Assembly: GCF_006345805.1 (NCBI RefSeq)
Contig: NC_042999.1
Span: 76,818,001-76,882,000, forward strand
Direction: 5' to 3'
From: Octopus sinensis
Taxonomy: Eukaryota
Length of the DNA: 64,000 nt
In this document: one piece after another, positions 1 to 64,000 of the stretch
Position numbering within the stretch: position 1 is the first letter of the stretch
Layout of the letters: each line of letters begins with the position of its first letter
Translations under genes and position numbers: made by a program
The notes under the pieces: generated by a model
Databases searched by the model: none
Seen by the model: only the letters and a program-made list of their open reading frames with translations
Told to the model about the DNA's origin: nothing

Positions 1-2222
1 ATTGTAATTCTGATTCGAGTTACCCACCACGACCTCAAAAACAACTACAACACTGCAACCAATACCGACCGATCGATCCACCTACACAACACCACAACCA
101 GCCGCCATCACCACCAAACGAAAACAACCATTGCAGACACCACCACCTCATCAACACTAACCATTAGCTATATATCGATATATTCGATCACCAAACCCTA
201 TCAGTAGTTCCATCACTAAGGCTGCCAATAGTTCATCCTTATCACTAATCCAATCACTGAAACGTTGTCAAAATTAACCGTGTAAAACTCAATGTCACTC
301 CAGGGATATATTTCTCATCAAGTAAATTCCATAAAATGCCAGCCACCCCATCTCAAACCCGCCTCACATCACTTCACTATAATTACAACCACCTTACTTC
401 ACAACCCACCTACCATCACCACCACCAACACCAGTCACTTCATTCTCATGTTACAATCGCCGATGTCCAATCGTAGAAAATCCAGTAATATATTTACCGA
501 TGGATGATGGCTGCCACTTACGCATTTACTCTTCACGCTTACAATCGAATGATAATAATAACAACAACAACAACAACAACAATAATAATAATAATAATAA
601 TGGTGATAATAATAATCTCACTTATCCCTGATTTTGCATGCATATGAGTATGTGATTATTTAGGTATGTTTGCATGTATGTATGCAAACAAATCTGTATA
701 TACACAGAATTTGTATCGATAGTGTTAAGAAGTAGAGCTATCAACAGAAAAATGAAAGAATCCGAATACCTTTAGTGAGTGAACCAACTCACGTTGTTAG
801 CCGTAATCAAATCTCGACTCTCAAAGAGAATGAGATATTATCTAGCTCGTCCATTTTTCTCTTCAATAGAATACTCGGGATTTAACTTATACTTGACCTG
901 TCTCAAACCCCTACAATCATTTATAACAAAACTACAACAGCTTTTGTCATTTAAATAAACCACGAGAAAGGAAGTGGTCACGTAGCTTTACTTTCACTGA
1001 ATTGAACAGAGGGGGATTTTATTTTAATGTTTATTACATTCTCTCACATCAGAGTTTTAGCTCTGCTGTTGTTAAACGCTGAAAGAAAATAGGATTAATC
1101 TTGAAATAATTCTACCCCGAATCGACATTTTTGACATGTTGTTACAGTGACAATGTTTAAGTGAATCATTAGAAATCAGTGATAGTAATAACGTGTCGAA
1201 GCAAAGCACTTGAGCAACCGCAATGATTTTAACCAGTACACAGATATACACATGGAAAAAAAACACGCACACAACCACACAGACACACTCACGCAACCAC
1301 ATACACTCTCATACACACCGAAAACACTGCGGCAAATAGAAGACTATAGGAACACGCTAAGACACACAGACACACATACAAAGACATGCGCGCGCAAACA
1401 CAAGCCTGCTCACATTTAGATACCAGCATCATCACTCATCATCCTCCCAAAATAGCGCAGAATTCAAGTGAATGATAGACATACACGAGACCTGCAATTT
1501 GTATATGATACCTGATGTTCCACAAAAGTCACTGACATTGTTTGTATAAGACATGCACATGCAGACCTGTGTTCACGGCATTAATACAAATGTAAAATAA
1601 AAAGAAAAAAAACTACAACTACTATTACTACTACGACTACTTAACAACATGGAATTTAGCAAGCTTTTGTTATTTCATTTCGCTACTTTAAAATATCACA
1701 AAGAAAGAAGTAGCTGTCAGTGTTAAAGAGAGCTTCATTGTTCAAACTTGGCAATTGTTACACTGGTGTTCAAAGTATTTGTTTGACAGAATGGCATCGA
1801 ACCAATAGGAATATTCATTAAGAAATGAATATATATATACGCACACACACACACAGACACACACATGTGCATGTATGTGTGTGTATGTGTTACACATATA
1901 TAGACACGCACATGCATACATAGATGCATAGAGATTATAAATTCACGTTTATATCAATAATAATTGGTACACTTGGTTTTATGAGTAAACGCCAAAGTAA
2001 TAACCTGGGTAAGCTAAGGTTTTCAGAAAAAGAAATCAACCACCAAACTCGCACATTACAAATACAACCCGTAAGTGGAACAGTAGAATATGTAAAACTT
2101 TTCTCAAGTCAAAAATATGGCATTGGTTTTATCTACATTCCAACTATGGGGCTGTGTATCTTCGTTAGAAACCAGCCCCTTCCTCACCGGAAAAATTTTA
2201 ATAATTAAAAACAGGAGAGAAC

Positions 2223-2253
<31 letters not shown>

Positions 2254-3286
2254 CATACATACATACATACATACATACATACATACATACATACATACAT
2301 CTTACTACTAAATAGGTAATCAGTTGAAATTTACACTGCATTACAACAAAACAGACATACATACCTCAATTATTATGGATAATGTGCGCTGCATGATCTC
2401 AACAGCATTCGAAAATGCAATATTGAAACAAATGTGTGTGTGTGTATGTGTGTGTGTGTGTGCGTGTGTGTGCGTGTGTGTGTGTGTGTTTGCGCGCGCG
2501 TCCTGTGTGTGTGTGTGTGTGCATAAAGTCATCCATTAACGTCTAGACCTAAAAAAATACGAAATATTTTTAATTTTCTGGAACACCTTACATAGAAAAA
2601 CATTCTGCATACGATTTTCGATATAAATGAAGAAAGAAATAAATGAATTGGAAAAATGTTTTATGCTTTCAGAGTTTATGAAGCATATACAAAAAACAAC
2701 TCAATGCTTTTATTATTTGTTATTCCATTTAATATTGTAAAAGACATTTGTTTCCATTTTCTTTCTACGTTCTGAACATGTCCCCGTAACACCTTACTAC
2801 ATTTCAAAATTATCCTTTTATGTGGAGCATTATCTCTACATTCGAATCTGCATGCATTTATCATCTTACTGTCTTCAAAACATTTAAAAAATAGAATTGT
2901 GATCTTTATTTCTGTTGTGTGGACGCCCCCAGACGATGAAGTAACTAGCCCAGTACGTAGATATAGAGGAATAAGTCTAGACGTCGGGAGTTGAGCAGAG
3001 GTCATCGGAACGAGCGATATAACAATTTCATAACTAGCTGATTCTGTGCCGTCAAAAATGACGGTTAATTGTAGTAATTTTAAATAGAAATAAGGTATAG
3101 AATAAGGCACATAATAATCACAGATACAAACAATCACGTAGTTCCTTTGTACATGGACACACATACAACCATATACTGACACAGAGTTGAAACGCTGATT
3201 TCTTTTTCACTCCTTCCTTCCTCATTCATATGTTGTGACGCAGAGACACGACGCGCTCCTTGTCACTTCCTTTCTCTCATTGCTAT

Positions 3287-3349
<63 letters not shown>

Positions 3350-3462
3350 GGAGCTACTACTCTCACCACTTCTTCACTGAATTACTATTTTCTCTCCTCT
3401 CCCTTCACTTATACTATCCTTTCTCCTACTCCGTCCTACTCATACTCTGTGATATTGGATAA

Positions 3463-3497
<35 letters not shown>

Positions 3498-3849
3498 ACA
3501 CTATGCTCATTATTATATTAGAGTATTCTCTATTCAGTTTCATCTCTTACGTCTTTGTCATAATCCTCACAATAAGCATGTTGCTACTTTAAATTTAAAA
3601 GGTCTTCATCATTGATGTCTACGACTTACCAATAAGCCAATTCTCTGCCATTACTGGCACCTTATTTGTGCTTAGATCCTCCAAGAGGACATGTTTCAAA
3701 GTTGTCAACTATCGTAAATTATTTATCAGCAGTATATGGAATTTGCAGTATTTATGATTTGATCGCAAACTACCGAACACATAAAGTCGAGAAACGCAAT
3801 ATTTGGCCACGTAGCAGTCGGAGTAATCTTTGGTGAGTATGTGTGTGTG

Positions 3850-4990
3850 TGTGTGTCTGTGGTGCCAAAAAAAGTCTCTATTTTAAGCGGCCATTGGAGT
3901 GGCGTTAGTGAAATTAGGCAGGTAGAATGTCTTCACGTAGCTATGGTTTTACCGCTTTTTTTTTTTTTAGTTTATATTATATTTGGAACTGATGCGCATT
4001 ATGTATTTATTGTTGAAACGTTTGTCAAGAATAGTGCGTTAGTGATTGCGATACAAAGAGCTTTTCGTATCCTTTTCGAGCTAAATCGAAATGAAGCGCT
4101 TTCAGACAGAAAACTCCATACTGCTATGGATTGATAATTCAAGACCATAGGTTGGGCGCTAAAAGAAAAACCTCTTAGAAGAGCTCGGATTGCTCGAGCT
4201 CTAGAAAGATATGAGACAACGTTTTGCATTCTCCTAAACGTTCAGCCATAAGTATGCTTGTGTTCTGAAGAATTTTTAACTCTAATTTCAAGTTCTAATC
4301 ACATAAAATTATGCCTCGTGATCGTGACTGGAAAACCCGCATGATATGCTGTGAGGATGTGCTTTTACAATGTTCTTGCAGATACTGTTTTTTCCTTGCA
4401 AGCGACGAAGTCCGCTTTCATTTGTCTAGCTGAATCAATAAGCAGAATTTTCGATACTGGGTGGAAAACAATCCTAAACAACATTATGAAAGGCTACACA
4501 GCACCCAAGTTACTGTATGGTGCATTGTTGCAAATCTTGATATTTAGTGCCTTGACTTTTTTATGAGCGAAGCAAAATGGTTACAGTAACATGTGGAGAT
4601 ACTACGAAACTTTGAGCCAAAACTCACAGAGTTCCAAAATGTGGATTTATGGTTTCAGTAGGATTGAGCCACCGCTCAAACAGAGAGACGATGAATGGTA
4701 GTTTTGAGAAAACAGTTCCCAGGATACTTGATTTCATTGCACGGCGACGATCGCTTGATCTTACTTCTCTGATTATTTTCTCTGCAATTATCCGAAAGCT
4801 CTACAAACATCGACCAATAACCACTGAAGAAATGCAAAATTATCGCCAGAAATGACTTACCGAATGATGAAAAGCTTCAGAAATCGATAATGTATCGTGA
4901 TTTTAGTCCATCAATTGTAAGGTATCATTTTCAAAGCCAAATGAAACCAACTGTATCTATTCACGTTAACGTTATTAAAATATGTTTTGA
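3850..4990 (+). mobile_element. Decayed Tc1/mariner transposon, DUF4817-type (probably rosa/DD41D-like)
   Basis: Interrupted motifs in order: HYVFIVETFVKNSALVIAIQRAFR (N-terminal HTH), SDEVRFHLSS*INKQNFRYWVENNP (from 4401), WFQ*D*ATA (from 4650, equivalent to WFQQDGATAH) and RRSLDLT (equivalent to RSPDLT). Confidence 0.8.
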
Positions 4991-5105
4991 ATAACATTTA
5001 TCTTTTTGCCAACCTGTAAATTATGGGAGATATATTTTATTTCTTTCGTATCCTGTATGCACACACACACACACACACACACACATACATACACAGATAC
5101 ATACA

Positions 5106-5225
<120 letters not shown>

Positions 5226-6191
5226 TATATTGGTGGGGTAAGATTTAATGACATGAAAAGATTGCGTTTCACTCTGAAAACTACATTATTCTTTGATATA
5301 CACCTGTAACTTTGTCGAACTTCTTCGTAGGATTTCGTTCAGAATGAAGAAAGATAGAGGATATTTTCTATGTATGTATGTGCGTGTGTGTATGTGTACA
5401 TATCTGTGTCTCTGTATGTGTGCATACAACAAATAATCTCATGTTTATTATGATATATATATAGATGGATACACATAAATAACATATATAAATAACCGTA
5501 CACCTAAATATATGTATAAATGCGCACACACACACACATACACGCACGTACATACATGCACTATTATTGTTTATCAGCAACTATAATGACTTGCATGAAA
5601 TATACGCCTGTCGAAAGTCCATTAAATCTATTCCTTATAATTACGTTACCGTAAGCACACAAACGTACACAAACACATCGTAAAACATAGTAATGCACAG
5701 AGCCACTGCTTTTAATCATTTCCCTTGATATGCTTGGTCAACCGATCAAAATGTTTAAAGTAGATGCACACACATACACACACATATATGGCAATGTGTA
5801 AATTTATATAAAGGTAATGTAAATGATGTATATTTATACAGGTAATTTATACATATATAGATATATGCATATGTGTATAGTTTATATATATACACATATA
5901 GGTATTATAAATATGCATACCGAATATAATACACACATTTACAGACATATACACCGGTACTCACACATTATATATATATATATACATATATATACACATA
6001 CATATAAATATATATACGTATATACATACACATACATAAATATGCATTTATACATACATATACATGCATATATGTATGTATATATACATATATGTATACT
6101 TACATGTACATGCATATATATATATATATATATACTTACATATACATACATATACATATATACATGTATATACATACATGTATATATACGC

Positions 6192-6272
<81 letters not shown>

Positions 6273-6648
6273 GTCAGAGAGCAAAGAACGTACGTTTAGG
6301 CCTGATTATCGTTAAGTTTGTTTAGTGAGAGGGCTATGTTGTTTATTAATTTAACGGCATTTACGAAATACCAATGCTACATCACAGACTCAGATGCGCT
6401 TCAACGAATTTGTATTATATGATGACGTGTGTAAGATTAAAGTATTTTTTAGCAGCGTCAAAATTTCATGAAGTTTACATGCTAAATTTCTCGTGAATAA
6501 AGAGTATGTTAATAGTATATAAAGTGATGTTTTACAAATTAAAGGAAATAATGCTGTTGCTCTTCTGTTTTACCTTTTTTTTTTTTTGTGGTGGGGTTGA
6601 TGTTTTTGTTGGAGGAAAAATGAACAAATTTCAAAAATATAACTTAAT

Positions 6649-6649
<1 letters not shown>

Positions 6650-6721
<72 letters not shown>

Positions 6722-6794
6722 GTAGTTAGGTAGGTAGGTAGGTAGGTAGGTAGGTAGGTAGGTAGGTAGGTAGGTAGGTGGGTAGGTAGGTAGG

Positions 6795-6887
<93 letters not shown>

Positions 6888-6905
6888 TAGATAGATAGAT
6901 AGATA
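6650..6905. repeat. Compound (GATA)n/(GGTA)n/(GATA)n microsatellite
   Basis: Directly visible tetranucleotide arrays. Confidence 0.97.
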
Positions 6906-7899
6906 TGAAATGTTGTTAAACTAAAATGTATGGTATATACAGACATGTTCAGAAAGTGCCCGCGCACACACACACACACACACATACATGCATGCGTGTG
7001 CACATACGTGTGTGTGTGTCTGTCTGTGTCTGTGCGCGCGCGAGTGCCTGTGTAGTCCGTTTACTTGTATACCGGATAATAGAATAATGCCGTTAAATAC
7101 ATAAGATTTCAAAACATCGAACCTTTTAACATTAAATCTGTGTAAAATTCGTCGTTTATTTGCATATACAAATAACAGCAATTTCGGTTAATTTCATGAG
7201 ATTTTTTCACAGATTTTTAGCGTAACAAAATGTCGAAATTTAACACAAAACAGAACATTAATTTTGTTTTATATGAATGAAATGAATCTGTAAAATTCCA
7301 TTTTCATGATGAATAAACAACTAATGTCAAAAGAGTCAAATATAATCATATTACTTTTACCATTTCAATAAATTAAAGTTATTCATACCATTTCAGTAAA
7401 TTAAATATAGATTCCGGTGTATTTTGGTCTTGTTTGTGTAATAAATCTTCATTGTAGATAAAATTTCTAAAAGAAAATAATTTTGAACCAAGGAGTGAAT
7501 GGACGTTACTTTGTTCTTTTCATTATCGACACACTCGCCTTTGGTATAGACCCAATCTAAATTGTTGTTAATCCGATTGACCCTTATTATTATGTAGCCC
7601 AGAATGCTTGAGAATCATTGTCCGGTCGAATAAACCTGGTTAAAATGTATAATTAAAGAATTTATAAAACGAATTAAAAATTTCGTTGGAGATAGTTTAG
7701 ACGAATCTCATACCAATAAATATATAGTAAAGAAGAACAGTTTAGACAAGGTTGAACGTACTATATATTGCAAAAAATAGTTGTTTTATTTTTTTCTACC
7801 GGTCGTATTTCATAATCTATCACATACTACGCGAATTCGGTTAATTAAACACTATATATAAAAGATACTGTTGAAAAAGCGTATTCTGACTAAAGTACA

Positions 7900-8990
7900 T
7901 CTGGAGCCAATGTAGATAATAAGTTCAGATTTAGAATAAAACATATCTCCTATCAAAAAAAAGAAAAACCAATTTGAAATGTTTGAAACAAACCTTTTGA
8001 ACCTTGAGGAGTAAACTTCCGGTAAATTCAGAATAGGTTTTTAAATTCTTCCATGCAAATTCCTCTGTCTGTCAAACCAAATACTTTTTACAGTATCGTG
8101 AGAAATCCATATAACAGACTATTATGTAAGAACGTAACTAGCACAGGAAAAACGGCTCTAATACATATAGTTTAATAAAATTGAAAGCCACGGAAATTGT
8201 CGCAACCTTCAAAACAGACAACAAAAAATTTCACTTCGCACACATCAGATATTACATTTAAAGATTACAAAAATTGTTTTCTCTAGTAACCTATATGCAG
8301 GTTAATCTATGCACCAAAATTGGGGTAGGCAGAGTTAACAAATTAAACGTATTTTAAATTTCGTTATTCTTAGAACAAAAGAAAAGCAAAAAAGAAAACG
8401 AAACTTTTTCTCACATCATGAAGCATTAATACGGCCATAATAGACTGGTTTAGCGGTATTAATGACAGACAACACTGTAAATTTATGCAATTTGACGAAA
8501 TTGAATCTTTATTTATAGAAGAGCAGTGCCCTTCCATGACTAAATTACTTCTTAAAATTTAAACTATCACCAACAGCATCACAGAATCCTATAGCAAGAG
8601 CAATATGAAACAAGGAAAAGCGTTTCATTTTTAAATAACTCATCCTTGTTAAAAAACATAAAGTGGTGACAAGTGGTTTGAGGTTTTCATAGGATCACGT
8701 GAAGAACTACAGTAATTTATAATTTTGATTTCTTTCCTAAAAGATTTCTATAAGATATGATCGTCGTATAATCTCGTACAGTATGAACGCTGCTGAGCTA
8801 GGATTGGGGAAAACCTCAATGAAATAAGTTTAAGAGTTACAGCCTAGACAAGCCAAGTTAGTTTTCTGGAGATTAGCTTAAATGTAGATACGAATATATT
8901 TTGCCCACAATAAAAAACCTAATGGAAAACTATTTCATATAAGAATTCGCTTCATTAGTCCCACATGGCATTCTCAGAAATGTAGTATGT
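7900..8990 (+). mobile_element. Decayed Penelope-like element reverse transcriptase fragment
   Basis: Frameshifted motifs in the expected order: EMFETNLLNL, YNRLLCKNVTST, CRLI, AIIDWFSGINDRQHCKFMQFD (from 8434) and VSFLEISLNVDTNIFCP..KPN (from 8857). These resemble the PLE RT motifs VIxWF...FxQFDI and VNFLDVTLNL...PYxKPN. Confidence 0.7.
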
Positions 8991-11966
8991 AATCTTTTAT
9001 CTTTCACTTGTTTCAGTCATTAGACTGCGGCCATACTGAGATCTTGAAGAAAAAGTTCTAAAATAGTTTGTCCGGAAGTTACATTGTATTGGGCGGGTTT
9101 TGTTTTATCTTTCATCAATATGTTCTTCCATGAAAGTAAAACAGAAAAAGATCCTTTTTTTTTACAAACCTTTCACAGCGTTTTTGGCTTTCAAAAGAAA
9201 CAATTTCAGCGACATTTAAGACGATAAAGTCAATTCGTGGAAATACTGTTCTATCTCTTCTGGGCATTTTCGTTCAAATTCACGCTGCAAGCAATGCCTG
9301 AACGAAACGTTATTCATATTATTTCAAGATAATCCATAGTTTAAACGAACGATCAGATGTTAATTCACTGTAGACACGATTCTAAATATTTAATTTACTA
9401 TATTTCCCTTAAGGGCTAAATCAAACAGTAGTATGTGCCGCAAATAGTTGAATATTAAGAATATTCGGAATCATATGTACTTCAACACCGCAGAGTCTAG
9501 AGATTTTAACGAAAGCTTGATACCTCAAATTATTCTGGCTGCACAGTTTGTTTGCCTTTGTTTGTTCAGACACGCGTAAACAATCAAGTATAAATGAAAG
9601 ACAGTGTGAATTAGAAGTTTCCAGTGCAACTACACTGTTTGATGTTTAATTTCGCCATTACGGCATCTAGATCAAGTGTCATCTATTATAGTTCAGGCTC
9701 CACTAAAGCTTTGTGAAATTTGGTAGATGGAAATTGCATCGAAGCTTCTCCGAAAGGCCGTTCTTGTTTGGAATAACTTAATCCTTTACATTACCAGGCT
9801 CATGGGTGATTTCAACGGAGTTTGCTCTGTCACAGATACCCTTGGTAAGTCTCCTATCACAGAATTAAGTTTTCCCAGCTACGATGTTCAGAAGCTATAG
9901 ATTGCATCACTGGCACTGTACTTTCTCCTCTGGATAAACATTGAAAGGCTTTCTTATAAATAGAAACACGTTCTTCAAACTCTTATAATGAATACTATTT
10001 TAAAATTATGATAAATATAATTTTCAATAATCATTATACACACCACACATGCATACATTCATATATATATATATATATATAAACACATACACGCACTCAC
10101 GCTTGGATGTATGCGTTCTTAAATATATTATATATATTTTAAATATATATATATAATCTTTCTTCATATATATACTAACCACATTTTCTCATATATACCT
10201 TGAATTTCTCTATAATATAAGCAGAGCACGATTTCGCTAATCGAGTACTCTTGAGTCCGGGATACTAACAGATCATCAAAACTACCAATGTATTGAGAAC
10301 TCAGTTTTAGAAAGAAAAAAAAAGCTGGTATAATCAGATTATCAAATAGATGACTCTAGTCTTCATTACACTCGATATCTGCCGGTCGCTTTTCACTTGA
10401 ATGATTAAGTTCTCGAATTCCATGTCGTACTTTAAAACCCCTAAATCACCAAAAAATGAACACACAATTCTACGCAATACCCATATCTTTATGTAATTGC
10501 TTGGCGATTTCAACGACCATTGGCTTTGAAATTGGTTTATTCTTGGATCACTTTGCAAGAAATCACTTAAATAACACTGTATCGACTTTTGAAAGTTTAT
10601 ATTTTATTTATTATTATTATTTTCTTTTTGTAACGTTTGTCACACATCAACACTTCTAATTACCTTTCATTCAGACATAAATTACATTCACATAACCTTT
10701 AGTTTCTCAATGTCACAAAAAGGGTGAACTACATATGTTCATGTTGAATTGCATTTCGGTTTTCACCTCAGCTCGATCGTTGTGTGATTTCAATCTCTGA
10801 ATGCAATATGAGAGTTACATGCTTTCTTTTCACACCTTTCTTTCCAAATTAGTCAATCTTCCTAACATCGGAAGACCTCTACACTAATGGATGGACAATA
10901 TATAAGTTGATAAAAGCTGATGCAAAACATTTAGGCGATGATGTCTGCTGTTTTCAACTTTATTGTAGACAATGACAGGCTGACCTCAGTGCCCAGTGAT
11001 GGTGCTTAGGCAAAAAATTTGGAAAAGCAAACAGAGAAAAATAGGGTTAGACCCGACAATTGGGTCTACCGCACTATTTGATACTGATTAATGAAATTTT
11101 ACAGCGTGTGTGTGTGTGTATGTGTGTGTGTGCATACAGAAATGGATAGATAGCAATGCATGTATTTATGCACGATGTGTCTGTTCAAACGCCCCTCTAT
11201 ATTTTAAACATATACACACACATGCACATTTCCTACGCGCGCGCACGCATGAGGAGAGTTTGCGTCTGTTAGAGTAGAGAAAATGCACGAGTATGAAATT
11301 CCAAAAGGCTAAACTTGAACTTCCGGTCATCTGCGAAGAGTTACTGGCGGCCAGCGGTGACAAGTTTACTTCGCAAAAGCTAATTCTTGCTCGCTATCAA
11401 AACCACTCAGATAAAATGCTTCAGATATTATTTCAGAAAGTTTCGATGTGAAGTAGAGGAGTCTATACAGACAGATATACATAGATAGAGAGATGTGTGC
11501 ATGTGTGAGTGAGAGAGAGCGTGAGTGAGTGAGTGGATGAGGGAAGGCGGGGAGCATGTCTAAACATACAGAATACAAAGATGCATGAACTATGGAACCG
11601 TACAAACTACTAGGACACGCACTATTTTGCTTTCAAATTGCGTGGTTTTCAAAAGTATTTGCGTATGTTTAGATATACACATACACATATAAGTGCATGT
11701 ATGTGCATGAACGTATATACGTACATACATTTATGGCACTAACTATATATGTAATGTATACGCATGAGATATTAAGGCGCATATCATTTGACTATCAGAA
11801 TCAGGATAACACGCCATTCTTCGTGAATATAGATGACAAGAGCAAGAACAGGGGAAATTATGGAAACTCATTAATTCCATCTCTTATTCATACACATAGC
11901 ATTTATGTATAAAATTACTGCCACACACACGCACACGTGTGCATATATTGGTTGTATATATGCAAT

Positions 11967-12004
<38 letters not shown>

Positions 12005-12911
12005 CTCTCCCTCTCCTTATATATATATATATATATCATAGTATCGACCTGACTATCGGATGTTCTACACTGCTGGTTACAATGCAAAGCGCATTGTTTT
12101 AACTATCGAATGATGTCACCCAGCTTGCTAGGGCAGGTAGGCCAATATGTATATATCAGCATATCTATATTTATATATGTATGTGTGTACATACGTATGA
12201 ATACATGTACAGATAGTTATTTATGAGTGTGCATATATCGTATGCACACTCATAAATAAGTTTATATTCACACACAGTTATATACATGTGAGAGGGGGAA
12301 ATGTATTTATATAAAGTAATCAGTATAAGAGTACATGTCCCATAAGTAAGGTAACATTTAACATTGAAATGTAATTAAGAATTTGCGTAACCTGTGTTCT
12401 CCTAAGTTAAAGGTGGGGTGTATTTTAATCAAAGCCATTCTACCTATGTATATATGATTATGTGCTGTGTTTATGGATGACTGTTTAAATTTGTGTATGT
12501 GCATTACTATGTATAAATATGTATAAAATGCATTTGAGTATAAATTTATGCAAATGTATGTGCTTGTAATCGCCAAACAGCGTACAGTTTATCAGTATAT
12601 GTGTTTAATACGCATTATCTACTACATCTAAAGAATACATATGAATGTTTTATGTATATTTAGGTGAGATTCTCTTTTATGTGTCAGTGTGTGGACGCAC
12701 GTCTCTACAGTTACATTTCTGAGCATATGCATGTTTGTGTACACACACACACACACCTATACAAATCTACATACATAAATATATTCACCAACTTGGAGAT
12801 GGATTGGTAGATATCTAAATTATACCTATAAGGTGTGCGCGTGTGTATACGTGCGTTTAATATATAAAATTCAGTACGTGTGAATGCGTGTGTATAAACA
12901 TAACTTCACAG

Positions 12912-12966
<55 letters not shown>

Positions 12967-13463
12967 GATGATGTTCAGAGATAATTATATATACACGTAC
13001 ATATCTGACAGGAATATGACACACAAGCACATAAGCATGCGCGAACAAACACACAGTCATAGAAATAAGTACACACACACATACACAGGAAGGCAACAAC
13101 AAGGGACTAAGGAAATACAACAATTCTCCTAATTGTCTCAATGAATCCAATTACTGACAGAGAAGAAATGGTGCAAACAATACAAAAGACAAAGGATTGC
13201 TCTCGCACATATCTGCAAATGCACACTACACTTTTATTGTCTTCCAGAACATTATCTTTATAGTCGCCTGATTTTAGAGTCATTGTGACTGTTTGTGCAG
13301 CAAATATGCAGGCAACCATGTAGCATCACATCTAGATATGCATGCATGCATGTTACGTTACTATATCGCTCTCGACGTATATGTGAAATATGTGTGTGGA
13401 ATATCAAGTTTACGTACATTCTTGCATATATATGCGCACATACATGTGTATATTATATATATG

Positions 13464-13527
<64 letters not shown>

Positions 13528-13799
13528 CATATATATGTATATGCACATTATCCACACACACAGACACAAACACATTATATATATATATTATACATAAAGT
13601 GTTTGTGTGTGTGTGTATATACATATATATGTATATGTGTGTGTGCGTGTGTGTGTGTGTGTGTGTAAACCCATATATACACACACATATAAACTTTTAT
13701 ATGTTTCGGTCTAAAGACTGTAGCCATGCAGTGGCACCGCCGGTATTATCACCTTTTCAATGGTCATTCCTACGTCATTGGCTTTCGGTTAATAAGGGA

Positions 13800-14915
13800 G
13801 TTTCATACTGTTATCCTCTGGGAACTTGGACAGCACAAGGTCAAAATGCTTTCAAGAAATACCTAACCCTTCCCCCATTCTATGCATATTTTTCAGGTTT
13901 CTTTTTTTTTTTGCGTGATATTTCATAGCTATGGACCTTTGAATGCCAAGCTATTGCAGTATCTGGTCCTTATTCTACACGGGATGGATGAGATTTTTGG
14001 AACAGTGCAACTGAGTCGTGTTCGGAGGCTGGTATAATTTTAGGTACCACAGTTTGGCACCATCCCTCCCAGATATTCCATATCTATATCTCCACATATC
14101 TCCCCCGCTTTCGAGCCAAGAAGTAGAGTTACTATGTTTTCAGTCTCTCCCAGTAGCTCAAGTAAGTTATTTACGCAATCTTCTAGCTGCAGCGCCACTA
14201 ACCTGCCTTGTGTTTTGCTAGTAAATTGATCATAGTTGAGAGCAGTAGTCCAGAAGGCTGAGGAAAATGTCCTCCAGAGAACCAGCATACTTTTCTGGCC
14301 TCTTGTTCTGAAAGTTCTAAGAAACCATTCGGTCATTCACCTGCACAGTACTACCATCTAGGTAATATTACATGAAACGATGCATCGTTTCTCGTATCAA
14401 TCCCCAAGTCCCGTACTCTTTGACACTGGAATTGACACTTTCTTCTGTTCAATGTTTGAGTTCATTTTCAATCTCAAGAAGTGCTCGCTTGAGAAAAGAT
14501 TCTTTACCATCCTTTAGTGACCAATTTAGACGATTTTGAAACCTTTAATCTTCGTCTCATTACAATTTTATTATCTCTGGGAATTATTTTTCTGTTGAGC
14601 AAATTTACTGCATATATCTTGCTTGATTGTCATAAAGTTCTGTAGCTTTATGTCAATATCCTGCATAGAGAGAATGGCAGACCAGTTTTGTTCCCCGATG
14701 GATTTCTTTCTAAATGCCTTTCCAATTAGGTACAAGAATGTTCAGGTTGCATATCTGCAGTTTTTTATCGGCTAGTTCTAAATAATTTATGGTCATGAAA
14801 ATCCTTGGTGTCACATTAACATTGTGGATGAGCACCACATTATTTGTGAAGGAGAGATGCAAGACATTTTGAACATTTGTTGGGTGGAGCACCATTTGCT
14901 CCAAAAATATCATGT
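13800..14915 (-). mobile_element. Heavily deleted CR1/Jockey-group LINE
   Basis: LEQMVLHPTNVQNVLHLSFTNN..LIHNVNVTP (end of the APE endonuclease) at 14800-14913 and RIRTRYCNSLAFKGP (C-terminal region) near 13935-13977. Confidence 0.65.
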
Positions 14916-14989
14916 TTGTACTCTGCTTCCGTGTGGAAAAGGGAACCGAGAAACTCTAAGTACTAGCGTAGACAGTTATTATATAGGTT

Positions 14990-15150
14990 AGTCCACATTA
15001 TTCCGTAAGAAGCATAGAGCCGGTTTCCCAGTTCCTCTGGCATGTATGTTCTTCCCTGGAGCAATATGAAATGAATGTTTTACTCAAGTACACAACGGAT
15101 CGCTCGGTCCAGGAATTGAAACTACCATCTTAAGATCATTAGAACAACAC
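14990..15150 (-). mobile_element. Degraded tRNA-derived SINE (family 3-like)
   Basis: Reverse B-box-like CCAGGAATTGAAAC, plus similarity to the copy at 57432-57647. Confidence 0.5.
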
Positions 15151-15259
15151 CCAAGCCACATGTGCTTGGGTGTTGTATATATGCATGTATATATATATGC
15201 ATGTATGTAAATATATATATAACTGTCTGCGCTAGTACACACACACACACACACACACA

Positions 15260-15343
<84 letters not shown>

Positions 15344-16174
15344 CCACTGTTACTTGACTCAGGTATTCGACTATGTTTTGAATCGATACTGTGAGTTGTT
15401 CTCCGAGTACTTAGAGCTAGGTTTCTAATATATATCGTAAATAAATGAAAATAATGGTTCGGGAGAAGTAGGAATGAAAATAATGTGAAAGCTCATATAT
15501 CGAAAGCCATTTATCTAATTCCTTTATCAAAAATATGTGATCATAATGGATCCAAATAAGTGCCAAACTGCCAGAATGTATCGAATGGGAAGAAACAGCC
15601 AAAAGATGAAATATGAGATATGAACAAACGCACGAGAAATGTAATTGACAATGAAGATTTTAAACGAATGAAAAAAAATTTCTTTAAAATAGTTACTCAA
15701 ATCTGCAATTAGAATACCGCACTGTTTTTACTTAACTCTAGTTTTTAAATATCACTTTTATATGTTCTTGATAATTTTAAAAATATCTTATGTAAATTAA
15801 TTTTAGCTTTTATTTTTTTGTTACATATTTAAATCGTATATTACCATTTAAATTCTGCTCATGTCATTTTATGTGTTTCTTTTGCTGTGTTCCGTAGATT
15901 ACAGGATAGAAACTGAACAAAATAAAGAAGTTACATGCATGTACGGATTTTATCTTAATTTTAATTTCATTTACTTTTTGACACGCCTTTCGAATTTTCA
16001 TTATTCGCACATTTAGATACCAACGGGAGGAGAAAATTTTATTCCTTAAAGCCAGTTCAATACCTTGTTTAAGCACCATTTAATAACTTGGTGGCATTCT
16101 GAAGCAGACACTGACGACAAATAGTTCTAGCGATAAATTGATGTGGCAATGAACTGACCAGCGATAAATTGACC

Positions 16175-16242
<68 letters not shown>

Positions 16243-17280
16243 CACACACACACGCACTTATACATACAGACGGGTAGGCATACGTGTATGTTTGTGTGTA
16301 TCTATGCACGGATAGTATAAACTACAGCTGGTATTACTTTAAATAATAGATTTAGTTTCAAATAAGACAGTCTATATTAGTCATGGGCATCTTGCGATCA
16401 GCGGGATTTTCTGAATGACACACCTAAACGAAAAACCCGCCTGATGATCATCCATATCTCTTGATGACCGCTTCGCGAAAAAAAATTGCTCGAATGTGGT
16501 TTATAGTGGAAACTAGATTAACTCTTGTTAATTTATATTTGCCGTAATCAGAATTGATTTAAATTTCAAAAAAACAAACCAGTTATGATGGTGGTGATCA
16601 GCCTCATCAGTATCGAATATAAGAAGACATTAAAGAGGTACTTTGTACTCTTTTTTTTTAGTTGTTTGTCATTTTTTTTCACTCTGAATTCCTATCTGCT
16701 GTTTTCCTAAATGCCACCAGATTATGTAAGCGAAATTTTACTCACAAACACAAAATCGTGCTTGTATCTCTGGGGATGTGCACATCTATTATATATTAGA
16801 ATTTATAAGTGGAGTTTATTTATTTTCTCACGGCTTACGTTTCATCTGTCACTTCAGTTGCACAAACTCAGTACACAAAGTCAGGCACGAGCACAGACAC
16901 GCACATTGTGTGTGTGTGTGTGCCTGATTTTGTTATGGGAGTTCATAAGAATCAAGGCACACCATCTCGATGGATGTCAGAAATGGCTAGCGATAACATA
17001 AAGCTCAAAGTGAAGTAAACAACATTGAAGACATCAAGTGTTGATAGGATACCGTAGATACGCAAGTAGCAAATCCAATTTATACGATAGATCCGACTGA
17101 GGGATGAGACCATTAGTTTGCTACGTACAGATTGTTTCAAATCTTACCTGTTTAAAATTTTGTCAGATGATATTGGATTATATTTAATGATGTAATTTTT
17201 TTAATAAATTAAATAAATAAAATTTTAACGAAGCAGCCGTCGTAAATTTTAAACGATATTTGTGCTTGCTTCATATTCTT

Positions 17281-17550
17281 TTATTCTTTTATTTATTTCA
17301 GTCATGTGACTGTGGCCATGCTGGAGCACCACCTTTAGTCGACCAAATCGACCCCAGGACATATTCTTTGTAAGCCTAGTGCGTATTCTATCGGTCTCTT
17401 TTGCCGAACCGCTAAGTTACGGGAACGTAAACACAACAACATCGGTTGCCATGCGATGTTGGGAGGACAAATATAGACACACAATACATATACATATATA
17501 TGATGGGCTTCTTTCAGTTTCCGTCTACCAAATCCACTCACAAGGCTTTT
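17281..17550 (-). mobile_element. tRNA-derived SINE family 1, 5'-truncated
   Basis: Reverse complement of the 3' two-thirds of 34229-34620. Confidence 0.85.
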
Positions 17551-18221
17551 GTCTCTCCTTAGGGCTATCTTTTGTTTAAAAATCCTACTTTTTTTCATAT
17601 TTAGGGAGGGTTATTATGCCAATAATTATAAATACACTTGTTCAGTTTTACACCTTAGAGGAGTGAAACTGAACCAGATCATGTTTATTGCTGTTATTGG
17701 CATAATGACCCTCTGTAGATACAAGTTCTGTTGCAAACAAAATACAAACACCAAGTAAAAATCCTAACTTGGAAAATGTATTGTTGTGTCGTTCAAATTG
17801 TTCAAACTGATGTTTGTTTTTCACTGATAAAATTTTATTTTATCGCGTGCAACGCGTAAACTTTGCCGTGACATCACATTGAAAATTACCCTCCACCCCG
17901 CCTTTACTGCATATTTATATTCATATTCACTTTTTTGATGGGGTGTTTCTCTCCGGAAATGTCATCTTCAGTTGAATGCAAGCAGAAACATGAAAATAAA
18001 ATTTGTCGAAAAATGACAAAAAGTAGACATCCAACGCATTCCAGAATATTTTCTTTAGAAATTTATCTCGAATGAAATGTTTTTCTTTAGTTGTGCTAGG
18101 TCAAAATTCCCAAACTCTTTGAGCAAGCTGAAGTCACTTCCACTCACAGCAACATTTTATAATGGTAATGACTGCAATAACAATATTAATAATTGCTCCT
18201 AATTTAGGCACATTTCTAGGG

Positions 18222-18590
18222 GAAGGGTCGAGTCGACCCAGAACTTGACCAGCACTTCATTTTATCCATTTCAAAAGAAGAAAAGCAAAGTTACACGGTG
18301 AGATTTTGAACTGAGAATGTAAATGTCAGAACAAATGTAGCAAGGCACTTTCTTCGATGCTAAAACTATTCGGCCAGCTCGTGACGATAATAATCCTTTC
18401 TACTAAAGGCGGAAGGCTGAAATTTGGTGGGAGAAGCTAGTCAATTACATCACCACCAGGGCTCAACTGGTACTTATTTCATCGATCCCGAAGGATGGAA
18501 AACAAAGTCAACCTCGGCGAATTGGAACTCAGAACGGATGAAATGCCGCTAAGAGTTTTGCCCGGCATGCTAACGATTTTGCCAGCTTGA
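18222..18590 (-). mobile_element. Two tandem copies of SINE family 2 (one degraded)
   Basis: Shares blocks (CTGGTACTTATTT.ATCGA.CCC.AAG.ATG, GAACTCAGAA, GCCAGCT) with 52022-52222 and, in reverse complement, with 35808-36015. Confidence 0.7.
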
Positions 18591-18609
18591 CATTTTAATA
18601 ATAATAATA

Positions 18610-18649
<40 letters not shown>

Positions 18650-18650
18650 G

Positions 18651-18990
18651 TGGCATCTCAAGGCGGTTACAATACCAGTGATCATAGAAGCACTAGGAAT
18701 GATCAAGAAGGAAACTGAAAATTATATGAGAATGATCCCTGGCTTACCATCCCTGCAAGAAGTGCAAAAGATTGTCTTAACTGGTACATCACACGTATTG
18801 AGAAGAGCATTGTCGATGTGAGAACTGTTGCTGCTCATGTATTTTAATTTAACTTAAAAAAAAAAAAAAAATTTTTAAATGAACAAACTATTGAGTTTGG
18901 TTTAATGGTCTACCAATGAGTTTCTTTGCCCTAGGAGTCGGGAAGACACTCGGCAAGAAATGGAAGCAAATTTGAAAGAAGAAAAAAAAA
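18651..18990 (+). mobile_element. 5'-truncated R4/Dong-clade non-LTR retrotransposon 3' end inserted in (TAA)n
   Basis: 18651-18821 reads WHLKAVTIPVIIEALGMIKKETENYMRMIPGLPSLQEVQKIVLTGTSHVLRRALSM*, resembling the C-terminus of the RLE domain. It is followed by a 3' UTR with an A-rich tail, and (AAT)n arrays flank both sides. Confidence 0.8.
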
Positions 18991-19109
18991 AGTAACAATA
19001 ATAATAATAATAATAATAAATATTGAAGTAAAAATTATGATTTTAAAAAAAGAAAATAACACAAACGTTGCTGTACAACTTATTGGGAAAACTCTTGCAA
19101 CACTTCAGT

Positions 19110-20200
19110 GTAGTGACAACAACAAAAGCTACAATTGAAGAATCAGCGACAACAATACCAAAAACTGCCGTGACAACAATACCAAAAACTGCTGTGGCAA
19201 CAATTGCAGTAGTAACAAGAACTGCAGTCACAACAAAGTAGCAGCAACAACTACACGACATCCGTAGCAGCAACAACTTTTGATGCAACGACAACAACAG
19301 CAACTGCATTAGGCACAACAATTGCAGTAGCGACGAGCAGAAAACAAGTGCAATAGCTAAAATTAAAAAAACAAGTTCCGTAACACTGACTATTGTACCT
19401 CCAACAATGTCAACAACTGCAATAGTGAAAACACTAGCAGAAACAAATGTTGTATTAACTACAAGAGCAACAATTGCTGTGGTGCAGCAATAATAGCAAC
19501 AACCACAGCGGTGTCAACAATAGCAGCATTAATAACAACCGCAATAGTATATACAACTGAAGTGTCGCGACAATAATAGCAACAACTGAAACGATGATAA
19601 TAACAATCGCAACCTCTCGGATGTCGCCTACTTCGGTAATAACAGCTGCAGTAGCGAAAATAACAATAGCAACAGTTGCAGTGGCGCAAAAATGATTGCA
19701 ACAACAGCAGTAGCCACGACAACAATAGCAGCATTTTCGGTATCATTCAACTTCAGAAGCAACAATAGCAACATCTTCGACATCGGTGGCAACGACAACA
19801 GTATAACAAAAGCAACATTTTCAATATCATCAACTTCAGTAGCAACAACAGCAGCAATGAGAGCAACTGTAGTTAAAACAACTGCAGCAACAGCATCTGC
19901 ATTAGTAAGAACAAAAGCGAACCAAGTGCAAAAATATTGCGTATTAACTGCAGTTGAAACAACAACTATAATTGCAACAGCAGCAATAAGTACAGAGGAC
20001 AACAACAACTGCAACAAATGCAGCGACAACCAACTGCTGTAATACTAAGTGTGCTGCATATCTGCACTAAAAACATTTGCAACAATAACTGCAGTAACAT
20101 CAAACTGCTTTAACAGAAACATACAATGCAGTCATAGCAATTACAAGAACAAAATTGTGCAGCATTTAAGTTTTCAGCAACAGCAACTGTAGCAGCGAAA
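19110..20200. repeat. ~1.1-kb cryptic CAA/CAG/ACA-rich low-complexity tract
   Basis: Degenerate trinucleotide periodicity (ACAACA, GCAGTA, GCAACA) with stops scattered in all frames. Confidence 0.85.
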
Positions 20201-20472
20201 GATAAAAAAAATAGAACAACAGATATGAGTTTAAATAAATTACACTCAGACTACAGAAAAATGTTTATCTCTCCTGTTTCATTATCGCTCTCTCTCTCTC
20301 TCCTACCCATTTTATATATATATATATACTCACATGCAGGCATATACATGAATGTATATATAGACATAAATATGTAGATATGTGTATAGATGTATATATA
20401 ACTACACAGATGTGTGTATGCATGTATGTGTGTGCGTAATATATTTATATATACATATATAGTATGAATATA

Positions 20473-20950
20473 TAAAACTTAGATAAAACTTAGATATGTT
20501 TCGACCAGAGATTGGTCCAGGCCATGTCTAACTTAATAGCACCACCTGATAGGATTATTCGAATCCTGTTTAAGTCAAGTTTTGTTCAAGTAGTGAGTTC
20601 TTGTTGGGTGAGTTGTATCCAGTTTTGTTCACGTAGTGAGTTCTTGTTGGGTGAGTTATATCCAATTATGGGTGGCTTGTCTGGTATTCTTTGAAGGAAT
20701 CTATCCAGACTCTGTTTGAAGTTGATGGGATCCTTTTCCTCTTTGATCTCCCTCGGGACAATGTTAAATAGGGCAGGGCCTGTTGAGGAAAAGAAATTAT
20801 GTTGCAGTGTACATGTATGTTGTGATCTTGAATTTGGCAGGGGACGTATAGCCCGTGGTCCAAGTCTCGGATGAACCTTGAAGCTAATGTTTAGGTCGTT
20901 TGGGCAAAGTTGGCGATATATTTTCCACATCGTACAAATGATGTACCGCT

Positions 20951-20952
<2 letters not shown>
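20473..20952 (-). mobile_element. 3' end of a CR1/Jockey-group LINE with tandem-repeat tail
   Basis: ERYIICTMWKI...HPRLG...FSSTGPALFNIVPREIKEEKDPINFKQSLDRFLQRIPDKP. Tail repeat (TATCTAAGTTT)2 at 20473-20496 and an internal 43-bp duplication at 20578-20663. The same 3' end recurs in + orientation at ~30758-30815. Confidence 0.8.
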
Positions 20953-20998
<46 letters not shown>

Positions 20999-21499
20999 CA
21001 CACACACACATAGCATATAAATGTATATACATTTATACAAATATATATATATATATATATACATTTATACAGTACATAAATATAAATATATAAATGTATA
21101 TACATTTATACAAATATATATGAGGTGGGGGTGTTTATTAATGTATGTATGTATGTATGTATGTATGTATGTATGTATGTATGTATGTATGTATGTATAT
21201 GTATGTATGTATTTATGTGCAGATACATGTACGCATACACTCACATTTTCAAACAGCTGCGACAACCACAAGCAGAACTATGTTGTAGACGGAATATTCC
21301 AAAATGATAAATTGTCTGTGATTCTGTTCATAGTGGCAGAAAACCTTTTGTCACACCTGTTGAGGAAATAACCAAAACTACATCTTAAGAACTGCAGATT
21401 AGAGGAAATTTAATGTCGTAAACACGTTTTGGTTTGTTTCCATTTTGTTTTTACGATGATTTGAAGCTCTATTCAGATAATATTCACCTCGCCAAGTGA

Positions 21500-22810
21500 T
21501 ATTAAAGCTGGTCACATTTTCATAGGAGATAAGAATGGAGATTGGTCAGGATAAATGTTCATATATGATAACCAATCGGGGAAAGATTATTAAACAGACA
21601 AGAAATATTGATATCAATACGTCATTCCCCTATGTCCTATGACGAATGTTAGAAGTATTTCGTAATTGATGAGAATTTTCCATATATTGATGCTGTGAGC
21701 ATAGTTAGAGTGGCAAGGGAGTACTTCAGCAGACTTTGGAAGATACGTATATCAGAGCTGTCAACAAACAACAAGACGATATCTCATAATGTTTCTATAG
21801 TACCAGTGCTCGTACCAACATTCGGCACACTAGAATGGATTCGAAACTCAAGAGATTCGAAACTTGAGTATCAGACTCAGGAAGATTTAAACCACTATGT
21901 GTACAATCCATCTCAACAGTAACAATGACAAGATGTAGAATGGAGTCACAATCATACAGTCTGTCCAAAAGACTGCATTGTATCACTCCGCCAACTCACA
22001 CTGAACATTAACGAGAGAAATAAACACGCGAACTCAACAGTGAAAAATAATATCTTGAGAGCAAATGAATGATTGAACTAGCACTCTGAATGTACAGCTG
22101 TTCCATGTAGTCCAAATTTAGCAAGACTAACCAACTCAAGCAGTAGCTTGGAGGCGAAACATTCATCTTATCAGCAAGAATTTATGCATGGGTAGAAATC
22201 CCACCATAAAGAGAAACCAAAAGTATTTGACAGGAAAAGTGGCTTCTCCTGAACCTGTGACACAGATCAAATTTCACTAAGAATGATACACTTTCGCTAT
22301 TCAGACTCAAGAGAAAGCCACTAAATACCTTACCAATAAGAAAGATAAGGATGCTTCTAAATTTTTACATTGTGATAGAAAATATTGTGCCAAACTAGTG
22401 CAAAATATATCAACGTCATTAGCAGCTGTTCAAAAATGTCTACAAATTACTACTTTGCCATATTTTCAATAGTATCCACACATACCTTTAAAAATAAGGA
22501 ATACTTTCAATAACAACTTCAATTCAGTACAAACACAACAGACAGACCTTATACTGTTCAGTGTGCAAAAGGAACACATTCGTGACGAACTAATATGAAG
22601 CTTAAAATACTTATTCCCAGACTATAATTCCGCAGTTGTAACTATTGTTATAGGTACACTAGGTTCTCTAACAACTGATTTGTCAAAAAACCTGGAAATG
22701 CTTGATTTTCCCAAGGTGCAACGCAGCAAATTAATTCATGCCCCCCACCCCCACCTCCCATTGTAATTGACTAGTGATACAGTAAAGGTTTATAAAATAT
22801 TTTCAGAAAT
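21500..22810 (+). mobile_element. Decayed R4/Dong-like non-LTR retrotransposon
   Basis: EYFSRLWKIRISELSTNNKTISHNVSIVPVLVPTFGTLEW (post-RT motif) and, later, a PDY...IVIGTLG RLE-type motif near 22615-22662. Confidence 0.7.
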
Positions 22811-23447
22811 TCTGTTTCAGTTTCCTCCAATGAAAAGATTCACACAATCCTGGATGCATATGCCATGTACATGAACATGTTTGTGAACTCAAGATATATG
22901 TGTAATCATTACGCAATTGCAAGTATATTCATACTTAAACCGATATATATGCACATATTACACAGGTACAAATTTATAAAACTGTCTTCACTAATAAAAA
23001 GTGCAAAGAAATAATACAGATTACAATGGAAAATCATACATACGCGCGCACATATGTAAATACATATAAATATGTGATTGGATCCTGCCTCGGTTTTGAT
23101 TATGTTTTTTCTAATTGTTCGATCGATTGAACTTGCCTAATTAGCGTGTGTGCAGCTAAGTATCTCAAAGACATCTAAACTTACTACAATCTTCAAGCGC
23201 AGAAACAGTATGTAGCAATCCGGTCCATTACATGAGAGATAGAGTCCATTCGACCAGCTTCCACAATTTTCATCTACTAAATTTCACGCAAAAGGCTTAG
23301 CTAAACTTGAGGCTAAGTTGAAGACACATAAGATGGGAAGATGTTACGTAGATATTGCGAACTTGAAACCTCGTGACTGCAAAACAAATGCCATAACTAT
23401 GGGTTAATATTTTCACCTGTGCATACGAAAATACAAACATACGTACA

Positions 23448-23568
<121 letters not shown>

Positions 23569-23762
23569 GCATATTTGTGTGTGGCTCCCTATACATTGTA
23601 TGAATATATACATATATATGCGTAGGAGGTTATTCTGATTCATGATCATCTGGTAATGGTAAGCGTCGCATGGAGTGGGGTCTTCATGATGACGATGACA
23701 ACGATAACTGTGACAATAACGCTGGTGGTGATTGCAATGGTTATGACAATAGCGTTTTATGT

Positions 23763-23818
<56 letters not shown>

Positions 23819-23869
23819 TTCCTTGTTTGGTTCAATCAATACGCTTTATACTAAACTGACTGAATTCAT

Positions 23870-25000
23870 CAAATTTTCAAGAATAATTGAAAGAAACCTC
23901 CGGAAATGATACCTGCCAGTGATTACCGTTCTTTGCAAAGATAAAAAATAAGCAGAAGACCAATGAACCGTTGATATCGGTGAAAGCATTAATTTAGCTA
24001 CTATTGTGAACCTACCAACAGCGCCAAAGCTTTTCAATAACATGTTTGCGAATTCATGTGGTTTTGTAGAAAGAACAGAACAAAAGCCGGCAATTTCGTT
24101 GTCATCTAATGAAGTAAATGATTCGATGAGAGCATAGACAACTATGTCGAAAGTTAATCTTCGTCCAAGTAACAAGAATATATAGTAAAGACGTTGCTGG
24201 TTTCTGTAAATAGATGAGCGGTAAGCTTCTTCGTCTATGATACCCTAACATATTGCGGATAGTTTCAGCTTTTGTCTGCCGTATTGAGTAAAGAAAAGTA
24301 CAATGGCGAATCACTCGTCCTTTCCACGGAGTTTCTTGTATAGCTGTAAAATAAATAATGCACGCTTTAGCTAAGTGGATCTAGGACGCTGGGAATTAAA
24401 TGTATCAATCACAGACACAAATTAATGTTGACTGTGATGAAATACTATCCCTACCAACTACCTATGTTCGTCTAAATCGGTTGAGAGCAGACTCGAACAT
24501 CTAAATAATCTAAACACGTGAATGAAGAACTATACACGAGTAAATATTCTAATATTCTCCCAGACATTCATTAGTGAATGACACAATTCATGAGTAAAGA
24601 ATTTTCTAATTCAGACGCATTTAACGACTTGTTGCATACGACAGTGTGCAACACTTGGAACGAAGACAATTTTATTCGCGGACCAATTCTCACACGTTGA
24701 GAGAACAGTGGTTAATTATACTTTCTAGCATGTAGTTAAAGTTATAATTAAGTTTGTGCATATAAACTTGCTCAGTTTTGCTGTGAAGTTTAATTTAGGT
24801 GAAAACCCAAGTTATTGACAACACGTGAACAGACAACAGACTGCCGCGATTTTGTTCACTTTCGTATTACTTCTGGTTTAGTATGCCAGACACATTCTCT
24901 GGGCATTTACACAAATTGCAAGCACCATTTGTTGTTAATTTTCGTAATTATTTTTGACATTTGCCGATATGCAGATAACATTTGCTGTAAACTTCTTGAA
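23870..25000 (+). mobile_element. Possible very decayed hAT (Charlie/Buster-type) transposase
   Basis: Weak motifs in order: DIGESINLAT (cf. TIGExLILPA), AISLSSN (cf. IPLSNxT), FL*IDE (cf. LQLDES) and KCINHRH (cf. HCxIHR). Confidence 0.4.
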
Positions 25001-25367
25001 TGTTTACAAATAAAGGAAGGCTTCTATGGGAATTAACAAATTCTATTGCCAGGAACATTGTGCAATAGAATCCAAACGAACGTTAATAAGCAAAATAGTA
25101 ACGTTAATAATGATTTTTTTTTCTTACATTGGTACTAAGCCACATACTTTTTTCGCAGAAGATAATATTTCTTCAGGGACTTGATATAATATTCTGATTC
25201 CTTTTGAATAAATAGAAGGATAATTTTTTACAATGGAGATGTTTTAGCTGATTGGATCAATAGCATAACATTACTGCTACTTATTTCATCGATACACAAA
25301 GATAAAAATGTATGTCGATACTATTGTATATGTGTGTCGACATACTTATGTATGTAATCTTAGTGTT

Positions 25368-25431
<64 letters not shown>

Positions 25432-25903
25432 CGTACGTATGTATGCATGTATGTATGTATACGCGTGACGGATGGACAGACAGACAGACAGACATAGATA
25501 GATAGATAGATGGGAAAAAAGATAATGTTAACGCAAAATGCTTGGAATTTAATCCGAATATGTCCTAAGATAGCACAGTTGTACACAGAGCTACTAAACT
25601 GCGTTATGATACACGTCTAATCATTCCTCAAACACACACACACACACACGAATATTCATATGCATATATAAATATATTTATACATATACAAACACACTCA
25701 CACACATTTTGAAATCAACTGCCTTCAAAACTACTTACTGAAATGAAAGTAACCTCCCATTTCTGATCTCTATAAGTAGCATTAGCGCCATACTCAGACA
25801 AATGAGACTGATACTGTTTGACAAACGTATATATACAACGTGCATACATAAACAGGTACATAGCATTCATGCTTATAAATATTCATATCACGTAAACACA
25901 CAA

Positions 25904-25934
<31 letters not shown>

Positions 25935-27642
25935 CATACATACATACATACATACATACATACATACATACATACATACATACGGTTATTATTATTAAGT
26001 GTTTAAGCCATTGTCTTGAGCAGCCGGAGGTCTCTAGAAAAGATAGAGGCCATCGGATATGTGTTCTAAAAATTCCCTTGGTAAGCAGAACAGTGAAAGC
26101 AAGCAAAACATTTCAGAAATACATCATGTGGATCTTAAATACATAAACATGGGGGTGGAGTTATGAGTGTGTAGGGTACATTAAAAAAGAGTACACACGT
26201 AGGACACAATTACTCAACTACACTTTCTAAATGACCCTTTTCAATTCAGTATCTGTCAAAAACCTGCAGTTTACGTGAAGGATTGAAGCTCAGCATGGCC
26301 GCAGCTTTCGGGCTGAAACATTTTTAAAGATTTAAAGAAGATATTCATAACAGGTGAATGGAAAATGATGAAATGAGACAGTGCTACACTATACGCGATC
26401 AGCTCTTCAAACGCCTTTCCGGACTCAAAAATTATCTGAGATCTCGTGCTAGGAAACAGCAATAACATAAGAGGTCAAGATCTGCAAGGAGCAGCCAGCC
26501 ACCATGTAACTACCTTCCTCTATTCATAGATGTATGAATGCCATACGTTGACATGTGTTGACGTCATGATAGAGAATTCTATAATTCATTGGGTATGGAT
26601 ACCGCTGAAACTATCGTCTTCTTGTATTTATACCTAGAGTAAGTCAACTTGGTAAGGCTCATCCCTTAATAAAAAAAAATCCATGAGTTGAACTCAATAC
26701 AGAACGCAAACAAAGCACTTGTCAAATTAACAAGAGCTAGCATTACGTTGGACTATGCTCATTCAGTAACCGCTGTCAAGATTTAAGGGGAAGCAGTTGG
26801 GCAAAGTCTACATGATATGAACTTGCGATCTTTAGTTGTCGAACACTCCAACAACTGTATCTACAACTACAGCATATATACTGAAGAAAATATATAAAAT
26901 ATTGAATAATAAATATAATAAATTATATATGATATAATTTACTTCAGATATACAAAATTGTTGTTTTTATTTTTGTTTTTGTTTTTTTGTGGGGAGTTGT
27001 TTTTTGCATACGTAGAAGAACTAGTCAAAGAAGGAACGACAACACCAATGATCTTATCTAAGAATCTTAATTGGGATTTAAGCAATACTCTAAATCTAAT
27101 GTGAAGATAAAGAGAAACTGCGACTAATCTGATACGGTCAATCTCACGGGCATACAGCTTCTGCATATCTAATTTAATGAAGAAGGTTTCGATCGACCTA
27201 AGATTATAGTAGAAAACGTCTATCTTGTTACACAGTTAAATCGAACGCGCAACATCTTGAATACACAACCGCATATGCATCTATGTGCGTTAGTGAGTCT
27301 AAACACCAAAAATTGTATGTACACATACAAATGTAAGATTTCTAATGAACTGGAACAAAGCCAAACATTTATAGAGGAAGGTGGTATAGCAAGGTAGTCT
27401 ATGCTCTTGCGTATGTCGGCGACTAAGAATATGACTTGAATTATTGAATGTGAGATTAATCTCAACTCATTAAAAAATACGAATGTCAAGAATGCCATAA
27501 TTTACAGACAAGATATTTCAATGACAGACAGTTTGCAAATGAATCACATAATACATGAAAATTTGCCATATATATATATACACAGGCATACGCCACACAC
27601 ATACACACACATACACACACACACACATATATACACACATAT

Positions 27643-27862
27643 TTCTTTTATTCTGTTATTCATTTACTTGTTTCAGTTATTTGATTGTGGCCATGCTGTA
27701 GCACCGCATTTAGTCGAACAAATCGACCCCAGGACTCATTCTTTGTAAGACTAGTAGTTATTCTACCGTCTCTTTTGCCGAAACGCTAGGTTACGGGGAC
27801 GTAAACATAACAACATCGGTTGTCAAGCGATGATGGGGAGACAATCGCACACACCACACACG

Positions 27863-27934
<72 letters not shown>

Positions 27935-28095
27935 GACGGGCTTTTTTCAGTTTCCATCTACCAAATCTACTCAAAAGGCTTTGGTCGGCCCGAGGTATCG
28001 TAGAAGACACTTGCCCAAGGGGCGATGCAGTGGGACTGAGCCCGAAACCACCTGATTGAGAAGCAAGCTTCTTACCACGCAGCCACGCCTGCGCC
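27643..28095 (-). mobile_element. Full-length tRNA-derived SINE family 1 with internal (TA)n
   Basis: Reverse complement of 34229-34620; the head GGCGCAGGCGTGGCT starts at 28095. Confidence 0.9.
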
Positions 28096-28385
28096 TATAT
28101 ATATATATTTAAAAACCGATGAACGTTTGTGTTTTCAAACGAAGAAAAATGTACTCAATATCTAAAATAGATGACATCTACTTTACCAGAAAGTTCAATC
28201 TTCTTCTGTCGTAAATATGGGTTTCACAATACAGATTTTTCAAACGACTAAAGTAGGGAAGCTGGTCTTCCATAAACAACATTGACCGGACTTGTGCCTG
28301 GGAGGGTAACTTTCTAGGTGCAATCTCATGGTCTATGTCGTGACCGAAGGGATTGCACCTAGAAAGTTATCTCAGATATATATAT

Positions 28386-28428
<43 letters not shown>

Positions 28429-28494
28429 CACACATATAAACACATATAAATATATACCTATATACATCTATATGCACATCGTATATGCCACTGC

Positions 28495-28781
28495 ATGTCT
28501 TCTACTATAGCCTCGGGCCGACCAAAGACTTGTGAGTGGATTTGGTAGACCGAAACTGAAAGAAGTCCATCGAATATACATGTGTGTGTGTGTGTGTTTG
28601 TCACCCCCACCATCGCTTGATGCTGCTGTGTTTGCACCCCCGTAACATAGCGGTTCGGTATATCTGACCGATAGAATAAGTACTTAAAAAGAATGAGTTT
28701 CTGGGGTCGATTTGTTTGACTACAGGAGGAACTCCAGCATGGCTTCAGGCAAATGACAAACAAATAAAAGAGTAAAAGAGT
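28495..28781 (+). mobile_element. SINE family 1, 5'-truncated
   Basis: TGTCTTCTACTATAGCCTCGGGCCGACC...CAGCATGGC...TAAAAGAGTAAAAGAGT, colinear with 34310-34620. Confidence 0.85.
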
Positions 28782-28861
28782 ATATATATATATACATGCA
28801 AATACATGTATATAAATAAATATAGATATATATATATATATATTCATATATGTATAAACAT

Positions 28862-28896
<35 letters not shown>

Positions 28897-29724
28897 TACA
28901 CACATACATACATATACTTACACATACACCCATACATTTACATACACATATACACAAATATGTATGTATGAATCTATATGGTGTCGGTCATGGGTCCCCG
29001 TCAATCGAAATGACAAATCAGTTCTTTCATTGAATTAATTACGTGCTACTGAATTAAAGTGTAATTAGCAGAGCATTCCACAGACATGTTTCACTATAAT
29101 ATTATTATCTCTGGCAGAAACAGCGTGGCAGAGTGTGTAGTAAGTTTGTCACTTATAAATAAGAAGAAAAATGCAGGTGTATATATGTGTGTATGTATGC
29201 ATATATGTGTGTGTGTATATATGTACACACATACACACAAACATACACACGCATTGGGAGTTATAGCAGCTCTCAAACAGAAAAGCTTGCACTTATCCGA
29301 ACTCCCCGTCCGTCCAATCTGGAGTGTGGAACAGGTGCTGCAATACCAAGCAGATTCAAAGGCCCATACCGATTTAATATATTGCCAAAACAACCTGAGA
29401 GAACTAGGTCGGATGGAGGAAAGGGTCATCAGGCACCAACATGACCGTCTACTTTCGAAAGATCCCACATGAAACTGCATTGCAGCAAGAAACTCAACAC
29501 GGGGTAGCAATGTTGAAATCCCTCCTTCACAAAAAGCCAAGCACATGCGAATGGCTATTGAAAAAGTAACGATACAGGTGATACCACCATATGGCAACAG
29601 CCTTTCCGCTGAGAACCATATGTTATACATAAGTATGCATGTGTGTGTGTATGTGCGGTGGGTGGGTGTGTATACAAGAATACAAATATATACAAACATA
29701 TGCATATATATATATATATATATG

Positions 29725-29779
<55 letters not shown>

Positions 29780-29829
29780 GCACATATACATAAATATATG
29801 CGTATGCACATATAGACACATACATACTC

Positions 29830-29920
29830 CATGAAATAAATTTACGTATATTAGCCAGAAAAATCCGCGGTGTACTGTGTGCATGATAGGTGAACCGCGA
29901 TATGGCGAGGGATTACTGTA
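29830..29920. mobile_element. Pogo/Tigger-type transposon terminus
   Basis: The reverse complement reads TA-CAGTAATCCCTCGCCATATCGCGGTTCAC, a Tigger-style TIR next to a TA target site. Only one end was seen. Confidence 0.6.
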
Positions 29921-30447
29921 TATATATAATATACATACACACACACACACAACACACACACACACACCCACACACATATATATATATATATATGGGTGTG
30001 TATATATATATATATCATATATGCATATATATGTGTGTAGACATGTACATATAGGTATATACATACCAATACATATATATATGTACCTTATGTATACATG
30101 AACATGCATGTACATAATATATGTATACATATGGGTATGTACATATACATACATTTATATGAATATCTATTATACATATATATACACACACAGACACACA
30201 TATATATATATATATATCTCATATATCATATATATATTATATATATATTATATCATAATATATATATATCATATATATTATATCATAATATGTAATATAT
30301 ATAATATGATTATATATTATAATTATATATATATATAATATGTATATTATATATTATAATATATATATATATATATTATATATGTATATTATAATATATA
30401 TATATACACACACAGACACATATATATATATCTCATATATCTCATAT

Positions 30448-30525
<78 letters not shown>

Positions 30526-30654
30526 ATCATATATATATCATATATATACATAGATATATCCAATTATATATATATATATATATAGAAATACCAGCGATAT
30601 TAATTATTTTTATTTTATCGCAATTTGACTTTGTTTATATATATATATATATAT

Positions 30655-30721
<67 letters not shown>

Positions 30722-30871
30722 TATAGTATATATGTATTATATACATATTATATATGGGGCTATTTAGTTAGACATGGCCTGGTCCTATACTGGCGGAAAC
30801 CTATCAAAGTTATCTATATCGATCTATCTATCTATCTATCTATCTATTTATCTATCTCTCTCTATATATAT

Positions 30872-31170
30872 GAGTGCATGGCTCAGTGGTTAGAGCGTCG
30901 CACCGGGCTGCATGTTGTGATCTTAAGTAAGACACTTTATTTCACGTTGCTTAAGTTCACTCAGCTGTAGAAATGAGTTGCGACGTCACTGGTGCCAACC
31001 TGTATCGGCCTTTGCCTGTCCCTTGGATAACGTCGGTGGCGGGGAGAGGGGAAGGCTGTAAGCAGGGGCGACTGCTGGTCTTCTATAAACAACCTTGCCC
31101 GGACATGTGCCACGGAGGGTAACTTTGTAGGTGTAATCCCATGGTCACTCATGATCGAAGGGGATCGCGA
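30872..31170 (+). mobile_element. tRNA-derived SINE family 3 (B box deleted)
   Basis: A-box head TGGCTCAGTGGTTAGAGCG and a CORE-like CTTAAGTAAGACACTT block. The 3' part is shared with 28262-28350. Confidence 0.7.
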
Positions 31171-31622
31171 CTCGGTGATATATATATATATATATATATA
31201 ATTATTATTATTATTTATATACGTGTAAATATATGTTCTGATGTAACACACATTAGAACTTGTGTATAAATTGGTATTAAACACTCAGTAATTCACTCAG
31301 TAAACATATCAGTCAAATGGTGTTACTACAGAATAAGTCTAAAAGTTTATGAATGTAAGAGAGTGTATGTCACTAAGCTTATGTATTCGTGTGCGTGTGT
31401 GTGTATATATGTGTGTGTGCTTGTATGTGTGTATGTATGTATGCATATATATATATATGTATACATGTATATATATGTTTTATATATATGCATATACATA
31501 CATATATATATATTTATACATACGTATATACATATCTGTATATAAATATATATGCACATGCGTATACATACATATATATATATATATATAATCCAGAGAC
31601 ACAACACACATACATTCCATAA

Positions 31623-31672
<50 letters not shown>

Positions 31673-31794
31673 CAGAGTAAGCACATACATGTGAAACGGT
31701 GTAAAAATTTGTACTCGAATACCGGAGGTAGAGTAATATACTTTATTAATAAAGCTGTAAAGACCTCACAAAAACTCTTACTCACAAACCTTAA

Positions 31795-31866
31795 TACTAT
31801 AGCCTCTGGCCAACCAAAGTCTTGAGTGGATTTGGTAACGGAAATTGAAAGAAGCCCGTAGTATAT

Positions 31867-31922
<56 letters not shown>

Positions 31923-32087
31923 ATATACGACGGGCATCTTTTTAGATTCTCTCTACCAATTCACTCACAAGCTTTGGTCGCCCCGAGGCTATAGTAGAAA
32001 ACACTTGCCCAAGGTGCCACGTAGTGGGACTGAACCAGGAACCATGTGGTTGGTAAGCAAGCTACTTACCACACAGCCACTCCTGCG
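31795..32087. mobile_element. Two SINE family 1 fragments in opposite orientation around (TA)n
   Basis: 31795-31862 is a + fragment; 31927-32087 is the reverse-complement 5' half including the head. Confidence 0.8.
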
Positions 32088-32783
32088 GTATATACAATCA
32101 TTAGCTTACAGCTGTTCTTGCTATAAAATAGAAGCTCCGATAGAGTTACAAGCTGATAGACAAGCACTCAGCTATGGATGCATTGCATCTTAAAGCAGAA
32201 ACACCAGTAAGCTAATGCAGTTAGTTTATTTAATTTCTTATTACGCTCTGTACTCGACTAACGCTTTTTCTGAAGCATATGAAAATTGAGTTCAAAGAAG
32301 ACCAGGTCATTAGTATTGTTATACATAAGCGAAATACATATATATATATATATATATACATACGTGTGTGTGTGTATTTATATATTATATATATTATATT
32401 ACATTATATATAATTTTACGTCTATATTTTTTGCAACGTTAAATACGCTTCCTCATACAAAAATATTTGTCAGACTTGATCACATAAATATATATGTCAC
32501 TAATGTGTGGGCTCCTTATGTTTTTTCATGCGTGTAACATGCCTATTCAACTTTTTCTCTGGCTACGAAATGACATATTTTACATTATTATCATTTTCAT
32601 TTTCAAGAAAATGTAAACGCTTGGTTTGACTAACAAGTTATATGATTATATATATATATATATCTTTTATGTGCCTCAGTCGTTGAAGAATGGTCATAGC
32701 GGAGCAATGCCTTGAATGAATTCACACTAGTACTTGATATATATATATATATACGTGAATATGTTAAATTTAATTATATATAG

Positions 32784-32814
<31 letters not shown>

Positions 32815-34124
32815 ACATATATATATATACCCATGAATATATATATATATATATAACACGGCGCGCATATATGTAATTACATACAAATCTCTACACATAC
32901 ACACGCATATATGTATATACATAGATATATATACATACATATATATACAACACATGTATTAATATATAGATATATATATAAATGTATACATACATATATA
33001 CGCACATGTATAGATATATATTCATACTTTTACACATATGTATACATATATATTCACACATATATACACACCATGTATGTGTATATTATATATATATATA
33101 TATATATATAATGTACATCGAATATACAACAACCCACACGTATGTATGTATGTATGTATGTATGTATGTATGTATGTATGTATATATGTATGTATGTATG
33201 TATGTATAAACTGGCGTCTTCCAGTTACCGTGTGACACTCATAAGTCTTTTGCTCAGCCCGGTTCTATATAGTATGAGTCACTAGACAAAGTTGGACTAA
33301 ACAGTGGGACTGAACGCATAATAGGAAGTAAGTTAGGAAGTAAACTTCTTAAGCACACAAGCATAAAGTCATATATACGTATAGAAAGAGAATAAATATA
33401 TGTACACGTGTGTATATGAGTGTGTGTGTGTGTGGTGTGTGAGAGAGAGAGAGAGTAAAATATACACCATAATATTAGTATGGCTGAAATTAAGCGAAAG
33501 AAGGTACTCAATACTATGAGGTAGAGTAAAGTGACAATTGCTCAAAGTTGAGTCAGTACGACTCATAACTCGCGGTTTTAAGACTCTTCGGGAACGAGAA
33601 ACTCAAAAAAAAAAGTGACACACTTTTGAATATAACGCGCACACATGTTTGTGCGTGTTGCGTGCAAACGAGGAGGAAAACGTATTCAGAATATTTCGTT
33701 GATAACACGGTTGCTATTAAGAATTTCTCCTTATATGCGCACCTTCATCTTTTTTGTCGATTGCAGTATCGCGTTTTGCGAGGAACTCAGAGTAGCCACG
33801 CAATTTTTACATCTACTTCAAACGTGCGTGAGTGCGTGTGTGCGTGTGTTATGCGCGCGCGTTGTGTGCGGAGATTTGTGCGCGAACATATGTGAATGCG
33901 CTTTAATGTAAACATTAGAAAAAGTCATCCGAAGAGTGCCTATATATAGACACATACATCTGCTTAAAATCGATTAATGCACGTGCGTTAATGTAAACAT
34001 TAAACTTTCGTGAGTGGGGGCGAGGAAATTTGCATATTTAGGAGTGTGCATTCGTGTTTGGTGGGGGCTGTATATAAATATATATATATCACTGAGTAAA
34101 ATCGATTTTAATATACGCTGTACA

Positions 34125-34183
<59 letters not shown>

Positions 34184-34195
34184 TATATAGATATA

Positions 34196-34228
<33 letters not shown>

Positions 34229-34620
34229 GGCGCAGAGTGGCTGGTGGTAAGTAGCTTGTTTACCAACCACATGGTCCGGGTTCATTCCCACTGTGTGGCA
34301 CCTTGGCAAGTGTCTTCTCTACTATGCCTCGGGCGACCAAAGCTTTGTGAGTGGATTTGGTAGACGGAAACTGAAAGAAGCCCGTCGTATATATGTATAT
34401 ATATGCGTGTGTGTGTTTGTGTGTTTGTCCCCCTAGCATTGCTTGACAACTGATGCTGGTGTGTTTATGTCCCCGTTACTTAGCGGTTCGGCAAGAGACC
34501 GATAGAATAAGTACTGGGCTTACAAAAGAATAAGTCCCGGTGTCGAGTTGCTCGATTAAAGGTGGTGCTCCAGCATGGCCGCAGTCAAATGACTGAAACA
34601 AGTAAAAGAGTAAAAGAGTA
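34229..34620 (+). mobile_element. Full-length tRNA-derived SINE family 1 (reference copy for this window)
   Basis: A-box-like GTGGCTGGTGG, B-box-like GGTTCATTCCC, CORE-like CCTTGGCAAGTG, internal microsatellite and tail (TAAAAGAG)n. At least 8 related copies occur in the window. Confidence 0.92.
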
Positions 34621-34974
34621 TATATATATATATAAGAGAGACCAAAGTGTACGTACGCCGCTATATACATATATATATATATATATATATTTATTTATAT
34701 GCACACGTACTCAGACAGTTACATGCATTTTTACGTATATTAATACATATATGTCACAATATACTATTTAAATATATATGTACAAAGACATATACAGACG
34801 GACTTGTAAATTATGTTATTTATTTATATAGGAGAGAATGTGTGAATGAGACATATTTCATATGGCTATAAGCCGCATGAAATACATTCCATTCACACAC
34901 TCTCTCGTTTCCTACTAATTGCATATTATATTACATAAATTATTATTCGTACCAACTTGTGTGTGTGTGTGTGA

Positions 34975-35018
<44 letters not shown>

Positions 35019-35529
35019 GAGAGAGAGAGAAACAAAACATAAGACAAACTAGCTAAAATATTTACGATTAAACGTATCTATATATGTTTGTATGCTTGTC
35101 TTTGCAGATATGTATGTGTACGTTTATGTGTGTGTACGTGTGCACGCACTCACACGTACACACATACGCATGTACGTATAAATATAAAGACATACGTATG
35201 CGAGCGCGCACAATGCGCGTTACGTTATAAATATATACATGCATATATATGTGCGTGTGTGTGTGTGCATGTTTATATTCAAAGGAAGAGCTTCTAGCAT
35301 TGCTGCTACTGTGATGACTAAATCAAACAAAACAACTTAAAAAGAAATAGTGAGTGCATGTGTGTGTGAGTGCAATAAAATATACAGTTTCATATTTATG
35401 CATGTACATATGAATATATTTATGTGGTAGAAAGAACAGGTAGCACATTTGATTCTCTTTGATTCTTTGAAAATTCTATGAAAATTTGTGTGTCTGTTAC
35501 TGAGACCATGGTAGCCTTATGGTATTGAT

Positions 35530-36015
35530 TTCTTTACGTAGGTACAATGCCTTAAATTTTGTGGAAGGAAATGGTGGAATATATCGATCTCAGTACATGT
35601 TTGGTATCGAGCCCTAAAGGTTGAAAGCGAAAATGTGAAAGGCACGTTCTGAACTCAGAACTTAAGCATCAAGAGCCGGATGCCCATCGCTCTAGCATTA
35701 TTGTTGATTAAATATTTGCAGTACGGTAGCAAAATATTGTAAAAGCATTTCTGCTTTCATTTCTCTTTTTTTTTTTTTTTTTTGTTATATTATCCACATA
35801 TCCAAGACGGCGAGCTGGCAGAATCATTACAGTATCGGGCAAAAGGAAAACACTTTAACGGCATTTCTTCTGATACCTTTACATTCAGAGATCAAATCTC
35901 AACTTTGCCTTTGGGAGTAAATAAAAAAAAAAAGATTAACAGTCAAGTACTGTGATCGATATAATCGACTTGCACCTCCCCTCAAAATTGGTGGCCTTGA
36001 GCCAAAATTAAAAAA
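35530..36015. mobile_element. Head-to-head pair of SINE family 2 copies
   Basis: 35530-35700 is on the minus strand (degraded); 35808-36015 is on the plus strand, starting GGCGAGCTGGCAGAATC. Confidence 0.65.
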
Positions 36016-36113
36016 CAATGCACTTTATATTATATATATATATATATATATATATGACACATTGTCACATTACATTTACAGATAAATTATTCTATAATAT
36101 ATATATATATAAA

Positions 36114-36155
<42 letters not shown>

Positions 36156-36734
36156 AGAGAGAAGAACAGAGTGTTAAACCATATCTACTCTGCCTTATTT
36201 GAAAACTGCATAAGTGTTGCATGTAGTAGCCGCATGTTTCTATTTATAGAGAAATAACGAAAAATGTACGTATATACATGCCAATGTTTAGGCGCAGGAA
36301 AACGTAAACAAGAAATCTTATAAATATACACAGACACAAAGCCATAGACGTACACACACACACACACGCATCATATACTCAAACACATTCATATACTCTC
36401 GCACACACGCACATACAAGCATTTGTATGTGCGCAGGGGCGTGTGCATATTCACATGCAATAAGCGCATGTTGCGTATATAAATAGAAGCCAACTGAACA
36501 CAGCACATGTTATATATTTATATTTACATATACGTTAAAAAAAAAGAATTATTTGGCTTAATCTGTTCGATTTATATATATATATGGCATCGTAATCGGC
36601 AAGCATTCGAGAATCGAACTACCGGTAAGTTTGGCTAGTATTTCAGATTCGATTGCTGATTGTAATAGATACACGTCACTTAAGTCTAACGTCTTTGAAT
36701 AGGGAGCATCACAAAATTCCTATGATAAAATCGC

Positions 36735-36786
<52 letters not shown>

Positions 36787-36805
36787 TTATATATATATGT
36801 ATGTG

Positions 36806-36849
<44 letters not shown>

Positions 36850-37276
36850 GTATATATTATATATCATAATATATATATATATGTATGTATGTATTATATA
36901 ATGTATATAATATACTATATGTAAATATATTATATATATATATTTATATATATATATGTATGTATGTATGTATGTATATCTAAGCAAGTGAGTGTTTATG
37001 TTTATGCTTAATATAGTTGTGTGTGCATGTGCATAGTTATTGGTGTATGTCTGTATGTGTTTATATGTATATGCGTATGTGTGTGTGTTTGTATGTATGT
37101 ATGTACACATATCTGTATGCACGTATACATTCGTACATACATGTGTCTTTGTATGCCTTTGTGCGTGTGTGTCTGAAAAGATTACTACATATTTAAATAC
37201 ATGTATATGAACTTCGTAATACATTGTGATACGTAAGTGTGTGTATAAAGTAAATACACATTCATAAGTGTATATA

Positions 37277-37470
37277 TGAGGGGATGTCGAAAAGTTCCTG
37301 GCTTTCGATAAAAGATATAATAAAATATAATAGGATCAGTTAATTACGATTTTATTCAACATATCCCCTTCTCAATTCACACACTTATTGCAGCGGTCCT
37401 TCATTTTTTCTAAACCCTATAAAAGAACTCGGAAGCTGGGTCCGCCAACCAGGCCTTTCGCGACAGCAGG
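37277..37470 (-). mobile_element. 3' end of a mariner element with TIR
   Basis: The minus strand encodes AWLADPASEFF..GLEKMKDRCNKCV...G.YVE* (mariner C-terminus, frameshifted). Terminal TA-TGAGGGGATGTCGAAAAGTTCCTGG resembles mariner TIRs. Confidence 0.75.
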
Positions 37471-37485
37471 AACTTGCAGTGCTCT

Positions 37486-37574
<89 letters not shown>

Positions 37575-37801
37575 TAAAAATTGGATAAAATCTTCATAAG
37601 AAATTATCAAGTAGTTAGCGTGAAGAAAACCTCGTAAGAGAAAAATCTGTAAATTTTTTCAACTTGAAAATATTTATTTATATTATATAGAGGGCACTAT
37701 TTTGTTTATTTTGGTAGTTTTAACTTTAAAGTCCTCCTAGCGTGCGGCATTTATGTATAATAGTGCCCCTCTATAATATATATATATATATATATAATAT
37801 A

Positions 37802-37832
<31 letters not shown>

Positions 37833-38047
37833 TATATTAATATATAGGATCTGTTGTATGTGCACACGTGGGTATATGCTTATGTGCACATTTGCCTGAG
37901 AACGTGTGTGTGTGTGTCACTGTATATCTGTTTTTACCATGCTTCTGTGCCTGTGTGTATTTACGTGCGTGTCACTCGTGCAGGTGTTTATTTTGCAGTC
38001 GTACATGCACACGCGCACACACACATTATTGAGAGATCTTCTCTCTC

Positions 38048-38091
<44 letters not shown>

Positions 38092-38493
38092 TCTCAAACA
38101 CAATAACTAACATATTTTTCAGAAGGAAAAAAAATGAGGTGTCTTTGCGATTATCCAGTCCCAAGAATTGTAGTAGAGAAAACAAGAAGTTATTCTCAAA
38201 CCGGAGACATAGGCGTTAATTTTTAGCACATAATATACTCCGCTAAAGACACGCTGAATGTCCAAGTGGTGGTGTTAAACTTGGTGAGGGATGAGGTCTA
38301 CCGCACAAAAACAGGAACGGCCACTCTTGTAGGACGCGACGCAGTTTCCGTTCGTCAAATTTCTTTAGCCAGGCTTTGTTCAACCTGAGGCTAAAAACAG
38401 AGTGACGCGCAATAGAAATGAATTCAAAACTATTTAGTTACTAAGCGAATTTCTTTCTTAATCGCGCAGTCATGCTGCAGTAATTCACTCGCT

Positions 38494-38524
<31 letters not shown>

Positions 38525-39445
38525 GATAAATAAATAAATAAATAAAAAATAAATAAAAGTTCAGAGAGAATAGAGAAAAGTTTGCAGTGATGTGTTGTGT
38601 ACATGAATTATTGATTTCTGAAATTGGTACAAGGTTGCAAATTTGTTGTAGAGGTAGGTGAGGTGTGCGTTACTGTCGATTAACATCGACTCCAACTACC
38701 ACTGTCACTGCCAGCAGTATATGTCAGGTACTACTACTTATTTTAGCGAACACGGAGGAGTGGGGGGAAAAAACCAAAGTGAGCTTAGACAGGGTTCGAA
38801 CTCAGAACGCAAAGGGAAGTAACTAAATACTGACTGACCTGTTGTAATGACTTCTTTTACTGACATAAAGGTGACAAGAAGTTATGATAATGATAATGAC
38901 GATGATGATGGGGGGGGCGATAGCGATGATGATGGCAGTGGCGAAAATGATGATAAATGTTGATGATGATGATGATGATGATTTATTTGCCACAGGAACG
39001 TCGGTTGAGGAGATATTGCAAAGACAAGTTAAATGAAGAATGGATGTTTAAACGAAATCGGATGAAAGAGCGAATGCGATAGAAAATACACATAGCATAC
39101 AAATACATGGAAGATACAGTTCTGATAAAGGAAAACCTCCAACTAGTGCCCTTCACAAGTCCCCACAGATTCAAGATCACCCTGACCACGAAAGGCAAGT
39201 GCCCTCCCCTAATTGTTGTTCTATGAATAATAAAATATATGCGATGCATTCGATTAGATCGACACCAGTACTTCGTGTTCAATTTATCGACCACGAAGGG
39301 TTAAAAGGTAGTAACCACCACGACAGCATAACAAACATGAAATGGATCATAGAACGATAATTATGTAGCATAAAATAACAACGGTATGTACAGAAGATAA
39401 CAAGTGGTAATATAACAACAAATTAATATGCTTAAGTAGACTTAC

Positions 39446-40253
39446 CCGTATAATAGTGCTGCTCCAGCAATGCCTCCTCCAAGTTGCGCAACTGCATAGA
39501 AAAATCCACGAAGAGGTGTGATCTTGCAAGTGAGAGCCATAGCAACTGTGGTAACAGGGTTAAAATGGGCTCCGGATATGTGTCCAAAACACTGGACTAG
39601 CGTGGCCATAATCAGGCCGAAAGAGAGTGCGATGATTAGATAAGCTTGTGCGTCCGAACTGCCTCCAAAATTTACGCCACGATCCATGCCCGTTCGATGG
39701 TCGCCGGCCGAATGAATTCCTGAGGAGTCGACCCTCATGTCGTTGTCCACAGCGGCCTGTACGCGGCCGGTCAAAATCCGAACTTCCGTCGTTACAATAC
39801 AACATTGAACTACATCCAGGCAAAACGTAAAGAAAGGTAACCTAAACATTCACTAATACAGCCCGCCAAGAATTCTATAGTTTTTTATCTCAATACGCAT
39901 CACCATCATTGCCACCTCGATTAGACCCATTTTCGACACGACCTCTGGGGCAGCTGCAGTGCTTTTACATGGGTATACTGAGCCATATTGGCATTCTTCT
40001 TAATTCCCTCCCACATACAGGATGCACCACATCATCCGGACCTCCTGATGGCGGTCCAGCCTCCGTGTTTCGCCTACCGCTGCTGCTGCTGCGGCTGCTT
40101 CGGCTGCTGCTGCTACTACTGCTGCTGGCTGCTGCTTCTCTTGTTGTGGCAACTTGATGAATTGAGACTAATAGGGCCGTCACGACTGCGACTGCGACTG
40201 GCCGCGGGGCCGTCGGCTCGCGTTTCCTTTACAGCAACTAATGGTGGCAGCAT
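39446..40253 (-). CDS. bib: Coding exon 1 of a big brain-like aquaporin (MIP family), copy A; 3' part and splice donor intact, 5' part broken by single-base indels
   Basis: Translates to ...ALSFGLIMATLVQCFGHISGAHFNPVTTVAMALTCKITPLRGFFYAVAQLGGGIAGAALLYG, containing the MIP signature SGxHxNP. Ends at TAC GG|GTAAGT (donor GT at 39445-39444). Merged with copy B it gives one frame from ATG 40253 (MLPPLVAVKETRADG...). The motifs EIKTIEFWRAVISECL, ATLVQCFGHISGAH and GGGIAGAALLYG match Drosophila big brain as I recall it. The start codon is inferred. Confidence 0.85.
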
Positions 40254-40641
40254 GTAAAGGTACGACACTGTGTTAAAGAACGGTCAACACCGTACTGGCT
40301 TTTATTTCCTATTATCTATCTATAATATAACACTCGCTTTTATACAACAACAACGCCCACAGGATATTTACTAATGGCCGGTCTTCAGGCGGACACCCTT
40401 CTCTTTATCATACACACGCATACCAAACACACACATTATATACATACACGCATGCACTATCACACATACACTCACAGAGACACTCACGCACACAACACAC
40501 ACACAGAGACACGCACGCAACACCACACACAAACAATATACTACCTCTCTCACTGTCTGCTTACCCTCTATCTCTCCTCTCTCGTTCAAATACTTTCACT
40601 TACTCATTCAAACACACTTAGCAAGCTAAAACCATCTAATA

Positions 40642-40741
40642 NNNNNNNNNNNNNNNNNNNNNNNNNNNNNNNNNNNNNNNNNNNNNNNNNNNNNNNNNNN
40701 NNNNNNNNNNNNNNNNNNNNNNNNNNNNNNNNNNNNNNNNN
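40642..40741. other. Assembly gap (100 N) flanked by a ~970-bp direct overlap
   Basis: Run of N. 39669-40641 is repeated at 40742-41710, differing mainly by 1-bp indels. Confidence 0.97.
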
Positions 40742-41322
40742 AATTTACGCCACGATCCATGCCTTTCGATGGTCGCCGGCCGAATGAATTCCTGAGGAGT
40801 CGACCCTCATGTCGTTGTCCACAGCGGCCTGTACGCGGCCGGTCAAAATCGAACTTCCGTCGTTACAATACAACATTGAACTACATCCAAGCAAAACGTA
40901 AAGAAAGGTACCTAAACATTCACTAATAACAGCCCGCCAGAATTCTATAGTTTTTATCTCAATACGCATCACCATCATTGCCACCTCGATTAGACCCAGT
41001 TTTCGACACGACCTCTGGGGCAGCTGCAGTGCTTTTACATGGGTATACTGAGCCATATTGGCATTCTTCTTAATTCCCTCCCACATACAGGATGCACCAC
41101 AATCATCCGGGACCTCCTGAGGGCGGTCCAGCCTCCGTGTTTCGCCTACCGCTGCTGCTGCTGCGGCTGCTTCGGCTGCTGCTGCTACTGCTGCGGCTGC
41201 TGCTTCTCTTGTTGATGGCAAACTTGATGAATTGAGCCTAATAGGGCCGTCACGACTGCGACTGCGACTGGCCGCGGGGCCGTCGGCTCGCGTTCCTTTA
41301 CAGCAACTAATGGTGGCAGCAT
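40742..41322 (-). CDS. bib: Second copy (B) of the 5' part of the bib-like exon 1, truncated by the assembly gap
   Basis: ORF 40745-41221 reads ...REAAAAAVAAAAEAAAAAAAVGETRR...MRIEIKTIEFWRAVISECLGTFLYVLLGCSS (N-terminus plus TM1). Near-identical to 39669-40253; the ATG equivalent is at 41322. Confidence 0.75.
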
Positions 41323-42963
41323 GTAAAGGTACGACACTGTTGTTAAAGAACGGTCAACACCGTACTGGCTTTTATTTCATATATCTATCTATATATAACA
41401 CTCGCTTTTATACAACAACAACGCCCAACAGGATATTTACTAATAGGCCGGTCTTCAGGCGGTGACACCCTTCTCTTTATCATACACACGCATACCAAAC
41501 ACACACATATATATACATACACGCATGCACTATCACACATACACTCACAGAGACACTCACGCACACACACACACACAGAGACACGCACGCACACACACAC
41601 AAACACTATACTACCTCTCTCACTGTCTGCTACCCTCTATCTCTCCTCTCGTATACAAATACTTTCACTTACTCATTCAAACACACTTAGCAAGCTAAAA
41701 CCATCTAATATAATCTGTCGAGTTTATTATCAAACTCTCGCCCCACCCTCAATAGACTTACTTTACACACACACACTCTCTCTATATATATATATCTCTC
41801 TCTCTCTCCTTCTCTTTCCTCTCTTCTTTCTATTGCAACAGATACACAGACACAATGTTTTCCTAGTCGCTTTTCTCTTCCTGGTTTCACGTTTGTTACT
41901 TTTTTCTTTCTTTTTTTGTTTTCCTTTTTTTTTTCTTTCTTTCAGGATACTCTCCTCACAGGTGGTTTTCTTATCGGTGCTTCCTCTCCAGATGTCAGCC
42001 TGTATTTACATAAAATTCCATCGCGAGCACAAACTTTATACATGATCCCATGACACGTGACTCACTGGATTTCAATTACCATAATAACAAAAGCCGTTCA
42101 GTTCATTCATTAATAAATATCTCATTAGTTGCATCAATTATACATATATATATCTTTTTTTAGCTTTTTTCCTTCCTTCTTTTTTTTTTAATATTTATGC
42201 AGTAGCAGTTGTTGCTGTTCTTGTGAGGATTTCATAAAACATATATATATGTACACACACACACACACACATACATTACATATTTGCGTGTGTGAGCGTG
42301 CGAGTGTATATTTTGCGTGTGTTTGTTTACATTTGAAAGAATGACAGTCGTTCTTCGTCACAATCAAATTGTTCAGTAATTACGTTTTTCATAATAATTT
42401 AATACCATTATAATTATTTTTTTTTTAAATTAATATCCAAATTCTTTTTTTTTTTATATATATTTTTTCCTCTCGTTTTCTTCCTTTCCTTTCGATAATT
42501 CAATTATTCTGTTTATTAATTTTCCGAGGCAATTTTATAATTTACATTATATTCTTGAAAATATGTAAAAATGTGTGTGATTGTAAGACACAATGTGTGT
42601 GTGTGTGTGGCAAAATGAATGCGTGCGTCATTCAATTTGGTTAATTGTATTTATTATTACATAATAAAATTTATACATTCTGTGTACGTATTTATTATGT
42701 GGAATATTCCTTAAAGTTTATATGTTTTTACTCTTATCTCATTAAATTTTAAATTAAAACACTTTTTTTTCATGCACGTAACTTCCGAACTCAGCATTTT
42801 AAATGTAATTAATGTTGTTGCGTGTGTCTACCGTAGAAACTATTGTCGTTATATATTACGATAGTATTTTTATTGCGTGTTTCAAATGCACAGTCGAACG
42901 CAAATGCGGTGTGCCTTAAGTGCGTGCGGTGTTTGTTGTTGTTATTGTCAGTTGTGGTGGTAA

Positions 42964-42994
<31 letters not shown>

Positions 42995-43125
42995 AGATGC
43001 TTTGAAATCACTAAACGTAAGATATGTGCAGTGCCCTAATATGTATTTACTGAAAGTTGTGTTTGTGTGTGTGCGTGCAAAACTCGGCAGCTACTAATGA
43101 ACTTGTGTGGCTAATAAAATCGTAA

Positions 43126-43171
<46 letters not shown>

Positions 43172-44224
43172 GTTATTATTGTTGTTGTTGTTGTTGTTCC
43201 TTTCGTTCTCTAAGCCTTTCGTTGTTGTTCTACCGGTATCGGATTGCTAGATATCAAGCCGCATCCCACAAAACCTTAGGGTAGCTAACACCTTTTCTTA
43301 TAGTACACCTTTGTCAGTACACAAGAAAAGCTTCTGCATGATATAGCAGAGCAATGTAAGGTGTGTTTACAAATATGCGCTTTTTTTTATTTTTTATTTC
43401 TACTTTTTGCTCTCGGTATGCACACGAAGTCTATGTTTATATTTACAAAGTATGTCTTGGCAGCGTAACAAGATCTCAACTGATTCTTTCTTCTCTCACT
43501 TTTTCATTCCCGATATTGTTTGTTTACGGTTGTTATTGTCAATGAGGCAGATGGGGTTTTTTTTATATTTTTATTCCTGTTTTTACTTATTTATTTTAGT
43601 TGTATTTTATTATGTTTTTACTGATAAGCTTAATTTTTTCTCAAAGGTGTTGTGTATGTATGTACGATAGAAAACTCTACCTACGTCATTTACATACGAG
43701 AGAAGAAATGTGTGATATTATATGGCCTTCATACGTTTCCCAAAGAGCATTTGCAGCATAAGTGAAAAAAAAAAAACAATTGGCTTTAACTGAGAATCGA
43801 AACCTACCTAATTCGTATCAGGGGAAAGTGTTAAAAATTTTGTACCACGGTGCTTACCACAAATACAGCAAATTATTTGCGACGTAGATGAGAAAGTCAA
43901 CAATTTTTAGTCGTTGGTAAATGTGAAGACGTGGAGTTCAGAATTTTTTCATCAAAATTATGCTACATCGCAAGTGAAATTATATCAAGACAGTTTCAGT
44001 GCGCACTGGAAATCGAAACCCTAGACGCTGTATCCAATTTAATTCTACTCGTCGAGAGCTTTAAATGATTTTCGTAACTGCAACTTGGGTTTTTTAATAC
44101 GCGTACATTGTGTATGTCTATGTCCGTGTGTAGGTATATAAGTGTGTGTACGTGTATATTGCTATCTGTATGTGTTGTTGTGTGTATATATTTATGTATG
44201 TGTTAGAGGTGATAGTGTGTGTGT

Positions 44225-44273
<49 letters not shown>

Positions 44274-45477
44274 CACAAAAAATAGTTTTCCTTTGATCGT
44301 ATTCAAAATACTCCAGAGACCACGTAGCTAAGAAAACAACACATGTAACATGCCTGTATTTCACAACTTATTTTCAATTTTGCGTTTGTTCATGTTACAA
44401 TTTCTTTGTTTTGTTTTCTCGTAGTTTTCTTCGTCTAACAACTTTTTTCTTTTTGTAAATAATTACACTTTGAATGTTGTTACTGTTGCAATTAATGATG
44501 TTAATTCTTTCTCTTTTTTTTGCTATTTTGATGTTCGTGTTGTGATTATTGTTGTGGTTGTGTGTTTTATTTGCTAGTACCGGCTGTTATTGTTTTTTTA
44601 TAGGGCTTCTTTGTTGTTGTTTTTTTTTTTACGTGTAGTCGTTGGAAATAACAATGTTGATGGTGGTGTTAAAAAACACACGTACACATAGGTTAAACAG
44701 TGGTAGTACTTGTTGGTGTTACAGCTCACTACCAGCGTCAGTAAACTATATTACTAATTTCCACCGGTACACAAGGGCAAACCAAACTACTTTCGGTAGA
44801 AAAGGATGCGTGTGCTCAACGAAGTAGCTTCGCTGTCTGGATGGATCGTTCAACTAATGAGTTAATGAATGTAGAACACACGCATGCAAGGAGATTTGAA
44901 GCGATGGGCAGACAGGTAGGCAGGTAGGTAACATAAACAGGTAAAGCAACCAACCGGCTTTCACATTAGTCAGTTTAGTTATGTTTTCATTTGATAGCCA
45001 TGAAGACACGCGTGTTATTATATACCCCACTACCAGTTTACGCAAATGTGTGTGAGTGTGTTGGTAATATTTACAACAGAGAGGAAGTAGGGGCAATAAC
45101 AAATAAGAACTTCCAGCAAGCAATCTTATTAAGTGGCGTCAATTAAGAGATGGGCGAAATGGTTGATGAAAGAGAGAGAGAGAGGGGGTAGGGATGGAGG
45201 AAGAATAATTAGCAAAAATGATGAGAATATTGGAAGCAGGTGGTTTTTAAAAATAAAAAGGTGAGGGGAGAAATAATGAGTAAAGAAGAAATGATGAAGT
45301 AAAAAGGGATTGAAGCGTAAACAGCACACACCTATACAACTAAAAATACTAATTCTAAAACGAGAAACACATCAATGAGTGAAAAAGAAAATGGAAGTTT
45401 TAAGCTGAATTAGTTTTAGTTACCGAAAATAAATATGGGAATTAAAAAAAAAATTGTGGGATAATAATAATAATAAC

Positions 45478-45511
<34 letters not shown>

Positions 45512-45986
45512 TTAATAATAATAATTAATAACAATTATGATAAAAAATTGCAGGGATGGGTGACAGAGTTTGTGAACGTTGAGAGAAGTGATTCGGGTCG
45601 GAGAGAGAGAGAGGTAGTGTGACTAAGTTGGTGAAATGTAAAAAGAAACCTAAACATCAAAAGCAGTTGCCTAGTGTGTGGCGAGAGGGGGGGGTATGGG
45701 TGCGCGCGCGCGCGCGAATGTGCCTATGTGTAGTAAATGCAGAAGATAACGTGTGGGTGTACAACTATCTCTACAAGAGCGAGTTCAGTGTGTGCTTAAG
45801 TGAAATTAGTATGGAAATTCAAGAGAACACATGTACCTGTTTGTGTCAATTTTGGAAAAGCGTATTCGCTTCAATGTGTGCGAATGTACGTGCTAATTTG
45901 TATATATGTATATATATGTATATAACTATGAGTAATATTCATATGTGAAAAGGTGTAAGAATTTAGAGTATGTATATGCACGAGCG

Positions 45987-46024
<38 letters not shown>

Positions 46025-46298
46025 AAGTGTGGAGTAAGTGTGTGATTGTTAGTCAAATATGTGTGAGAGTAGAGAATGTGTATGTTTGTGTGTATGAGTG
46101 TATAAAGATCAGTGTATGAGAGGCATAGTATATATGTGGGAGAAACGAACGTGTCGGAGTCTGAGAAAATGTTTCGTTGGAATGAGAAGTGAAAACAGGA
46201 ATGTGTGTATATTTGTGAGTATAAAGAAAGTGTGTGTATGGGCGAGTGTGTGTGCGTGTGTATGTATATATGTATGTATGTTTACGTATGTATGTATG

Positions 46299-46329
<31 letters not shown>

Positions 46330-46331
46330 GA

Positions 46332-46364
<33 letters not shown>

Positions 46365-46989
46365 GAGAAAATGACTAGATGCGTGTATGTTCGCGCGAAG
46401 AAACTTCAGTTTTGATTACAATATACAGAAGTGCTGTTAAGTGAAAGACACAGCATGTGAGGGAGAAGAGAGCTTGTGCAAAGTAAGAGTGTATAGGAAG
46501 AGAGAAAGAGTATGAGAAGAGTAAAACTGTTCAACAGACAGAATTTGAAAGGGAACGCAATTTTTTTCAATACCTAAGCGTGTGTGTGTGTGTGTGTATA
46601 GTATGGGTCTATGTGTATATTATAATGAAAGTAAGATTGTGTATGAATGTTTCTTTCTCAGATACTTTGTGTTTTGTAAGGAAAGTGAAAAGACTGTTTG
46701 AGAGAGGCAGATAACTTTTGTAGGAAAAGTATCAGCGTGAGTGATGGCGTGCGTGTGAGTGTAAGAGGCGAATAGAAGAGAAGAGAGATAAGGAAAGAGA
46801 GAGACGGAAGGTGACAAAGGTAAATTGTTTGAGTAGGTGTGAGGGGTGAGGTGGGGTGGGGTGGTACAAACGTTATAAAAGGAGGAGTGAGAGTTTGAAA
46901 AATTTGGTGCAGAAGAGTGATGAATGTCAGGTTGAAAGAGAATATATCTTTTAATGTGTGAGAGCGGAGAAAGTTTTACTTGAGGAAAT

Positions 46990-47133
46990 ATGAGTAAGAG
47001 AGGAATCCAAGAGAAGTGATGTCCGTCGAGGAAGGAGAGAAAGGAAGAAAGAAAGAAAGAAAGAGAGAAGAAAGAAAGACAGAAAGAAAGAAAGAACAGA
47101 AAGAAAGAAAGAAAGAAAGAGAAAAAAGAAGGA

Positions 47134-47176
<43 letters not shown>

Positions 47177-47325
47177 GAGGAAAGGCGGAAGGAAAGAAGG
47201 AAAGAAAGAAGGAAGGAAGGAAAGAAAGAAAGAAAGAAAGAAAGAAGGAAGGAAGGAATGAAGGAAAGAGAGAAAGAAGAAGAAAGAAAGAAGGAAAGAA
47301 AGAAAGAAAGAAAGGAAGGAAGGCA

Positions 47326-47363
<38 letters not shown>

Positions 47364-47400
47364 AGGAAGGAAAGAAGGAAAGATGTTACTGGAGAGGAGA
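46990..47400. repeat. Polypurine (GAAA/GGAA)n tract
   Basis: Directly visible. Confidence 0.95.
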
Positions 47401-48125
47401 AAAGGGATGTAAGGGAGAGAGGGGATAAAAATAGGTGGAAGTGATGTGAGGGGAGAAAGGAAAGAGTTTGTAGGTTATGACAAGGGGAATGGGTAGAGTA
47501 AGATAGAGAGACAGTGTGATACGAACGGTGCGTTGAAATCAAATGAAAGTGTGCTTCTATATGAGTAGGGGCGAAGGGAAGAAATGATAAAAGTGAGAGA
47601 AAGCTTAAGGATAGCAATGAATAATAAACTTGAAAGTAAAAGAGACAAGTAAAATAAATATTATAGTGAGAGGACGAAGAAGAACAGGGGGGGGGGAATG
47701 GGTGAAAAAAAAATGTGGAGAGTTAAGGGGAGGAAGAGAGCTTTTAAGTTTAAGAGCAGAGAGGTGGAAGGAGAGAATGCGATAAAGGGAAAGAAAAAGA
47801 AAGAGAGAGAGAGGGGAGAATATGAATGTATATGAGAAAGAGAGAGAGGGGAGAGGATGGGCGGGAGGCAGCCGGTGAGAGAAGGAAACAGATGGAGAGG
47901 GATCGGTGGCTCGGAAATATATATCTTATTGACTGGGGTGTAAAGAGCAAGTGTGAGAGAGGATGAAGAGAGATGTTATATTTTTTTTCAAAGGAGGAAG
48001 AGTGAGAGATACTATTTTTATAAAAGGAATGAGAGAAATATCGTTAAAACGTAAAAATAATAAGGACGGTGAGTTGGTTCGATAAGTGTAGGAGTTAGAG
48101 GGGTGGATATATATATATTGTATAT

Positions 48126-48158
<33 letters not shown>

Positions 48159-48268
48159 CTATATATATATATATTATATCGAACGTTGTAGATAGTAGAG
48201 AGAAAAGGTTTGCGGAAGGTAAAATTGGAAGGAAACACGGTTTCTCCGTTCGTATTGAGTGTGCTAGC

Positions 48269-48333
<65 letters not shown>

Positions 48334-48503
48334 GTGTGTGTGTGGTGTTTGTGTGTGTGGTGTGTTATATTATTGTGCAATACGTGCTATAGCTAGTTAC
48401 ATGTCATACGTACGCTGTGTGCGTGTGTGTGTGTGTGTGCTTCATGCGTATCCTTGCGTGCGTATTTATATATACATATATACATATATATATATATATA
48501 GAA

Positions 48504-48535
<32 letters not shown>

Positions 48536-49486
48536 GGTTGTGATTGAATTATGACACGGTGGTTGTCGTACGTGTATATACTCTAAAGTGAAAATGTATT
48601 TGTTAGATATTTACAGTGCGTATCGTTAGTATGAACATTTCGGTGTATCTTCTCTTCATTCGAAGCATAAGTTAACCGTATATGTTTTGTTTATATTATA
48701 TACACACTGGTGTGCATGTATGTTAAAGAGGAAAGAGAATAGTCCTCCTAGCCAGTTCTCTATTTCGCAAACGTAAACAATGCGTAAGTCTGGAGTGAAA
48801 ACGGATTCTAAAGTCGGTATTAAATAATGATGGATTACACAATTAATTATAGCATAATACTAAGAAAACGAAGCTGCTAGTAGGTATATGAGTATAAATA
48901 TTCGCATTTAAGTATCGACCTACAAACTCTTAGTCTGAAAAAACTAGACAACTATATTCGTTTACACCGTGCCGGTTAATGATGCTCGTTCAAATTGTTT
49001 ACAAAATATTCCACGCTTTATGGGAACAATGTAAGCCGACAGTAAAATGTAAGAAATAGTTATGGGAACTCTTTCATAAATTTTAAACTGATATAAGTTA
49101 GACCTTTAGTATTTAGTTGGAAAACTTACAGGCCTTCAGTTCCCCTTTAAAACACGGATTGTTGAAAATTAATTTCTTCTATCACAAATCATAAAGTGAA
49201 ATGCATTCAGCTAGGAATCGAAACCCCAAGTCAGAGACTCAGTTGCTGTGAATTTACCTCTCTGTTCTACAGTTCTCTATTCTACGTGTACAAAGCATGT
49301 ATTTACATATATAAACGTGTTTTAATGAGTTTATATAACTATGTCAGATTTAATGAGTTTGATTCTGTGTCTGGCATGTATGTATATGTTTGCATATGTT
49401 AAATTTCGTGAAAGAGTAAAAATGAAATTATCTTATGTTTGTTTATATACCTGTAGGTTAAGTACAGGAGTGTTTCAGGGCTAATA

Positions 49487-49554
<68 letters not shown>

Positions 49555-49757
49555 AATGTATACGTATGTTAAACAGTATATAAATGTGTTTGTTTATATT
49601 TTGAACTTATCGATAAAGTTTATTTATTTATCTTCTTTACGAAGTGTATATGTGTGCGCGTGGAGGTATGTAGGTATGTATACACTGACCGGTTTAATAT
49701 ATATATATTCACTATTTATGTCTTTGTGCATGCATGTATCTATATGTGTGTGTATGT

Positions 49758-49789
<32 letters not shown>

Positions 49790-50267
49790 TGAGTTAGTTG
49801 TTTGCAGTCGACATTGCTGTCGTCTGTTTTTGAACAAATGAAACGATGGTCGAATTATCAATGACAAAAGAAACTGTCAAACCAAAAATATCTGTAAACT
49901 GGTCAATATGTCTCTTTTCTTGTCCTCGACTCCTTGGCTATTCTTACTCTGGTAATTCTTTGAATTATTCTCGGGCATGAAAACTTTTTGTCTTTTCGCC
50001 TTCCGACTCATTTGTTTTTTTTTTTGTTTTTTTTCTGCACACTCGCTTTCAGACTTCCCCACACTTCTCTCTCTTTCTTTCTCTCTCTCTCTCTCTCTCT
50101 CATTCTTTCTCTCTCTAAGTGCCCCCTCTCGCTCGGTCTCTGGGTGTCCTTGTAAATTACTCCTCTCCTACCCCACTTCTCTTGCCCTTTCTCTCTACTT
50201 TCACTCCTTTTTCTCTTTTCTCTTTATCTGTCTTTCCCTCATCCTCTCTCTCTCTCCTCTTTCTCCC

Positions 50268-50521
50268 TCTCCCTCCTCTCTCTCCCTCTCTCTCTCGCTC
50301 TTCTTCTCTCTCTCTTCCTCTCTCTCACGCTCTCCCTCTCTCTTCCTTTCTCTGTGATTTTATTTCTCGTTAACCTTTTCGTAACTGAACCATTACACGC
50401 ATTACGCTTTCTATTTGTCATCGCCTTTTTTATGGCTTATATTATCTTTCAATACCTTCTTCTTCTTTCTTATTGCCTCATTTGTATTTTTGGTTTGCTC
50501 CTCTCTCTCTCTCACTCTCTC

Positions 50522-50567
<46 letters not shown>

Positions 50568-50982
50568 AATATATATATATATTATTATATATATATATTA
50601 TATATATATATTATATAATATATATTATATAATATATATATATTCCATACTCTTTTCTAACACATTCATCTTTCTCCTCTCCTCTCTCTCTCCCTCTCTC
50701 TCTCGCTCTTCTTCTCTCTCTCTTCCTCTCTCTCACGCTCTCCACTCTCTCTTCCTTTCTCTGTGATTTTATTTCTCGTTAACCTTTTCGTAACTGAACC
50801 ATTACACGCATTCGCTTTCTATTTGTCATCGCCTTTTTTATGGCTTATATTATCTTTCCAATACTTCCTTCTTTCTTATTGCCTCATTTGTATTTTTGGT
50901 TTGCTCCTCTCTCTCTCTCACTCTCTCTCTCTCTTTCTCTCTCTCCTCTCTCTCTCTCTTCAGATATATATATATATATATA

Positions 50983-50990
<8 letters not shown>
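50268..50990. repeat. Tandem duplication, ~409-bp period, in a CT-rich tract
   Basis: The unique block GTGATTTTATTTCTCGTTAACC...GGTTTGCTCC occurs at 50354 and 50763. Confidence 0.9.
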
Positions 50991-51015
<25 letters not shown>

Positions 51016-51299
51016 CTCTTTTCTACATTCATATTTTATCTCCTCTATCTCTCTCTAATCTCCTTCTCTCTTCTATACTATATCTATATTATATATCTAT
51101 CTATTCCTACTCTTCTCTCTCTCTCCTCTCTCTCTCTCCTCTCTCTCTCTCGCTCTCTCTCTCGTCTTCCTTTAATATATTCCACTGTTCTCTTTATTTT
51201 TTAACTGTCCCTTTCGATTTGCATTGTTATTTATAATTTTTTTTCCTTATCTTTATGGCTTCTACTTCTCTTGGTAACAACCTGTAATCAAAGGCGAAA

Positions 51300-51800
51300 C
51301 TATTCTTATGGTTGTTGTTTTTCAAGAAAGAAAATCCACTTCATAGTTCCACTTGTTGCAAATATCGAACAAACAACGTCTTAACTGGAAATATTAGGAT
51401 TTACCATCTCAAGCGAGTTTTCCTTGAAACTTCATTATCATAACTACATCAAAGAGAATTCCTATTTGGTGCTAGGAAATACTTCAACTCTGAGCAAAGT
51501 GCTGACTGTCTACAAAGCTAATATATAAACCCCACAATGGAGTTCTACTCTCTTATCTAGACTGGTGCATTTCCATCGAAATCCTTTAATAAATAATGAC
51601 GTAGTCGCTCTTCCCTTTTGAGACCCTTTGGAAAGCTTTCCATATTGGTTGATTCTGTGTATTTTAGAACGAAACTGTTTCATCACTAGACCATTGCTAC
51701 ACTACCAGACTACATAAAAACATTTAGAAGACCGTCGCCTGTCTCAGCAATCTTTAGCTAAAAATTCCATTACCACTCAACATTAAAATAACACCATTTC
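51300..51800 (+). mobile_element. Decayed Jockey/I/CR1-group LINE post-RT fragment
   Basis: GARKYFNSEQ..LTVYKA..PTMEFYS..I*TGA resembles RxYF...LLxLYKAxVRPxMEYCSHIW. Confidence 0.55.
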
Positions 51801-52021
51801 GAAAAGCACTACAACTCCCACTTGATTCAATCAAACGCAACAAACATATAAACCAAAATGATAATAAAAACATGATTACCACAGGAAATCCTACTTTATC
51901 GTTGTGTTTCTAACTACGTATATAATGAACGAGTCATTAAGAAAGCGTCTATGTAACAGAAGCTTTACATGCTAGAAATAGCAACGGAATCTCCTTCCCA
52001 TCTTACCTTACTAAGTTTTTC

Positions 52022-52222
52022 TTTTTCTACTATGGGCCTGAATTTGTTAGAAAGCAGGTTAGTCAAAAACATCAACCCCGGTGTTTAGCTGGTACTTATT
52101 TTATCGACCCCAAAAGATGAAAGGAAAAGTTGACCTTGACAGACTTTGAACTCACAACATAAAGCCAGAAGAAATGCTGATAAGCATTTTGCCCGATGTA
52201 CTAACGATTCTACCAGCCCGCC
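52022..52222 (-). mobile_element. SINE family 2
   Basis: Colinear with 18396-18590. Confidence 0.75.
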
Positions 52223-52251
52223 CCCTTTGTACCACTCTTTTTTATAAGGAA

Positions 52252-52651
52252 CTAGCAGTATCGCCCGGCGTTGCTCGGGTTTGTAAGGGAAATAACTATA
52301 TAAGCATTTTTAGAGAGTTATAGCCAAAAAATAGCAAAAAAATGCATTAAAAATGGAAAAAAAATTATGGTAAATTTTGTTTTAAATCGTTGACTCATCG
52401 TAGATATTTTTAGAAAGTTACTTTCCTTATATAATAGCGAAAACATGCATTAAAATGGAAAAAAATGATGGTAATTTTTTTTTTTTTAATCGTAGACTCA
52501 TCGTAGACGCGCACTAATACCCAGAAGGGCTCGATATGAATCACGACTATAAGATACCCGGTTTTGGTTAAACTGCACCGCAAAATGTGGGAGTAGTTAG
52601 GAATCTAAATCGTAGGAGACAGACACACAACTTCACTTTTATATATAAAGA
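52252..52651 (-). mobile_element. Complete 400-bp non-autonomous Helitron
   Basis: The minus strand starts TCTTTATATATAAAAG and ends with the hairpin CCCGAGCAACGCCGGG shortly before a terminal CTAG. It is inserted between host A (52652) and T (52251) with no TSD, and has an internal ~100-bp duplication. Confidence 0.88.
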
Positions 52652-52949
52652 TATATTACACAAATCTATGGTGTTGGATCTCTTTCGTTCGACAATAAGG
52701 ATTCGGTTGTTCGGGGATGGTGAAAGATGGAATCTTGTTAGTAATGAGTTTGCTTAAGGAACGTAAATTTTAGTATTTGAGTTTGTTATAGCTATGGCAT
52801 AGCTACGGTTAAATATCTATGAACCATTGTTGTTGAACAAGTAAAATGTTGATAATGTGTGTGTGACATTATCAAATAAATAGCTAAATGATCTTGTTTC
52901 AGAGAATATTTAGAATGTGTGTGTGTGTGTCTGTGTGTGTGTGTGCGTG

Positions 52950-52987
<38 letters not shown>

Positions 52988-53570
52988 CAACAGCACCGAC
53001 CCGACCCAAATATGTCAGCAGTCAGTATTTTCTGACCCTGAAGCGGGAGTCTAGTCTTTATAATGCAGTATACGAAATGTATATCTGTAAAATCACTATG
53101 AGAGATGTCGGAGATTAGTAGTACTTGACTTATTTAATTTATATGTAAAACAAACTTGTCAATAACGGAATTTAAAGTGAGAACGTAAAGACACATAATA
53201 TTTGTCTGTATATTTATAGCAATCATTAAATTTTATTTTCTCATCAGTTATAAGTCATTGAAACTGTTCTAAGAAAATGGGCGTTTATCACAACTTTATT
53301 GCGAAAGCCATTTCATACTAACATTAGATTTTTATCCCTGTAATTTTCCTATTTAACTCTAACAGTCCATTCTTCATCAGTTGTAACATTTTTAGCAGCC
53401 TGTTTCCTGCGTCAGGCACCCATACATATACATATAGAGAAATGTAATATGTGACAATTATTCGGTAGCCATGATATAACTCCGAGCTTCGGATGTCGGG
53501 GTGGAAATCCACGCCGTCATCTCTTCAGTTATCCGGCCATCGAAAAAAATGCTATGAAATGCTATACTGA

Positions 53571-54387
53571 TGGCTTATGAGCAATTTAACAACCTAAAGG
53601 CAAATTTATAGACGTCACTAAAGTGACAGAGGGTTCTAAGTAGTACCAGCGTTGCTAGAAATAAGAATGAAAACAACTCAATAGCCACAGAAACATTATC
53701 TTAATAACTGACGTGGGAAACAATCTCCCTAACGGACATAGCCAGATCACCGGTGATTTCGAATTTTAATGCTAAGTGTCTTAATTCTAATTGGAGGCTC
53801 TTATTGCACTTAAGGTTAAACTCAACTCACCTTGTCAGTTTATAAGAAACACATTGAACTCATGCGCTGATTTCAAAAACGATAAAACTGAAAACTACAA
53901 ATGATATGGGTGGCTTGTTAGCAATTTAACAACCTAAAGGCACATTTATAGACGTCACTAAAGTGACAGAGGGTTCTAAGTAGTACCAGGTTTGCTAGAA
54001 ATAAGAGTCAACTCAATAGCTACAGAAGCACTATCATAATGGTTGACAAGGGAGACAATCACCCTAGCGGTTCTTAAATTGCTAATAAGCCACCTATATT
54101 ATTTGTAGTTCTCACTTTTACCATGTTTTAAATCAGCGTATGAGTTCAACGGATTTCTTATAAGCTGACAAGATGAGTTGAGTTTACCTCCAGGCGCAGT
54201 AAGAGCCACCGATGAGAATTAAGAAGCTTTAGCATCAAAATTCGAAATCACTGGTGACCTGGTTGTCTGCTAGGGAGATTGTCTCCCTTGTCAGTCATCA
54301 AGATAGTGCTTTTGTGGCTATTGAGTTGTTTTCATTCTTATTTTTAGCAATACTGGTTCTACATAGCACCCTCTGTGTGTAAAGACG

Positions 54388-54391
<4 letters not shown>
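53571..54391. mobile_element. Retrozyme/Penelope-pLTR-like repeat: 340-bp unit as ~1.5 tandem copies plus one inverted copy
   Basis: GCAATTTAACAACCTAAAGG at 53581 and 53921 (period 340). 54071-54391 is a diverged reverse complement of ~53609-53930. The unit contains a hammerhead-like core. Confidence 0.75.
54204..54264 (+). ncRNA. Type I hammerhead ribozyme-like motif (U4C variant, partly decayed); sister copy on the minus strand at 53740-53799
   Basis: AGCCA-CCGATGA-GAATT..AATTC-GAAA-TCACTGGTGA-CC-TGGTT. The sister copy supplies GAAA-TCACCGGTGA-TC-TGGCT, so stems I, II and III all pair in the two-copy consensus. Confidence 0.65.
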
Positions 54392-54426
<35 letters not shown>

Positions 54427-54462
54427 GTATGTAAGTATGTACAACATATATATATATATATA

Positions 54463-54738
54463 TATCCTCTAGCAGACAGCAAGATTATGAGACTGACTCA
54501 GTTTCGAGCAAGTTGGTTCGTCTTCAGTCGCGAGTACCTGGTGGCCAGACCCATAGCCAGGGTCCACTCCAGCCAGCAATATATTGTAAACAAAGTTCCC
54601 CGCCGTTATGCCAAAAGTAGAGCGCGCGCGTGGGATTTTCGTTTTCAAAGAACGCATCGTGCAGTGATATTTAATCAAGTTTTACCAACAAAAGTCTTTC
54701 CTTGTTTGTTTTGCAAAATAGTGGTTTTGTCTCGAATA

Positions 54739-54775
<37 letters not shown>

Positions 54776-54911
54776 TCACTTTGTTTACAATATATTGCTG
54801 GCTGGAGTGGACCCTGGCTATGGGTCTGGCCACCAGGTACTCGCGACTGAAGACGAACCAACTTGCTCGAAACTGAGTCAGTCTCATAATCTTGCTGTCT
54901 GCTAGAGGATA
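54463..54911. repeat. Perfect 134-bp inverted repeat (54463-54596 / 54778-54911)
   Basis: Arms compared base by base and found to be exact reverse complements. Confidence 0.95.
54843..54887 (+). ncRNA. Type I hammerhead ribozyme-like motif (mirror copy on the minus strand at 54487-54531)
   Basis: CTGAAGA (54847-54853), GAAA (54869-54872), near-palindromic stem III ACTGA-G-TCAGT and a GTC cleavage triplet (54881-54883). Stems I and II are weak. Confidence 0.55.
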
Positions 54912-55133
54912 CTGGAGGTAGCAATATATATGTATATACAGAGTGCAGCGCCGCACCGATAACCAGCTGGAAGAAGATCTGCCTGGGGTTAAACTAGAAG
55001 TAACATGAACAGCCACTTTGATGTGGCGATTAACTTTACTGATATGAGATGCAGGGGCAAAATCCTTTGAGTAGGAGTTAACACCATCCTTCCTGTGTAT
55101 GCATGAAACATTTTTGCGCTGATAGGCTGCATC

Positions 55134-55680
55134 AGTTCCCCGCCGTTATGCCAAAAGTAGAGCGCGCGCGTGGGATTTTCGTTTTCAAAGAACGCATCGT
55201 GCAGTGATATTTAATCAAGTTTTACCAACAAAAGCTTGGCGATACTTAAACCATCTAGAAATTCAGCTGGCCTTTGGCGATGATGCCATGGGCAAAGCTG
55301 AGGTCAAGGGGTGGTACAACTGCTTCAATGGCCACGTAGAAGCAGAGAACGAGGCACGCTGAGGTAAAGTCAAAACAAGGGGCTGATTGAGAAGGTTCGG
55401 TGAATAGTATGGGAGACTGCTCACCAAGTGGGAAAATCCACAGGATCAGTGCATTCTATTTTAACGGAGAATATATGCATACGAAGAGTGTCGGAGAAAT
55501 TCGTCCCCAAGGTGTTGAAGGAGCGGCGTAAATAACTCCGTGTGGAAATCGCTCAGGACATGCTGGACTGTGCAATCCACGACCCAGACTCTTCATGAAG
55601 ATCATCATCACTGGTGATGAGACATGGGTTTATGATCTGTGCTCAATGCATTCGGTCATCTGGCGTGAAAACGAAAATCG
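55134..55680 (+). mobile_element. Decayed mariner transposase, 5' half
   Basis: IQLAFGDDAMGKAEVKGWYNCFN, RRVSEKFVPKVL (WVPREL-equivalent) and IITGDETWVYD. Confidence 0.85.
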
Positions 55681-56280
55681 AACGAGCATGTCTACGCACC
55701 TCCATGTTTCATGTCGAAGAAGTGGCCAAAGACCAACCTAGCTGTGAATGTGTTGGTCGCGATGCCTTTCCTGCGCCCCGGTTCTGGGTTCCTATCTGGA
55801 TCTCCCACTGGTCTAGACTTGTCTGTCATTATTTCCCTATTAGACCTTGTTCATTCCAATCTCATAGCACTTTTCAGAGCGTGCTATCCACCACGGCTAT
55901 TGATAATTTACTCTGTCAACTCCCGCTTAACTAATTTGTTAATCCGGTCTCTGTAAGCTCGGCACGCCGAAAAAAATGCGTTTAGCTCTTCCAGTTACTG
56001 GTCCCTGCTTATGAAGTTCATCTAGGGCGTCCAACAGTTCACAAATTAGTGGTCTGTGTAGCCGGTGGTTTTGAATTGTGCACAAGCTACGCTATCTATA
56101 TCTGCTGGCCTACAGAATATCATATTTAGATACGATCTGGATGACCCGATGCTGCTTGCTCATGTCTATATTGGCACATTCAGTAAATCCAGTCAGTACA
56201 CGTCAATCAGTTGAAAATTACCGTGAACTTTTGGGGAAGCTTTTTATACCCCAGTTTCCTATCAGCTAATTCCACGCAAT

Positions 56281-56500
56281 TCAAACTTGCATCAAAGATG
56301 TATATAGTAGAAGCCTCCTCTTCTCTGCATTTTGTTGAAGATAGAAAGCTCTTAAGTGGTTTTCAGCACTAAACAAATGGCACCTTGGCATTCTACCTTC
56401 AATTGCAACCATTGGGCAGGAGGATAATGTCTGGGGTCTTTTCACCATCTTCCGGTTTGATCTAGAGGGAGGTGTCACTGCCCTCTTAGACAATATAGGC
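56281..56500 (-). mobile_element. Possible L1/Tx1 ORF1 zinc-knuckle remnant
   Basis: CPMVAIEGRMPRCHLFSAENHLRAF resembles the VxVEGRxPxCxxCxxxxHxxxxC pattern with decayed cysteines. Confidence 0.4.
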
Positions 56501-57431
56501 CAGAATCCACCGGATTTCAGACGTGGAGAAACTTACTCTATTTTAACGCAACAGGTTCTTCTTCTCAAATATTTTCGGTAAAGGGTGAGTTCCCAGTTAC
56601 GTATCGAAACTATAGAGTGTCTTAATGCGTGAGTTTTGCTTTTGAAAAGGATAGCTAAGCTCTCAAACTACTTTGTCCTAATCACTTTTTATGTCTCTGT
56701 TTATATATCTTGAGAATTTTTTCTACGTGGGTGTGGGCTGCTGATTCTAGGCATTGGTTGTTTTGCTGACTCACAGCGATAATGCACTGTACTGTTTTCC
56801 GGGCAGTTGCTGCCAAAACCTCAGCTGCGGTTACAGCTTCCGTTTACCTTCACTTGTTTTGTTACCTGCTTCAGGTGTGCATTCTTGTTGTTTAGGGAGA
56901 TTGCGAAATAGTTTGCCTCTATACCAGCAAATGATTTCCTGCCCATGTGGTCACCACTACCATTTACTTTGTCGACGTTGTTGTTGCTGCTGCTGCTACT
57001 GCTGTTGCTGTTGCTTTTGCTTCGGCAGCTCGTGCTGTTGTCTTCTTCTTATTCTTCTTCTTCTCTTATTTTCTTCTTCTTCTTCTTTCTGTTTTCTTCT
57101 TCTCTTTTCTTCTTATTTTCTTTTCTTTTCTTCTTCTTCTTCTTTCTTCTTCCTTATTCTTCTTCTTACAGTCAGGACTCACGCCATTAGCCACAAAGAA
57201 TAATCTCTAATTCGAGGCCTACTCTAAGCTACTAAGAATGCGTGTGGCAACTTGATGATCCACCCACCACACGCGATAGACTGGCGGTTGCACGGGAGCG
57301 AAAGCTACGTTATTATCCTCATTCCGTAAACGGTGGCTTTTAACGGGTGGAGAGCTGAACCATCCTGGGATACAGAGGTTTCGCAATCTAGACTAGGGTC
57401 TGAAAGTTTTACCACACCATGGTGGGTTACA

Positions 57432-57647
57432 CCATGGTTCCTCTGCTTTGTGGCAGAAGTAGGAAGAAAGAGTGAGAGAAAGTTGTGGTGAAAGAGTACA
57501 GCGGGGTTCAAAACCACCCCGCCGGAGCCTCATGGAACTTAGGTGTTTTTGCTCAATAAACACTCACAATGCCCGGTCTGGGAATCGAAACCGCGTTCTT
57601 ACGACCGCGAGTCCGCTGCCCTAACCACTGGGCCATTGCGCCTCCAC
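57432..57647 (-). mobile_element. tRNA-derived SINE (family 3-like)
   Basis: Minus-strand head GGAGGCGCAATGGCCCAGTGGTTAGGGCAGCGGACTCGCGG...GGTTTCGATTCCCAGACC with A and B boxes. Confidence 0.8.
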
Positions 57648-58129
57648 CGTGCTGTTGTTGCTTGTGTTGAAATTTTCATTGTTAAAAACGTTGCCCTTAC
57701 TATTACTACCATTATTATTACCGTTGCGGGTATTATTATAGATGTCATTATTGTTGTTCTTGTGCATGCACTGCTTCTTACAGCTACCCTGGATGGATGT
57801 CGTATTAGAAAGATGGGAAAGCTAATCTCCAATATTGAGATTGGTAGTGGGTATGAGTCATTCCTCCTGCTACTTCGTCACTGAATCTGATACAAGGTAT
57901 TATTGACTCCATAATTCCAGCTGAAGAACAAAAACAGATGAAAGCAGATGAATTTATTCAAAAATTGCGCCCTAAAGGACACGATTTGGTAATTCCCTTC
58001 ATCAAGCAGTTCGGTAGAATCTTCATTCAAAGTTTTAACAAAAATTCAAAACAGTAAACGAAGTGTTCTCAACAAAATTTAACAAACCTTCGGGGGCCAA
58101 ATACAATGCACAAGTACCACAAACGATAA

Positions 58130-58173
58130 CGATAATAATAATAATAAGAAGAAGAAGAAGAAGAAGAAGAAGA

Positions 58174-58222
<49 letters not shown>

Positions 58223-58251
58223 CAATGATGATGATGATGATGATGATGATG

Positions 58252-58297
<46 letters not shown>

Positions 58298-58335
58298 CGA
58301 TGATGATCATGATCAGGATCTGGATGATGACAATG
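58130..58335. repeat. Compound (AAT)/(AAG)/(ATG) microsatellite
   Basis: Directly visible. Confidence 0.95.
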
Positions 58336-58479
58336 ATAGTTTCTTTTATTTGCCTCCAGGGCGACGGATGACAGAGGCAAACAAAGCACGACTCTAAAAC
58401 AATGAGTATAAATATGCAGGTTATGCAAATAATAATTGATGATATTGATTGTGCAAGTCGTCTGATATTATCTGATACA

Positions 58480-60260
58480 GGAGGATCTCTAGTCGAGCTG
58501 GGAAAAGACGTCTCGCGAACGGAACTCATACACATTCACGATCTTTGAATCCTTGCAATGACATAACCTTAGCACGTATCTGCACATCAGAAGCCGCGGT
58601 ATGCCGAAGCCGTCATGCAGAGGATGCTGGTAGCAGACTGACCACCTGACCATTGGAACGCGTCCTTTCCACAACAAAATAAATAACAAGCGTTCCAACC
58701 TGATCGAGCCGTAGCCGGAGTAAGGTATGGCGGTTATGCTATAAACGACGACGGAGGGAATGTAAATATTCGCCACCTCTGCCACACCTTTCAGTGACGG
58801 CTTCCTCTCTGCTCATTCTTGGACAAGATTAGCCTTTACGTCACCTCATCCCAGTATTCTGTTCACTTGGAGGTCGGGACCAAACCAGCCCCGAGCACTT
58901 TAACTGGTCGATCAGTCCAGCGACCAACAACACCGCCCGACGGATTTGACCTGTCTCTTCAGGTGCCCAGTCACAAGCCTACTGACTTGTTGGCGTTAAT
59001 TTTGTCTCCTTTCGCCGACTCATTTCCTTTAAAATGGACCCGACCACCTCCACTTCGGAGGCGTCTGACACCATGACGATGACATCGTCCGTGTATTCCG
59101 ACACTGCTTTCCTGTGTCCCAGTTTAAATGGAATGTCCCTCAACTGTTCCAACTTCCGCAATAATGGCTTGAGAGTCAGAACGAATAGGAGACGTGAGAG
59201 CGGGGAAACCCTGACGAACCGAGCGTGCGATGAGAAACCATTCCAATACGTAGCCATTTACTTTGACCACCGAGCAGGTACCGCGTGTATTGCAGCGATC
59301 CATCCTATAAAAACGGGTCCGATCCTGACTGATTTCAGGACGGCTTCTAGATAACAATGGTCGATCCTCTCGAACGCCTTAGATTCAAATTGATGAGAAC
59401 GCCACCGTAGGCAGCTCTCATTCCAATTATATGCCGTATCATATAAGGTGGAGGTTATCGTGGATAGACCTGTTCTGGATCACGCATGTTTGTGCTTCTC
59501 CGACCAGACTAACGAGGACAAGTGCCAAAATCTTAAACTCTACGTTTACAGAGCTATGGACTGAAAATGTTCTAGTACGTCCTCTTTGCCGGTGTCCTTC
59601 CACACTCCAGCAAACAGCACTAGGAATTCTCTCATTCTGCTGCCATTTACAGTAGACGTCTACCAAGAGGCTACCAAATCTGGCATGAACTCATAGAATC
59701 CATGGGGTGGACCATCCAACCGGACGATTTACGACTTGTGCAACCGCTCATCACCTCCCGTATTTCTGCAGCCGTTATCGGCTTTTCGCAGAACCTTGCG
59801 TCCGCTGTCGAGAGCCGCGGCAAGCTGTCCAGGTACGTACTAAAGTCCGCTACCCGTCGCTAATCCTGTGGTTTTGGTCCTACGTCGTGTCTCCACCGTT
59901 ATGGCCCACTGGACGTTTTTAGTTCCTTCGTATTTATGCATACGGACCTTAGATCTGACATCGCAGCTTTCCTGTTTCACCCCGGAGAAATGGTCAAGGG
60001 CCATTCTCGCCGCTAGCCCGTGGGCCTTGCTATTTTTCCTAATTACCCCTTCTAGGTTGCTAATTAGTTCTCCTTCAAATCTATTTCTTTGTATTGCTAG
60101 TATTGCTAAACACTCTCTCTAAATATGACCTGAATAACTCGTTGTGGCTGCCCCATGTCCACACTGGCGCATCAGGGAAACCTAGTCGATACCTGTTATA
60201 CAGCTGAAAATTTCTGAGCAGGTTTTCGAGACTTTCGTACCATCAACCTACCGACCGGAT
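58480..60260 (-). mobile_element. Decayed Tx1/L1-clade LINE ORF2 (RT region)
   Basis: NVEFKILALVL...QTCVIQNRSIHDNLHLI, SKAFERIDHCYLEAVL, SVRQG, EYTDDV (YADD) and LERLLFILLWKG...GFGIP. Confidence 0.88.
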
Positions 60261-60707
60261 CCAAATGGTGATGATGATGATGGTGGTGGGGAGGAGGATA
60301 AAGAGTATTGAATACGGTGTTGAATGAATATATATAATAGTTGATAAATATAACTACTTTTCAATGATTTCAAATTTCATGCAAAATAGAGCATTCCGCA
60401 AATGATATAATTTTAGATGGATGGATAGGATTCAAGCGAAGACTTTATAATAAATATAAGACTCGAGAGAACGCCTTCATTCGAATGATATTCATCTGAT
60501 TCATGCTCTGCTTAGCATGAAACTTAGTCATGGAAAAGTTGTAATATTTATCTACTGCATTGTAATGTGTGTGCGTGCGTGTGTTTCTGTGCGTGTGTGT
60601 GTGTACATAACACATATATTAAGGGAGATTGCTACACTAGTGACTCAAGCGCTTCTAGCTTCATGTGCGTCCGTGCGTGCGCATGTGTGTGTATGTGTGT
60701 GTGTGTG

Positions 60708-60755
<48 letters not shown>

Positions 60756-60969
60756 GTGTGCGTGTGTGTGTGGTACAATTGAAATGCATGCACTCTATGC
60801 TGCCAGGAATAACACTATGCAATACAATGTAAACTTGATAAATAGAAAGCAGAAAGCAAAAACTAATAACGGTATGACATTGTAAAAAAAAAATGTTCAT
60901 TATACTGTGTAAGCAGTTGAGCATGAAGATACACAGAGACCAGTTTTATAAAAGTAGTGTAAAGCAATT

Positions 60970-61232
60970 TTCTTTTATTATTTTACTATTTTACTTGTTT
61001 CAGTCATTTGACTGCGGCCATGCTGGAGCACCGCCTTTAGTCGAACAAATTGACCCAATGACTTATTCTTTGTAAGCCAAGTACTTATTGTATCGGTCTC
61101 TTAAATACACCAGCATCGGTTGTCAAGCGATGGTGGGAGGACAAACACAGACACACAAATATATGCACACATACATATATTCCGTCTACCAAATCCACTT
61201 ACAAGGTTTTGGTCGGCCCGAGGCTATAGTAG
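60970..61232 (-). mobile_element. SINE family 1, head lost at the junction with the hammerhead element
   Basis: Colinear with 27643-28005 and stops abruptly at AGGCTATAGTAG. Confidence 0.85.
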
Positions 61233-61286
61233 ATTTGACGGATATTTGTCCTCATCTTGTTTGTTGTCCTGATCTTGTTTGTCGTT

Positions 61287-61332
61287 AACACAATGTTTCG
61301 GCTCATATACCCTCCAGCCTTCATCAGGTGTC
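61287..61332 (-). ncRNA. Minimal type I hammerhead ribozyme motif, left arm
   Basis: GACAC-CTGATGA-A-GGCT..AGCC-GAAA-CATT-GTGTT. Core intact; stem I is GACAC/GTGTT. Confidence 0.7.
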
Positions 61333-61632
61333 TTGGGGAAATTTCGAACCTGGGTTCTCATTCCTAAGGTATTTTTCGATGTCATTCTTCTTCTTCTTCT
61401 TCTTTCTTCTTCTTATTCTCTTCTTCTTCTTATTATTATTATTATTATTATTATATTATATTATTATTCACTGCCCGGAATCGAACTCGGAATCTTGGGT
61501 TAGTAGCTCGCACTCTTTACCACTACGCCTACGAGCATATGGCGTAGTGGTTAAGCGCGCGGGCTACTAACCCCAGATTCCGAGTTCGATTCCAGGCAGT
61601 GACATGAATAATAATAATAATAACTAATAATA

Positions 61633-61694
<62 letters not shown>

Positions 61695-61795
61695 CAATAA
61701 TAATAATAATAACAACAACAACAACAACAAACAACAACAACAACAACATCGAAAAATACCTTAGGAATGAGAACTCAGATTCGAAATTTCCCCAA

Positions 61796-61841
61796 GACAC
61801 CTGATAAAGGCTGGAGTGTATATCAACCGAAACGTTGTGTT
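61796..61841 (+). ncRNA. Minimal type I hammerhead ribozyme motif, right arm (G8A mutation)
   Basis: GACAC-CTGATAA-A-GGCTG..CAACC-GAAA-CGTT-GTGTT. The palindromic AACGTT stem III is intact. Confidence 0.6.
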
Positions 61842-61929
61842 AACAACAAACAAGATGAGGACAAATATCCATCAAATGTAAATAATGTAACTAATGTACA
61901 TAATTCCTCATCTCTTAAATATACAACTG

Positions 61930-63344
61930 TATTTACGTTTCTACCTCAGCTTTTCGATTTTTACGATATATTACATTAAAGTATACTTATTATTCCCAAT
62001 AAATTTTGTAGCAAGTGATTAATATCTAAATAATTTATAATAGAAAAAATGTTTATTTGAAAATACAAGGCGAACAAAATCAGAAAACATGATGTAAAAT
62101 TCAAGAAATCAAAATTTTGCCAGAAATGTTTATATTCCACATCAATATATTACATTTCTTTATTTTTGATGACTTTAGTACATCTCCATCCACAGGATTT
62201 GACCAATTTCTGACCACAATTTTATTCAATTCGTCCAGAACTTTTTCCCACAAAGTCGTAACATTCACAGGTCGGTGTTCCCTGATCATATTGCCAAGTA
62301 TCTTCCATAAGTTTTCAATGGGATTTAGGTCATGGATCTGAGCTGACCAACGCATCACAATAATGTTTTCAGCTTCAAACACCTTAACTATTTTAGCACT
62401 GTGATATGGAGCACTATCCTGCAGAAAGATTGGCTGACGAGTTGGCGATGACCTCATAGCTGGCACAACATGCTGCTGCAGAAAATGTTTTTGTACATGG
62501 CTGAAATCATCCCCACACCATTAAACCCCTACCTCCAAATTTCACCGATTTCTTTACGCATTCAGGAAGCAATCTACCATGAGAGCCAACCAAATTGAAC
62601 TTGCTTGCGTCACTGAAAAAGTTATGATCCGTCATAGTACTTGCTTGTTGGTAAAGACTAACCTCGCTTTTCGGTTCTTCATACTAATGAGAGGTTTCAT
62701 GGTCGTAGATCGCGCATGTAGTCCGACTTCCTTCAAACAACGAGCCACAGTCTTCCGAGACATATTCATTCTGCAGTCACGATTTACTTGGCGAAAAATT
62801 CCTGCAGCAGTATCGAAACAGTCGTTTAACGATAGCCACTGAATCAGTTTTGCCGAACACTTTTTCGTGGTCTCCCTGGTTTTCCTAATGACACAAACGA
62901 GCTTGTTTCTTCATAATGCTTCAGTATTCTTGAAGCAACACTCTTTGATCTGTCAATGTCTCTGCCGACAACAGAAATTGCCATTCTTTCTTTTTCAATG
63001 TGACAGCTCGCCTCCTTGAGGCATTCAACTTTACATTGGCTTTACATTGGTTGTTAAAATCTTCGCACTGTTAGGTTATTTTGGTTTACATTGGCCGGAG
63101 TGTTGCCAGATTTTTCCTTTTTCAAATTTACACTTTACGTTCCTTAATTTTGTCCATCTTGTATATTTCAAATAAACATTTTCTCTACTATAAATTATTT
63201 AGTTACTAAGCACTTCCTACAAAATTTATTGAGAGTAATGAACATACTTTAAAGTAGATACAGTAAAAATCCCATTCAGAAAAATGAAGTAGAAATGTAA
63301 ATATCTTTAATTAGATTTTCGTTCTCTAATTTTGACCACCTCTG
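61930..63344 (-). mobile_element. Decayed Tc1 (DD34E) transposon with long (~200-bp) TIRs; left TIR clipped
   Basis: IFLQDSAPYHSAK...WSAQIHDLNPIENLW in ORF 62101-62466. 61930-62085 mirrors ~63145-63303. The right end reads TA-CAGAGGTGGTCAAAATT on the minus strand. Confidence 0.88.
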
Positions 63345-63345
63345 T

Positions 63346-63382
<37 letters not shown>

Positions 63383-63557
63383 AAACAACTTAAAAATAAT
63401 GGTCATTATATATAATTCCTTTACTTGAGCAATCTTGGCTTTGTTTCCAGTAATCATTATAGGTAATTCAATTGGTCTATTGAGACAAATTGAACGACCT
63501 TAGAAAATCCTACTTTCGTCAGAGCCATTTTTGGACGTATAAGTATATATATAATAT

Positions 63558-63721
63558 ACGACGGGCTTTTTTCAATTTCCGTCAACTAAATCTACTTACA
63601 CGGCTCTGGTCGGCCATAAGGCTATAGTAGAAGACCCTTGTCCAGGTTCCACGCAGTGGGACTGAACCCGGACCCATGTGGTTGGGAAGCAAGCTTCTTA
63701 CCACACAGCCGCGCCTGCACC
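63558..63721 (-). mobile_element. SINE family 1, 5' half
   Basis: Matches 27933-28095. Confidence 0.85.
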
Positions 63722-64000
63722 TCTCTTTACTTCGTTTCAATCTATCTACTAAACCAATCTCTAAACTTTTTTTTTATCCACCTCATTTCTGTTCATGCTT
63801 CTCTCTTTGTCTTCATTAACATCCCACCTCTTCTTTCTCTCACTCTGCCTTTCTCTTCCCCAGTCATTTCATTACGCTATCCCTCTTCCTTTACTCTCAC
63901 AGATTCTCTTTATATTTTTCTTGCTCATTCTTTTTTTTTTTTTTTTTTTCTCTGGCATGCTTTCTCTCAAGTTCTATTTTTCATACTTTTGAATTTAACC

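What the first reader, a model, noticed from the sequence alone, without database searches (positions are those of the whole stretch)
53460..61929. Three or four independent hammerhead-bearing families within 8.5 kb, with shared inverted architecture
Seen: sequence-unrelated elements at 53571-54391, 54463-54911 and 61233-61929 share the same design, a hammerhead core plus self-complementary stem III plus an inverted partner copy. A fourth, weaker motif lies at 53476-53532. A decayed Penelope-like RT lies at 7900-8990 in the same window. Inference: this genome hosts a diverse set of non-autonomous ribozyme retroelements that exploit PLE machinery. They may generate dsRNA hairpins in a lineage known for extensive A-to-I editing. 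The cluster lies 12-20 kb upstream of the bib-like start codon.
Basis: inference. Interest (0 to 1): 0.72.

Follow-up and report, generated by a model that had tools for sequence, protein, structure and literature searches.

The report
Four hammerhead-tagged Penelope-type short retroposons
This stretch holds worn copies of four unrelated, abundant short repeats that each carry a hammerhead-ribozyme motif and mirror-image partner copies, and they were likely copied by Penelope-like retrotransposon enzymes, a kind of parasite already described in other animals.

Summary
Window 53440-55043 and 61233-61931 contain copies of four repeat families with no sequence similarity to each other. First-look counts in the genome are at least 283 to 3392 candidates per family. 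At family level each carries a type-I hammerhead (HHR) layout with a palindromic helix III.

All window copies are decayed, and Rfam reports no hammerhead in the window.

The families show the published insertion hallmarks of Penelope-like elements (PLEs):
- variable 5' truncation and partial tandems;
- a head-to-head inverted partner;
- two discrete 3' ends, with the extra "tail" on one arm only;
- 11-13 bp target duplications;
- ends in microsatellites.

The genome also holds many RT+GIY-YIG PLEs, some 97-99% identical to each other.

Not confirmed: the "decayed Penelope RT" at 7900-8990, and sequence similarity to any of the 20 PLE loci I examined. The dsRNA and A-to-I editing idea could not be tested, because no RNA run was listed.

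The kind is known: PLE min-HHRs, non-LTR retrozymes and schistosome Sm-alpha SINEs. These are new members. Earlier notes of this scan describe similar elements on other DNA.

One family has C instead of U at core position 4 yet still multiplied.

The parts
53440..53559 (-). Family 4 copy. It lacks about the first 60 nt of the 267-nt unit and has the short 3' end type, followed by decayed TA-rich sequence. The hammerhead remnant lies at about 53476-53532, with A15.1 changed to G.
   Evidence: Copies elsewhere are 93-97% identical; the first look gave 1804 candidates.
53571..53934 (-). Family 1 full unit with the long 3' end. Its 3' terminus abuts the 5' end of the family 4 copy. The hammerhead remnant at about 53740-53799 has a decayed core.
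53911..54068 (-). Family 1 partial unit (unit positions about 205-365). It lies in partial tandem upstream of the full minus-strand unit. Its 5' end meets the plus-strand copy head to head at 54068/54069.
   Evidence: The junction is spanned without differences by DNA contigs of three runs (X1 record 5, X2 record 13, X3 record 20).
54069..54384 (+). Family 1 right arm with the short 3' end, running into a (CA)n tract. The hammerhead layout is at about 54204-54263, with C at core position 4 (54210) and U16.1 changed to C.
54463..54596 (-). Family 2 inverted arm. It is the reverse complement of unit positions 1-134, 100% identical to the right arm, and ends in a (TA)n tract. The hammerhead layout is at about 54485-54534.
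54772..55043 (+). Family 2 unit. It starts directly after a (TA)n tract. The hammerhead layout is at 54840-54889, with the predicted cut after 54883. Helix I has decayed at CpGs and helix II has one mismatch.
61233..61529 (-). Family 3 left arm. It comprises a tRNA-like head (61468-61529), a microsatellite (about 61374-61467) and the hammerhead module (61233-61373) with the short end, no tail. The core starts at 61327 on the minus strand. The helix III palindrome has decayed.
61541..61931 (+). Family 3 right arm. It comprises a tRNA-like head (61541-61602), an (AAT/AAC)n tract (61603-61748) and the hammerhead module (61749-61931) with the long end, including the tail of about 30 nt. The hammerhead is at about 61796-61841, with G8 changed to A at 61806. 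The predicted cut is after 61836.

Best explanation
These are decayed copies of four unrelated families of short, non-coding retroposons that each carry a type-I hammerhead motif near their 3' end and were likely copied into the genome by the reverse transcriptase/GIY-YIG endonuclease of Penelope-like elements (PLEs).

Shown directly:
- the families exist, are abundant and are unrelated to each other;
- each has the hammerhead layout at family level;
- the sense strand is defined by the polarity of 5' truncation and, in family 3, by a tRNA-like head;
- close partners are head to head;
- each of families 1, 3 and 4 has two discrete 3' ends;
- target duplications are 11-13 bp;
- ends lie in microsatellites.

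Inferred mechanism, by analogy with the Anolis PLE studied in vitro (PMC11167929):
1. A PLE protein would bind the RNA region around and downstream of the hammerhead.
2. It would cut AT-rich or microsatellite DNA on both strands.
3. It would start reverse transcription at one of two internal sites. This gives a copy with or without the tail.
4. Priming from both DNA strands would give the mirror-image pair with 3' ends pointing outwards.
5. Templates longer than one unit would give the partial tandems.

The hammerhead may cut multimeric RNA as a dimer through its palindromic helix III. It may instead serve mainly as part of the protein-binding fold. Neither role was tested.
For: Families and abundance:
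- F2: 283 first-look candidates, 43 matches listed, 81-87% identity.
- F3: 3392 candidates, 90-95% identity.
- F1: 1232 candidates, 77-85% identity.
- F4: 1804 candidates, 93-97% identity.
- An exact 25-mer of the F3 hammerhead occurs 2646+2643 times; the reversed control occurs 0 times.
- An F4 26-mer occurs 255+242 times; control 0.

Hammerhead layout at majority state (n = 20, 13, 24 and 18 distinct copies):
- a CUGANGA-type core, and GAAA;
- G10.1-C11.1 closing helix II in all four families;
- A15.1-U16.1 followed by a palindromic helix III in all four;
- H17 is C or U;
- helix I is 5-6 bp (for F2 this is seen in copy L007, which keeps its CpGs);

Chance control: the descriptor gives 1 hit in 200 shuffles, and 3 of 4 family majority states pass.

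Rfam: one copy (L007) reaches Hammerhead_HH9 at 27.7 bits, E 0.0034, below the cut-off of 52.

PLE hallmarks:
- Head-to-head partners. 16 of 16 adjacent partners of F4 are (-,+), and 16 of the 40 primary matches have one. For F3, 9 of 9 close pairs among the first 100 listed places are (-,+). For F4, 4 of 6 close pairs are (-,+).
- One-sided tail. In 6 of 6 F3 pairs one arm has the tail of about 30 nt and the other lacks it.
- Dimorphic ends. F4 ends lie 66 nt apart, and both abut (TA)n. F1 has a short end in 4 of 20 copies and a long end 48 nt further on.
- Variable 5' truncation.
- Partial tandems in F1 and F2.
- Target duplications of 11-13 bp in L015, L020, L023 and L024.

PLE enzymes in the genome:
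- 5029 GIY-YIG candidates; 147 of 150 scored match.
- A 781-aa ORF carries RVT_1 and GIY-YIG.
- Copies of that element are 97-99% identical.
Against: - No sequence similarity between the four families and the flanks or termini of the 12+8 PLE loci examined, apart from short or nested matches. No autonomous partner is identified.
- Rfam calls no hammerhead in the window. None of the seven best copies searched reaches a gathering score.
- All window copies fail both descriptors.
- F1's ancestral core has C at position 4: 14 of 20 copies keep C4 and 5 have U4, consistent with CpG decay. From recalled mutagenesis of minimal hammerheads this should strongly reduce cleavage.
- F4 has an extra C between 11.1 and G12, which is not a described hallmark.
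- F2's majority helix I does not pair.
- MFE folds recover helix II but not always the three-way junction.
- ARAGORN finds no tRNA in the F3 heads, in the window or in 6 loci.
- No target duplication is evident for the window's own F3 unit.
- The loci examined are the best matches to the window copies, so they are a biased sample.
Confidence: 0.8

Rival explanations
1. The short copies are not separate non-autonomous families. They would be heavily 5'-truncated terminal fragments (pLTR plus the RT start region) of full-length autonomous PLEs.
For: PLE insertions are highly 5'-truncated, and the hammerhead lies in the pLTR (PMC8557442). In the Anolis element the RT start lies about 85-92 nt downstream of the hammerhead cut, similar to the 44-180 nt seen here.
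Against: F4 has a defined 267-nt unit with the same 5' start in 4 copies. F3 starts with a tRNA-like head and has a second head type in other copies. F1 and F2 repeat as units of about 340-370 nt. No copy examined runs into an RT/EN ORF. The 20 PLE loci share no sequence with them.
Confidence: 0.08
2. They are ordinary LINE-dependent SINEs, and the hammerhead-like motif is incidental.
For: F3 has a pol III-type head with box A- and box B-like words, judged by eye. Octopus genomes are rich in LINEs and SINEs (PMC13282606).
Against: There is no poly(A) or LINE-like 3' tail. Both arms of a pair contain the same 3' region, which L1-type twin priming does not give. The one-sided tail and two discrete 3' ends are described as a PLE signature. 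Four unrelated families share the same ribozyme layout.
Confidence: 0.05
3. They are MITE or foldback DNA transposons whose terminal inverted repeats happen to contain the motif.
For: Long inverted repeats, one of them perfect (134 nt), in AT-rich surroundings.
Against: Single non-inverted copies are the majority: 13 of 20 F3 loci and 24 of 40 F4 primary matches. Arms are unequal and junctions differ from locus to locus. Copies are 5'-truncated. Target duplications vary from 11 to 13 bp.
Confidence: 0.03
4. The motifs are chance matches in AT-rich repeats.
For: Rfam reports nothing in the window. All window copies fail the descriptors.
Against: There is 1 descriptor hit in 200 shuffled windows, against 3 of 4 family majority states passing. 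The same layout appears with different helix sequences in four unrelated families. Two more canonical motifs turned up in one unrelated 6.3-kb locus.
Confidence: 0.01

Closest known systems
Minimal and short-helix-III type-I hammerheads in the pLTRs of metazoan Penelope-like elements (Cervera and de la Pena 2014, PMC4209133; passages read)
   Same: Type-I layout. G10.1-C11.1. Palindromic 15.2-16.2 or loop 3, which implies action as a dimer. [quoted passage not shown] Many sequence-diverse families within one genome.
   Different: Here the motif sits in short non-coding elements, not in the repeats flanking an RT/EN ORF. F1 has C4 and no extra nucleotide. F4 has its extra nucleotide on the 3' side of helix II. 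Cephalopods are not mentioned in the passages I read.
Insertion units of EN+ PLEs: partial tandem pLTRs, an inverted 5'-truncated copy, a one-sided 30-40 bp tail, microsatellite bias (PMC8557442), and the Anolis PAc element in vitro (PMC11167929)
   Same: All these structural features are seen in the four families. Two discrete 3' ends match the two RT start sites. Head-to-head pairs fit cleavage and extension of both strands. The hammerhead lies upstream of the RT start region.
   Different: There is no ORF. Tail lengths here are about 30 nt (F3), 48 nt (F1) and 66 nt (F4), against the published 30-40 bp. The helper PLE is not identified.
Metazoan non-LTR retrozymes (Cervera and de la Pena 2020, PMC7229834; preprint 10.64898/2026.07.22.740005)
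   Same: Non-autonomous units of a few hundred nt carrying a type-I hammerhead, proposed to be PLE derivatives. F1 and F2 occur as copies longer than one unit.
   Different: Retrozymes are defined by tandem arrays and circular RNAs. Here copies are mostly dispersed singles or inverted pairs, and no RNA data were available.
[quoted passage not shown]
   Same: A tRNA-related SINE-like element carrying a hammerhead motif at very high copy number, as in F3.
   Different: A different phylum and no sequence relation. In F3 a variable microsatellite separates the head from the hammerhead module. The F3 insertion signature is PLE-type; I did not check what is known about the helper of Sm-alpha.

Membership tests
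Hammerhead ribozyme, type I | Conserved core C3 U4 G5 A6 N7 G8 A9 ... G12 A13 A14 | tested here: inconclusive
   The majority states of F2, F3 and F4 have the core. F1 has C at position 4 in 14 of 20 copies. Every window copy has at least one change in the core or a closing pair.
Hammerhead ribozyme, type I | Three helices around the core with helix I open, A15.1-U16.1, and a cleavage-site nucleotide that is not G | tested here: met
   Met at family level in all four families. F2's helix I is seen only in the copy that keeps its CpGs (L007)..
Hammerhead ribozyme, type I | Score at or above the Rfam gathering threshold of a hammerhead model | tested here: not met
   0 hits in the window. Among seven good copies, only L007 hits Hammerhead_HH9, at 27.7 bits against a cut-off of 52 (150 of 175 rows were shown).
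Hammerhead ribozyme, type I | Self-cleavage | not testable with these tools
   Needs in vitro transcription of monomer and dimer constructs.
Metazoan PLE-type hammerhead (PMC4209133) | [quoted passage not shown] | tested here: inconclusive
   Present in F2 (U) and F3 (A). Absent in F1 and F4.
Metazoan PLE-type hammerhead (PMC4209133) | G10.1-C11.1 and a palindromic 15.2-16.2 or loop 3 | tested here: met
   Met in all four families. F3 has only the 4-nt palindrome ACGU, so helix III can form only between two molecules.
EN+ Penelope-like element insertion unit | 5' truncation, partial tandems and an adjacent inverted 5'-truncated copy | tested here: met
.
EN+ Penelope-like element insertion unit | An optional tail at one end only, giving two discrete 3' ends | tested here: met
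   F3: 6 of 6 pairs have one long and one short end. F4 has two ends 66 nt apart. F1 has a short end in 4 of 20 copies. F2 was not resolved.
EN+ Penelope-like element insertion unit | Insertion bias for AT-rich or microsatellite DNA | tested here: met
   3' ends abut (TA)n, (TG)n, (CA)n or (CT)n tracts in the window and in many copies. No background rate was computed.
EN+ Penelope-like element insertion unit | An ORF with RT and GIY-YIG endonuclease | tested here: not met
   The four families are non-coding. Such ORFs exist elsewhere in the genome. The elements are therefore at most non-autonomous dependants, not PLEs proper.
Non-autonomous PLE derivative | Sequence similarity of the 3' region to an autonomous PLE of the same genome | tested here: inconclusive
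   None was found in 20 PLE loci, out of at least 5029 GIY-YIG candidates. Most PLE diversity was not sampled.
Non-LTR retrozyme | Tandem arrays of hammerhead units and circular RNA | tested here: inconclusive
   F1 and F2 reach about 1.1-2 units. RNA was not available.
tRNA-derived SINE (F3 only) | A tRNA-related head with a pol III promoter | tested here: inconclusive
   Box A- and box B-like words and an anticodon-arm-like hairpin were judged by eye; the consensus is recalled. ARAGORN finds 0 genes in the window region and in 6 loci. Rfam gives no tRNA hit at E<=10 in the window region.
MITE / foldback DNA transposon | Terminal inverted repeats on every copy and a fixed target duplication | tested here: not met
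   Most copies are single and not inverted. Arms and junctions vary.

The most novel reading that the evidence does not exclude
A large share of the octopus 'SINE' expansion is driven by Penelope-type enzymes, not by LINEs. Tens of thousands of short hammerhead-tagged elements, including a tRNA-headed one, would be copied by two-strand, two-site priming. The hammerhead fold would act mainly as the handle that the PLE protein recognises, because a family with an inactivating-looking C4 core still reached over a thousand copies.
Probability: 0.3. Interest if true: 0.7.

Novelty: new member of a known kind. Interest (0 to 1): 0.42.

Why it matters
SINEs are reported as 11.6% of an octopus genome, and 893 recently active SINE families remain unclassified (PMC13282606). 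If many of them are Penelope-dependent, hammerhead-tagged elements, the driver of the cephalopod repeat expansion would need re-labelling.

These families also give a natural data set for the PLE mechanism that has so far been studied with one lizard element. They show two discrete 3' ends, one-sided tails of different length per family, and strictly head-to-head pairs.

The C4-core family is a natural test of whether ribozyme cleavage is needed for spread. It would fit the in vitro finding that hammerhead mutants still insert.

The long hairpins that inverted pairs could form as RNA are plausible ADAR substrates, but that remains untested.

Tried and rejected
- Rfam at gathering threshold on the whole window gave nothing. 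At E<=10 on 53000-62500 it gave only microsatellite-driven miRNA/snoRNA noise.
- Rfam on seven good copies gave one sub-threshold HH9 hit.
- ARAGORN on the window region and on six F3 loci gave no tRNA.
- The claimed PLE RT at 7900-8990 was not found. Six read-through frames against Pfam gave nothing relevant. tblastn with six PLE ORFs gave only low-complexity hits elsewhere in the window.
- The search for an autonomous partner failed. blastn of representatives of the four families against 12 GIY-YIG loci (+-1.5 kb) and 8 full-length PLE loci (6.3 kb each) gave only short or nested matches. The young 781-aa PLE family shows no canonical hammerhead with my loose scan.
- RNA evidence: no RNA holder was listed.
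- DNA contigs of three runs confirm parts of the locus, including the F1 head-to-head junction. They could not resolve the perfect F2 palindrome.
- MFE and cofold predictions did not decide for or against the three-way junction.
- My first strict descriptor, which required helix III of at least 3 bp, was too strict for decayed copies: 3/22, 0/15, 0/24 and 9/11 passed.
- A target duplication for the window's F3 unit was not evident.
- Print searches. In one search, 46 papers held at least 2 of 'hammerhead ribozyme', 'Penelope-like' and 'octopus'. Among the 20 listed, only two hold 'octopus'. One mentions Naiad PLE families only. The other contains neither 'hammerhead' nor 'ribozyme'.
- Searches showed no paper, by title or abstract, on a PLE-mobilised tRNA-headed SINE.
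- Supplements were not read. Repbase and Dfam could not be consulted.

Full report
WHAT IS THERE

The window is G000:C3:76818001-76882000 of a 2.72-Gb animal genome. Earlier notes of this scan call it octopus; I did not verify the species.

- 54463-54596 / 54778-54911: 134 nt, 100%.
- 53774-53934 / 54069-54229: 161 nt, 83%.
- 53626-53738 / 54264-54376: 113 nt, 86%.
- 61264-61417 / 61711-61864: 154 nt, 85%.
- 61468-61529 / 61541-61602: 62 nt, 90%.

Rfam finds nothing at gathering level in the whole window. It finds no hammerhead family even at E<=10 in 53000-62500.

FOUR FAMILIES

Searching the genome with each piece shows four dispersed families:

| Family | Window copies | First-look candidates | Identity of listed copies |
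|---|---|---|---|
| F1 | 53571-54384 | 1232 | 77-85% |
| F2 | 54463-55043 | 283 | 81-87% |
| F3 | 61233-61931 | 3392 | 90-95% |
| F4 | 53440-53559, minus strand | 1804 | 93-97% |

- These counts are lower bounds, because only 40 candidates are scored per search.
- An exact 25-mer of the F3 hammerhead occurs 5289 times in the genome; the reversed control occurs 0 times.
- An F4 26-mer with three CpGs occurs 497 times; control 0.
- Representatives of the four families share no similarity (best 16 nt, E 0.011).
- Outside 53.4-55.0 kb and 61.2-61.9 kb the window holds only a 35-nt F4 scrap at 36061-36095.
- Unit sizes are about 340-365 nt for F1 and 267 nt for F4, which has a shared 5' start in four copies.
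- For F2 the unit is 266 nt, plus about 100 nt that links tandem units.
- For F3 the unit is a tRNA-like head, a variable (AAT/AAG/AAC)n tract and a 181-nt 3' module.
- Some F3 modules carry a different 5' head (L017, L028 and a second copy in L032).

THE HAMMERHEAD

In aligned copies and in the majority state of 20, 13, 24 and 18 distinct copies, each family has:
- on its sense strand, a CUGANGA-type heptamer;
- a helix II closed by G10.1-C11.1;
- GAAA;
- a helix III that starts with A15.1-U16.1 and is a palindrome;
- C or U at the cleavage site;
- 5-6 pairs of helix I between the sequence before the core and the sequence after the cut.

The helix sequences differ in every family.

Helix III by family:
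- F3 has only ACGU, so helix III can form only between two molecules.
- F1 has a 12-nt perfect palindrome.
- F2 and F4 have odd palindromes with a central G.

Other family-specific features:
- That extra nucleotide, G10.1-C11.1 and the palindromic 15.2-16.2 or loop 3 are the features Cervera and de la Pena list as recurrent in metazoan PLE hammerheads (PMC4209133, passages).
- F4 instead has an extra C between 11.1 and G12.
- F1 has C at core position 4. In total 14 of 20 copies keep C there. Five have U and four have the CCA form. This is the pattern expected if an ancestral CCG decayed at its CpG.
- F2's helix I is a CpG-rich palindrome. It pairs only in the copy that keeps its CpGs (L007).

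All window copies are worn:
- F1 right arm: C4, and U16.1 changed to C.
- F1 left arm: core lost.
- F2: a helix II mismatch and a decayed helix I.
- F3 right arm: G8 changed to A.
- F3 left arm: helix III palindrome lost.
- F4: A15.1 changed to G.

Chance control. I used a descriptor that encodes the hallmarks; it was written after I had seen the families.
- It gives 0 hits in the real window and 1 hit in 200 dinucleotide shuffles.
- The majority states of F1, F3 and F4 pass.
- 1 of 20, 0 of 13, 6 of 24 and 13 of 18 individual copies pass.
- An earlier, stricter version gave 1 hit in 100 shuffles.

Rfam on seven good copies gives only a sub-threshold Hammerhead_HH9 hit in L007 (27.7 bits, E 0.0034, cut-off 52). 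MFE folding was not decisive. Whether any of these RNAs cleaves is untested.

INSERTION ARCHITECTURE

Orientation of close partners:
- For F4, 16 of the 40 primary matches have an adjacent partial copy. All 16 are in (-,+) order, with 5' ends facing and 3' ends outward. The partner is truncated at varied 5' points.
- For the F3 25-mer, the first 100 listed places contain 9 pairs closer than 400 bp. All 9 are (-,+). About 0.05 such pairs would be expected from the density.
- For the F4 26-mer, 4 of 6 close pairs are (-,+).
- In F3, junctions between the two heads differ from locus to locus, so the pairs arose repeatedly.

Two discrete 3' ends:
- In 6 of 6 F3 pairs among 20 loci, one arm ends with the last ~30 nt (the tail) and the other stops just before it. 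Among singles, 10 have the tail and 3 lack it.
- In L015 a 12-bp target duplication encloses a 9-nt inverted piece of the tail terminus plus a tail-less, 5'-truncated copy.
- F4 has two ends 66 nt apart, and both abut (TA)n.
- F1 has a short end in 4 of 20 copies, including the window's right arm. Its long end lies 48 nt further on, as in the window's left arm.

Other features:
- Target duplications of 11-13 bp flank L020, L023 and L024. Two of these carry one mismatch. None is evident for the window's own F3 unit.
- F1 and F2 copies are often longer than one unit or carry a direct partial copy.
- In the window the pieces are packed around microsatellites. The order is: F4 copy; F1 unit in partial tandem on the minus strand; F1 on the plus strand; (CA)n(TA)n; F2 inverted arm; (TA)n; F2 unit.

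COMPARISON WITH WHAT IS KNOWN

Craig et al. (PMC8557442, passages) describe PLE insertions as:
- highly 5'-truncated;
- in partial tandems forming pLTRs;
- often with an inverted 5'-truncated copy at the 5' end;
- with a 30-40 bp tail at only one end;
- with a microsatellite bias;
- with hammerheads in the pLTRs of canonical clades.

Frangieh et al. (PMC11167929, main text read) show the following for an Anolis PLE:
- The protein cuts and extends both DNA strands.
- It prefers AT-rich DNA.
- It starts reverse transcription at two adjacent internal RNA sites whose spacing is the tail.
- It does not need hammerhead cleavage to insert.
- The RT starts lie about 85-92 nt downstream of the hammerhead cut.

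In the four families the 3' ends lie about 44-180 nt downstream of the predicted cut, in the same order along the RNA.

The genome has the enzymes:
- 5029 GIY-YIG candidates, of which 147 of 150 scored match.
- A 781-aa ORF with RVT_1 and GIY-YIG.
- Copies of that element that are 97-99% identical.

The idea that animal hammerhead repeats are non-autonomous PLE derivatives is in print:
- non-LTR retrozymes, PMC7229834 (passages);
- preprint 10.64898/2026.07.22.740005 (abstract and section 14).

A tRNA-related SINE-like element with a hammerhead is also known from schistosomes (Sm-alpha and Sj-alpha, as described in PMC2770079). The kind is therefore known.

What I did not find in print is any such family in cephalopods. 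The recent Octopus vulgaris repeat paper contains neither 'hammerhead' nor 'ribozyme'. Supplements, Repbase and Dfam were not seen.

Earlier notes of this scan reach similar readings on other windows, including two on this genome. They are not independent evidence. I reached my reading before reading them.

WHAT FAILED OR STAYS OPEN

- The 'decayed Penelope RT' at 7900-8990 was not confirmed.
- No PLE among the 20 loci examined shares sequence with any of the four families. The helper is therefore inferred from the insertion signature only.
- The tRNA nature of the F3 head rests on my reading of box A- and box B-like words. ARAGORN and Rfam do not call it.
- No RNA run was listed. Expression, cleavage ends, circles and A-to-I editing of the hairpins are all untested.
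- DNA contigs from three runs of two studies reproduce parts of the locus, including the F1 head-to-head junction.
- The F2 arms are 100% identical although the family is old. A 101-bp perfect direct duplication (54594-54694 and 55134-55234) lies beside them. This points to a recent local rearrangement, to gene conversion between the arms, or to an assembly problem. I could not tell which.
- The loci I studied are the best matches to the window copies, so they are not a random sample.

VERDICT

The main interpretation is supported by structure but not by a sequence link to a helper. The kind is known, and these are new members.

The most useful new points:
- One genome holds many unrelated hammerhead-tagged families. 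Two further canonical motifs turned up by accident in L079.
- Each family has its own tail length.
- A family with a C4 core spread to over a thousand copies.

Noticed in passing
window 54594-54694 and 55134-55234, with 54463-54596 / 54778-54911: A 101-bp direct duplication at 100% identity lies next to the 134-bp perfect palindrome arms of an otherwise old family (81-87% between copies). This suggests a recent local rearrangement, gene conversion between the arms, or an assembly artefact.
   Followed up: partly
window 54680-54743: This piece of the spacer between the F2 arms has by far the highest summed contig depth of the stretch in all three DNA runs. It therefore belongs to another extremely abundant repeat. 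Part of it resembles the region upstream of F2 units in other copies.
   Followed up: no
L079 read as reverse complement, about 586 (+) and 981 (-): Two further, unrelated, canonical type-I hammerheads with 8-nt palindromic helix III lie in opposite orientation upstream of a PLE ORF. Hammerhead-tagged elements seem very common in this genome.
   Followed up: partly
L079 (reverse complement) about 4766, and L068 about 867 (-): Two different PLE loci share a hammerhead-like word, but helix II closes with U-A instead of G-C and the nucleotide after U16.1 is G. In L079 it lies about 500 nt downstream of the GIY-YIG ORF stop. It may be a degenerate pLTR motif.
   Followed up: no
L080-L084 (for example L081:1932-4274): A young PLE family has a 781-aa RT+GIY-YIG ORF. 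Its copies are 97-99% identical over up to 4.3 kb, and its 3' UTR holds ~100-nt tandem repeats. It ends in (TA)n. It is likely still active.
   Followed up: partly
L017, L028, L032 (second copy): The F3 hammerhead module also occurs behind a different, non-tRNA-like 5' head shared by these three loci. The 3' module therefore appears to be exchanged between heads.
   Followed up: no
window 53565-53571: The 3' terminus of the minus-strand F1 unit runs directly into the 5'-truncated start of the F4 copy on the same strand. This could be a nested insertion or a template switch between two RNAs.
   Followed up: no
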